From contig CAWBJH010000001.1 in NCBI GenBank assembly GCA_963789115.1, positions 1,225,419 to 1,289,418 on the forward strand: a stretch of 64,000 bases of DNA, in the 5' to 3' direction. Position 1 is the first letter of the stretch; every line of letters starts with the position of its first letter. Both the position numbers and the translations under genes were made by a program. Below are positions 1 through 64,000 of this stretch, piece by piece. The notes beneath the pieces were generated by a model. The model did no database searches and was not told the DNA's origin. It saw only the letters and a list, made by a program, of their open reading frames with translations. This stretch comes from an uncultured delta proteobacterium (GTDB taxonomy: Bacteria > Desulfobacterota > Binatia > Binatales > Binataceae).

Positions 1-1233
1 TCTCCATCACGATGACGGTGGAATCGATGATGATCCCGAAATCGACCGCGCCCAGCGATATAAGGTTGGCCGGTGTATCCGACAGCCGCATCAGGGTGAA
101 CGCCCCCAGCAGCGCCAGCGGGATGTTGATTGCGGCGATGATCGCGGTGCGCAGATTGCCGAGGAAGAAGATCAGCACCACAAACACCAGCGCCATACCG
201 ATCGAGAGATTCTCCATCACCGTGCGAAGCGTCATGTGAACCAGCCCGGTGCGATCGTAATAGGGAATTACCCGGTAGCCCTTGGGCAGGATGCCCGAGG
301 TGTTCAGCGACCGGACCTTGGCTTCCACGCCCGTGAGCGTCTTGAGCGTGTCGCCGTACTTGCGCATCAGGACGATTCCCGTGACAACCTCGTCGCGATC
401 GATCCCCTCGCGGTCCTGCATCCCCACGATTCCGAGCCGCGGCGCATAGCCGACACTCACCGTAGCCACGTTGCTGACCCGGATCGGCGTGGATTTGTTG
501 GCCGAAAGCACGATGCCGCGAATGTCGTCGAGCGAGTGGATGAAGCCGATGCCGCGGACGTCGAACGCCTGCTCGCCCACGGTCAGGTAGTTGCCGCCGA
601 CGCTGGTGTTGGAGTTGGCGATCGAGCTTACCAGCGTCGCGAGCGGAACCTGGTAGTAAGTCAGTTTCTGCGGATCGACTTCGACGTGGTATTCCTTGGT
701 CAGCCCGCCGAAACCCGAGACGTTGATCACCCCGTCAACCGTCTTGAGTTGCTTCTCCAGTATCCAGTCCTCGACTTCCTTCTCCTTGATCAGGTCGTGG
801 TCGGGACTATCGACCCAGTAGCGGTAGATCTCGCCGATCGGATTCTCGGGCGATATTCCGGCCGACACACCCTGCGGCAGGCCGATGAAGCCGAGGCGAC
901 TGATGGTCTCGACGCGATCCTGGAAGTAGTCGCTGTCCCACGAGAAGTAGCAGCGGATGTCCGACAGGCCAAACAGCGAGATCGACCTGAGCGATTCCAA
1001 ATTCCGCATCCCGGCCAGCCCCACCTCGAGCGGCACCGTGACCAGCTTCTCGACCTCTTCGGCGCTGAGCCCGTTGGGCAGCGTCAGCACCTCGACCATC
1101 GGCTGCACCGGGTCGGGATAGGCTTCGATATCGAGCTGGGCAAACGAATAGACGCCGGCCACCACCAGCGCCAGCGCGACGCCGATGACGATCACGCGCT
1201 CGCTCAGCGCCAGCTCCATCAACGCTTGGATCA
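1..1233 (-). CDS. Heavy-metal-efflux RND permease (CzcA/CusA family); N-terminal ~410 aa, gene continues beyond the window start
   Basis: Minus-strand reading from ATG at ~1233 gives MIQALMELALSERVIVIGVALALVVAGVYSFAQLDIEAYPDPVQPMVEVLT..., typical of the AcrB/CzcA RND N-terminus. Sits downstream of MFP and OMP genes in czcCBA order. Absent from the ORF track because the stop lies outside the window. Confidence 0.85.
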
Positions 1234-1258
1234 TAGCCCGGCCTCTTTCAGCGTCCCT

Positions 1259-2395
1259 CTATGAAGCTTCGCCGTGAGCCTCGTGCCAGAGCGCGTTGAC
1301 CTGGATGGTTTCGCTCGCGACCACATTCTCACCGGCCTCGAGGCCTGCGGTCACCCTGGCGAAGCCTTGTTCGTTCCATGAACCGATTGCGACGCGGCGC
1401 CGTTCGACACGGTCGGGGCCGGCCTGAACGAAGGCGTAGTAGCCGTCGGTCTCGAACACCAGCGCGGTCTGCGGCACGACCAGCGCGGCACCGGGACGCG
1501 TGATGATCTTCACCCGCGCCAGCATCTGGGGCTTCAGCTTGTAGCCGGGGTTGCGAACCTGGCATCGGATCTGCGCGGTGTGAGTGTTCGGATCGATATT
1601 GGGGCTGAGCTTCGCGATGACACCCTCGAACACTTGGTCCGGAAAGGCCGTGGTCACGGCCGCGAGCTTCTGACCTTCATGCACGCGCGCAAGGTCGTCT
1701 TCATAGATGTCGGCGATGATCCAGACGTCGTCCAGCGTGCCGAGCACGTACAGCTCGTCGCCCGGATTGACCTGCGCGCCGCGCAGGGCTTTCTTTTCCA
1801 CCACCGTCCCGCTGATCGGCGCGCGCATCCAGAGCGTCGGACTCGGCGCCTTGACGGCGTTGATGTCGGCGTCCTCCATCCCGAGCAGCTCGAGCTTGCG
1901 CTTGGCGGCCGCGGCCATCGCGGAGGCCAGCCCGCCCGCATCCGTCATCCCGGGCGCGGTGCTGAGCCGCGAGGTTGAGAGCGCTTGAAGATACTCGGCC
2001 TCGGCGGTCATGAAGTCGGGGCTGTAAAGGGCAACGATCGGTTCGCCGCGCCGGACGGTATCCCATTGCGAGACGCGAGTGTCCTCGATGCGCCCGGTGA
2101 CGCGCGAGACGATCGTGGACACGCGCCGATCGTCGAACGTAATCTGACCCGAGGTCTCGAGAACCCCGGGCAACTCAACGTTGGCAACCGCGGCGAACCT
2201 CATCCCGGGAAGGTCGGCCGGGCTTAGCTTCATCAAGTCGGGTCCCCCGAACTGGCGGACGATCTGCGGAACCGAGGCCGTCGGCTCGACCGCGGCGCGC
2301 CCCGCCGGCGAGCTTTCGCATCCCGCGCCGCCAAACGCGATCAGAGCAACCAGCGCGGCCAGAGGCGCAAATCCGATTTTCCTGTGCTCCTTCAC
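1259..2395 (-). CDS. RND efflux periplasmic adaptor subunit (HlyD/CzcB-like membrane fusion protein)
   Basis: 378-aa ORF with a signal/lipobox-like N-terminus (LIAFGGAGC) and MFP-family architecture (biotinyl-lipoyl-like beta-barrel segments). Translationally coupled to neighbours. Confidence 0.85.
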   Translation of the reverse strand: MKEHRKIGFAPLAALVALIAFGGAGCESSPAGRAAVEPTASVPQIVRQFGGPDLMKLSPADLPGMRFAAVANVELPGVLETSGQITFDDRRVSTIVSRVTGRIEDTRVSQWDTVRRGEPIVALYSPDFMTAEAEYLQALSTSRLSTAPGMTDAGGLASAMAAAAKRKLELLGMEDADINAVKAPSPTLWMRAPISGTVVEKKALRGAQVNPGDELYVLGTLDDVWIIADIYEDDLARVHEGQKLAAVTTAFPDQVFEGVIAKLSPNIDPNTHTAQIRCQVRNPGYKLKPQMLARVKIITRPGAALVVPQTALVFETDGYYAFVQAGPDRVERRRVAIGSWNEQGFARVTAGLEAGENVVASETIQVNALWHEAHGEAS

Positions 2396-3666
2396 CTTGG
2401 CAACGGCTCTCCTATCGCCTGCTCCAGCGCGACCTCGCCGGCCAGGAACTGGTTGGCGGCCTGCAGGTAGGCGACTCGCGCATCGTAAAATCGCCGCAGC
2501 GCCCCGGCCAGAGTGAGGAAATCAACCTTGCCCGAAGAGTATGCCACCAGCGCAACCGCGAAGTCCTGCCGCGCGAGCGGAATCAGCGAGTCGCGATACA
2601 GCGACGCGGTGCGATAGGCGAGCTGCGCCGTGCGGTACAGCCCGGTCACGGTCGCCGCGGTCTGGCTCTTGATCGAGCCCAGGTCGTCGCGCGCGGCCTC
2701 CAGATCGTAGCTCGCGCGTCTTACGTCTTCGTTCTGCTTGAACCAAAAAAAAATCGGCGCGTTGAACGAGATCGAAAAGCCGTGGTCCTGCATGCGGCCA
2801 TTTGGGGACGGCGCGAAACTCGATAGCAGATAATTGTCGAAGGTGTAGCCCAGCGTATAATCGGGCGCGTACTCGAGCCGGGCCAGTTGCAGCGCGATCG
2901 CGGAATTGCGCTCGGTGAGCGCGGTCTCCAGGATCTCCTGGCGCACCTCGCCCGCGCGCTGGGTGAGCGTGTCGAGCGGGGTCTCAAGCGTCCGAAGCTC
3001 GAGCCTCCGGTCGATCGCGAGCGGCTCGTCGGGCGGCCGATAGAGGAGCTGGTTCAGGACGGTCCTGTCGTTTTGTTCCGCGGTGCGCAATTGGTCGCCC
3101 TGCTGCCGGGCGGCGGCGAGATCGAACTCGGCACTGATGAAGTCGGTCTGCGTCACCTGATTCGCCGAGTAGGCAACCTGCGTCACCTGCCGCACCCGCT
3201 TCAGGTTGTCCACGTTCTCCGCGGTAACGTCCGCCAGGGATCCGTCGAGCAGGTCCTGGTAGTAGGCAGTCTCAACCTGCGCACGGAGGTCCCGGATCGT
3301 CGCGGCGTAGGTGAGCCGCGCGATATCGGCCGCGCGGATGGCGTGGTCGCCTTGCAGGATTGCCTTGCCCGGAAACTGCAGGGCTTGCGTGACCGCCAGC
3401 GTGTGCAAGGAGGCGTCGCTGAAACCGTTAGTGGCGCTGTCGACGTTCAGATAGCCGAAGGTCGGGTCGGCCGGCGCGTAGTTCTGGCGTATCGAATGTT
3501 TCGCGGAATCCCATCGCGCGCGGGCGGACTTGACCTGTGGGTTCGCCTCCAGCCCGATCTCCACCAACTGCTCGACCGAAAGCGCCGGCTCAGCCCTCAC
3601 GCGTGCGGCCGGAACCACGGCCGCAATCGCGAGCCCGGCAGCCAGAATCAATTTCCTGATTCGCAT
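2392..3666 (-). CDS. TolC-family outer membrane efflux protein (CzcC-like)
   Basis: 424-aa ORF with an N-terminal signal peptide (MRIRKLILAAGLAIAAVVPAARVRA). Two-repeat coiled-coil composition typical of OEP/TolC. Its stop overlaps the MFP start. Confidence 0.8.
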   Translation of the reverse strand: MRIRKLILAAGLAIAAVVPAARVRAEPALSVEQLVEIGLEANPQVKSARARWDSAKHSIRQNYAPADPTFGYLNVDSATNGFSDASLHTLAVTQALQFPGKAILQGDHAIRAADIARLTYAATIRDLRAQVETAYYQDLLDGSLADVTAENVDNLKRVRQVTQVAYSANQVTQTDFISAEFDLAAARQQGDQLRTAEQNDRTVLNQLLYRPPDEPLAIDRRLELRTLETPLDTLTQRAGEVRQEILETALTERNSAIALQLARLEYAPDYTLGYTFDNYLLSSFAPSPNGRMQDHGFSISFNAPIFFWFKQNEDVRRASYDLEAARDDLGSIKSQTAATVTGLYRTAQLAYRTASLYRDSLIPLARQDFAVALVAYSSGKVDFLTLAGALRRFYDARVAYLQAANQFLAGEVALEQAIGEPLPR

Positions 3667-3683
3667 CGACCTCCCCAGCCCTC

Positions 3684-3711
3684 CCTATAGTTGATAGAGA
3701 CTCAATGTCAA
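3684..3711 (-). promoter_or_regulatory. Candidate sigma70 promoter of the czcCBA-like operon
   Basis: On the minus strand TTGACA (-35) is followed by a 16-17 nt spacer, TATAGG (-10), then GGAGG ~8 nt before the ATG at 3666. Confidence 0.3.
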
Positions 3712-3865
3712 CGCGGCGCTTTCTTCTTTGTTTCGGAGCGACCGTGTCCGGGCGGCCAACGCTGCAGCGATGGTCAATTGACAATTAAATAGAATTGAGG
3801 GGCCAAGCGAAAGCGCACAGGCGCACCGCGCCGGGCGAGGAACGGCCGTGGCAACCGCCTGCTCT

Positions 3866-6475
<2,610 letters not shown>

Positions 6476-6599
6476 GACTGTACTCCAAGCTAACCACTTT
6501 TCGGCCCCCGGCAAACGGGGCAGCCGCGGCCCTCTGCGCAGGCGGGTCGCAGAGCCGCCCTGCGAACGATTTGCCAATCAGGCTGCAAGCCGACCGGCG

Positions 6600-7943
6600 C
6601 TACGCGCCGGCGATCGTCATCTCGCTCAGCTTGAGGCTCGGGGAGGCGGTCGAGGAACGCCAACGCAGGTCGTTGCCGATCATCTCGATCGACTGAAACA
6701 TATCGGTCAGGTTGCCGGCGATCGTGATCTCCTGGACCGGGTAGGCAAGCTCGCCGTCCTCGATCCAAAGCCCGCTCGCGCCGCGCGAATAGTCACCGGT
6801 CACCAGGTTGACGCCGAAACCGATCAGTTCGGTGACGTACAGTCCGTGCTTGACCGAGCGGATGATCTCTTCGGGCGAGTACGGGCCGGGCTGGAGATAG
6901 AGGTTGGTCGGACTCACCGAGGGCGCCTCGCCCACGCCGCGCGCCGCATTGCCGGTGGGCTTCAAGCCGAGCTTGCGCGCTGAATAACAGTCGAGCAGGT
7001 AGCTCGACAGCACGCCCTTCTCCACGATCGCCTTGCGCGTGGTCGCAAGCCCCTCGCCGTCGAAGGGCTTCGAGCCAAGCCCGCCCGCAATCGTCCCGTC
7101 GTCGAGGATCGTCACATTGGGCGAGGCCACTTGCGCTGCGAGCTTGCCCACCAGGAACGAAGCCCCGCGATAGAGCGAAGGACCCGAGGCCGCGCCCGCC
7201 ATCGAGCGGATTAGCCCCGCCGCGATCTCCGGGTCGAAGACCACCGGCGCGCGGGTGGTCTTGATCTTGCGCGCGCCGAGGCGCCGCAGCGCGCGGCGCG
7301 CCGCGGTGAGTCCGACCGATTCGGGCTCTTCGAGCCGGTCGTAGCGGCGGTCAGCCGTGTACCAGTAGTCGCGCTGCATCCCGTCGGCGTCCTGCGCAAC
7401 CGGCACCACCGTCAGGCTGTAGGAGGTACCCGCGTACTCGCCGGAGAATCCCTGGCTGTTGGCGAACAGCACCTCGTAGCAGCCCGAATCGAACTCCGCG
7501 CCCTCGGAGTTCTTGATTCGCGCGTCGAGCTTGAGCGCCGCGTTTTCGGCCCTGCGCGCGATCTGCAGGGCATGGTCGGCGTCGATGATCCGATGCTCGC
7601 GGTCGTCGAGCTCGAGCTCGACGAGATGGCGCGGATGAAGCGACGGTTCGGGCAGGCCGGAACACGGATCGCTCGCCGTCAGACGGGCCATCTGCACGGT
7701 CTGCGCGATGAAGTCCTCGAGCGCGTCGCGCTCCAAATCGGCCGTGGCGGACGTCGCCGAGGACTGTCCGGTGAAAACCCGAAGCCCCAGACGCCGCTCG
7801 CGCGAACTCTTAAGCTTCTCAACTTCGCCCAGCCGCACGCCCGCCGAGAGCGACTCGGCGCCGACGATCATGATCTCGGCGGCGCTCGCCCCCGCGTGCG
7901 AGGCCCGGCCAAGCGCCCATTGCGCCAGTTCCAGTTGCGCCAT
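6600..7943 (-). CDS. pmbA: TldE/PmbA-family metalloprotease
   Basis: 447-aa ORF with PmbA/TldD-fold composition. Adjacent to tldD. Confidence 0.8.
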   Translation of the reverse strand: MAQLELAQWALGRASHAGASAAEIMIVGAESLSAGVRLGEVEKLKSSRERRLGLRVFTGQSSATSATADLERDALEDFIAQTVQMARLTASDPCSGLPEPSLHPRHLVELELDDREHRIIDADHALQIARRAENAALKLDARIKNSEGAEFDSGCYEVLFANSQGFSGEYAGTSYSLTVVPVAQDADGMQRDYWYTADRRYDRLEEPESVGLTAARRALRRLGARKIKTTRAPVVFDPEIAAGLIRSMAGAASGPSLYRGASFLVGKLAAQVASPNVTILDDGTIAGGLGSKPFDGEGLATTRKAIVEKGVLSSYLLDCYSARKLGLKPTGNAARGVGEAPSVSPTNLYLQPGPYSPEEIIRSVKHGLYVTELIGFGVNLVTGDYSRGASGLWIEDGELAYPVQEITIAGNLTDMFQSIEMIGNDLRWRSSTASPSLKLSEMTIAGA

Positions 7944-7955
7944 TGGTCTCCCCTG

Positions 7956-9404
7956 TCAGGCCCTGGTGCCGCCGACCGTGATTCCGTCGACCCTCAGCGT
8001 CGGCAGCCCTACTCCCACCGGTACCGACTGCCCGTCCTTGCCGCAGGTGCCGATCCCGGAGTCGAGCTCGAGGTCATTGCCGACCATCGAGACCTTGGTC
8101 AGCACGTCGGGGCCGTTGCCGATAAGCGTCGCGCCCTTGACCGGCCGGGTCACGTGTCCGTCCTCGATCAGGTAAGCTTCGCTCGCAGAGAACACGAACT
8201 TGCCATTGGTAATATCGACCTGTCCGCCGCCGAAGCTGACCGCGTAGAGCCCGCGCTGGACGGAGCGGATTATCTCCTCGGCGGTGGAGTCGCCGGCCAA
8301 CATGAAGGTGTTGGTCATCCGCGGCATCGGGCTGTGCGCGAAGCTTTCGCGCCGCCCGTTCCCGGTCGGCGCCATGCTCATCAGCCGCGCGTTGAGCCGG
8401 TCCTGCAGGTAGCCGCGCAGGATTCCCTTCTCGATCAGCACGGTGCGCGAGGTCGGGGTGCCTTCGTCGTCAACGTTGAGGCTGCCGCGCCGATTAGGGA
8501 TGGTGCCGTCGTCAACCACGGTGCAAAGCTCGCTCGCCACGCGCTCGCCGATACGGTTGGCAAAGGCCGATACGCCCTTGCGGTTGAAGTCGCCTTCGAG
8601 TCCGTGGCCGACAGCCTCGTGCAGTATGATTCCCGGCCATCCATGGCCCAGCACCACGACCATTTCGCCGGCCGGCGCGTCGATCGCGTCGAGGTTGACC
8701 AGCGCCTGCCGGACCGCCTCGCGCGCGTACTGTTTCCATCGCTCGTTCTCGAGCAGGTAGCTATATTCGACGCGCCCGCCGCCGCCGAAGCTGCCGACTT
8801 GCCGATTGCCGCCCTCCTCGGCGATCACGCTTACCTGAAGCCTGCACAGCGGCTGCACGTCGGCCGCGATTCGCCCCTCGCTGTTGACGATCAACACCAC
8901 TTTGCGCTCCGCCGCCATCGACGCCATCACCTTCTTTACCCGCGGGTCGGCGGCGCGCGCGGCCTTGTCGATCTCGTTGAGCAGCTTGACCTTGTCCTCG
9001 AGCGGAATTTCCAGGGGGGTGGTCTGAAGGTCGTAAAGCGAATGCCGGCGGACGGACCCGCCGACCTGGACCGCGTCGCGCGGGCCGCTGCGCTGGTCGG
9101 CGATCGCGCGCGCCGCCTCCGCCGCGATCCGCATCCGCTCGACCGTGACCTCGTCGGAGTAGGCATAGCCGGTGCGATCCTCGGCGCAAACCCGCACGCC
9201 CACCCCGTGGCTAAGACTCTTGCTGGTCCGGTTGACCATCGATTCCTCGAGGCTGAGCCCTTCGGCGTCGCGGTACTCGAAGTAGAGATCCGCGTAGTCG
9301 GCCTTGCGCTCGAGCGCCTTTTCCAGGATGCGCTCGAAGGTGCGCTCGCTCATGCCGAAACGGGTGAGGAAGAACTTTTCGGGTGCGGCGAGTTGGTTTG
9401 CCAT
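7956..9404 (-). CDS. tldD: TldD-family metalloprotease
   Basis: 482-aa ORF with the conserved HExxxGH-type TldD core (ILHEAVGHGLEGDFNRKG). Confidence 0.88.
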   Translation of the reverse strand: MANQLAAPEKFFLTRFGMSERTFERILEKALERKADYADLYFEYRDAEGLSLEESMVNRTSKSLSHGVGVRVCAEDRTGYAYSDEVTVERMRIAAEAARAIADQRSGPRDAVQVGGSVRRHSLYDLQTTPLEIPLEDKVKLLNEIDKAARAADPRVKKVMASMAAERKVVLIVNSEGRIAADVQPLCRLQVSVIAEEGGNRQVGSFGGGGRVEYSYLLENERWKQYAREAVRQALVNLDAIDAPAGEMVVVLGHGWPGIILHEAVGHGLEGDFNRKGVSAFANRIGERVASELCTVVDDGTIPNRRGSLNVDDEGTPTSRTVLIEKGILRGYLQDRLNARLMSMAPTGNGRRESFAHSPMPRMTNTFMLAGDSTAEEIIRSVQRGLYAVSFGGGQVDITNGKFVFSASEAYLIEDGHVTRPVKGATLIGNGPDVLTKVSMVGNDLELDSGIGTCGKDGQSVPVGVGLPTLRVDGITVGGTRA

Positions 9405-9573
9405 CGTGAATCTCCGCCTGGCCTTTCACCGATCAGTGTATTATCCGCGCCCTCTCGCCTGCCAGCGGCGAGTTTTCGCCAGCCTGGGCCGTCCGCGAGT
9501 GGTTCCGAGCTTTCGGTCGAGTCGGTCACCCCGACGCGCAGCGCTTCTGCGCCCTCCCCCTATGTGGCAGCTT

Positions 9574-9623
9574 CCTTCTGAGCCCTCTCCCTATGAAATG
9601 GGAGAGGGCCTGGGTGAGGGACC
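9574..9623. repeat. Left terminal inverted repeat (TIR type 2) abutting the DUF559-1 stop codon
   Basis: ccttctgagccctctccctatgaaatgggagagggcctgggtgagggacc. It is an inverted copy of 9976-10027 and is itself an internal palindrome (ccctctccc / gggagaggg). Confidence 0.65.
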
Positions 9624-9958
9624 TACAGGTGCTTGAGAATCTCTTCAAGTACGCCGTCGATGTTGGTCAGCACGTCAGTGTCCCAAAACCTCAGCACGCG
9701 GAAACCAAGCTTGCGCAGGTAGGCACTCCGGCGCTCGTCTCTCGCCTGCTGTGTGGCGTGCTGGCCGCCGTCGAGTTCGATCACGAGCGGGCGCTCGAGG
9801 CAGCAGAAGTCGGCGACAAAGGGTCGGATCGGGTACTGCCGGCGAAATTTCACGCCCAGTTGCCGCGCGCGCAGCCGCATCCAGAGTCTGCGCTCGGCGT
9901 CGGTCTGATCGCGGCGCAAACGTCGGGCGAGATCGCGCATCAGGGGCCGCTTCGACAC
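9623..9958 (-). CDS. DUF559 endonuclease-domain protein (Vsr-like fold), copy 1
   Basis: 111 aa with the hallmark DUF559 pattern (...AERRLWMRLRARQLGVKFRRQYPIRPFVADFCCLERPLVIELDGGQHA...VLRFWDTDVL). Confidence 0.85.
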   Translation of the reverse strand: MSKRPLMRDLARRLRRDQTDAERRLWMRLRARQLGVKFRRQYPIRPFVADFCCLERPLVIELDGGQHATQQARDERRSAYLRKLGFRVLRFWDTDVLTNIDGVLEEILKHL

Positions 9959-9975
9959 GAGGGAACAATATCAAA

Positions 9976-10027
9976 GGTCCCTCACCCAAACCCTCTCCCA
10001 CTGATCATAGGGAGAGGGCTCAGAAGG
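9976..10027. repeat. Right terminal inverted repeat (TIR type 2) upstream of DUF559-1
   Basis: ggtccctcacccaaaccctctcccactgatcatagggagagggctcagaagg. Its reverse complement matches 9574-9623 at ~90%. Confidence 0.65.
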
Positions 10028-10072
10028 AACCAAACCCCGACAACGGAGCGCGGGAGGCAGGCGCGGGAAAAA

Positions 10073-10108
10073 GTCCCTCACCCACGCCCTCTCCCGTTGA
10101 TCATAGGG
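10073..10108. repeat. Degenerate extra half-copy of TIR type 2
   Basis: gtccctcacccacgccctctcccgttgatcataggg. The right stem arm has degenerated. Confidence 0.4.
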
Positions 10109-10254
10109 TCGGGTAGGACGATGGCGCTAACCGGACTTCGAATGATGCCGACGTTTCCATCGTCCCCCTAAGATTCCGTACGGCGGGTTTTCGCCAGGTC
10201 ATGGATCCGGGCTAAGATGGCGCCGTGGCCTCCGATCCACGCGAAACGCTGCCG

Positions 10255-10476
10255 ATGATTGACCGGCTCCTGCTCGCGCTAATCGAGCAGCAGGAGCGCA
10301 AGGTGCTGGAGTTGGGACGCCGGATTCATCCGGGGCTCACGGCCGAGGACATTCGCAATCCGCACGACTTCCCGGCCCTGATGGGGAGCGCAGAGTGGAA
10401 CTTCGAGGACGGCATCCTGGCGGGGCTGAGAAGCGCCCACATGGCTCTCAGAGCCAAGCTGCTGGAAGAGAAGTAA
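10255..10476 (+). CDS. Hypothetical small protein (73 aa from ATG; track ORF starts at GTG 10225)
   Basis: MIDRLLLALIEQQERKVLELGRRIHPGLTAEDIRNPHDFPALMGSAEWNFEDGILAGLRSAHMALRAKLLEEK. The codon third-position bias matches the host. No homology recognised. Confidence 0.4.
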   Translation: MIDRLLLALIEQQERKVLELGRRIHPGLTAEDIRNPHDFPALMGSAEWNFEDGILAGLRSAHMALRAKLLEEK

Positions 10477-10564
10477 AGAGCCGGGTTCCCCTTTTCTTTT
10501 CGTAGCCGGCCTTCCCGCGCCGGTGGCGAGTGCCGGTTCTCCCTGTAGCGCCGGCCTCCGTGCC

Positions 10565-10600
10565 GGTTCTTTTTCTGGTTCTTTTTCTGGTTCTTTTTCT
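10565..10600. repeat. Perfect 12-bp tandem repeat x3 (ggttctttttct)
   Basis: Three exact tandem units. A single-unit homologue of the surrounding sequence is present at ~53437-53465 in inverted orientation. Confidence 0.85.
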
Positions 10601-10844
10601 GTAGCAGGGGCACGCGACGCGGGTCGCGACACGTCACGAAAGAAACAGGGCTCTGCAACTGAATATATGTTGAATGTGGAGTTGCCTCCGCCCCTGCAGG
10701 GCGGATGGGATTTAACGGGCCGATACCCAGGGCGTTGCCCCATAGGCGCTAACCTAAGGTCTAAGCGCTGGGGAGATGGGGAAGGTGAATTGCGCAGGCG
10801 CAAACGGTCGGCGAGTACTGAGGCCGGGGCGCCGGCATATGCTG

Positions 10845-10930
10845 CCCTCGCCCGCATCTTTAGCGGGAGAGGGCAAGCGGCGCGGCAATTGCTCCTTTTT
10901 GCAATCGCCGTGACGCGCGGGTGAGGGTGC
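10845..10930. repeat. Left terminal inverted repeat (TIR type 1, composite hairpin element) downstream of DUF559-2
   Basis: ccctcgcccgcatctttagcgggagagggcaagcggcgcggcaattgctcctttttgcaatcgccgtgacgcgcgggtgagggtgc. Contains a 16-bp perfect-stem hairpin (ggcg(a/g)attgc...gcaatcgcc). Confidence 0.7.
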
Positions 10931-10958
10931 CGGGTCTGCTGCTCAGGGCCTAATCTCA

Positions 10959-11327
10959 CTAGCGGCTGCCGAAGCAGGCCAGAATATTGCTGAGCACTCC
11001 ATCGAGATTCTCAAGTACATCGGTATTCCAAAATCGCACCACCCGATACTTCTGACCTGCAAGCAGGCGCGTCCGCCGCGTGTCGTAGGCTTGCTGTTCA
11101 TGATGCTGTCCGCCGTCAACCTCGACGATCAGCTTCTCCTGCTGACAGACAAAGTCCACGATGAACGGTTCTTTGCGGGCTTGGCGGCGGAATTTGCGCC
11201 CCGCCAGTCGTCGGTCGCGCAGTGCGCCCCACAGTTTTCCCTCTGCGTCGGTTGCATTGACGCGCAGTTCGCGTGAACGCGCAAGCGCAGTCGCCTCGGC
11301 AGGAGCAATTCGAAAAAAACGCCGCAC
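10959..11327 (-). CDS. DUF559 endonuclease-domain protein, copy 2
   Basis: 122 aa: ...AEGKLWGALRDRRLAGRKFRRQARKEPFIVDFVCQQEKLIVEVDGGQHH...VVRFWNTDVL. Paralogous to copy 1. Confidence 0.85.
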   Translation of the reverse strand: MRRFFRIAPAEATALARSRELRVNATDAEGKLWGALRDRRLAGRKFRRQARKEPFIVDFVCQQEKLIVEVDGGQHHEQQAYDTRRTRLLAGQKYRVVRFWNTDVLENLDGVLSNILACFGSR

Positions 11328-11343
11328 TTCGAGCAGGATAGCA

Positions 11344-11429
11344 GCACCCTCACCCGCGCGTCACGGCGATTGCGAGAAGAAGCAATCGCCGCGCCGCTTG
11401 CCCTCTCCCACTAAAAATGTGGGAGAGGG
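11344..11429. repeat. Right terminal inverted repeat (TIR type 1), reverse-complement copy of 10845-10930
   Basis: gcaccctcacccgcgcgtcacggcgattgcgagaagaagcaatcgccgcgccgcttgccctctcccactaaaaatgtgggagaggg. About 90% identical to rc(10845-10930) and to the solo copy at 52309-52384. Confidence 0.7.
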
Positions 11430-11469
11430 AGGACACGCGCCTCGTCCCCGTCTCACATCAACTCTTAAG

Positions 11470-11504
11470 TTAGCGCTTATGGGGCGTTGCCCCATGGGCG
11501 CTAA
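11470..11504. repeat. REP-like palindromic hairpin
   Basis: ttagcgcttatggggcgttgccccatgggcgctaa is a perfect inverted repeat. Partial copies occur at 10731-10754, 11917-11935 and 53514-53550. Confidence 0.7.
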
Positions 11505-11505
11505 C

Positions 11506-11566
11506 TTAACAGCACCAAAGCCAGTGGGGCGGGCGTCCGTCAGTGGGGCGGGCGTCCCTGCCCGCC
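11506..11566. repeat. Left inverted repeat flanking the RAYT remnant (includes tandem duplication cagtggggcgggcgtcc x2)
   Basis: ttaacagcaccaaagccagtggggcg matches 11882-11920 at 25/26 as a reverse complement. Confidence 0.7.
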
Positions 11567-11876
11567 ATGGACGTCAGCGAGGGGGAGCGCTACCAATCAG
11601 GCGTTTGTGGTGATGAATGATCACGTTCACGTGTTGCTGAGCACGATGGAGCCTTACCGGCTGGAAGACGTGATCCATTCATGGAAGTCGTTTACAGCTA
11701 ACCGGATGCAGCGCGACCACGGCCGCCGCGGGCGCGTGTGGCAGGACGAGTACCTTGATCGGATGGTTCGCGACGAGCAGGAATTGGTGCAAAAGTCCGA
11801 CTACATCCAGGGCAACCCTTGGACTCGATGGCCGAACCTTGAGGCATACCGTTGGGTGTGGCCGGGAGATGGTTGA
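11562..11876 (+). pseudogene. REP-associated tyrosine transposase (RAYT / IS200-like HuH Y1) remnant, N-terminally truncated
   Basis: The open frame encodes ...NQAFVVMNDHVHVLL (HuH motif) ...SWKSFTANRM... GRVWQDEYLDRMVRDEQELVQKSDYIQGNPW, collinear with the C-terminal two-thirds of E. coli YafM-type RAYTs. The N-terminal ~50 aa core is absent, and the frame upstream runs into repeat sequence. Confidence 0.7.
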
Positions 11877-11881
11877 GCGGC

Positions 11882-11920
11882 GGGCAGGGACGCGCGCCCC
11901 ACTGGCTTTGGTGCTGTTAG
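11882..11920. repeat. Right inverted repeat flanking the RAYT remnant
   Basis: gggcagggacgcgcgccccactggctttggtgctgttag is the reverse complement of the left IR. Confidence 0.7.
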
Positions 11921-11962
11921 GTTAGCGCCTATGCTTGCGCAACCTGTGGGCGGAAACGCAGC

Positions 11963-12412
11963 CTAGCCGGCGGCGGCGGCGGCGCGGGGCCGTTCGCGCT
12001 GCGGCTCTTTCTTCGCGGCGGCCTTCTTGCGCGGCTTTTTGGCCTTGGCCTCTTGCTCGCCACCGGTGAACTCGATGATCGAGAGATCGGCGGCGTCGCC
12101 GCGGCGAAAGCCGTACTTGACCACGCGAGTGTACCCGCCGGGGCGATCCTTGAAGCGCGGCGCGATCTCGTCGAACAGCTTCTTGACCGCATCGCGCGAC
12201 TGGATGAAGGAAAACGCGCGGCGCCGCGCGGCCAGGTCGCCTTGCTTGCCCAGCGTTACCATCCGGTCCGCATAGCGGCGCAGCTCCTTGGCCTTGGCGT
12301 CGGTGGTGCGGATGCGTCCGCTGCGAATCAGCGCAAGCACCAGGTTGCGAAACAGGGCCTTGCGATGAGCGGAGGTGCGGTTGAGCTTGCGGCCCTGATT
12401 TAGATGACGCAT
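11963..12412 (-). CDS. rplQ: 50S ribosomal protein L17 with Lys/Ala-rich C-terminal extension
   Basis: [24 protein letters not shown]... is the canonical L17 N-terminus. It is the last gene of the alpha operon. The ~30-aa tail reads [25 protein letters not shown]. Confidence 0.92.
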
Positions 12413-12595
12413 CGGGTGTTCCCCTGAACTCTCAGGCGCCTAGCAGGCCGTTGAGAAAGTCCTCACGGCCTGCTCCCCCTCTCTTATCTCCCCCGCAAGC
12501 GGGGGAGAAGATTGAAGAAAGAAGCCAGTTTTCATGCAGGGTGCTTCTGTCACCGGCGAAGTATCTCGTCTCGAAAATCGTTTTTCCGCACCCTG

Positions 12596-13621
12596 CTACG
12601 CGGACTCGCGGCGCTCCTGCTCCTCCCACATCCGGTCGAGCTCGCTGCGCGGCGGCAGGTTGTCCAGCCGCATCCCGAGCGAGAGCCCCATGTCGGCCAG
12701 CACTTCCTTGATCTCATTGAGCGACTTGCGCCCGAAATTCTTGATCTTGAGCATGTCCTGCTCGGTGCGCTGGATAAGCTCGGCGATATACTTGATGTCG
12801 GCGTTCTGGAGCCCGTTGAAAGCCCGCACCGAGATCGGCAGACCCTCGACCGGCCGGTACAAGTATTCGTTGACGGCCGCCTGGGGCACGGCTTGCGCTC
12901 CCGCGCCAGGGGCCTCGGCCTCTTCCTCGACGCCGGCGAAGATCGCGACCTGGTCGCGCAGCACGCGGGCGGCGTAAGTCAGCGCCTCGCGCGGGCCGAT
13001 CGAGCCGTCGGTCCAGATCTCGATCGCGAGCCGGTCGTAGTCGGTGCGCTGGCCGACACGTGCATTGGTCACCACGAAGTTGACCTTGCGGATGGGCGAG
13101 AAGATCGCGTCCATCCGGATCGTGCCGATCGGCTCCTCTTCGTCGGTGCGCTCGGCCGGAACGTAGCCGCGGCCACGCTTGATCACCAGCTCCGCGTCGA
13201 ACTCGGCACCCTTGTCGAGCGTCGCGATATGCTGGTCGGGGGTCATCACCTCGAGGCTCGGACCGCCGGTTATATCCGCGGCAGTGACCACCGCCTCGCC
13301 CTTGGCCTTGAGCGTGGCGGTAATCTGGTCGCCCTCGTGCAGGCGCAGACGCACCTCCTTGAGGTTGAGCACGACGTCGGTAACGTCTTCCTTGACGCCC
13401 GGGATGGTCGAGAACTCGTGCAGGACGTTCCCGATCCTGACCGCGGTAATCGCAAAGCCGGGCAGCGAGGATAGCAGGATCCGGCGCAGCGCGTTGCCGA
13501 GGGTTATGCCGTAGCCGCGTTCCAGCGGTTCAGCGAAGAAGCGGCCGTAAGCCGGCGTCACTTCCTTGTCTTCGAACGCGATCGCCTTGGGTTTGATCAA
13601 ATCACGCCAATCGTTCTGCAT
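12596..13621 (-). CDS. rpoA: DNA-directed RNA polymerase subunit alpha
   Basis: 341 aa. ...ITLGNALRRILLSSLPG... is the alpha NTD signature. The C-terminal alpha-CTD is present. Confidence 0.95.
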   Translation of the reverse strand: MQNDWRDLIKPKAIAFEDKEVTPAYGRFFAEPLERGYGITLGNALRRILLSSLPGFAITAVRIGNVLHEFSTIPGVKEDVTDVVLNLKEVRLRLHEGDQITATLKAKGEAVVTAADITGGPSLEVMTPDQHIATLDKGAEFDAELVIKRGRGYVPAERTDEEEPIGTIRMDAIFSPIRKVNFVVTNARVGQRTDYDRLAIEIWTDGSIGPREALTYAARVLRDQVAIFAGVEEEAEAPGAGAQAVPQAAVNEYLYRPVEGLPISVRAFNGLQNADIKYIAELIQRTEQDMLKIKNFGRKSLNEIKEVLADMGLSLGMRLDNLPPRSELDRMWEEQERRESA

Positions 13622-13669
13622 AGCCTCCCCGACCAGAGAGAATTGGAATCACCACTCCACCACCCCTAC

Positions 13670-14296
13670 TCAGCGCGAGTAGTGCTCAACGATCAGCTTT
13701 TCGTTGATCGGCATCGTGAGATCGGCCCGTGCCGGCAGCGACTTGAGATAGCCGCGGAACTGCTCGCGCTCCAACACCACCCACGGCGGCGTGCCACGCC
13801 GCTGCGAAAGCTCGATAGCTTCCTGAATTGCTTTTTTCTGACGGCTCTTCTCGGCCACGCTGACCACCTTGTTCACCGAGACCAGGAAGGACGGAATGGT
13901 GACGACGCGGCCGTCAACCGCGATATGGCCGTGGCGCACCAACAGGCGAGCCTGGGCCAGCGAGCTGGCGAAGCCGAGCCGGTAGACCACGTTGTCGAGC
14001 CGCCGCTCGAGCAGCACCAGCAGGCTCTCGCCGGTGATGCCGGGTTCCCGCTCGGCCATCCTGAAGTAGCGGGCGAACTGGGTCTCAAGCAGACCGTAGA
14101 TGCGCTTGACCTTCTGTTTCTCGCGCAGCCGAATCGAGAACTCCGAGAAGCGGGTGCGCGCCTGGCCATGCGCGCCGGGCGGATAATTGCGCCGCTCGAT
14201 CGCGCACTTGTCGCTGTAACAGCGCTCACCCTTGAGGAAGAGCTTGAGCCCTTCGCGCCGGCACATCCGGCATACTGGACCAAGATTTCGTGCCAC
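13670..14296 (-). CDS. rpsD: 30S ribosomal protein S4
   Basis: [26 protein letters not shown]... (zinc-knuckle type S4 N-terminus). 208 aa. Confidence 0.95.
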
Positions 14297-14327
14297 GTTT
14301 GCCTGCCTTTAGCTGTTCTTGCCCGGC

Positions 14328-14801
14328 TCAGACCCTGCGCCGTTTGGGCGGACGGCATCCGTTGTGCGGGATCGGCGTGACGTCCCGGATCGACTGCACG
14401 TTGAGTCCCGCAGCCTGCATCGCGCGGACCGCCGATTCGCGGCCGCCGCCCGGACCCTTGATGTACACCACCACGCTGCGCATCCCGACTTCCTGGGCCT
14501 TTCGCGCCGCCGCCTCCGCCGCCATCTGCGCAGCGAACGGCGTCCCCTTGCGTGAGCCTTTGAAACCCACCGACCCGGCAGTCGACCACGCGACCACCAT
14601 GCCCTGATGGTCGGTTATAGTCACGATGGTGTTGTTAAACGTCGCATGGATATGCGCGACGCCCTCGGGCACGACGCGCTTGACGCGCCGGCGCCTGGGC
14701 GGTGCCGCCGGGGCGGCGCCGGCCGCCGGGGCTTGCCCAGGCGGGCCGCCTTGGCCCGAAGCTTTGGGCGACTCGCCTTTCTTTTCCTTTTCGTCTGCCA
14801 T
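14328..14801 (-). CDS. rpsK: 30S ribosomal protein S11 with ~25-aa Pro/Ala-rich N-terminal extension
   Basis: ...[21 protein letters not shown]...[16 protein letters not shown] is the canonical S11 core. Confidence 0.93.
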
Positions 14802-14833
14802 GGTTTTCCTGTGTTACGGTCGGTGTCCTGCGC

Positions 14834-15220
14834 TTACTTTCCCCTGGGCGGCGCGACTTTCTTGCCCGCCACGATCTTGCGCGGGCCCTTGCGGGTGCGC
14901 GCGTTGGTATGGGTCCGTTGTCCGCGCACCGGAAGGCCGCGCCGATGGCGGATGCCGCGGTAGCATCCCAGGTCCATCAGGCGTTTGATCGATTGCTGCA
15001 CCTCGCGGCGCAGGTCGCCTTCGACCTTGTAGCCCTGGTCGAGCACATTGCGGATGTGCACCTGTTCGTCGGCGGTCAAGTCGTCGGTCTTGCGGGCCGG
15101 ATCGACGTTGGCTTGCTTAAGAATCTTCATCGCTGCGGGGCGCCCGATTCCGTAGATGTAGGTCAGCGCAAGCTCCATGCGCTTGTTCTTGGGAAGCTCG
15201 ACTCCTGCGATACGCGCCAT
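14834..15220 (-). CDS. rpsM: 30S ribosomal protein S13
   Basis: [26 protein letters not shown]... Confidence 0.95.
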
Positions 15221-15245
15221 GAAACGTCCTCCTGGTCGCCCGGTC

Positions 15246-15359
15246 CTATCCCTGGCGCTGCTTGTGGCGCGGATTGGAGCAAAGGATGCGCACCACGCCG
15301 TGGCGGCGCACCACCTTGCAGTTCTTGCAAATCTTTTTCACCGAGGCACGAACCTTCAT
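15246..15359 (-). CDS. rpmJ: 50S ribosomal protein L36 (zinc-ribbon C3H type)
   Basis: Manual translation of the minus strand gives [37 protein letters not shown]. Not in the ORF track because it is below 60 aa. Coordinates are +/-1. Confidence 0.85.
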
Positions 15360-15382
15360 CTGGTCTGGTTCCCGTCGCGCGC

Positions 15383-15601
15383 TCAGCGCATCCGATAGGT
15401 GATCCGCCCGCGGCTCAGATCGTAGGGCGACAGCTCCACGGTTACCTTGTCGCCGGGCAGAATCTTGATGTAGTGCATGCGCATCTTGCCCGAGATGTGC
15501 GCCAGCACCCTGTGTCCGTTGTCGAGCGAAACCCGGAACACTGCATTGGGCAGCGCTTCCAGAACCGTGCCCTGGACTTCGATCGCGTCGCCTTTAGACA
15601 T
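15383..15601 (-). CDS. infA: Translation initiation factor IF-1
   Basis: 72 aa with an S1-like OB fold: [53 protein letters not shown]... Confidence 0.95.
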
Positions 15602-16364
15602 TGCCCGGCTCGCTCAGGATTTGTGGGCCGTCGGCGGTAATCGCCACCGAGTGCTCGAAATGCGCCGATAGCGTGCCGTCGGCGGTCACCGCGGTCCATC
15701 CGTCGTCGAGGATTCTCAGGTCCGCACGGCCCTCGTTGACCATCGGCTCGATCGCGAGCACCATCCCCTCCTTCAGGCGTGGATTCGGCATCCCCGCTCT
15801 GAAGTAGTTGGGCACCTGGGGATCCTCGTGCAGGTTGCGCCCGATTCCGTGGCCGGCAAATTCCTCGACCACCGAGTAGCCGGCCGCTTCGACGCGGGTC
15901 TGCACCGCGTGCGCGATGTCGCTGATCCGATTGCCCGAGCGCGCCTGCTCGATTCCCGCGTAAAGCGCCTCGCGCGTCACTTTCAGCAGCCGTTCGGCCC
16001 GCTCGGGGATCTTTCCGACCGCGACCGTGCGCGCCGAATCGCCGTAGAAGCCCTTATAGACCACGCCGAAGTCCAATCCCACGATATCGCCCGGCTTGAG
16101 CTTGCGCCCGGACGGGATGCCGTGGACGATTTCGTCGTTGACCGACACGCACAGGCTGTTGGGATAAGCCACGCCGCGCGGCGCGTAACCCTTGAAGGCG
16201 GGCGTCGCACCCTTCTGGTAGATCAGCTCCTCAGCCATCCGGTCGAGCTCGTCGGTGCTAATCCCCGGGCGCACGGCGGCCGCCACGGCGTCCAGGATCT
16301 CGGCCACGATCTGGTTCGCCTTGCGCATCAGCGCGATCTCTTCGGCGCTCTTGAGCAAAATCAT
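15594..16364 (-). CDS. map: Type I methionine aminopeptidase
   Basis: Start taken at [18 protein letters not shown]... The upstream part of the 332-aa track ORF overlaps adk and is probably not translated. Conserved metal ligands are present (D..D..H..E..E context). Confidence 0.9.
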
Positions 16365-16404
16365 GTCTTGCGCCCGCGAGCCCCCTGTTTCAGGTCGGCG
16401 GTCA

Positions 16405-17055
16405 TCATGCCGCCGCGCCGAGCGCCTCGAAGATGCGGCTGCCGACTTCGTCGGGGCGGCCGACGCCGTCGATGCGCGCCAGCAGTCCCTGGCGTTCGTA
16501 ATGCTCGAGCAGCGGACGGGTCTCGGCGGCGTAGACTTGCAGGCGCATGCGCACCGTGTCCTCGGCGTCGTCGTCGCGCTGGTATAGCTCACCGTTGCAC
16601 GCGTTGCAGATGTTCACGTTGCGAGGGGGGTCGAAGATTGTATGGTACATGGCCCCGCAATTTCGGCAAGTGCGCCTTCCCGAGATACGCTTGATGATTT
16701 CGTCGTCCGGTATAATCAGCGCGACCACCTTGTCGAGCCGCCGTCCGCGCCCCTCGATTATCTTCTTGAGCGCCTCGGCCTGCGGCACGGTGCGGGGAAA
16801 CCCGTCCAGGATAAAGCTTTGCTGCGCGTCGGGCTTGTCCAGCCGCTCTTCAATCAAGCCAAGCACTAACTCGTCCGGCACCAGGTTGCCGCGATCCATA
16901 AAAGTGCGGGCCTGCTTGCCGAGCGGGGTACGTTCGCGCACCGCCTCGCGCAACAGGTCACCGCTGGCGACGTGCGGGGCGCCCAACCGCTGCGCAAGCA
17001 CCCGGGCCTGCGTACCCTTGCCGGCTCCCGGAGGACCCAACATCACCAAACGCAT
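16405..17055 (-). CDS. adk: Adenylate kinase (long form with Cys4 zinc LID)
   Basis: MRLVMLGPPGAGKGTQA... carries the P-loop. The LID reads CRNCGAMYH...CNACNGEL. Confidence 0.95.
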   Translation of the reverse strand: MRLVMLGPPGAGKGTQARVLAQRLGAPHVASGDLLREAVRERTPLGKQARTFMDRGNLVPDELVLGLIEERLDKPDAQQSFILDGFPRTVPQAEALKKIIEGRGRRLDKVVALIIPDDEIIKRISGRRTCRNCGAMYHTIFDPPRNVNICNACNGELYQRDDDAEDTVRMRLQVYAAETRPLLEHYERQGLLARIDGVGRPDEVGSRIFEALGAAA

Positions 17056-18360
17056 TTATCCCCTCCTCGACTTGATCCGCCCGCGCCGCATGAAGCCTTC
17101 GTAGTTGCGGGTGAGCAGATGGGTTTCGATTTGCGCGACGGTGTCGAGCGCAACCCCGACCACGATCAGCAGCGCCGTGCCGCCGAAGTAGAACGGGACG
17201 TTGAAGCGCTGGATCAGGATGGTCGGCAGGACGCAGACTGCACTTACGTAAACCGCCCCACCCAGTGTGATCCGCGACAGCACCCGGTCGATATAGTCGG
17301 CGGTAAACCGGCCCGGCCGGATACCCGGGATGAAGCCGCCGTACTTCTTGAGATTGTCCGCGACGTTGACCGGATTAAACGTGACGGCAGTGTAGAAGTA
17401 GCAGAAAAACACGATTAGCGCGACGTAAGTCAGGTCGTACACCAGACTGCCCGGCGTCACGTAGGCGGCAAAGGGCTTGGCCCACGGCACGAAGGTCGCC
17501 ACGGTGGCGGGGAATATCAGGATCGAGGAAGCAAAGATCGGCGGAATCACTCCCGAAGTGTTGACCTTGAGCGGCAGATGCGAGGTTTGGCCGCCGTAGA
17601 CCCGCCGCCCGACCACGCGGCGAGCGTACTGGACCGGGATGCGGCGCTGTCCGGTCTCCACGTACACGATGCCGCCGGTCACCGCGATCGCGACCGCGAT
17701 GATGAACAGCAGCAGGAAGATGCTCATCTCGCCCTCGCGCACGAACTGGGTGGTAACGCCGATCGCGCTGGGCAGCCGGGCGACGATTCCGGCCATGATG
17801 ATCAGCGAAATCCCGTTGCCGATTCCGCGCTCGGTGATCTGCTCGCCGAGCCACATGATGAAGACCGTGCCCGCAGTCAGCGTCACGATGGTCAGCAACC
17901 TGAAACTCCATCCGGGGAAGTAAACCACCGAGCCGCCGCCCGGCGCCTGGATTTTCTCCAGCGACACCGCGATCATCATACCCTGCAGCAGCGCCAGTCC
18001 GACCGTGCCGTAGCGCGTGTACTGCGCGATTTTGCGCCGGCCCGCTTCACCCTCCTTGTAGAGCTCGTCGAGGTAGGGCGAGGCGACTTTCATCAGGTCC
18101 AGGATGATCGCCACCGAGATGTAGGGCATGATGCCGAGGGCGAACACCGAGAAGCGCTCGAGTGCGCCGCCCGAGAACAGGTTGACCCATCCGAACAGCG
18201 TCCCGCTCGCGGCATCGAAGAACGAGGCCAGCGCCTGCCCGTCGATTCCCGGCGTGGGCACCGCCACGCCGATCCGGTACACGGCCAGCATCGCGGCGGT
18301 GAACAGCAGCCGGCGGCGCAATTCCGGGATGCGCGAGGCGTTTGAGAACCCCTCAAGCAT
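17056..18360 (-). CDS. secY: Preprotein translocase subunit SecY
   Basis: 434 aa, ten predicted TM segments, conserved SecY motifs. Confidence 0.95.
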   Translation of the reverse strand: MLEGFSNASRIPELRRRLLFTAAMLAVYRIGVAVPTPGIDGQALASFFDAASGTLFGWVNLFSGGALERFSVFALGIMPYISVAIILDLMKVASPYLDELYKEGEAGRRKIAQYTRYGTVGLALLQGMMIAVSLEKIQAPGGGSVVYFPGWSFRLLTIVTLTAGTVFIMWLGEQITERGIGNGISLIIMAGIVARLPSAIGVTTQFVREGEMSIFLLLFIIAVAIAVTGGIVYVETGQRRIPVQYARRVVGRRVYGGQTSHLPLKVNTSGVIPPIFASSILIFPATVATFVPWAKPFAAYVTPGSLVYDLTYVALIVFFCYFYTAVTFNPVNVADNLKKYGGFIPGIRPGRFTADYIDRVLSRITLGGAVYVSAVCVLPTILIQRFNVPFYFGGTALLIVVGVALDTVAQIETHLLTRNYEGFMRRGRIKSRRG

Positions 18361-18366
18361 TCAGAT

Positions 18367-18828
18367 TTATGTGCTTTGCAGCAGCTCCGCGGTTCCGCCT
18401 GCGGCGGTGATTTTTTCACGCGCACTCGCCGAAAAGGCGTGCGCTTTGATCGTAAGCTTCTTCTTCAACTCTCCGTCGCCCAGCACCTTGACTATCCGCC
18501 CGTCCGGCACCAGGCCGTGCCGCGCCATCAGCGCCGGATCGATTGTGTCGCCGTCGGCGAACTGTGCAAAGCGCTCCAGATTGACCTGCGCCATACGCTC
18601 GCGGCGCGCCGCGTTCTTCTGCAGGCGGCGAAAGCCGCGCTTGGGAAGGCGCCGCTTGAGCGGCATCTGCCCACCCTCGTAACCCGGAGGCGTGTTGCCC
18701 CCGCTGCGCGAGCCCTTGCCCTTGTGACCCCGGCCGGCGGTCTTGCCGTGGCCCGAGCCGATTCCGCGTCCGATGCGGCGTTCGCGGCGCGTGGACCCGG
18801 GAGCGGGTGTGAGTGTGCTCAGATCCAT
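18367..18828 (-). CDS. rplO: 50S ribosomal protein L15
   Basis: ...GRGIGSGHGKTAGRGHKGKGSRSGG... Gly-rich L15 signature. Confidence 0.93.
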   Translation of the reverse strand: MDLSTLTPAPGSTRRERRIGRGIGSGHGKTAGRGHKGKGSRSGGNTPPGYEGGQMPLKRRLPKRGFRRLQKNAARRERMAQVNLERFAQFADGDTIDPALMARHGLVPDGRIVKVLGDGELKKKLTIKAHAFSASAREKITAAGGTAELLQST

Positions 18829-18832
18829 CGCC

Positions 18833-19015
18833 TTAAGCCTGTTTCACCTCGACCAGGTGCGACACCCGGCGGATCATCCCAACGACCATCGGCGTGCGCT
18901 CCAGCACGCGCTCCTTGCCGATGCGGCCGAGCCCCAGACCCTTTAGCGTCTCGCGCACGCGCTGGTTGGTGCTGATCGGGCTGCGCACCAGCTTCACCTT
19001 TATCGTATCAGCCAT
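18833..19015 (-). CDS. rpmD: 50S ribosomal protein L30
   Basis: 60 aa: [29 protein letters not shown]... Confidence 0.93.
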
Positions 19016-19050
19016 CGCTTAATCCCACCCCCAGGTCGCTCAATCCGACC

Positions 19051-19557
19051 TCAGGCCGCCTCCGGACGTTCAGGCTCGCGCCGGCGAGCGCGTAAGATCT
19101 GCTCGGGATCGCGCAGCTCGGAAAGCGCCTGCATCGTGGCCCTCACCAGGTTGTGCGGATTGGAGGAGCCCAGGCGCTTGGTCAGGATATTGCGGATCCC
19201 GGCCAGCTCGACCACCGCGCGCACGCCGCCCGCGGCGATAACCCCGGTGCCCTCGGCCGCCGGCTTCAGAATCACCTTGCCGGCGCCGAATCGTCCCAGC
19301 ACTTCGTAGGGGATGGTCCCCTGCCTGAGCGGCACCCGCACGAGGTTCTTGCGCGCGCGCTCGACGCCCTTGCGGATGGCTTCCGGCACTTCATTGGCCT
19401 TGCCGAGGCCGAATCCGACCAGCCCGTTCTGATCGCCCGCTACCACCAGCGCGCTGAAGCTGAAGCGCCGGCCGCCCTTGACGACCTTGGCGACGCGATT
19501 GATATGCACGACCTTTTCCTTCAGTTCGAGGCCCTGCGGGTCTATTCGTTCAGCCAC
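19051..19557 (-). CDS. rpsE: 30S ribosomal protein S5
   Basis: ...[39 protein letters not shown]... Confidence 0.95.
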
Positions 19558-19592
19558 TGCTTCTCCGTTGCGATGCCGGTTTGCGGTTCACC

Positions 19593-19955
19593 CTAAAATT
19601 TCAGTCCCGCCTCGCGCGCGGCGTCGGCCAGCGCCTTGACGCGGCCGTGATAGAGAAAGCCGTTGCGATCCAAGACCACCTGTGTGATCCCGGCCTGACG
19701 GCATCGCTCGGCAATCGCCTTGCCCACCACCTTGGCGGCGGCGATGCTGCACTTGCTCTTGAGCGTGCTCCTCAGGTCGGGGCTGAGGGTCGACACCGCG
19801 GTCAAGGTCCTCCCGGACTGATCCGAGATAACTTGGGCGTAGATGTGATGCAGCGAGCGGTAGACGCTCAGGCGCGGTCGCACGTCGTTGCCCGTGACCT
19901 TGCGTCGCACGCGCTGGCGCCTTGCCGTTCGCTTCTCGAAACGCTCCGAGGCCAT
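19593..19955 (-). CDS. rplR: 50S ribosomal protein L18
   Basis: 120 aa: ...[20 protein letters not shown]... Confidence 0.93.
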
Positions 19956-19974
19956 AACGTCGATACTTTCCGCG

Positions 19975-20526
19975 CTAGGCTGCGGTCGCTCCCGCGGCTG
20001 CTTTTCCCGCCTTGCGACGAATCGTTTCAGTTGCGTACTTGATGCCCTTGCCTTTGTATGGCTCCGGGGGCCTAAGCGCGCGAATCTGCGCCGCGACCAT
20101 CCCCAGGAGCTGGCGGTCGGCGCTCCCCAGCGTGATTATGACCTGGCGCTCGACCTTGGCGGTCACGCCAGGCGGCAACTGGTAGGCGATCGGATGGGAA
20201 TAGCCAAGCGTCATGTGGATCGCGCTGCCCCTGACCTCCGCGCGATAGCCGACGCCGTTTATTTCGAGCACCCGGATGAAGCCCTGGCTCACGCCCTGAA
20301 CCATGTTGGCGACCAGCTTGCGCATCAGGCCGTGCATCGCGCGCTCGCGCTTGGAGTCGCCGGGGCGCGTCACCACGATCTTGGAGTCCTTGATCTCGAG
20401 CCCAAAACCGGGCAGCAGCTTCATCTCGAGCTTGCCCTTGGGTCCTTCGACCTTGACCAGGGCATCGCAGACGGTGGCCGTAACCGTCTGGTCGAGTGCA
20501 ATCGGCAGTCTGCCTATCCGCGACAT
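19975..20526 (-). CDS. rplF: 50S ribosomal protein L6
   Basis: 183 aa: [19 protein letters not shown]... Confidence 0.93.
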
Positions 20527-20540
20527 CGAAAATTCTTCCC

Positions 20541-20933
20541 CTACCAGACCGCGAGCAGGATTTCGCCGCCGACGCGTCTGCTGCGCGCCTCGCGGTCAGT
20601 CATCACGCCCAGCGGGGTCGACAGCACCTGCACCCCGAGTCCGCCGCGAAGCCGGGGCATCGCCGCGCCGGTGTAGCGCCTGAGGCTCGGGCGGCTCACG
20701 CGCTTTAGCCCGCGAATTACGGGCTCGCGCCCCGAGTAGCGCAGGCGCAGCGCCAAGGTCTGCTTGGGCGGCTCACCGCCCATCTCGACGCGATCGAGGA
20801 AACCCTCGACGGCCAGCACGCGGCAAATCGCCTCGCGCAGCCGCGAATAGGGCACCGTAACCTGCTCGTGACGCGCGTGCATCGCGTTGCGAATCCTGGT
20901 CAGAAGCTCTGCGATCGGATCGGTCTGTGACAT
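20541..20933 (-). CDS. rpsH: 30S ribosomal protein S8
   Basis: 130 aa: MSQTDPIAELLTRIRNA... Confidence 0.93.
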   Translation of the reverse strand: MSQTDPIAELLTRIRNAMHARHEQVTVPYSRLREAICRVLAVEGFLDRVEMGGEPPKQTLALRLRYSGREPVIRGLKRVSRPSLRRYTGAAMPRLRGGLGVQVLSTPLGVMTDREARSRRVGGEILLAVW

Positions 20934-20945
20934 TGCTATCGCTTT

Positions 20946-21131
20946 CTACCAGCTCGCCTTGACCACGCCCGGCAAGGCCCCGGTATGCGCGTACTTGCGC
21001 AGGCAAAGCCGGCACATCCGAAAACGCCGGAAGTAGCCGCGCGGGCGACCGCACAGCGGGCATCGGTTATGCTGGCGGGTGCTGAACTTGGGCGTCCGGG
21101 TCGCCTTGATCCTCAGGCATTTCTTCGCCAT
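20946..21131 (-). CDS. rpsZ: 30S ribosomal protein S14 type Z (zinc-binding, 61 aa)
   Basis: [46 protein letters not shown]... carries CxxC...CxxC. The track ORF includes an untranslated upstream extension. Confidence 0.92.
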
Positions 21132-21132
21132 C

Positions 21133-21897
21133 TCAGTTTGCCGGCGTCGCCGCCTCCTTGACCGCCGCTGAACCTCGCTCCGGACCGCCGCGCAGCGGCA
21201 CGCCAAGCGCGCGCAACAGGGTTTGCCCCTCGAAGTCGCTGCGCGCGGTACTTACTATCGAGATCGTCAGTCCCTTTACCTTGTCGACCTTGTCGAGCGG
21301 GAGCTCGGCGAAGATCGTATGTTCGCGCAGGCCCAGCGAGTAATTGCCGCGTCCGTCGAAGGCCTTTTCGCTCAGCCCGCGAAAGTCGCGCACGCGGGGC
21401 AGCGCGACGTTGACCAGCCGATCGAGAAATTCGTACATCCGCTCGCGCCGCAGCGTGACCATCGCGCCGATCGGCATTCCCTTGCGCAGCTTGAAATTCG
21501 ATATCGCCTTGCGGGCACGCGTGATCACCGGCTTCTGCCCGCTGATGAGCTTGAGCTCCTCGACCGCCGCGTCGAGCACCTTGACGTTGTCGCGTGCTTC
21601 ATTGAGCGCCATGTTGATGACGATCTTCTCGAGCCGCGGCACGCGGTAGCGATTGTCAATTTTCAGCTCGCGCATCAGGTGCGGCACGATCTCGCCCTCG
21701 TAGCGGATCTTGAGACGCGCCGGCACCTTGGGCTCCGGCTCGAGCGAAGGCGGCGGCGCCGCGGCCTGCGCCTGCTTGGCTGCGCCGCCCTTGGGCGGGC
21801 GCTTGGCCTTGTCCTGCTGGCCCTCGGGTCTTTCGCCCCGAGGCTTGCGGCCCTTTTCCGCCTGAGGCTTGCCGGGCTTTTCAGTCTCGTCCGCCAT
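21133..21897 (-). CDS. rplE: 50S ribosomal protein L5 with ~60-aa Lys/Pro/Ala-rich N-terminal extension
   Basis: The canonical L5 begins at ...[20 protein letters not shown]. Its ATG overlaps the rplX stop by 1 nt (TGATG), supporting translation of the extension. Confidence 0.9.
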
Positions 21898-22241
21898 CAC
21901 TCGTTCCCTACCGACTCACCGCATCGCCGGCACACCCGGGTCTTGCTCTGGTCGGCTCCGATCTTGGCGCCGATCCGCACCGGCGCGTTGCATCGCTCGC
22001 AAAAGATCATCACGTTGGACAGATCGATCGGCGCCTCGCGCTCGACGATACCGCCCGGGCTGGCCGCGCCGCGCGGGCGCGAGTGGCGCTTGACCACATT
22101 GAGCCGCTCGATCAGCACCCGCCCGGTCTCGGGCACCACCTTGATCACCTTGCCGGTCTTGCCGCGGTCGCGCCCGGCGATCACCATCACCAGGTCGTTC
22201 TTCCTGATCCGCGTTCTGACCTTGGACGCCCGGGCCGCCAT
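21897..22241 (-). CDS. rplX: 50S ribosomal protein L24 (Thermus-like zinc-ribbon C-terminus)
   Basis: [34 protein letters not shown]... The C-terminus reads [32 protein letters not shown] (CxxC...CxxC). Start taken at an internal Met of the track ORF. Confidence 0.9.
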
Positions 22242-22609
22242 CACAGGACCTCCGGCGCGAGCGAAATAATCTTCAAGAAGCGCTTGGCGCGCAGCTCGCG
22301 CGCGACCGGACCGAAAATTCGGGTTCCGATCGGCTCGTGCTGGGTGTCGAGCAGCACGGCCGAGTTGTCGTCGAAGCGGATATAACTGCCGTCGGTGCGG
22401 CTGATCTCGCGCGCCGTGCGCACGATCACCGCATGGGTAACGTCGCCTTTCTTCACCTTGGCGTTGGGAATCGCTTCCTTGACCGACACCACGATCACGT
22501 CGCCGACGGTCGCGTATCTTCGACGCGACCCGCCGAGCACTTTGATGCACTGCACCTTGCGCGCGCCCGAATTATCGGCCACCTCGAGCATCGTCCTGGT
22601 CTGCACCAT
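22241..22609 (-). CDS. rplN: 50S ribosomal protein L14
   Basis: [27 protein letters not shown]... Confidence 0.93.
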
Positions 22610-22623
22610 CGCAATGCTCCCCT

Positions 22624-22878
22624 CTACCGCTCGGCCCGCGCGACCACGCTGCTTACGCGCCAGCGCTTGTGCCGCGAGATCGGCTTCGACTCGGTAATCG
22701 CCACGCGGTCGCCCTGGCGGCACTCTCCTTTTTCATCGTGCGCCATGAAGCGCCTGCTTTGGCGCACGCGCTTGCCGTAAAGCGGATGCTCCACCAGTCG
22801 GTCGACCTGGACCACCACCGTCTTGTTCATCGCGGCGCGGATCACCACGCCTTCTCGACGTTTAACTCGTTGCCGCAT
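22624..22878 (-). CDS. rpsQ: 30S ribosomal protein S17
   Basis: ...[41 protein letters not shown]... The start is ambiguous (22878 or 22917). Confidence 0.88.
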
Positions 22879-23101
22879 GGTCAACCCTGGCCGCGCCTGC
22901 CGTCTTGGGCCCTGCACCGCTCTTTTGTCCGATCACGGTCAGAATTCTCGCCAACTCCTTGCGCGCGTGCCGGTAGCTCGACGGATTATCGAGCTGATTG
23001 GTGCGCAGCTTGAGCCGGAGCCGAAACAGCTCCTCGCGCGCCTCGCGCTCCTTGACCCGAAGGTCCTCGGCGTTCATCTCTCTGAGTTCACTAAGCTCCA
23101 A
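22862..23101 (-). CDS. rpmC: 50S ribosomal protein L29
   Basis: [37 protein letters not shown]... Confidence 0.9.
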
Positions 23102-23516
23102 ACGCCCCTCCCTCGCGCGTCACTACGACGGTCTTGACCGGCAGCTTGTGCGCCGCCAGCCGCATCGCCTCGTTTGCCGTCGCTGCGTCGACGCCTTCCA
23201 TCTCGAACAGGATCCGTCCGGGCCGCACCGCCGCGACCCATCCCTCCGGCGAGCCCTTGCCCTTGCCCATGCGGGTTTCGGCGGGCTTCTTGGTGTAGGG
23301 CTTATCGGGAAAGACCCGGATCCACACTCGGCCGCCGCGCTTGATGTGGCGGGTCAGGGCGATTCGAGCCGCCTCGAGCGCGCGCGTGTCGATTCGTGCA
23401 CTCTCGAGGCTTTTGAGCCCGAAATCCCCGAAGGCCAGCTCGACTCCGCGCGCTTCGATGCCGCGCACGCGGCCCTTCTGAATCTTGCGGTATTTGACTT
23501 TTTTGGGAGCGAGCAT
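23091..23516 (-). CDS. rplP: 50S ribosomal protein L16
   Basis: [19 protein letters not shown]... Confidence 0.95.
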
Positions 23517-23528
23517 CGTGATTGCCGA

Positions 23529-24212
23529 TTACTGCTGATGGGCCTGCATGCCGGTGCGCTTGGCCTCTTCCTCGTGGCGGGTCAGAATCTCACCGCGGAA
23601 GATCCAGACCTTGACTCCGATCACGCCGTAAGTGGTGTGCGCTTCGGCGAATCCAAAGGCAACATCGGCGCGCAGGGTCTGCAAGGGCACCCTTCCCTCG
23701 CGGTACCATTCGCGCCGTGCGATCTCGGCGCCGGCCAAACGTCCGGAGACCTGGACCCTGACCCCCCGCGCCCCCATCCGCATCGCGCGCGTGACCGCCT
23801 CCTTCATCGCGCGGCGGAACGCGACTCGCCGCTCGAGCTGCAACGCGATATTCTCGGCCACCAGTTGCGGGTCGAGGTCAGGACGGCGCACCTCGTGGAT
23901 ATTGATGAAGGCTTCCTTGCTCTTCATCAGCTTTTGGATGTCGGTCTTGAGCTTGTCGATCTCGACGCCCTTCTTGCCGATCACGATCCCGGGACGCGCG
24001 GTATGGATATTGATCTTGGCCTTTTGCGCCATCCGCTCGATTTCGATCTTGGAAATACCCGCGTGATGGAGGCGATTCTTGATGAAAGCACGCAGGGCGA
24101 TATCCTCGTGGAGCAGGTCCGCGTAGCCGTGGTTCCTGGCCGCGTACCACTTCGAATCCCAGCTCTCGATTATTCCCAGCCGCAGGCCTCGCGGATGTGC
24201 CTTCTGTCCCAT
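23529..24212 (-). CDS. rpsC: 30S ribosomal protein S3
   Basis: [24 protein letters not shown]... includes a KH domain. Confidence 0.95.
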
Positions 24213-24219
24213 AGGGCTC

Positions 24220-24585
24220 CTATGCCGCGCGCTCGTCGATCACGACCGTCAGATGGGTGGTACGCTTCAGAATCGGCGTGACGTTCATGCGCGCCCGCGG
24301 CATCGAGCGCTTGACGGTCGGTCCGGTGTCGGCCGCCGCCTTCTTCACGTACAGCCGGTCCTCATCGACGTTCTGCTGATTGCGGGCGTTGGCCACCGCC
24401 GCGAGCACCGCCTTGGTCAGGATCTTCGCTCCCTTTTTGGGCGTGAACTCGAGGATCGAAAGCGCCTCATCGACGCGTTTGCCCTTGACCAGATCGCACA
24501 CCAGGCGCATCTTGCGCGGCGAGATCCTGATGAACCTGGTTCTGGCTATCGCTTCCATCGCATCACGCCATATTCTCTCGATCAC
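24220..24585 (-). CDS. rplV: 50S ribosomal protein L22
   Basis: ...[32 protein letters not shown]... Confidence 0.93.
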
Positions 24586-24947
24586 GCCCTGCCCGCTTTG
24601 GGAGTAGCCGGAGCTGCAGCGGCAGCCGCAGGCGCGGCGGCCGCCGGCGCCGCCGCAGGCGCTGCGCCGCCCTTGATTTCGCCCTTGCGCTCGCCCGAAT
24701 GGCCGTGAAAGGTGCGCGTGGGCGAGAACTCGCCGAGCTTGTGACCGACATTGTTCTCGGTGCAGTAGACCGGGATGAACTTGCGACCGTTGTGCACCGC
24801 GAAGGTCAGCCCCACCATCTCGGGCAGGACCGTCGAGCGGCGCGACCAGGTCCTGATAATCCGCTTCTCGCCCGAGGCGTTGGCCGCTTTCATTTTCTTG
24901 GCCACATGCTGATCGACGAACGGACCTTTTTTTAGCGATCTCGGCAT
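24582..24947 (-). CDS. rpsS: 30S ribosomal protein S19 with Pro/Ala-rich C-terminal extension
   Basis: [19 protein letters not shown]...[24 protein letters not shown]... is followed by a [29 protein letters not shown] tail. Confidence 0.93.
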
Positions 24948-24953
24948 CGCAGT

Positions 24954-25787
24954 TTAGCCTCGTTTACCCCGCGGGCGGCGGCTCACGATGTAGCGATCGG
25001 AGTGCTTCTTACCGCGCGTCTTGTAACCCTTGGCCGGCATGCCCCACGGCGACTGCGGATGGTTGCCCTTGGAGCGGCCCTCCCCGCCGCCGTGCGGATG
25101 GTCGACCGGATTCATCGCCATCCCGCGCACGTGCGGACGCTTGCCCAGATGGCGGCTGCGCCCGGCCTTGCCGATCGAGATGTTCCCGTGATCGACGTTG
25201 CCGACCTGTCCCACCGTAGCGCGGCACTCGGCCAGCACCATCCGCTGCTCGCCGGAAGGCAGCTTGAGCAGCGCGAACTTTCCCTCCTTGGCCATCAACT
25301 GCGCCATCGCGCCAGCGCCGCGCGCCAACTGCGCACCGGCGCCCGGCTTGAGCTCGACCGCATGGACCATCGTGCCGAGCGGGATGTTTCTCAGAACCAG
25401 CGCGTTGCCCGGCTTGATATCGGCCTGCGGACCAGACTCGACCCGGTCACCGTGCTTGAGCCCCTCGGGCGCGATGATGTAGCGCTTGTCGCCGTCGGCG
25501 TAATGCAGCAGTGCGACGTTCGCCGAGCGGTTGGGATCGTACTCCAGCGCCGCGACCACGGCCGGTACGCCGTCCTTGTCGCGCTTGAAATCGATTATCC
25601 GCAGGCGGCGCTTATGCCCGCCCCCGCGATGGCGCGAGGTCATCCGGCCCTGCTTGTTACGCCCGCCCGAGCTCGGGAGCGGGGCGAGTAGCCGCTTCTC
25701 GGGCGGCTTGTCGGAAAGCTCGCTGAAATCCGCGACCTGCGTGAAGCGCTGGCCCGGAGTGCGCGGATTTAGCTGAATCACTGCCAT
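24954..25787 (-). CDS. rplB: 50S ribosomal protein L2
   Basis: 277 aa: ...[19 protein letters not shown]... Confidence 0.95.
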
Positions 25788-25800
25788 CGCGAATTACCTG

Positions 25801-26088
25801 TCAGACACCCTCGAAGAATTCGATCCGTTGGCCGGCTTTGAGCGTGACGTAAGCCTTCTTCCAGTTGGGACGCACGCCCTTGATGCGGCCGCGGACGCGC
25901 TTCTTGCCCAGGAAGTTGGCGGTGCGAACTTTCAGCACCTCGACCTTGAACAGCTCCTCGATCGCCTGGCGAATCGCGCCCTTGCTCGCCTCGCGCCGCA
26001 CGCGGAACACCGCCTGGTTGGCCTTCTCGGAAGCGGCGGTGCCCTTCTCCGTGATACAGGGACCGAGAATCAGGCTCTCCTGGTTCAT
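25801..26088 (-). CDS. rplW: 50S ribosomal protein L23
   Basis: 95 aa. Position and composition fit the S10 operon order. Confidence 0.9.
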   Translation of the reverse strand: MNQESLILGPCITEKGTAASEKANQAVFRVRREASKGAIRQAIEELFKVEVLKVRTANFLGKKRVRGRIKGVRPNWKKAYVTLKAGQRIEFFEGV

Positions 26089-26747
26089 CGCAGGGAGCCT
26101 CCCAGCCGCTGCTCGAGCGCGTGCGCCGACTTGGTGGTCATGAGCATTTCGCCGTAGTTCAGCACGTCGTAGACGTTGAGTCCGCTCAGCGCGAGCACCT
26201 TATGCGCGGCGAGATTGCGCGCCGCGCGGGCAAAGCCCTGGTCGCCTTCGCCGATCAGGATCAACGCATGCGCCAGTCCCAGCGAATCGAGCAGGGCCTT
26301 GGCGGCCTTGGTCTTGAGCTCCGGCATCTCCAGCGATTCGATTACCTTGATCTTGCCGTTGCGCGCCCGATCCGAAATCGCCAGGCACAGCGCCTGCCGC
26401 CAAGCCTTCCTCGGCATCTTGTAGGAATAGTCACGCGGCTGAGGGCCGAAGATGGTTCCGCCATGACGCCACAGCGGAGAACGCGTCGAGCCGGCGCGCG
26501 CGCGTCCGGTTCCCTTCTGGCGCCAGGGCTTGCGCCCGCCGCCGGAAATCAGCCCGCGGGTCTTGGTCGCAGCCGTCCCGGCACGGCGGTTGGCGAGCTG
26601 CATCCTGACCGCCTCGTGCAGAAGCGATTCCCCGCCGCTGCGTCCGAACACGCTGGCCGACACCTCGAGCTCGCCGACCTGCTCGCGCTTGGCCGAGTAG
26701 AGCGGGAGTTTCACGGCCGCCGCCGATTGGACCTGCGCTTCAGCCAT
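26085..26747 (-). CDS. rplD: 50S ribosomal protein L4
   Basis: 220 aa. ...[29 protein letters not shown]... L4 loop signature. Confidence 0.95.
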
Positions 26748-27408
26748 TGGCGACTACCTGCGCCCTGCGACGCGGCTTGCCCGCGTGGGTTACCACCACG
26801 GTGCAGCCGTCGGCCCCCGGCAGCGCCCCGCCGATCACGATCGCGCTGTCCTCGGGCATCACCTCAACCACTTCGAGGTTGAGCACCGTCGCGGTCTCGT
26901 TGCCCATCTGACCGGCCATCCTCATCCCCTTGCGCACGCGGCCGGGGTATGAGCGGTTGCCGATAGCGCCACCGTGGCGGAAGTACTCATGCGTGCCGCG
27001 CGCCATGGGAAAGCCGGCAAAGTGATGGCGCTTGATAACGCCGGCGTAGCCGCGGCCCTTCGAGGTGCCGGTCACGTCCACCACGTCGCCGGGCTGGAAC
27101 ACGTCCGTCAGCGCCACGGTCTGCCCAAGCTTGAGCTCGCCCTGCTCACCACGGCCTGAGAATTCGTGGGTTGCGACGCCGGCCGCCACGTTGCTCGCGG
27201 CAAAATGGCCGCGCTCGGCGCGCGTCACGCGCGAGAGTTTCTTCTTGCCGAAGGTCACCTGCACGGCCTCATAGCCGTCGGTCGCCGCGGTTTTGAGCTG
27301 GGTAACCGTGCACGGCCCGAGCTGGACCACCGTCACCGCGCGCACCCTTCCGGCGGCGTCGGTAACCTGCGTCATCCCCAGTTTCTTTCCGATCAGTCCG
27401 CTCAGCAC
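26740..27408 (-). CDS. rplC: 50S ribosomal protein L3
   Basis: MLSGLIGKKLGMTQV... Confidence 0.95.
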   Translation of the reverse strand: MLSGLIGKKLGMTQVTDAAGRVRAVTVVQLGPCTVTQLKTAATDGYEAVQVTFGKKKLSRVTRAERGHFAASNVAAGVATHEFSGRGEQGELKLGQTVALTDVFQPGDVVDVTGTSKGRGYAGVIKRHHFAGFPMARGTHEYFRHGGAIGNRSYPGRVRKGMRMAGQMGNETATVLNLEVVEVMPEDSAIVIGGALPGADGCTVVVTHAGKPRRRAQVVANG

Positions 27409-27419
27409 GCCGCGCGCCC

Positions 27420-27740
27420 CTACTCGAGTTTGATTTCCACGTCCACGCCGGCCGCCAAGTCGAGCTTGCCGAGCGCGTCGATGGTCTGTTGAGTGGGTTC
27501 GAGCACGTCGAGGAGGCGCTTGTGGGTGCGAATCTCGAAATGCTCGCGGGACTTCTTGTCCACGTGCGGCGAGCGATTAACCGTGAAGCGCTCGATGCGG
27601 GTCGGCAGCGGAATCGGGCCGGCCACCCGGCCGCCGGTGCGGCGGATAGTGTCGACGATTTCGCGCACCGACTGATCGAGCAGGCGGTAGTCATAGGCTT
27701 TGAGCCTGATCCTGATCTTTTCGTTTACCCTGTTGGCCAC
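27420..27740 (-). CDS. rpsJ: 30S ribosomal protein S10
   Basis: ...[23 protein letters not shown]... Confidence 0.95.
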
Positions 27741-27778
27741 GACTCCCGCTCGCTCCCTCGATATCTGTGTCTGGTTGC

Positions 27779-28978
<1,200 letters not shown>

Positions 28979-29086
28979 GGTCTTCTCCTGAGTTAGGACC
29001 CTTCCTTGACTTGCCCCGTTTTCATCCCGGGTGCGGGTACCATCGATAAACCGATATCGCCTCGCGAGCCTGCTTTGCGCACCCGC

Positions 29087-31181
29087 CTACGCTCTGGCCC
29101 GCGACTCGGCGCCATCGCCCTCGCGTGCCGTTAGTTCCTCGAAAATCTGCTGCGGCACCGGCTCGTAGGCCGCGAACTGCATGGAGTAGGTCGCCCGCCC
29201 CTGCGTGACCGAGCGCAACTTGGTCGCGTAGCCGAACATGGTGGCCAGCGGCACGCGCGCCTCGATCACCTGGGCGCCGGCGCGGGTCTCGAGGTCCAGG
29301 ATCCGGCCGCGCCGCGCGCGGAGATCGCCGATCACGTCGCCCATGAACTCCTGCGGCGTCACGACCTCAACGTCCATCACCGGCTCGAGCAGCACCGCGT
29401 CGGCCTTCTCGGCGGCCTCGCGGAACGCGAGTGAGCCGGCGATTTTGAAAGCGAGCTCGGAGGAATCGACTTCGTGAAACTTGCCGTCGAGCAGCGTCGC
29501 CCTGATGTCCACCATCGGGTAGCCCGCCAGCACGCCGGCTGAATTCGCCTCGACCACGCCGCGCTCGACCGAAGGAATGAACTGGCGCGGGATCGATCCG
29601 CCCTTGGTGGCGTCCACGAACTCGAAACCGGCGCCCTTGCCGAGCGGCTCGATCCTCAGATCGACCACGCCGAATTGGCCGTGACCGCCGCTTTGCCGCA
29701 CGAAGCGTCCTTCGGCCTCGGCCGGGCGGCGGATGGTCTCGCGATAGGCCACCTGCGGCTTGCCGACGCCGGCGTCGACTTTGAATTCGCGCAGCAGCCG
29801 GTCCACGATAATCTCCAGATGCAGCTCGCCCATCCCGGAGATCAGCGTCTGCCCGGTCTCGCGGTCGACGCTCACGCGGAACGAGGGGTCTTCCTTGGCG
29901 AGCTTGTTCAGCGAATCGCCCAGCTTCTCCTGGTCGGCCTTGGTCTTGGGTTCGATTGCGATCTGGATTACCGGCTCGGGAAACTCGATGGATTCGAGCA
30001 CGATCGGATGCGCGGGGTCGCACAGCGTATCGCCGGTGGTCGTGTCGCGAAGTCCGACCGCGCAGATATCGCCGGCGAACACCTCCGAAATCTCTTCGCG
30101 CTTGTTGGCGTGCATCTTTACCAGCCGACCGATCCGTTCGCGCTTGCCCCTGGTCGAGTTGAGGACCGACGAGCCGCTTTCCAGCCGCCCCGAGTAGACC
30201 CTCAGGAAGGTGAGCGTCCCGATATACGGATCGCTCATGATCTTGAACGCGAGCGCCGAGAACGGCGCGTCGTCGCGCGGCCATCGCTCTTCCAATTTGT
30301 CGCCGACCTTGCCCATGACCGGCGGAATATCCAGCGGCGAGGGCAGGTAGTCAACCACCGCGTCCAGCATCGGCTGCACGCCCTTGTTGCGGAACGCGGA
30401 GCCGAGCAGCACCGGCACCAGTTGCAGCTTGAGCGTGGCGGTGCGGATCGCCGACTTGATCGTCGCGACGTTCGGGGCGCTTGCCCTCCAGGAACAGCTC
30501 CATGATCCGCTCGTCGTGGTCGGCCAGAGTTTCGATCATCTTGTCGCGGTAGGCGGTCGCCTGCTCCTGCAGCTCAGGCGCAATCGGCTCGACCGTGAAG
30601 CTCGCGCCCAGCACATCGCTGTCCCAGATCACCTGGCGCTGTTCGACCAGGTCGATCACGCCGCGGAACTTGTCTTCGGCGCCGATCGGAAGCTGGATCA
30701 GCAGGGGCTTGGCCTTGAGCTTCTCGCGGATCTCGCTCACCACGCGCTCGAAATCGGCACCCACGCGATCCATCTTGTTGATGAAAGCGATGCGCGGGAC
30801 GCTATACTTGTCGGCCTGGCGCCACACGGTCTCGGATTGCGGCTCCACCCCGCCCACCGCGCAGAACAGCGCCACCGCGCTGTCCAGCACGCGCAGGCTT
30901 CGTTCGACTTCGATCGTGAAGTCGACGTGGCCCGGGGTATCGATGATGTTAATCCGGTGATCGCGCCAGAAGCAGGTGGTGGCGGCCGAGGTGATGGTGA
31001 TGCCTCGCTCCTGCTCCTGCACCATCCAGTCCATGGTGGCAGTGCCTTCGTGCACCTCACCGAGCTTGTAGGTGATGCCGGTGTAGTAGAGCACCCGTTC
31101 GGTGGCGGTGGTCTTGCCGGCATCGATGTGGGCCATGATGCCGATGTTGCGCACCCGTTCTATGGGAGTCTGACGAGCCAT
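29087..31181 (-). CDS. fusA: Elongation factor G, split into two ORFs by an apparent +1 frameshift (~30466-30469, G4 run)
   Basis: The N-terminal ORF (30351-31181) matches EF-G through ...LFLEGKRP, then reads out of frame. The C-terminal ORF (29087-30418) resumes with ...[29 protein letters not shown]. Removing one G restores the colinear protein. Confidence 0.9.
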
Positions 31182-31199
31182 CCGAAACTCTTCGGTGTT

Positions 31200-31670
<471 letters not shown>

Positions 31671-31674
31671 AATT

Positions 31675-32046
31675 CTACTTGGGCTTCTTGGACCCGTACT
31701 TCGAGCGGCCTTGGCGCCGCTCCTGTACGCCGATCGAATCCAGCGTGCCGCGGATTACGTGGTAGCGCACGCCGGGCAAATCCTTGACGCGGCCGCCACG
31801 AATCAGCACCACCGAATGCTCCTGCAGATTGTGGCCGACACCGGGGATATATGTGGTCACTTCGTAACCGTTGGAAAGTCGCACGCGGGCCACCTTGCGC
31901 AAGGCCGAGTTGGGCTTCTTGGGCGTGGTGGTCTTCACCTGCGTGCAGACGCCCCGCTTCTGGGGCGAACCCTGCAGGGCCGGAGCGCTGGTCTTGTAGC
32001 GCTTCTTTTCGCGCGCCCCGCGTATGAGCTGGTTGATGGTCGGCAC
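31675..32046 (-). CDS. rpsL: 30S ribosomal protein S12
   Basis: [15 protein letters not shown]...[19 protein letters not shown]... Confidence 0.95.
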
Positions 32047-32188
32047 CTTACGACTTCACTTCTCTCGCGAACCCGCCCCGCTTCCCGCATCGAACGGATA
32101 CAACTGGGCAGGTGCGCAAATAAACCCCCCAAGGGCCATAAGCGCCCTTGGGGGAATCGTTAATACTAATGGGCAGGTTCCCACCCTG

Positions 32189-36458
<4,270 letters not shown>

Positions 36459-36478
36459 TTATCTCCCTGGATCCCGCG

Positions 36479-40618
<4,140 letters not shown>

Positions 40619-40784
40619 GCGCTGCGCGCCGTGATGTATTCGCAGTCATGGCGCGAGACGGTCCGCCTCGCGCCGCGGAATTTTCCTGCTCCGCGCGCAC
40701 CAACTCCGGCGGGCGCCTTAGGGCCGCCCGCGCCAGTCCCGATCTGCGTCGAAAGACGCGTAGCCGTAAGCCGCCGCGCCGCCT

Positions 40785-41171
40785 TTATTTGAGCTCGGCC
40801 GAGCCGCCCGCGTCGACCAGCTTCTTCTTGATCTCCTCGGCCTCGGCCTTGTTTACCCCTTCCTTGACCGGCTTGGGCACCCCGTCGACTAGGTCCTTGG
40901 CTTCCTTGAGTCCCAGTCCGGTCAGCTCGCGCACCACCTTGATCACCTGGATCTTCTTGTCGCCCGATCCGGTCAGCACGACCGTGAACTCGTCCTTCTC
41001 GGGCACCGCGGCTGCGGCGCCACCCGCCGCAGCAGCGGCCACCGCGACCGGCGCCGCCGCCGACACCCCGAGCTCCTGCTCAAGTTCCTTCACCAACGCC
41101 GCCGCGTCCATCAGGCTCATGTTCTTGAGGTATTCCTTGACCTGGTCGCGGCTGACCTGTGCTTCTTCCAT
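40785..41171 (-). CDS. rplL: 50S ribosomal protein L7/L12
   Basis: 128 aa with an Ala-rich hinge and the C-terminal ...[13 protein letters not shown]... domain. Confidence 0.95.
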
Positions 41172-41249
41172 TTTGATTTCTCTCCTTGTGCTCGCGTCGG
41201 AACCGGCAAGGATGTGGGAGCGCCCCCGCGATTCCGTCAGATTCCGTGC

Positions 41250-41792
41250 TTAATCGCCCGCCTCAGGCGGTGCGCTTTCTGCTTTTTTCTTCCCGATTGC
41301 GTCGATCAGCCGCGCCAGCGCCGAGGCCGGCTCGTTGAGCAGCCGCACCAGCCGCGTGGCCGGCGCCTGAATCAACCCGAGCAGTTGCGAGAGCACCACC
41401 TCGCGCGGCGGCAGCATCGCCAGCGCCTGGATTTCTTCGCCGCTCAGCAACTTGCCGTCGAGCACCCCGGCGCGAAGCTTGAACTTGTCGCCCAGCTCGC
41501 GCAGGGAGGTCGCCGCCTTGGCCAGCGCCACCGGATCGTCGAAGCTCAGGATCAACCCCACCGGGCCGCCCAGCTTCTCCGCGATCGACTCGAACCTGGT
41601 GTCCTTGACCGCGCGCCGGATGAGCGTGTTCTTCGCCACCCGCAACTCGCCCCGCGCCACGCGCAGCCGGCGCCTGAGCTCGGTCGATTCGGCGGCAGTC
41701 ATCCCGCGGTACTCCGACACGATAGCCATGTTGGCGCGCCTGAGGCCCTCGCCCAGACTTTCGACCACCGCAGTCTTTTCGCTCTTCCTCAT
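41250..41792 (-). CDS. rplJ: 50S ribosomal protein L10
   Basis: 180 aa, in the canonical position between rplA and rplL. Confidence 0.92.
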   Translation of the reverse strand: MRKSEKTAVVESLGEGLRRANMAIVSEYRGMTAAESTELRRRLRVARGELRVAKNTLIRRAVKDTRFESIAEKLGGPVGLILSFDDPVALAKAATSLRELGDKFKLRAGVLDGKLLSGEEIQALAMLPPREVVLSQLLGLIQAPATRLVRLLNEPASALARLIDAIGKKKAESAPPEAGD

Positions 41793-41817
41793 CTCGGTCC
41801 CCGCACAGTCGGTTCCC

Positions 41818-42528
41818 TCACGCCGCGACCGCCAGCACTCGCGCCTGGCCGGGATCGACCTTGACCCCGGGTCCCATCGTGGACGACAGCGCGATGCTCT
41901 TTACGTAATTGCCCTTGGCGCTGGCGGGCTTGGCGCGCACGATCGCGCCCAGCAGGGCGTGCGCATTCTCGATCAGTTTCTGGTCGCCGAAGCTGATTTT
42001 CCCGATCGGTGCGTGAATCACCCCCGCCTTGTCCACGCGGTAGTCAACCTTGCCGGCCTTGACCTCGGCCACCGCCTTGGCGACGTCGAAGGTCACCGTG
42101 CCGACCTTGGGATTCGGCATCAGCCCGCGCGGTCCGAGGATTTTGCCGATCCGGCCGACCGCACCCATGATATCCGGGGTCGCGATCACGCGGTCGAACT
42201 CCAGCCAGTTCTCCTCCTGGATCTTCTTGATCAGCTCCTCGCCACCGGCAAAATCGGCCCCCGCCTCGCGCGCCTCCTTCTCCTTCTCACCCTTGGCCAA
42301 CACCAGTACCCGCGCCACCCTGCCGGTGCCGTTGGGCAGCACCACCGTGCCGCGCACGTTCTGGTCGGCTTGGCGTGGATCGACGTTCAGCCGCACCGCC
42401 ATCTCGACCGTCTCGTCGAACTTGGCGAGCTTGTTGGCGACCACGACCCCGATCGCCTCTTCCAGTGAGTAGCGCTTCTCGCGATCGATCTTCTTTAGCG
42501 CTTCGAGATACTTCTTGCCTGCCATCAC
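41818..42528 (-). CDS. rplA: 50S ribosomal protein L1
   Basis: 236 aa: ...[22 protein letters not shown]... Confidence 0.95.
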
Positions 42529-42531
42529 CGG

Positions 42532-42957
42532 CTACCCCACGACTTCGATCCCCATCGAACGGGCCGTACCTTCTATCGTCCGGCACGCCGCATGGAGGTC
42601 CTTGGCGGTCAGGTCCTTGACCTTGGTCTTGGCGATCTCCTCGACTTGCGCACGCGTCACCTTGCCGACCTTGTTCTTGCTCGCGCTCGGCGAACCTTTC
42701 TCCAGTCCCGCTGCCTTGAGCAGCAGGATCGACGCGGGCGGGCTCTTGGTGATGAAGGTGAAAGAGCGGTCGGCGTAGACCGTGACGATCACCGGGATCA
42801 GAAGCCCGGCCATCGGCTGGGTCTGCGCGTTGAAGGCCTTGCAGAACTCCATGATATTGACTCCGCGCTGCCCGAGCGCGGGCCCTACCGGCGGCGACGG
42901 GTTTGCCGCCCCGGCCGGAATCTGCAGCTTGATCTGCGCAACGACTTTCTTGGCCAC
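42532..42957 (-). CDS. rplK: 50S ribosomal protein L11
   Basis: ...[43 protein letters not shown]... The start is probably GTG at ~42957. The track ORF is N-terminally over-extended. Confidence 0.9.
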
Positions 42958-43041
42958 CTGTCTCGAACCCCGCTCGCGCTGCTTGCCCTTCTCGTCTCCC
43001 GCAAACGGGGAGATGATCAAGGAAGTCGGCAGCTCTATTCC

Positions 43042-43620
43042 CTAGGACTTCTCCACCTGCACGAAATCCAGCTCGACCGGCGTGGCACGCCCGAAGATCG
43101 AGATCAGCACGCGCACCTTGCCCTTCTCGGGCCGCACTTCCTCGACCGTGCCGTTGAAATCCTGAAATGGCCCGTCTATCACCTTGATCGCCTCGCCCAC
43201 CTCGAACAGCACCTTGGGCTTGGGGCGCAGCGCCCCTTCCTGCATCTGCTGCGTGATTTCACGGACCTCTTTTTCCGGCACTTCGGGCGGATTGGTCGAA
43301 TGGCCGACGAAACCGGTTATCTTGGGTGTGTTCTTGATCACATGCCAGGTTTCTTCGTCGAGCTCCATGCTGACGAAGATGTAACCCGGGAAGAACTTGC
43401 GGCTGGAAATCTTGCGCTGGCCACCTCGGCCCAGCTCCTGAACACGTTCGGTCGGCACCAGGATGTCGCCAATCTTCTGCTCGAGCTTGAGCGCCTTGAC
43501 CCGTTCTTCGAGCGCAGCCTTGGCCTTGTGCTCGCAGCCCGAATAAGTATGGACAACGTACCACTTCTTGCCGCCCGTCGCGGGCGCAGGTTTGGCCGTC
43601 GTACCCGCCGACTCTGTCAT
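43042..43620 (-). CDS. nusG: Transcription termination/antitermination factor NusG
   Basis: ...KKWYVVHTYSGCEHKAKAAL... NGN domain with a C-terminal KOW. Confidence 0.93.
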   Translation of the reverse strand: MTESAGTTAKPAPATGGKKWYVVHTYSGCEHKAKAALEERVKALKLEQKIGDILVPTERVQELGRGGQRKISSRKFFPGYIFVSMELDEETWHVIKNTPKITGFVGHSTNPPEVPEKEVREITQQMQEGALRPKPKVLFEVGEAIKVIDGPFQDFNGTVEEVRPEKGKVRVLISIFGRATPVELDFVQVEKS

Positions 43621-43749
43621 GGCGTCTTTCGATGCGGCTGCCCGCCCGCGGTTGCCTGCCTGACCGTTGCCGCCACCGCTGCCGGCATCCGTGCTATGCT
43701 CTTCACTCAGAATTTTCTTGCCCCTGCCGGCCTTCCCAGCCGCGCGCGA

Positions 43750-43953
43750 TCAGCCGAGCAGCTCGCGCACGACCCTTGTGGCCGCCAGATCGATAAGTCC
43801 GAGCCACAGCGCCATCACGAGCGTGAGAACCACCACCACGGTGGTCGCCTGCACGGTCTCCTTGGGCGAGGGGAAGTGGACTTTCGAGAGCTCCACCCAG
43901 CTTTCCTGGACGAAGCTTACGCCCTGCTCGAGGTAACTTTTCAGTTTATTCAT
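43750..43953 (-). CDS. secE: Preprotein translocase subunit SecE
   Basis: 67 aa with one TM helix. Sits upstream of nusG. Confidence 0.85.
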   Translation of the reverse strand: MNKLKSYLEQGVSFVQESWVELSKVHFPSPKETVQATTVVVVLTLVMALWLGLIDLAATRVVRELLG

Positions 43954-44014
43954 TTCCGAACACCAATGCCAGACCCTCGTAAGGCCCGTTTTGCTTTGCT
44001 TTTCGCTGCTTGTA

Positions 44015-44091
44015 TGGCGGGTCAGGCAGGATTCGAACCTGCAGCCCCCGGATTTGGAGTCCGATGCTCTGCCAATTAGAGCTACTGACCC
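44015..44091 (-). tRNA. tRNA-Trp (anticodon CCA)
   Basis: Manual fold gives GGGTCAGTAGCTCTAATTGGCAGAGCATCGGACTCCAAATCCGGGGGCTGCAGGTTCGAATCCTGCCTGACCCGCCA. Canonical location between rpmG and secE. Confidence 0.9.
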
Positions 44092-44181
44092 TGATTCTCA
44101 ATGCCCGCCGGCGCCGCTCCCCGGACTGCCCACCTGCGGGCTTGCCGCCTCCGGGGGTGCGGAGATTTACCCTCGGCTCGC

Positions 44182-44337
44182 TAGCCGACCTTTACTTCCT
44201 TGTGCAACGTGTGCACGCGGCAGCTCGGACAAAACTTCTTGATCGAGAACTTCTCCGTCTGGCGCTTCTTGTTCTTGGTGGTGTTGTAGTTGCGCCGCTT
44301 GCAGCTGTCACACGCCAATCCGATAAGGTCCCTCATG
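44182..44337 (-). CDS. rpmG: 50S ribosomal protein L33 (zinc-ribbon type)
   Basis: Manual translation gives MRDLIGLACDSCKRRNYNTTKNKKRQTEKFSIKKFCPSCRVHTLHKEVKVG. Below the ORF-track size cutoff. Coordinates are +/-1. Confidence 0.85.
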
Positions 44338-44508
44338 AATCTTTTTCACCTATCGGGCACGAGCCGCGAATCGCACCCGCGTTCCTGTCGTGGCCATCGA
44401 AAATCTTCGCCTCGCATGCTTCTCTCACCAATCCGGCGCGAGCGGACGACATGTCGCGATCCGCTCGTTGTCAAAGGTCGTTACCCCGCATGCCGGCCTG
44501 GCTAAGTA

Positions 44509-44581
44509 AGCCCACGACGGGAATCGAACCCGTGACCTCTTCCTTACCAAGGAAGTGCTCTTCCGACTGAGCTACATGGGC
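44509..44581 (-). tRNA. tRNA-Thr (anticodon GGT)
   Basis: GCCCATGTAGCTCAGTCGGAAGAGCACTTCCTTGGTAAGGAAGAGGTCACGGGTTCGATTCCCGTCGTGGGCT. Cloverleaf checked by hand. Confidence 0.9.
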
Positions 44582-44625
44582 ATACGTTTCTGTCGTGCGC
44601 AAACTCGCGCTCGTCGCCGGCATTC

Positions 44626-44701
44626 TGGAGCGGGAAACGGGACTCGAACCCGCGACCCCGAGCTTGGAAGGCTCGCGCTCTACCAACTGAGCTATTCCCG
44701 C
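44626..44701 (-). tRNA. tRNA-Gly (anticodon TCC)
   Basis: GCGGGAATAGCTCAGTTGGTAGAGCGCGAGCCTTCCAAGCTCGGGGTCGCGGGTTCGAGTCCCGTTTCCCGCTCCA. Confidence 0.9.
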
Positions 44702-44722
44702 TCTCCCTCTTCCGGCGCCAAA

Positions 44723-44808
44723 TGGTGGAGAGGGGAGGATTCGAACCTCCGAAGGCATAAGCCGGCAGATTTACAGTCTGCTCCCTTTGGCCGCTCGGGA
44801 ACCTCTCC
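44723..44808 (-). tRNA. tRNA-Tyr (anticodon GTA), class II with long variable arm
   Basis: GGAGAGGTTCCCGAGCGGCCAAAGGGAGCAGACTGTAAATCTGCCGGCTTATGCCTTCGGAGGTTCGAATCCTCCCCTCTCCACCA. Confidence 0.9.
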
Positions 44809-44828
44809 CCAAGCTTTCCGTCGCGACA

Positions 44829-44901
44829 AGCCGATGGCCGGAATCGAACCGGCAACCTACTGATTACAAGTCAGTTGCTCTTCCGATTGAGCTACATCGG
44901 C
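44829..44901 (-). tRNA. tRNA-Thr (anticodon TGT)
   Basis: GCCGATGTAGCTCAATCGGAAGAGCAACTGACTTGTAATCAGTAGGTTGCCGGTTCGATTCCGGCCATCGGCT. Confidence 0.9.
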
Positions 44902-44918
44902 GAAGATTAAAAGTCCTT

Positions 44919-44947
44919 TATTATCGCCCTTAGGCGGTCTCAAGCAA
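44919..44947 (-). promoter_or_regulatory. Candidate sigma70 promoter for the tRNA cluster
   Basis: Minus strand: TTGCTT (-35), 17 nt, ATAATA (-10), ~18 nt upstream of the tRNA-Thr(TGT) 5' end. Confidence 0.35.
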
Positions 44948-45119
44948 GCCCCGTTCCGACACCGCAAGGGTCGTCCCCCCCCCCAAGGAGACTCTTGCCG
45001 CGCGGCAAGCGCGCTGCACGGAGGCCCCGCGGGGTCGATTGAAGAATACCCGCTCCCATTGCCTGACTGAAGGGCTCGGAGACGACGCAGGCGCAACTCG
45101 CAAGCTGCCGTGTGTCGGC

Positions 45120-45962
45120 TCAGGAAGGTGTCGCCCTTCTCCTCGCAACCTCGAACAGCGCGACTGCGGTGGCGACCGACACGTTGAGCGAGCCGATCCG
45201 TCCGCGCATTGGGATGCTTACCACGAAGTCGGCGGTCTTCCTGACCAGCTCGCGCACGCCCCGCTCCTCCGAGCCGACCACGATCGCCAATCGCCGCGAC
45301 ACATCCAGCTCGTAGAGCGAAGTCTTTCCGCCCGGCGCAAGCGCCGCGATCCAGTAGCCGTCCTCCTTCAACCCGCGCAGCAGGTTCGCCACGTTGCCGC
45401 ATCGAGCGATCCGAAGATGGATCCACGCGCCGGCCGAGGCCTTGATCGCCGCCGGCGTCACCGGTGCCGTGCGATCGCGTGCGATAATCACGGCGCGCGC
45501 GCCTGAGCCTTCGGCCGAGCGCAGGATGGCGCCCAGGTTGCGCGGGTCGGTCACACCGTCTACCACCAGGAGCGGATCGTGTTTCTCAGCGAGCAGCTCT
45601 TCGAGCGGCGTGTAATTGTACGGGCGGGTCTGCGCGACGATTCCCTGATGGCGCGCCGACGGCCCCACGACTCGCGCCAGCTCCGCGTCATCGGCCGTGC
45701 GGACCTGCCCCCCGCTGGCCCGTACGCGCCGGATTTCCTCTTCGAATCGGCGCTGCTCGCGATCCTTCACGTACAGGATACGGATCACTCCGGGCGCCGC
45801 CGCGATCAGCTCGCGCACCGGCTCGACTCCATACACCAGCTCGCGCTCCTTGGATCGCTCGCGATACCCTTCGCGCCCGCCCTCGACCCAACCTCGATGC
45901 GGCGCGGGCTCGGCGCGGCGGCGCTCCTCTCCTCCCCTTCTTCCCGGTCGCTCCCGATCCAT
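45120..45962 (-). CDS. rlmB: TrmH/SpoU-family 23S rRNA 2'-O-methyltransferase (RlmB-like)
   Basis: Has the SpoU_sub_bind N-domain and a SPOUT fold (...LVVDGVTDPRNLGAILRSAEGSGA...IVVGSEERGVR...IPMRGRIGSLNVSVA). Also has an Arg/Glu-rich N-terminal extension. Confidence 0.8.
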   Translation of the reverse strand: MDRERPGRRGGEERRRAEPAPHRGWVEGGREGYRERSKERELVYGVEPVRELIAAAPGVIRILYVKDREQRRFEEEIRRVRASGGQVRTADDAELARVVGPSARHQGIVAQTRPYNYTPLEELLAEKHDPLLVVDGVTDPRNLGAILRSAEGSGARAVIIARDRTAPVTPAAIKASAGAWIHLRIARCGNVANLLRGLKEDGYWIAALAPGGKTSLYELDVSRRLAIVVGSEERGVRELVRKTADFVVSIPMRGRIGSLNVSVATAVALFEVARRRATPS

Positions 45963-46133
45963 GGTTGGAGATGATATCGCGATTTGCCCCAGCTATGCTC
46001 GCCCTTCAGCAAACCGGGTGCGACCACGGAGCGGCGGCGCCTTGGGTTGGCGAGAACCGCGTTTACATCGCGGCGCGGCCGGGCCTAAACTGCTCTGGAC
46101 TGACTCACGCCGCATCACTGCACCCGCGCCGGT

Positions 46134-47309
46134 ATGCGCAAGCTCAACCGCATAATCGACCGCTACGTCATGCGCGAAGTTGCCGGGCCGTTCGCGCTCG
46201 GCGTTGGCCTACTCACCTTCGCGCTGGTGGCCGGGCGCCTGCTCAAGCTGACCGAGATGGTCGTCAATCATGGCGTCACGCTCTCGGAGGTGCTCGGGCT
46301 GGTCGGGTACATCATGCCCGGTTTCCTGGAGCTGAGTTTCCCGATGGCGGTGCTGCTCGGGGTGCTGCTCGGCTTCGGCAGGATGTCGAATGACCAGGAG
46401 CTGACCGCGGCGCGGGCCTGCGGGATCAGCCTGTATCGGCTGGCGATGCCCGCCATTGGGCTCGCGATTGTGGTATGGGCAGTTTCGAGCTGGTTCGCCT
46501 TTGACGTCAGACCATGGGCCAACGCGAGGCTGCGAATGCAGCTCTACGCGCTCACGCGTACGCGCACCACCGCCGGTCTTCAGGAAAAGGTCTTCAACCG
46601 CAGCCTGCCCGGGCTGGTGGTTTACGTCGATCGGGTTGGGCCTTCCGATTCGAGTCTGAGCGGGGTGCTGATCTCGGACGAGCGCGATCCGCTCGAGCCC
46701 AACGCCATCGTCGCGCGCTCGGGGTTCCTGTTTCCGAACGCGAACAAAAAAAACGTCACGCTGCGGCTGTTCGACGGCTCGGTGTTTGGCCAGGACACCG
46801 AGAAGAACGCCTCGCACGTCACCAGCTTCAAGGTCTACGATTTGACCATCCGGCCTGAGGACCTCGGGATCATCGAGCACGATCCGGAGGAGATGCCGAT
46901 CGGCGAGTTGCGGCGCACGATCGCGAAGGGCCGTGCCGGCGGCCATCCCAACTACGAGGCCGAGGCCGAATTGGCGCGCAAGTACACGATTCCGTTCGCC
47001 ACCGTGCTGTTCGCGCTGCTGGGGGTCTCGCTGGGACTCAAGCCGGCGCGCGGCGGACAATCCGAGCGCTTCGGGATGAGCGTGGCGCTGTTCTTCCTCT
47101 ACTACGCGCTGATGCGGGTGGGCCAAGCGCTGGCCGAGCGTGGCAAGCTCGACGCCCTGCTCGCGATGAGCATCCCGGATGTCGCCTTCACCATCCTGGC
47201 GCTGTGGCTCTTCTACCGCAGCGCCACCGACCGCGGGGACCAGGGCCGCGGCCCCGGCGACGTGTTCTGGGATCTGGTCGAGCGGCTCGAGCGCAAGCAG
47301 GCGGCGTGA
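46134..47309 (+). CDS. lptF: LPS export ABC transporter permease LptF
   Basis: 391 aa with the YjgP/YjgQ permease family architecture (6 TM plus a periplasmic beta-jellyroll). Coupled to lptG. Confidence 0.85.
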   Translation: MRKLNRIIDRYVMREVAGPFALGVGLLTFALVAGRLLKLTEMVVNHGVTLSEVLGLVGYIMPGFLELSFPMAVLLGVLLGFGRMSNDQELTAARACGISLYRLAMPAIGLAIVVWAVSSWFAFDVRPWANARLRMQLYALTRTRTTAGLQEKVFNRSLPGLVVYVDRVGPSDSSLSGVLISDERDPLEPNAIVARSGFLFPNANKKNVTLRLFDGSVFGQDTEKNASHVTSFKVYDLTIRPEDLGIIEHDPEEMPIGELRRTIAKGRAGGHPNYEAEAELARKYTIPFATVLFALLGVSLGLKPARGGQSERFGMSVALFFLYYALMRVGQALAERGKLDALLAMSIPDVAFTILALWLFYRSATDRGDQGRGPGDVFWDLVERLERKQAA

Positions 47310-48406
47310 TGGTGCGCGGGCGACTCTCCCCCACTATCGATCGCTTTCTCGCGCGCGGCTTCTTCGAGCCGTTCGTCGTCTCTCTAATCGGCTTCACCGC
47401 GGTCTCCCTGCTCGGAGACGTCTTCGAGCGTTTCGATGACCTGGTGCGTTACGGCGGCTTCGGACTGCTCGGGCTCGAGTACTTCGCGCTCAAGCTGCCG
47501 CTAATGATCACGCAGATGCTGCCGGCAGCGTGCCTGGCGGGAGTCCTGCTCGGCTTCGCGCTGCTCAATCGCAACGGCGAGGTGCTGGCCTGCCAGCAGT
47601 TGGGGATCAGCCGGCTCGAGATGGCGGTGCCGGTGCTGATGGTCGCGGTCCTGATCTCGATCGCCGACTTCGTCTTCACCGAGACGATCGTGCCGCTCGC
47701 CACGCGCCAGGCGCGCTATCTCTACAATGTCGATCTCAAGAAGCGAAAGATCGCCGGTGTCTTCGCCAATCGCAACATCTGGGTGCGCGTGCGCGACGGC
47801 TTCCTGTGCGCCGATGCCTACGACGCGCGCTCCAATCTGCTGAAGGGCGTGACGCTCTACCAGATCGGACCTGACTACAGCATCCGCGATATCGTGCACG
47901 CCCGCCACGCTTGGTGGGACGGCAAATCATGGCGGCCCGAGGGGGTTTCGCGGCTGCACCTAGGGCCTGGCGGCGAAGTCACCGCAGCCGACGCGGACGG
48001 GCTCAGGATCGACGTCAAGCCCAGCGACTTCGGGATGCTGCGGCTGGACCCCGAGGAGTTCAGCCTGTGGGAGCTCAACCGTTACATCCACGGCCTGCGC
48101 CGCAAAGGGCTCGACCCAGGCGGCTACGTCGTCGACCGCGACCTGAAGTACACCACGCCACCCGCCTGCCTGATTATGGTGGCGCTCGGCGTCGGGCTGA
48201 GCCTCGATCCGCTGCCGCGCCGCCTGAGCCTGGGCCGCAGCTTTGGGCTGGCGATCGGAATCGGCTTTGGCTACTGGCTGATGCTCGGCCTCACGGCCTC
48301 GCTCGGGCGCTCGGGGCTGATCCCGGCGCCGGTCGCCGCGCTGATTCCCGATCTCACCTTCGGCGCCATCGCGCTCGGCATCTTCCTGTTCGGCGAAGAG
48401 CGCTGA
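47309..48406 (+). CDS. lptG: LPS export ABC transporter permease LptG
   Basis: YjgP/YjgQ family. The start at MVRGRLSPTIDRF overlaps the lptF stop (TGATG). Confidence 0.85.
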   Translation: MVRGRLSPTIDRFLARGFFEPFVVSLIGFTAVSLLGDVFERFDDLVRYGGFGLLGLEYFALKLPLMITQMLPAACLAGVLLGFALLNRNGEVLACQQLGISRLEMAVPVLMVAVLISIADFVFTETIVPLATRQARYLYNVDLKKRKIAGVFANRNIWVRVRDGFLCADAYDARSNLLKGVTLYQIGPDYSIRDIVHARHAWWDGKSWRPEGVSRLHLGPGGEVTAADADGLRIDVKPSDFGMLRLDPEEFSLWELNRYIHGLRRKGLDPGGYVVDRDLKYTTPPACLIMVALGVGLSLDPLPRRLSLGRSFGLAIGIGFGYWLMLGLTASLGRSGLIPAPVAALIPDLTFGAIALGIFLFGEER

Positions 48407-48461
48407 GCGCCCGCAGTTCCCCGCTTGAGCGGGCCGGATCGCCGAAGCTAGCATCGAGACT

Positions 48462-49511
48462 GTGCCCGCCCTCGATACGATCGTCCTGCCTGAATGCGAC
48501 CCGCCGCTATTGCTCGGACTAGAGCTCCACTTCCTCGCGGCAATGCACGCCGGGCGATCTCTCCCGGTGCTTATCGTTTACGCGCTCCCCGGCCACCTCA
48601 TCTCGATCGGCCGCTACCATCTATATGGCGGTCCCGAGCGGCGCGGCGGCGTCCGAGCCCTGCGCAGGCTGACCGGAGGACGAATCGTCGGCGCGGGCCA
48701 GGGGTGGGTCGGGACTGCGCTGTTGCTTCCCGGTTGGAGCGCTCTGCCGGCCGCACGCGGTTTGCCGCTCAAGCCGGACCAGATCATGAACCGATGCGTG
48801 CGCGGCGCGCTCGCCGCGCTACGCACGATGGGCCTGGATTGCTTGTACCCGGGGCGCGACGCGGTCACCGTCGAACGCCGCGAAATCGCGATCTGCTCGT
48901 TCGAGACCGATGCGTCGAGCGCCCTGCTCTTCGAGCTGATGCTCGCGGTGGGGCGCGGGATGGAAGACCTGGTCCACGACCTGGAACGCTTCGACCCCGA
49001 CGGGGCGCTGGTTTCCCCGATGTACGGTCCCGAAGTGGCGACCAATGTCGCGCGCGAGCTCAAGCGTGAAGCAAGCTTCGCCGAAGTGGCGGACGCGCTC
49101 GCGCGCGGATACGCATCGATGCTCGGCGAGGTCGAGCCGCGCCGGCTTAACCCCGCCGAGCGTACCGACGCCGAGCGGCGCGGCGCCGAGCTGGCGGCGA
49201 GCGGATGGCTCAACACGCGCAAGCTGGACCCGGCGCTCGACAAAGCCAGCCGTAGCGGCTCGCAACTCGGGTTCATCGAAGCGCATCTCAAGCTCGCCGG
49301 CGGCGCCGCGATCGAGCGCATAACGCTGTCGGGCGACTTTATCGCCAATTCCCCCGGTCTCGCCCGCTTCGAGCGCGAGCTGGTCGGTATGCCGCTCGAC
49401 CTTGCCTCGGTCTCGGATGCCGCGATGCGAGTCTTCGGCGACGGCTCGAATTACATCCTCGGGGTGGGCGAGCTGGTTAATCTCGTGAAGCTCGTGATGA
49501 GGGCAACTTGA
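48462..49511 (+). CDS. Lipoate-protein ligase / octanoyltransferase family protein (BPL/LPL catalytic-domain-like)
   Basis: 349 aa with an LplA/LipB-like N-terminal fold. The call rests on composition and motif layout only. The position equivalent to the catalytic Lys appears to be occupied by Arg (GGRIVGAG). Confidence 0.5.
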   Translation: MPALDTIVLPECDPPLLLGLELHFLAAMHAGRSLPVLIVYALPGHLISIGRYHLYGGPERRGGVRALRRLTGGRIVGAGQGWVGTALLLPGWSALPAARGLPLKPDQIMNRCVRGALAALRTMGLDCLYPGRDAVTVERREIAICSFETDASSALLFELMLAVGRGMEDLVHDLERFDPDGALVSPMYGPEVATNVARELKREASFAEVADALARGYASMLGEVEPRRLNPAERTDAERRGAELAASGWLNTRKLDPALDKASRSGSQLGFIEAHLKLAGGAAIERITLSGDFIANSPGLARFERELVGMPLDLASVSDAAMRVFGDGSNYILGVGELVNLVKLVMRAT

Positions 49512-50356
49512 GCGAAGCTGCCAGGGACGATCGTCTCGCGAGCGCGCTCTGCGCCGGCGACCCGCAGACCCGCCTCGGCGCCATCGCCGAGGTACTTGGC
49601 AACCCCGCGGCGCGGTTGTCCCATCTCGCGCTGGCCGCGCTGGTGGGATGCCTCGGCGCGGAGCACAAGGCCGTCCAGCGCCGCGCGGTGGACGCGATAG
49701 CCGCGCTCGCCGGCCACGACTATCGAGTCGTCGAGGCGTTGCGAGCTGCGCTGGATGGGGACAATCCACGCGCGCGATGGGGCGCCGCGTACACGTTAGG
49801 CACGTTAGGCACGTTGGGCACGTTAGGAATGATCGGCGGCGCGCTCGACATCCCCGCGCGCAACGCGCTGCTGGAGGCACTCGCCGATTCCGACGGGGAC
49901 GTGCGATGGGCCGCGGCGGACCTGCTCGTGCGGCTCGGCGGCGAAAACCCCGACCCAGTGCGCCGCGCCCTGCTCACGCTGGGGAGCCATCGCGATCGCA
50001 ACGCGCGCAAGATGGCGATCTACTGCCTGCGCGACCTGAAACTCGCCGACCCCGAGGTGCGTGCGGCCGTCGAACACGCCGGCGCAAGCCCGGAGCCCGA
50101 CGTACGGCTGGCCGTGCTCTCCCTGCTCGCGCACCTGCCGGACGCCGACGACCAAGCGCGCCGGATCGCGATGCGGTGTCTCGAATCCGATCCCGACCCG
50201 GGCGTGCGGCGCGCCGCCGCGAGCGCGCTGGGCAGGATGGGCGATCGCTCCACGGCGGCTCGTGAAGCGCTGCATCGCGCCGCGGCTCACACCGGCGACG
50301 CCGCGCTGGTCAAGGCAGCGCGCCAGGCGCTCGGCAAGCTGGAGCGTCCACGATGA
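49508..50356 (+). CDS. HEAT-repeat (PBS-lyase-like) protein
   Basis: Repeated ...DxDxxVRxxAAxALGxxG... units characteristic of HEAT_2/PBS lyase repeats. Contains an in-frame TLG x4 tandem repeat. Confidence 0.75.
   Translation: MSEAARDDRLASALCAGDPQTRLGAIAEVLGNPAARLSHLALAALVGCLGAEHKAVQRRAVDAIAALAGHDYRVVEALRAALDGDNPRARWGAAYTLGTLGTLGTLGMIGGALDIPARNALLEALADSDGDVRWAAADLLVRLGGENPDPVRRALLTLGSHRDRNARKMAIYCLRDLKLADPEVRAAVEHAGASPEPDVRLAVLSLLAHLPDADDQARRIAMRCLESDPDPGVRRAAASALGRMGDRSTAAREALHRAAAHTGDAALVKAARQALGKLERPR
49792..49827 (+). repeat. 9-bp tandem repeat x4 (cacgttagg) inside the HEAT-repeat CDS
   Basis: cacgttagg cacgttagg cacgttggg cacgttagg encodes TLGTLGTLGTLG. Confidence 0.85.
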
Positions 50357-50832
50357 CCGCCAGCGGCCGGACGCCGGCGCTGACTCAGGGCGCGGTCCGC
50401 GACTTTATCGCCGCCGCCCGCGTCGCCCATCTGGCGACCTCCGATTTGAAGGGCGCCCCGCACGCGATTCCGATCTGCTTCTGGTTCGATGGCGCGCGCT
50501 TCTACTTCGTAATCGACGAGAAGCCCAAGCGCCTCACCGGCACCGGGCTCAAGCGGATGCGCAACCTCGCGCAAAACCCTCAAGTCGCGCTGCTGATCGA
50601 CCATTACGAGGAGGACTGGGCGCATCTCGCTTACATTCTGATCCACGGCCTCGGCTCCGTGGTCGAGGATCCCGAGGAGTACCTGCTTGCGCTGCGCGGC
50701 CTGCGCGACAAATATCCGCAATACCGCGCGATGGCCCTGAGCTACGAGCGCAACCCGATTGTGCGCGTAGACCCCGAGCGCGTCCACGTATGGGGTGCGC
50801 GCTTCGGCGCGACGCCGGGCGCAAAGCAATGA
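50353..50832 (+). CDS. PPOX-class F420-dependent / pyridoxamine 5'-phosphate oxidase family protein
   Basis: 159 aa with the split-barrel FMN/F420-binding family pattern (...VAHLATSDLKGAPHAIPICFWFDGARFYFVIDEKPKR...). Confidence 0.7.
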   Translation: MTASGRTPALTQGAVRDFIAAARVAHLATSDLKGAPHAIPICFWFDGARFYFVIDEKPKRLTGTGLKRMRNLAQNPQVALLIDHYEEDWAHLAYILIHGLGSVVEDPEEYLLALRGLRDKYPQYRAMALSYERNPIVRVDPERVHVWGARFGATPGAKQ

Positions 50833-50921
50833 GCCGGGTCGAGGAAATAAGCCACGCGCTTTCGACGAGGGAGAGCTTTGCAAAACTGGGGCCCTCTCAG
50901 TCCCCCCTCTCCCACATCTTT

Positions 50922-52308
50922 TGTACGGACGGGAGACATAGGTAACAGGTGTACGGAGACATGGGTAACACATTTTGGGTGGCCGTGGGTTGCCCACAAG
51001 GTCCACAGGCGCTGGGATCGAATGAAGGATCCCGCCTGTGGACTTGTGGACAACCCACGGTGAAACGTTAGTCGGTGGCATCGGTGAGATTGGTTTGATT
51101 GAGGTCGATCACAGCGACCACTTGATGACAGAACAGCACCTCACGTTGGGAGTCGGAAAGGGGGCCAGGACGGAGCGCAACCGGCAAGCCGCGCAGCCCC
51201 TTGCTGACCCGGAACTCGCGTCCGCGATAGCTGAAGTAGCCCTCGGCCTGCACCTTGCGCACCTCGAGGCCGGCCGGATATTCGATCGGCGGCAGGTGCT
51301 CGGGGAAGGGGATCGAACTGGGGCGATAGCGGCTGGCAGGAGTGGCCAGCCCGAGCGCGTCATGTGGGCGCAGCAGGTTGTAGCGGTCGCGAAAGCGGTC
51401 GAACTCGCGCTGGCAATGGTCGAGGTCGGTGAAGTTGAAGTGGCGCAAGAGTTCGAACCGCAAGGTGCGATGGAAGCGTTCATCTTTGCCCTGGGTCTGG
51501 GGATGGCAGGGACGCCCGTGGATGACTTTGATCCCCAGCCGGATCAGCCACAGGCCGAGCCGGGTGTAGGGATGCTCGCGGCCGCCCCACGGCCCGCCGT
51601 TGTCCATCAACATCGCGGCCGGTAAGCCGTAGCGGCGGAAGACCACGGTCAACGCCGCGCGCACGGTGTCGCCAAGCTCATCGGCACAGGCCTGCAACGC
51701 CAGGGAGAAGCGCGAATGGTCGTCGAGTGCGGTCAGCGGATGGCAGCGCGCGTTGGAAAGCAGCGCGAAGTGGCCCTTGAAATCCATCTGCCACAAGTGA
51801 TTAGGCCCGCTGCGTTCGAAGCGTTGCCAGGGAGTAGCTGCGGCGGCCAGCTCGGGGTTGAGCAAGCCGGCGCGGCGCAGGATGCCGGTCACGGTACTGG
51901 GCGCCAAGTGCGGCCCGCCTTGGCCGAGCAGTTGACGGGACAACTTGCGGCCGCCCCAGCAGTTGCGCGACTGCGCCCGCAGCCGAATTACTTCCTGCTC
52001 AATCCCGGCTGCGGTGCGCGCCGGGCTGCGCCGCGGGCGGCGCGAGCGGTCTTTAAGTCCGCTCGGCCCTTCCCGCCTATGGCGCGCGAGCCACTTGTAG
52101 CCGGTCTTGGCCGAAATCCCGAAGCGCCGGCACAACTCACGCCGATTGCTTCCCGCTTGCATCGCCAGTTGCACGAACTCCTCCCGCAACGACACTCGAG
52201 TAACCTCCCGCCACGGCATCCCGGTCACCTCCTGGTGGAGGTCCAGCATGCCGGTTAGGTGTTACCCATGTCCTCGCACACCTGTTACCCATGTCCCGCG
52301 CACAAACA
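50922..52308 (-). mobile_element. IS481-family insertion sequence (1387 bp) with imperfect ~50-bp terminal IRs and a 7-bp target duplication (catcttt)
   Basis: The ends read TGTACGGACGGGAGACAT... and ...ATGTCCCGCGCACAAACA, with an internal gacatgggtaacac duplication in each IR. Direct repeat catcttt is at 50915-50921 and 52309-52315. Confidence 0.8.
51068..52249 (-). CDS. IS481-family DDE transposase (integrase core / rve domain)
   Basis: 393 aa with an N-terminal HTH (...RELCRRFGISAKTGYKWLARHR...) and a DDE core (...HLWQMDFKG...LMDNGGPWGG...HPQTQGKDERFHRTL...). Confidence 0.9.
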   Translation of the reverse strand: MLDLHQEVTGMPWREVTRVSLREEFVQLAMQAGSNRRELCRRFGISAKTGYKWLARHRREGPSGLKDRSRRPRRSPARTAAGIEQEVIRLRAQSRNCWGGRKLSRQLLGQGGPHLAPSTVTGILRRAGLLNPELAAAATPWQRFERSGPNHLWQMDFKGHFALLSNARCHPLTALDDHSRFSLALQACADELGDTVRAALTVVFRRYGLPAAMLMDNGGPWGGREHPYTRLGLWLIRLGIKVIHGRPCHPQTQGKDERFHRTLRFELLRHFNFTDLDHCQREFDRFRDRYNLLRPHDALGLATPASRYRPSSIPFPEHLPPIEYPAGLEVRKVQAEGYFSYRGREFRVSKGLRGLPVALRPGPLSDSQREVLFCHQVVAVIDLNQTNLTDATD

Positions 52309-52384
52309 CATCTTTAGTGGGAGAGGGCAAGCGTCACGGCGATTGCTTCTTTTTGCAATCGCCGTGACGCGCGGGTGAGGGTGC
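52309..52384. repeat. Solo copy of TIR type 1 composite hairpin element; its left hairpin arm lies at 50905-50921 on the other side of the IS481
   Basis: catctttagtgggagagggcaagcgtcacggcgattgcttctttttgcaatcgccgtgacgcgcgggtgagggtgc is ~95% identical to 10845-10930. Confidence 0.75.
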
Positions 52385-52431
52385 AGAAAACCACGGTGGC
52401 GCAAGGAGCCGAGCACCGCGACGATTTCCCG

Positions 52432-53340
52432 ATGGCCACCCCCAATCGACCGGGCGATGCGCCGCAATTCAGGGTCGGCACCGCGTCGTGGACCGATCCT
52501 ACGCTGGTAAAGTCCGACACCTTCTATCCGCCCTCGCTCAAAACCGCCGAACAGCGGCTCAGGTTCTACGCCGAGCAATTCGACACGGTCGAGGTCGATT
52601 CGAGCTATTACGCGCTGCCCTCCGAGAACAATTCGCGGCTGTGGGCGGAGCGCACGCCCGACAACTTCATCTTCAACCTCAAGGCGTTCGCGCTGCTGAC
52701 CCAGCATTCGGCGGACACGGCCCGCCTGCCGCTCGCGATCAAGGAGATTCTGACGCCGGCGCAGAAGGCCGAGCTGCGCCTCAAGGACCCGCCCGCCGAG
52801 GTGCTGGAGCTCTCGTTCCGGATGTTCGCCGGCGCGCTCGAGCCGCTGCGGGCAGCGGGCAAGCTCGGGATGTTGCTGTTCCAGTTCCCGCCCTATTTCG
52901 TCTGCCAGCCACGCAACCTGGACTATATCTCAAGTCTCAAGGAGCGCCTGGCGGGGGATTCGATCGCGGTCGAGTTCCGGCATCCGAGCTGGATTATCGA
53001 GGGCCGGCGCCGTATCGAAACCATGAACTTCCTTCGCCAACACGGCCTGACCTTCGTCTCGGTCGACGCGCCGGCGGGGACGATTCCTTCGTTTCTGGAA
53101 ACCACCGGGCCCGAGGCCTACGTGCGCTTCCACGGCCGCAACCGCGAGAACTGGTACCGGCGCGGCATCGAGGTCTCCGAGCGCTACAAGTATCTTTACT
53201 CGGAGCGAGAGCTGGCCGGATGGGCGGGGCGGCTCAAGCAGCTAAGCGGCGTCAAGCGGGCGTTCGTAATCTTCAACAACTGTTACCGCAACTTCGGAAT
53301 CATGAACGCAACCACGATGAAGCAGATGCTGGCGCATTAG
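52432..53340 (+). CDS. DUF72 family protein (YecE-like)
   Basis: Start taken at MATPNRPGDAPQFRVGTASWTDPTLVKSDTFYP... Conserved DUF72 N-terminal GTSGW-type motif and length. Confidence 0.75.
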   Translation: MATPNRPGDAPQFRVGTASWTDPTLVKSDTFYPPSLKTAEQRLRFYAEQFDTVEVDSSYYALPSENNSRLWAERTPDNFIFNLKAFALLTQHSADTARLPLAIKEILTPAQKAELRLKDPPAEVLELSFRMFAGALEPLRAAGKLGMLLFQFPPYFVCQPRNLDYISSLKERLAGDSIAVEFRHPSWIIEGRRRIETMNFLRQHGLTFVSVDAPAGTIPSFLETTGPEAYVRFHGRNRENWYRRGIEVSERYKYLYSERELAGWAGRLKQLSGVKRAFVIFNNCYRNFGIMNATTMKQMLAH

Positions 53341-53513
53341 ACCGGGATTCGCGTTGCTTACGCGGAAGGGTACGCCGCCTCTTTCATGTGCGCACCTGAT
53401 CCACAACTTTCGGTAATAGCTCAGAAAAAGAACCGGCACAGAGGCCGGCGCTGCGAAAGAAGAACAAAGAAGCCGCTCTCCCCCTTTGCCAATAGACGCC
53501 GAACGCAGATGAC

Positions 53514-53550
53514 TTGTTAAGCCAGCGCTTATGGGGCGTTGCTCCGGGCG
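53514..53550. repeat. REP-like hairpin copy (related to 11470-11504)
   Basis: ttgttaagccagcgcttatggggcgttgctccgggcg. An adjacent single-unit homologue of the 10.5-kb microsatellite region lies at 53437-53465. Confidence 0.6.
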
Positions 53551-53674
53551 GTTATCCTCGCGCGCCGTCAGCGCGCTCCGGCGGCGTCTGCGCCGCATCT
53601 AAAACTCTGCCGCGCACCCCCTCCTGACCCCTTGCTATGCTGTTCATGAGATGGCTTCTAGGGAGGGGAGTCCG

Positions 53675-54346
53675 ATGAAGGCCAGACTATACCAGTTCGT
53701 CACCAGCCCGTTTTGCGCCAAGGTGCGCAAGATCCTCGAGTACAAGGGCCTGGAGTTCGAAACGATCGAGGTCGATTACATTGAACGCAAGGAGCTGATC
53801 GTCGCCTCGGGGCAGATGATGGTGCCCGCGGTGACGCTGCCCGGCGGCGAGACAATCGTCGATTCCGGCCGGATCGCGGCGCGCCTGGAGGAGCTGTATC
53901 CCGAGCCCACAATCTTCCCGCCCACTTGGCGCGGGCAACATCTCGCCCTCGCCGGCTATATCGACAACCAGATCGAAGACGCCCTGTTCCGTGTCGCGAT
54001 TCCCGACTACCTCGAGCACTTCCGCCGCCTCGGTCCCGACCGGCTCGCTTTCTACCGCCTGATTAAAGAGCGCAAGTACGGGGTCGGCTTCTGCGATCGG
54101 ATGGTGCGCGAGCACGAGGCGAACTGGGAGGATGCCCGCAAGATTCTGGCCTCGTTCGAGGAGAGTGTCACCGACCGCGCCTTTATCCTGGGCAGGATCG
54201 GGCTGGCGGACTTTGCGCTCTACGGACAGCTCTACTACCTGGCCTTCACAGGGGAGCTGAAGATTCCGCCGGACTTTCCCGCCCTGCGCGCGTTCTTCGG
54301 ACGGATCGACCGGATTACCGCCGCAATCGAGCCGGGCGCACCCTAG
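53675..54346 (+). CDS. Glutathione S-transferase family protein (thioredoxin-like N-domain)
   Basis: MKARLYQFVTSPFCAKVRKILEYKGLEFETIEVD... carries a GST_N/glutaredoxin-2-like N-terminus. SD ggagg upstream. Confidence 0.7.
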   Translation: MKARLYQFVTSPFCAKVRKILEYKGLEFETIEVDYIERKELIVASGQMMVPAVTLPGGETIVDSGRIAARLEELYPEPTIFPPTWRGQHLALAGYIDNQIEDALFRVAIPDYLEHFRRLGPDRLAFYRLIKERKYGVGFCDRMVREHEANWEDARKILASFEESVTDRAFILGRIGLADFALYGQLYYLAFTGELKIPPDFPALRAFFGRIDRITAAIEPGAP

Positions 54347-54472
54347 CTACGTTTGACATTTTGGCGAAAAAACCCGGGATCGTCTGCCCTGGACCGCGAG
54401 GGCACCCAACTGGGAATCAAGCAATTCGATGCCCGAAGAGAGGGCGGGGAAAGCGAACGGCGACGGACGCGC

Positions 54473-54667
54473 TCAGGGCTGCTTCGAGTTGCGTTCGACG
54501 CACCAGCGATCGATCACCTCGGCGTTGAACCGCCAATCAGTGCCGATGCGGAAGCCGGGCAACTCGCCGCGCCGCAGAAGCTTGTAAATGGTGGAGGGAT
54601 GCACCCGCAGATACGCGGACAGTTCCTTCACCGTCATGACGCGAGGTAGGGTGTATTTCGATTCCAT
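54473..54667 (-). CDS. Excisionase/MerR-superfamily helix-turn-helix DNA-binding protein
   Basis: MESKYTLPRVMTVKELSAYLRVHPSTIYKLLRRGELPGFRIGTDWRFNAEVIDRW... is the classic excisionase-family HTH_17 pattern. Confidence 0.75.
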   Translation of the reverse strand: MESKYTLPRVMTVKELSAYLRVHPSTIYKLLRRGELPGFRIGTDWRFNAEVIDRWCVERNSKQP

Positions 54668-55053
54668 TGATTGTTGCGGTCCAGTCTCCCCTGGTTCCGG
54701 GCGACGCTTGACAGAGGAGTTGTTGGTTTTCCGCCTCACCTAAAGCCCGTTTACAGACTATAAGCCCCGTTGGCTGCCCTCAACACTCCCAAAAATGCAA
54801 AGACGCGTCAAGAGCCCCGTTATTCCCTTCTTGTTGTCCCAAAGGGACCGTCCCAGGCGGGAGCGAGAATCACCTGTTACCTACTGCGGTCGTAGAAAGA
54901 ATCAAGGCAAGCGCCCCCTCTTTTCGCTGAAGCGAGGGGCCATGTTACAGGAGGGCTACAGGAGAACGATCATGGGCAGGAACGTAGCGCCGAGCGTGGC
55001 GTGGATATCGACGCGCACCAACCTCGCCATAGTCTGGTTGACGTTGGCCGTGA

Positions 55054-55548
55054 TTGGCCCATCGGCTGCGACCCGCGCGGGCACAATCCTCGCTCATCGT
55101 CGAAAGCGCGGCGTTCGCTCAGGGAGCCGCGATTGCGCGTGTCCATACCTGCGAGGGCGCCGACACGTCGCCGCCGTTATCGTGGAAGGGCGTGCCGGCG
55201 AGTGCGAAAACGATCGCCCTGATTGTCGATGACCCCGATGCGCCGCGCGGGACGTGGGTACACTGGGTCATCTTCGATCTGCCCGCCAACATCACGCGAC
55301 TTGATGAAGGCGTGGCAAAGACCGCGACGCCGGCCAACGGCGCGCATCAGGGTGTGAACGATTTCGGCCGCCTTGGATACAACGGGCCGTGTCCGCCGCC
55401 GGGCTCGCCGCATCATTATCACTTTCGGCTGTTTGCCCTCGATAGCGCGCTCAGCTTGCCCTCTACCGCGACCGCCGCCGACCTTCGCACCGCCTCCAAA
55501 GGCCACGTCCTCGCAACCGGCGAGCTGATCGGCACCTTTGGCCGTTGA
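55054..55548 (+). CDS. YbhB/YbcL-family phosphatidylethanolamine-binding (PEBP/RKIP-like) protein
   Basis: ...AAFAQGAAIARVHTCEGADTSPPLSWKGVPASAKTIALIVDDPDAPRGTWVHWVIFDLPA...GYNGPCPPPGSPHHYHFRLFALD. The start and a possible signal peptide are uncertain. Confidence 0.8.
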   Translation: MAHRLRPARAQSSLIVESAAFAQGAAIARVHTCEGADTSPPLSWKGVPASAKTIALIVDDPDAPRGTWVHWVIFDLPANITRLDEGVAKTATPANGAHQGVNDFGRLGYNGPCPPPGSPHHYHFRLFALDSALSLPSTATAADLRTASKGHVLATGELIGTFGR

Positions 55549-55652
55549 TGGCCGCGCGCACGATACGGGACTTTCTAATCGAGGACCACGCCCGGTCGCT
55601 GAGCGTTGACTTGCAGACCCCGCAAAATGTAGCTTCCTTCGGGAAAAATGAC

Positions 55653-56162
55653 ATGCAGCGGTTTCGGACTATAAAGCTGACCTGGATAGCGGCGGTGGCC
55701 GTCATTGGCTTCGCCCAAATCGCGCTCGCGCAGGCTCCGCTTGCGCAGGCTCCTGCCGGGACGAGCTCCGCCGGGCAGACGCAACCGGGCAACGTCAACC
55801 TATACGCCCGGAAGATTGCCGGCGGCGCAGCCGACGTCAGCATCAGGAGCGCCGCGGCGCGCAACGATCCGAAGCGCCCGTCGCTCGGTCCTCCACCAAA
55901 GGTCGACTACGGAAAGCCGGCCCGCAAGGCGGACCAAGTCTGCCTGATTCACGTAGACAATCGCACCACCTGGGCTACCGATCTCTATTTCAACGGCGAC
56001 TACGGGGCGACCGTGTCAGGATGGGGCGACAGCTACGTACCCGCATCCGAGCCCGCTACGTTTTACGCAAAGGCTGAGATGACCGACGGCAGCGCACTCA
56101 CCTGGGGACCGATAAGGGCGCAATGCAACGGCTTCGAGTACATGGTGCATCTATGGCCGTAG
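55653..56162 (+). CDS. Hypothetical secreted protein
   Basis: Start taken at MQRFRTIKLTWIAAVAVIGFAQIALAQA, which is signal-peptide-like. No recognised domain. Confidence 0.5.
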   Translation: MQRFRTIKLTWIAAVAVIGFAQIALAQAPLAQAPAGTSSAGQTQPGNVNLYARKIAGGAADVSIRSAAARNDPKRPSLGPPPKVDYGKPARKADQVCLIHVDNRTTWATDLYFNGDYGATVSGWGDSYVPASEPATFYAKAEMTDGSALTWGPIRAQCNGFEYMVHLWP

Positions 56163-56217
56163 CGGCTCCGCCATCAGCACCGGCGTGGGCGCAGCCAACC
56201 CGTCTCGTTTGAGATTG

Positions 56218-56808
56218 CTACTTCATCGGAGTGGAGGGCGGCACACCGCCACCGCCACCGCCACCACCGGGCGCGAGATAGAGACCGCCCAGCACGCCCA
56301 GAGGAACGATTCCGAGTCCGGCCGCAGCCAGCGTCCAGAGCGGAAATCCACCGCAAGTGGCGGTCGCCATCGAAGTCACACCGGGCGTCGAAGTCGCAGC
56401 CGCGGGGGCTTGCGGACAAGTGGACCAATCGACCGTCAGACCCTCGGCGCCGAGGCTTTCCGGCGCAGCCCCAGGGATGTATCCGCTGGCCGGGGGAGGC
56501 GTAAGATTCAGCGTGTATCCGCCCGGCTTCAGTCCGCTGATGCAGTATCGGCCGTAGATGTCCGACCGCCCCTGGCCGACCTGTTGCCCCGTCGAGTCGA
56601 CGGCGCCCACGTTGGCACCATTGAGCGGGTCGCCGTTGGCGCCGAACACAAGGCCTACGATCTCTGCGCAATTCGCGGGCGCCGCGATGAGCAGGCTTAG
56701 CACGAGCGCGGGGACGAGACTGCGCTTCCTGCGCGCAGACCAGGACCCTGGAAGGAGCTTCCGAATAATGGAGCACACGGCTTTATCCACGAGCAGTTGC
56801 CTAAGCAT
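56218..56808 (-). CDS. Carboxypeptidase-regulatory-like (CarbopepD_reg/PEGA-like beta-sandwich) domain protein with C-terminal hydrophobic anchor and Gly9 tract
   Basis: Signal peptide, then ...IVGLVFGANGDPLNGANVGAVDSTGQQVGQGRSDIYGRYCISGLKPGGYTLNLTPP..., then a C-terminal TM-like segment followed by GGGGGGGGG. Confidence 0.55.
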   Translation of the reverse strand: MLRQLLVDKAVCSIIRKLLPGSWSARRKRSLVPALVLSLLIAAPANCAEIVGLVFGANGDPLNGANVGAVDSTGQQVGQGRSDIYGRYCISGLKPGGYTLNLTPPPASGYIPGAAPESLGAEGLTVDWSTCPQAPAAATSTPGVTSMATATCGGFPLWTLAAAGLGIVPLGVLGGLYLAPGGGGGGGGVPPSTPMK

Positions 56809-56860
56809 CTATAAGTACTATTGGCCCAGTGTCAGCGCTAAGGCAATGAGGTCCTGAGTT

Positions 56861-57441
56861 ATGGGGACAGTGCTCGAAGCGCAGTTCGTATCTTCCGCGC
56901 TCAAGCCCGCCGACTGTCCGCGATGGGTCCGTAGCGAGGTTGCGATCGCGGGGCGCTCGAACGTCGGAAAGACTCGCTGATCAACGCGCTGACCGGCGCG
57001 AAGCATCTCGCCCGCACCAGCAAGACCCCCGGTCGTACTCGCGCGCTCAATTTCTTCGCGGTCGGCGACAACCTGGCGCTGGTCGACCTGCCGGGCTACG
57101 GCTACGCGAAGATGTCGCATGCCGAAGCGCAACGCCTCGGCGCCGCGATGCGCGAGTATCTCGAAACGCGGCGCAACCTGGTCGCGCTCGTGATGCTGAT
57201 AGACGCGCGGCGCGGTTGTGAAGACGAGGAGGTGGAACTGGCAGCGATCGCACGGCGGCGCGGGCTCGAGCTGATCGTGGCGGCAACCAAGAGCGACAAG
57301 CTCCGCCGCTCGCAACGCGCGTCGGCCGCCCGTAAATTCGACGGACTGGGCGTCGAGCCGTTATGGTGCTCGGCGGTCGACGGCGAGGGCATCGACGCGC
57401 TCCGCCGCCGCATCCTGCATTGCGCGCACGGCGGGCATTGA
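56861..57441 (+). CDS. engB: Ribosome-biogenesis GTPase EngB/YsxC/YihA, disrupted by an apparent 1-nt deletion in the P-loop codon region (~56971)
   Basis: The frame from ATG 56861 reads MGTVLEAQFVSSALKPADCPRWVRSEVAIAGRSNVGKTR*. Shifting one nt continues SLINALTGAKHLARTSKTPGRTRALNFFAVGDNLALVDLPGYGYAKMSHAEAQ... into track ORF 57112-57441. Confidence 0.8.
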
Positions 57442-57881
57442 GCCGCCCTATCCGACCCGGCGCTGAAAGGCCCGGCATGACTGTCGATGCGAGCGCCTGA
57501 GCGCCGCCGCCGAGCGGCTCGACGCCAGGATGCCCCGGCTTTCGCTCCCGAGCGGCGTACGCCTGCTCTTGCCCAAGGATCCGGCCTCTGATGAACTCCG
57601 AAGCGAATTGCGGGCCGGGAGCGGTGCCGAGGTGATGCGGCAGATCGAGGCGCTTGCAGCGATCGGCTGATGAGCTGGTGCACATCACCCGCTTGCTTGG
57701 CGGTGAACGTGAGCTTCGAGCTCGACAAAATAATTGTCGAAGATGTCGGCAGTGTCCCCGGCACGCCCGCCGAGTCTCGGCCGGCGGCTCGCCGCCGGGC
57801 GCTGAGGACCAGCCGAAGCCGATGACAAGCAAGCCCCGGCGCGGGAAGGCGTCGCTCAAGGCCCCATCGAGGGACGGCCGC

Positions 57882-58700
57882 ATGCGCGGGACCTTCACCA
57901 CCGCGGTGGCCGAGCGCGCGATCGGCGTCTTCGACTCGGGGATCGGCGGCCTGACCGTGCTCAAGGCGCTGGCCGCGATGCTTCCCCACGAGGATTTCAT
58001 CTACCTCGGCGACACGGCGCGCACGCCCTACGGCACCAAGTCCGCCGACGTGATTCGCCGTTACACGCGCGAGAACACCGAGTTCATACTGGCCAAGGGA
58101 ATCAAGATGCTGGTGATCGCGTGCAATACCGCGAGCGCAGTGGCGCTCGAGGAGATCGCGCGCGACACGAGCGTGCCGGTGATCGGCGTGATCGAGCCGG
58201 GAGCGCGCGGTGCGGTAAGGGTCTCGCGTTCAGGCAAGATCGGAGTGATCGGCACCGAAGCCACGATTGCCTCGGGCGCCTACACGGCCATAATCCGCCG
58301 GCTCCGCCCCGGCGCCGAGATTTACACCCGCGCCTGCCCCATACTGGTGCCGCTGGTCGAGGAGGGATGGGTTGACAGCGACATCGCGGAGCGGATCGTC
58401 ACCTACTACCTGGAAAGCCTCAAGGTCAGCGGTATCGACACGCTGCTGCTCGGATGCACTCATTACCCGATGCTTCAGGACCTGATCCAGCGCGTAGTCG
58501 GCAGCGGCGTGCGAATCGTGGATTCGGCGAGCGCGACCGCGGCCGCGGTCCGCGAGCGGCTGACGGCCTTCAAGCTGAGGCGCACTGACGGCCGCGGCCG
58601 GCAGAGTTTCTTCGTCACCGAGGCGCCCGAGCGTTTCGTGCGCGTGGGGCGCCGGTTTTTGGGCCCACAGGTCGAATCGGCATTGCGGATCGAACGCTGA
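57882..58700 (+). CDS. murI: Glutamate racemase
   Basis: ...IGVFDSGIGGLTVLKAL...DTARTPYGTKS...IACNTASA...LGCTHYP... The start is ambiguous (57822 or 57882). The track ORF is over-extended. Confidence 0.88.
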   Translation: MRGTFTTAVAERAIGVFDSGIGGLTVLKALAAMLPHEDFIYLGDTARTPYGTKSADVIRRYTRENTEFILAKGIKMLVIACNTASAVALEEIARDTSVPVIGVIEPGARGAVRVSRSGKIGVIGTEATIASGAYTAIIRRLRPGAEIYTRACPILVPLVEEGWVDSDIAERIVTYYLESLKVSGIDTLLLGCTHYPMLQDLIQRVVGSGVRIVDSASATAAAVRERLTAFKLRRTDGRGRQSFFVTEAPERFVRVGRRFLGPQVESALRIER

Positions 58701-58778
58701 AAAAGACTTCGGAGTAGGATAAACTTATTTGTTTGGGGAGCCTGGCAGAGATTCAGGCTCCCGGACAATTCGTCGGAT

Positions 58779-61447
<2,669 letters not shown>

Positions 61448-61469
61448 ACCGCGCATCGGCTTCGCCGCC

Positions 61470-61577
61470 TAGTGCCGTTCCAACTTGCTGGTCCTAACGC
61501 CGGCAGCAGCGACGAGGAGCGCAAGGTGGAGAACGTGTTGCATAGTTTCAGGTCGAAAAAATTGGAACGGCACTAGT
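61470..61577. repeat. Long-range perfect 15-bp inverted repeat (ctagtgccgttccaa / ttggaacggcactag) with a 78-nt spacer
   Basis: Arms are at 61470-61484 and 61563-61577, immediately downstream of secA and upstream of the GT4 gene. Confidence 0.6.
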
Positions 61578-61594
61578 CGGCACATCCATTCGCG

Positions 61595-62764
61595 ATGCGC
61601 ATCCTGCTGGTCTGCCGCGACTTTCGCTCGATGGGCGGCGTCGAGGAAATCGTCGATAACGTCGGCGCGGAATTCGCCGCGGCCGGGCATACCGTGGCGG
61701 TGCTCTCGAAGCCCAAAGTGCCTGAGTACATGGCGGGCCACGAGCGCGCGCTGCGCGCCGGTCTCGAGTGCGTTGACGTGCGAGTCCCCGAGCGCAAGCC
61801 CGCAACCTGGCGGCATCCGGAGCGGCTCATCCGCGGTTCTCGCGGCACACGCGAGCTGGTGACCTGGCTCAGGAATTGGCGGCCCGATATCGTCAACTGC
61901 CACATCACCGGCTGGGAACACGCGGTCACCGTGACCGATGCCTCGCGCGCCGCCTGCGTCCCCATCGTGTACAGTCTCGGCGGCCTCGTCGATGCCGAGC
62001 GCCTGAGCCCGCGGCAGCTTCGCCTATTCAAAAGTGCTCCCGCGATCGTAGCGATCTCACAGGCAGGCAAACGGCTTTTCGATCCGTTCCCTGACATCGC
62101 GGCCAAGGTTCGCGTGATTACGTGCGGCGTGGACGACATGGCCGCCGACGCGGCCACACCGGCGCGCCGCGAGCGCTCATACATTTTCTGCACCTCGCGG
62201 CTCGACCTGCAGCACAAAGCGATCGACGCGCTCATCCGGGCATTCGCGATGCTCGGGCCGCGCTATTCGGAACTGGACTTGCTGATCGGCGGCGAGGGGC
62301 CGGACCGCGGACAGATCGAGCTGCAGATCGCCTCGGCCGAACTCGGCGGTCGCGTGCAGCTTGTGGGCTTCAAATCGCGTGATGAATTGTGGGGTCTCTA
62401 CAAAGGGGCGCTGGTGTTCGCGATGCCCAGCAAGCGCGCCGAGGGGCTGGGGCTGGTGTTCCTGGAAGCGATGGCGTGCGGGACGCCTGTCATCGGGACC
62501 CGCAGCGGCGGAGCGCCCGAGATTATCATCGAAGGCGAGACAGGTCTGCTGGTCGATCGCAATGAACCCGAGGAGCTGGCCGCGACGATCCGCAAGCTGC
62601 TCGACGATCCCGAGATGCGGGCGCGGATGGGAAGGCAGGGCCGGCAGTTCGCGGTGCAACATAGCTGGCGCCGCGCCGCCCAGCGCTACCTGGACCTCTA
62701 TGCCTCGTGCATCGGCGGCGGCGCGGCGCGTGGAGCCGAGGCCCGCATCCCCGGGGCGCGCTGA
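61595..62764 (+). CDS. Glycosyltransferase family 4 (GT-B, RfaG-like), paralogue 1
   Basis: MRILLVCRDFRSMGGVEEIV... carries the C-terminal EX7E-type motif region (...FAMPSKRAEGLGLVFLEAMACGTPVIGTRSGGAPEII...). Confidence 0.85.
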   Translation: MRILLVCRDFRSMGGVEEIVDNVGAEFAAAGHTVAVLSKPKVPEYMAGHERALRAGLECVDVRVPERKPATWRHPERLIRGSRGTRELVTWLRNWRPDIVNCHITGWEHAVTVTDASRAACVPIVYSLGGLVDAERLSPRQLRLFKSAPAIVAISQAGKRLFDPFPDIAAKVRVITCGVDDMAADAATPARRERSYIFCTSRLDLQHKAIDALIRAFAMLGPRYSELDLLIGGEGPDRGQIELQIASAELGGRVQLVGFKSRDELWGLYKGALVFAMPSKRAEGLGLVFLEAMACGTPVIGTRSGGAPEIIIEGETGLLVDRNEPEELAATIRKLLDDPEMRARMGRQGRQFAVQHSWRRAAQRYLDLYASCIGGGAARGAEARIPGAR

Positions 62765-62772
62765 GCTGCGCG

Positions 62773-63897
62773 ATGCGAATTGCGCTGATTTGCGCGGCGT
62801 TCCGCTCGCTCGGAGGCCCGCAGGAAATCGTCGACAACCTCGCGATGCAATTCGGCGCTGCCGGCCACGCCGTCAGGGTCATCTCCAACCGCGATCCGGC
62901 CGGCCCCGAGCGCACCCCGCGCGACCAGTACGAGCTGGTTTTTCTGAGGATTCCCGAACGCAAGCCCGCGTCGTGGAAACATCTCGAACGCCTGCTGCGC
63001 CATCCGCGCGGCACCAGGGAGCTTAAGGATTTTCTGGGGGAATGGCGGCCCGACATCGTGGATTATCACGTCACCTCATGGGACCACATCCCCGCGGTCA
63101 CGCACGCTTGCCACACTGCGGGTGTGCCCGTAATCCACAGCTTCCACGGCATCTTCGCCCGCCGGCAGATGGGCGATCGCGCGCTGGCGGCGCTGGCCCT
63201 CGCCAACGGAGTCGTGACGGTGTCGGCCTTCACCAGGCGGCATCTGGCGGCCCTCTCGACGGCGGCTTCGAACGCCGACGTGATCATATGCGGGGTCGAT
63301 ACCGAGGCGGCCCGAATCGCGGTGCCGATCAGGCGAGAACGGCCTTACATCTTCTGCGCGGGGCGCCTGAGCCTGGCGCACAAGGCGATCGACGTGCTGC
63401 TCGGCGCATTCGCGATGGTCGCGAAGCGACATCCCGAGCTCGACCTTTTGATCGCCGGCGACGGCCCCGATCGCGCACAGCTCGAACGACAGGCCGATGC
63501 GGCGGGACTCTCCGCTTCCGTGCGGATACTCGGCACGATCGCGCACGACGAGCTGTTCGGCTTTTACAAGGGCGCCGTGCTGTTCGCGATGCCGAGCCGG
63601 GTGCCGGAGGGGATTCCGCTGGTCTTTCTCGAGGCGATGGCCTCGGGTGCGGCGGTGGTGGGCACGCGAGACGGAGGGACCCCGGAGATCGTAATCGACG
63701 GAGAGACCGGGGTGTTGATCGATCGCAACGAGCCGGCGGAACTCGCCGCCGCGATCCTGCGGTTGCTCGATAACCCGGAGCTGAGAGCGCGGATGGGTCG
63801 GCGCGCAATGGAACTGGCCGCTCTATATGGATGGCCGCGCGTCGCCCAGCGCTACCTCGAAGTCTATGCATCGCGGGCGCGATCGAAGCTGGCGTAG
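62773..63897 (+). CDS. Glycosyltransferase family 4, paralogue 2
   Basis: MRIALICAAFRSLGGPQEIV... is colinear with paralogue 1 along the whole length. Confidence 0.85.
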   Translation: MRIALICAAFRSLGGPQEIVDNLAMQFGAAGHAVRVISNRDPAGPERTPRDQYELVFLRIPERKPASWKHLERLLRHPRGTRELKDFLGEWRPDIVDYHVTSWDHIPAVTHACHTAGVPVIHSFHGIFARRQMGDRALAALALANGVVTVSAFTRRHLAALSTAASNADVIICGVDTEAARIAVPIRRERPYIFCAGRLSLAHKAIDVLLGAFAMVAKRHPELDLLIAGDGPDRAQLERQADAAGLSASVRILGTIAHDELFGFYKGAVLFAMPSRVPEGIPLVFLEAMASGAAVVGTRDGGTPEIVIDGETGVLIDRNEPAELAAAILRLLDNPELRARMGRRAMELAALYGWPRVAQRYLEVYASRARSKLA

Positions 63898-63901
63898 CGC
63901 G

Positions 63902-64000
63902 ATGCGAATCTTGCTGATCTGCCCGAATTTCGAGACCTTGGGCGGTGTCCAGGAAGTAGTGGATAGCCTCGCCGAAAAGTTCGCCGCCGCGGGACACACG
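63902..64000 (+). CDS. Glycosyltransferase family 4, paralogue 3 (5' fragment, continues beyond window)
   Basis: MRILLICPNFETLGGVQEVVDSLAEKFAAAGHT... has the same N-terminus as the two upstream genes. Confidence 0.7.
   Translation, partial: MRILLICPNFETLGGVQEVVDSLAEKFAAAGHT

Follow-up and report, generated by a model that had tools for sequence, protein, structure and literature searches.

BoxC, PIT and TMECO repeats belong to one family of intrastrand-triplex motifs, which was found in Escherichia coli in the 1990s and, as recounted in PMC4666352, re-described by the Maher group in 2000. These repeats have since been catalogued in hundreds of bacterial genomes and linked to genome instability. 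On one strand, the family has the layout CCCTCNCCC-loop-GGGNGAGGG-loop-GGGNGAGGG. Triplex formation in vitro has been demonstrated for the E. coli motif only, and TMECO loci in E. coli are prone to rearrangement (PMC4666352). Holder et al. (2015) saw no candidate mobility enzyme near the repeats (PMC4666352), the literature searched reports no gene associated with BoxC, PIT or TMECO, and no literature connecting BoxC with DUF559 was found. DUF559, to which E. coli ycjD belongs, is a large family of nucleases resembling Vsr, and almost nothing is known of what its members do; the DUF559 protein VsrA of Caulobacter damages DNA in vivo (PMC12907096).

Two DUF559 genes, each bracketed by inverted copies of a triplex-type repeat (TIR-A in cassette 1, TIR-B in cassette 2), lie close together in the window, which is the whole stretch of 64,000 nucleotides that was analysed. 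The features are as follows, with the supporting evidence in brackets.

9543..9567, + strand: incomplete tandem copy of the cassette-1 repeat's outer end (GCTTCTGCGCCCTCCCCCTATGTGG), immediately beyond the cassette (fuzzy pattern search)
9572..9624, + strand: cassette-1 arm on the gene's 3' side, TIR-A (inverted repeats; BoxC-type triplex motif)
9623..9958, - strand: DUF559-1, predicted 111-aa stand-alone Vsr-fold (PD-(D/E)XK) nuclease (Pfam DUF559, 6e-39)
9975..10029, - strand: cassette-1 arm on the gene's 5' side, inverted copy of TIR-A (inverted repeats, three-copy comparison)
10069..10108, - strand: additional, partial triplex motif resembling TIR-A (88% direct repeat of 9973-10012)
10845..10930, + strand: cassette-2 arm on the gene's 3' side, TIR-B (inverted repeat, family alignment, pair counts)
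10959..11327, - strand: DUF559-2, predicted 122-aa stand-alone Vsr-fold nuclease (Pfam DUF559, 7e-38)
11344..11429, - strand: cassette-2 arm on the gene's 5' side, inverted copy of TIR-B (inverted repeat)
52307..52384, + strand: solo TIR-B-type triplex motif (inverted repeat, direct-repeat family, sequence)

The arms of cassette 1 consist of an outer repeat pair (9572-9596 / 10005-10029, 25 nt, 100%) and an inner pair (9599-9624 / 9975-10000, 26 nt, 92%), the latter abutting the stop codon. The arm at 9572..9624 is made up of TTCCTTCTGA followed by CCCTCTCCC-loop-GGGAGAGGG-CCT-GGGTGAGGG, agrees with all three TMECO consensus segments and coincides with the outer boundary of a unit present in three copies. 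In cassette 2, the arms are 86 nt long and 91% complementary, and stand 28 nt and 16 nt off the ORF. The solo copy (78 nt, 94% complementary to 11344-11421) shares its subtype with the arms of cassette 2; at its junction with an insertion sequence of the IS481 family, recognised by transposase Pfam matches, the first segment of this copy has been replaced. The preliminary description of this DNA had enclosed the first gene in one pair of inverted repeats and the second in inverted copies of a different element of ~85 bp, with a further solo copy at a distance, and the inverted-repeat search recovers all three arrangements. Absent from that description were the repeats at 9543-9567 and 10069-10108, of which the latter may be an older solo repeat at this site; the related locus L331 has solo motifs at the equivalent junctions. 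Next door lies a third repeat-flanked gene, a truncated IS200/RAYT-like ORF (11607-11876) that bears the Y1_Tnp match and is placed between inverted repeats at 11493-11566 and 11879-11933. The intergenic regions of the locus collect REP-like repeats, this RAYT remnant and other hairpins.

Both cassette proteins are predicted to be YcjD-like stand-alone Vsr-fold nucleases of the PD-(D/E)XK type. DUF559-1 and DUF559-2 score 132.7 and 129.3 bits against the Pfam DUF559 profile (PF04480; curated cut-off 20.6), and both match only DUF559 and MTES_1575. The catalytic motif D...E-x-D-G-G-Q-H is conserved in the cassette proteins, and D58, E69, D71, Q74, H75, R98 and W100 are invariant among 36 aligned sequences. 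The closest solved structure to DUF559-2 is 3HRL from N. gonorrhoeae (E = 9e-24). Neither cassette contains a second ORF that matches a family, which agrees with the earlier statement that no transposase lies inside, and the unit of 451-458 bp holds no transposase of a known class (DDE, HUH, serine or tyrosine). As a PD-(D/E)XK nuclease cannot rejoin DNA, any mobility would need further host steps. Assignment to a known defence system was rejected, PADLOC giving just weak partial matches to the nuclease domains of the large defence proteins Hhe and DpdF. A plasmid- or phage-borne element was likewise rejected, since DUF559 genes occur in 34 of 72,556 plasmid records and 2 of 50,697 phage records, all with identities below 60%.

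The cassette arms are members of the BoxC/PIT/TMECO family. The defining parts are all there, a stretch of pyrimidines, the segment complementary to it and a third, G-rich segment mirroring the second, namely CCCTCTCCC / GGGAGAGGG / GGGTGAGGG in TIR-A and CCCTCGCCC / GGGAGAGGG / GGGTGAGGG in TIR-B, and the G.A mismatch variant that recurs in the family (CCCTCGCCC / GGGAGAGGG) is found in the arms as well. The repeats share with the family an intergenic, dispersed distribution and the existence of inverted doublets. They differ in that loop 1 measures 8-11 nt in the arms compared with N3-6 in the E. coli consensus, that loop 2 of TIR-B is a hairpin of ~45 nt with covariation whereas that of TIR-A has 3 nt as in the consensus N3, and that the arms bracket a DUF559 gene whereas the literature searched names no partner gene. 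The terminal repeats are not private to the cassettes, as had been supposed, but belong to a long-known family (PMC4666352). The core gggtgaggg that had been noted as shared by the repeat types is more than a shared core; it is the third strand of the triplex motif.

Among the asymmetric motifs at DUF559 loci, the third segment mirrors the second in 49 cases and repeats it directly in none, with 7 ties; judged by this pattern, the third segment would pair as an antiparallel purine-motif strand, with T or A opposite A. The TIR-B arm is a triplex motif whose second loop is enlarged into a separate hairpin, in which 95% of cells are paired and 5 of 12 pairs have changed on both sides (0/500 shuffles). 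Compensatory changes have preserved this hairpin, a covariation within the arm that is of the structure type. Long-range pairing of the two arms in a transcript was rejected as a selected feature, because in many cassettes the loop-2 hairpins differ between the arms while each is self-complementary. A strict short-loop hairpin pattern found no match in the window, the real loops being longer than the pattern allowed. An Rfam scan of 9300-12100 (E <= 1) returned one chance match only, to the antizyme frameshift element, so that the arms are not a described RNA family.

Within this DUF559 subfamily, the repeat-gene-repeat architecture is the general rule. Such inverted repeats flanked the gene at 62 of 75 DUF559 loci compared with 5 of 408 control intervals, where a gene was counted as bracketed if the best inverted repeat across it exceeded the 99th percentile of the 408 displaced controls. 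The 75 loci come from Alpha-, Beta- and Gammaproteobacteria, Binatia, Nitrospira, Dehalococcoidia, Gastranaerophilales, a relative of Bdellovibrio and others, and the architecture is conserved across these phyla; the remaining 13 loci have no detectable arms. All arms have the module CCCTCTCCC-loop-GGGAGAGGG-N-GGGTGAGGG in common, the median span of the repeat-gene-repeat unit is 487 bp, and three more DUF559 genes, met by chance, have the same arms. Orientation is biased, with a "+ upstream, - downstream" arrangement at no fewer than 45 of the 75 loci (>=45) and the pure opposite at 3; in the usual orientation, the G-rich third segment adjoins the gene. Up to 200 nt from the gene there are 2.6 hairpins per kb, compared with 0.12 per kb elsewhere at the same loci. 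That DUF559 genes are systematically bounded by such repeats, as the preliminary description proposed to test, is supported by these counts. The converse prospect, generic repeats showing no enrichment near DUF559, is contradicted by an approximately 22-fold enrichment next to the genes.

Viewed from the side of the motif, the association is rare. The triplex-motif family is overwhelmingly solo and far more numerous than DUF559 genes: the TIR-B 22-mer occurs in at least 120 metagenome contigs and the generic motif in at least 120 viral contigs, and a DUF559 neighbour was seen for none of 82 metagenomic copies of the TIR-B type (0 of 82) and for a single one of 94 generic copies from viral contigs. 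The motif is present in viral contigs without a DUF559 gene as well; megablast of a viral-contig motif region against E. coli gave no match. Gene-less inverted doublets of the form "+ then -" exist as five pairs in E. coli and also at L030, L036 and L073, and a doublet in E. coli is either wholly present or wholly missing. In the heterotypic E. coli doublets, an arm of type A is joined with one of type B, whereas the two arms of a cassette are homotypic, with a likeness that extends beyond the motif core. No gene-less TIR-A doublet or solo end was found in the DNA examined, which yielded six cassette arms and one partial copy only. As a test case, E. coli ycjD has motifs on its 3' side only, together with a duplicated fragment of the ycjD 3' end. 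The module of ycjD plus motif alternates with the eefRABCD operon between fabI and sapF (3346 of 5426 genomes), and the junctions between the two show no sign of a motif-mediated mechanism. E. coli genomes with ycjD contain ~3.4 extra motif matches and those without it ~1.9, a comparison confounded by phylogeny and megablast word size and, for that reason, not used as evidence.

Cassette 1 is present in three copies of 451-458 bp, broadly 92-95% identical (the window, L332 and L333), at different loci of one assembly, GCA_049279895.1. Homology among the copies begins and ends at the outer repeat ends, the flanks are unrelated, and no target-site duplication is visible at the three insertion sites. 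The DUF559-1 paralogues at the two other loci of the assembly are 94-95% identical, and a comparison with L332 gave 16 synonymous and 7 non-synonymous codon changes, indicating purifying selection on the ORF. Judged by these copies, cassette 1 behaves as a discrete mobile unit. The mobile-element reading of the preliminary description is supported for the precisely bounded cassette 1, while cassette 2 shows no sign of recent movement: among 5.8 billion proteins, the nearest homologue of DUF559-2 is only 66% identical (L203, whose arms are of the same type). In 3 of 3 copies, the bases immediately beyond one end, (T)TCTGCGCC, look like the element end TTCTGAGCC; the resemblance is weak, and target resemblance was dropped as a claim. 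The cassettes are absent from relatives, in which the preliminary description had suggested a search for empty sites. L331 is without the cassettes and has only a solo motif at the cassette-2 site, and in L330, whose tldD/pmbA are 93-97% identical, the 335 bases upstream of tldD contain no cassette and no motif. The locus also carries an inversion relative to L331, bounded there by inverted motifs. Where another genome carries a second DUF559 locus (L002, L062, L037/L067), the paralogues have diverged from each other, which shows that multi-copy expansion is not a general trait; proliferation of DUF559 cassettes is exceptional, and DUF559-2 is without a close relative. In Sphingomonadales, the DUF559 gene is syntenic.

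Judging from the sequences, the whole data set appears to be explained better by a nuclease acting on the repeats, in the way RAYT acts on REP, than by a transposon with private terminal repeats. DUF559 is a first candidate partner enzyme for the BoxC/triplex repeat family, and a REPtron-like nuclease-repeat system with DUF559 as the cognate enzyme of the triplex repeats is, with its conjectured mechanism, about evenly balanced between right and wrong. The gene and its two arms would then be an autonomous, or formerly autonomous, unit, and the far commoner solo and doublet copies would derive from it, without the gene, and be acted on in trans. The nuclease would recognise the folded repeat (a hairpin or triplex in single-stranded DNA) and nick there, after which host repair or replication might place a copy of the unit or repeat at another site, leaving no target-site duplication. 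The bracketing counts, hairpin density and orientation bias, the TMECO-like arms with their covariation, the three exact copies of cassette 1 and the selection on its ORF, the solo TIR-B copy and the abundance of its subtype, the differences among relatives, a RAYT-like rarity on plasmids and in phages together with synteny in Sphingomonadales, and the findings on VsrA and on TMECO rearrangement count for the cognate-enzyme view. The rarity of the association from the motif side, the motif's presence in viral contigs without the gene, the need for host steps to rejoin DNA, the 13 armless loci, the one-sided motifs of E. coli ycjD, the lack of a close relative of DUF559-2 and the divergent paralogues of other genomes count against it. 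The bolder proposal that YcjD-like DUF559 proteins create and spread the BoxC/PIT/TMECO repeats, the ~450-bp cassette being a new class of transposase-free mobile element that works by structure-specific nicking at ends able to form triplexes or hairpins, followed by host repair, is tentative and somewhat doubtful. Homing is unlikely, although several observations suit it. Here, the repeats and doublets would have spread by an unrelated process, a free-standing DUF559 endonuclease would cut gene-less doublets or solo repeats, and the break would be mended from the filled copy with the arms as homology. Such repair would leave the gene always between inverted arms without a target-site duplication, in keeping with the cassette-1 sites. 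The gene-less doublets of E. coli, L030, L036 and L073, the E. coli doublet that comes and goes as a unit and the solo motif of L331 at the site filled by cassette 2 point in the same direction. PD-(D/E)XK dimers typically cut palindromic sites, which also counts for homing. So does a Vsr-fold homing endonuclease, I-Bth0305I, in the list given in PMC3424549. However, the DNA examined offers no gene-less TIR-A doublet or solo end as a target, the heterotypic E. coli doublets do not resemble the homotypic cassette arms, and a gene dropped into a solo motif would split that motif, not duplicate it.

DUF559 might be cargo, for example a repair or defence nuclease, that is often trapped between two repeats; the repeats themselves would be moved or recombined by a different enzyme acting in trans, or by recombination of the host where DNA is prone to form structures. 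The vast excess of repeats over genes, their presence without the gene in viral contigs, the many repeat types gathered in intergenic regions, the recombination-prone nature of triplex-motif loci and the motif-bounded inversion relative to L331 are all consistent with a passenger, but this reading is rather improbable: other genes are almost never so bracketed (the 5 control intervals), one gene family is bracketed in distant phyla with a fixed orientation, the ORF of the duplicated unit is under purifying selection, and Holder et al. saw no candidate mobility enzyme near the repeats. It is also improbable that the repeats act in cis, regulating or insulating a potentially toxic nuclease gene by folding in transcript or DNA or, through recombination of the arms, as an inversion on/off switch. 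Thousands of solo copies and three exact copies at unrelated loci would be left unexplained, earlier work cited in the introduction of Holder et al. saw no promoter or terminator activity of PIT elements, and purine-motif triplexes are stated in the same introduction not to form in RNA (PMC4666352), yet the covariation found here is triplex-type. In favour of control in cis, DUF559 is enriched among predicted inverted-repeat-flanked targets of "programmed inversion" (odds ratio 14.3; PMC9881135), the gene occurs in both orientations relative to carA/carB (L018 and L022), in Sphingomonadales the arms have been conserved in vertical inheritance, their segments being invariant and their loops variable, and the motif stands just 20-60 nt from the start codon. 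Coincidence, in which an abundant intergenic repeat happens to flank two small genes, is already effectively refuted by the bracketing counts, the local enrichment, the fixed orientation and the likeness of the arms beyond the core, even though TIR-B is a very abundant family and repeats of several kinds are concentrated at the locus.

Orientation-specific pairing and the exact-ended three-copy cassette make two puzzles, the origin of the triplex repeats and the function of DUF559, testable together. If the cognate-enzyme reading were confirmed, repeat-associated domesticated nucleases would reach beyond the RAYT/HUH fold, and intrastrand triplex DNA would gain a biological role in bacteria. 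If YcjD-like proteins do create and spread the repeats, they would form a second, independent REPIN-RAYT-like system on a PD-(D/E)XK fold.

The cassettes can finally be compared with other known systems. With REPtrons and REPIN-RAYT systems they share a low-copy, mostly chromosomal gene flanked by an inverted structured repeat that is otherwise dispersed as gene-less singlets and doublets; the gene is rare on plasmids and, in some clades, kept at one site over long descent. In contrast, the cassette enzyme has the PD-(D/E)XK Vsr fold whereas RAYT is an HUH/Y1 (IS200-like) transposase, the repeat is triplex-forming whereas REP is a GTAG-tagged palindrome, and the gene is multi-copy in this genome, with a real RAYT remnant and its own repeats next door. 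Vsr and Vsr-like proteins (E. coli Vsr, Caulobacter VsrA, 3HRL) have fold and family in common with the cassette proteins, and the catalytic motif is kept, but no match to the Pfam Vsr family itself is listed for the cassette proteins and no cytosine methyltransferase is found among the adjacent genes (tldD, an 83-aa ORF, the RAYT remnant and rplQ). Homing endonuclease genes, including that of the Vsr-fold I-Bth0305I, resemble the cassettes as small nuclease genes with presence/absence polymorphism, no target-site duplication and no transposase; the cassettes differ in lying outside introns, inteins and, by the phage record counts above, phage genomes, and in having structured inverted repeats as their boundaries and occupying non-allelic sites. 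Insertion sequences and MITEs likewise have terminal inverted repeats, sharp-ended near-identical copies at different loci and gene-less derivatives, whereas the cassette unit of only ~455 bp combines such ends with a nuclease gene in place of a transposase of any known class, and shows no target-site duplication.

Two genes of the DUF559 family (YcjD-like, Vsr-fold PD-(D/E)XK nucleases) lie between tldD and rplQ, each bracketed by its own inverted repeats: cassette 1 with arms of type TIR-A and cassette 2 with arms of type TIR-B.

7956-9404, minus strand: tldD, one border of the cassette-bearing region
9572-9624 and 9975-10029: arms of cassette 1, one stretch of 25 nt (100% complementary) and one of 26 nt (92%)
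9623-9958, minus strand: DUF559-1 ORF, 111 aa; Pfam DUF559 E = 6e-39
10845-10930 and 11344-11429: arms of cassette 2, 86 nt, 91% complementarity
10959-11327, minus strand: DUF559-2 ORF, 122 aa; Pfam DUF559 E = 7e-38
11963-12412, minus strand: rplQ, the other border
52307-52384: solo copy of the cassette-2 repeat, 94% over 78 nt

The ORFs, inverted repeats and solo copy were found again as in the preliminary description, whose coordinates and account of both repeat-bracketed genes are correct. Its interpretation as selfish cassettes is partly supported, failing as regards private ends: the inverted repeats belong to the BoxC type of triplex repeat. Both arm types share a common plan. Read gene-ward, a pyrimidine segment (CCCTCTCCC or CCCTCGCCC) is separated by a loop from its complement (GGGAGAGGG), and a further loop, 3 nt long in cassette 1 and a hairpin of ~45 nt in cassette 2, leads to GGGTGAGGG. 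This module is the BoxC/PIT/TMECO "triplex motif", with the consensus CCCTCNCCC-N3-6-GGGNGAGGG-N3-GGGNGAGGG, whose loci show more rearrangement among strains than control sites; BoxC is the name used there for earlier E. coli reports (PMC4666352). The G.A mismatch of the first hairpin, kept in 60 of 63 TIR-B copies, is the "mm" variant dominant in E. coli (PMC4666352). Where the second segment of a motif differs from its own mirror image, the third matches the second better as a mirror image in 49 cases and as a direct copy in none, with 7 ties; an antiparallel purine-motif third strand would demand just this bias. The hairpin of the expanded loop 2 is kept throughout the TIR-B family (64 copies), with 95% of cells paired, changes on both sides in 5 of 12 pairs and a score reached by none of 500 shuffles. 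Since the loop-2 hairpins of several cassettes differ between the two arms while each is still self-complementary, each arm is constrained on its own, and long-range pairing between arms as a selected feature was rejected on the same ground.

The bracketing of DUF559 genes was surveyed at 80 loci encoding relatives of the cassette proteins, one genome per species, 75 of them testable. The best inverted repeat across the gene was scored against same-size displaced intervals (408 controls), with the controls' 99th percentile as the threshold. An above-threshold repeat spanned the gene at 62/75 loci versus 5/408 controls; the loci above it belong to Alpha-, Beta- and Gammaproteobacteria, Binatia, Nitrospira, Dehalococcoidia, Gastranaerophilales, a Bdellovibrio relative and others, and the three-segment module is common to all their arms. 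The units have a median span of 487 bp and a median arm of 43.5 nt, and similarity between arms often extends 5-25 nt past the motif core. The density of matching hairpins is 2.6 per kb up to 200 nt from the DUF559 gene and 0.12 per kb in the remainder of these loci. The motif is oriented gene-ward on both sides at at least 45 of the 75 loci, the pure opposite arrangement being found at 3, and the same arms flank three further DUF559 genes met by chance in other fetched loci.

Several loci show further arrangements. A gammaproteobacterial MAG (L011, 4614-5363) carries five or six triplex-motif units in tandem, with a period of ~145 nt, adjoining its DUF559 locus. At L036 (3495-4540), a complete inverted doublet comes after one DUF559 gene, and its spacer starts like the cassette's inner flank (AAAGCAG...CAGAAT); the last 28 nt of the gene plus the doublet are repeated ~545 nt downstream. 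The inverted doublet at L073 (2657-2754) lies apparently within a stop-to-stop ORF matching carA; the doublet may have inserted in frame, or the ORF may be wrongly delimited. L008 (Nitrospira MAG) and L025 (Binatia MAG) agree in their flanking genes and in an unusual arm type, ACTCCCCCC-TTG-GGGGGGAGT ... GGTGGGGGG; mis-binning could explain this, as could horizontal transfer of a larger block.

Evidence that a cassette moves comes from DUF559-1, to which two relatives at two other loci of the same assembly (GCA_049279895.1) are 94-95% identical. In the three-way alignment of the window with the other cassette-1 copies (L332 and L333), the copies are broadly 92-95% identical over a unit of 451-458 bp; homology starts at TCCTTCTGAGCCCTCTCCC and ends at GGGAGAGGGCTCAGAAGGA, the sequence beyond both ends is unrelated, and no target-site duplication is visible. 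For the one pair counted, window versus L332, 26 of 336 ORF positions differ, and of the codon changes 16 are synonymous and 7 non-synonymous; 2 nt are deleted from the L333 copy. No further cassette-1-type ends were found in the DNA compared, save a partial tandem copy at 9543-9567.

Other repeats and elements accompany the cassettes. A truncated IS200/RAYT-like ORF (11607-11876, plus strand; Y1_Tnp profile positions 48-120 of 121) is bracketed by its own inverted repeats (11493-11566 and 11879-11933), and a different palindrome (GGGCGTTGCCCCATGGGCGCTAAC) has copies at 10730-10757 and 11462-11512; 11462-11933 is a decayed REPtron (REP repeats with a REP-associated tyrosine transposase, RAYT) directly adjoining the DUF559 cassettes. 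At 51068-52384, an IS481-family transposase gene (rve, LZ_Tnp_IS481) abuts the solo triplex motif, whose first segment is replaced at the junction. TIR-B copies at L204, L224 and L235 break off at the same position, where they run into ...CATTTTCATAGCAGA, which suggests another element inserting at a fixed point in the motif. A hairpin followed by a T-run (GCCGGCCTCCGTGCCGGTTCTTTTTCTG), another small dispersed repeat or possibly a terminator, occurs at 10547-10602, at 53422-53452 and in L332 (5866-5892), followed in the window by three tandem copies of GTTCTTTTTCTG. Three 74-nt direct repeats of 64-74% identity (44508-44901) look like a tRNA gene cluster on the minus strand.

In E. coli K-12, ycjD, the DUF559 gene of this species, has fabI as its neighbour and, 165 nt downstream, a TMECO copy. 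BoxC was presumably first described beside envM (fabI). The fabI-sapF interval (L201, K-12 1351039-1351828; L324) holds one of two alternatives, either ycjD with a BoxC copy and a duplicated ycjD 3'-end fragment (3346 of 5426 genomes) or the eefRABCD efflux operon, with the right-hand junction within the sapF terminator hairpin. Between hrpB and mrcB (L325 350-442 versus L326 and L327), the K-12 inverted doublet is missing as a ~100-nt unit in strain M160133 and is reduced in strain 7_14_50A to a single plain hairpin by deletion between the motifs' internal 9-nt direct repeats; no clear target-site duplication is visible in this comparison.

The relatives compared at this site lack the cassettes. 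In L331, a Binataceae relative of ~80-85% nucleotide identity, 150 nt separate rplQ from the homologue of the 83-aa ORF, a gap that holds just a solo motif, and the window has ~1.35 kb extra here, comprising cassette 2 and the RAYT module. L330, 93-97% identical in tldD/pmbA, has no cassette and no motif in the 335 bases of contig upstream of tldD. The window (3867-9404) and L331 (6001-12175) carry the tldD-pmbA-clpB segment in opposite orientations; in L331, inverted triplex motifs stand at both its borders (~5635-5715 and ~12190-12300), and cassette 1 lies at one breakpoint; the MacB/FtsX genes of L331 are absent from the corresponding part of the window. A survey lists "DUF559 domain-containing protein", with no comment, among enriched predicted programmed-inversion targets (PMC9881135). 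Of the alternatives, homing of the gene into doublets that already existed is considered unlikely; carriage of DUF559 as a passenger gene and a cis-regulatory or invertible-switch role of the flanking repeats are both less probable still.

At least 120 viral contigs contain the generic motif, with a DUF559 gene near 1 of 94 instances read, and at least 120 metagenome contigs a 22-mer specific to cassette-2 arms, with none adjoining in 82 instances (66 with an inner-side contig long enough to show one); the arms thus belong to repeat families that are abundant and mostly solo. A REPtron-like system in which a Vsr-fold nuclease is paired with triplex repeats is the best-supported reading, to which we give an even chance. 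The gene with its arms would form the autonomous unit, and the solo and doublet repeats would be its gene-less derivatives; we infer that the nuclease acts at the repeat and that a route leads from a PD-(D/E)XK enzyme, which cannot rejoin DNA, to copying. The nearest solved structure for DUF559-2 is 3HRL, of unknown function, and function within the family is documented by one finding only: in Caulobacter, the DUF559 protein VsrA sets off an SOS response if a cytosine methyltransferase is missing (PMC12907096). Literature searches (including ycjD, RAYT and REPIN) found no earlier description linking BoxC/TMECO repeats to DUF559, and the link offers a concrete candidate, open to testing, for a repeat family that has long been an orphan.

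Several properties speak against an ordinary selfish element. Among 5.8 billion proteins, the best relative of DUF559-2 is 66% identical, though it has the same arm type. DUF559 homologues occur in only 34 of 72,556 plasmid and 2 of 50,697 phage records. The cassette of Sphingomonadales stays at a single site, yqeY-[cassette]-dnaG-rpoD, while at some loci a copy sits between carA and carB, in place of that one or in addition to it, and in other genomes with two DUF559 loci the paralogues are divergent. In this lack of close DUF559-2 relatives, rarity on plasmids and phages, fixed position and paralogue divergence, DUF559 resembles RAYTs as reported, and the many repeats, few genes and bracketing of the gene by inverted repeats are likewise those of the REP/RAYT system.
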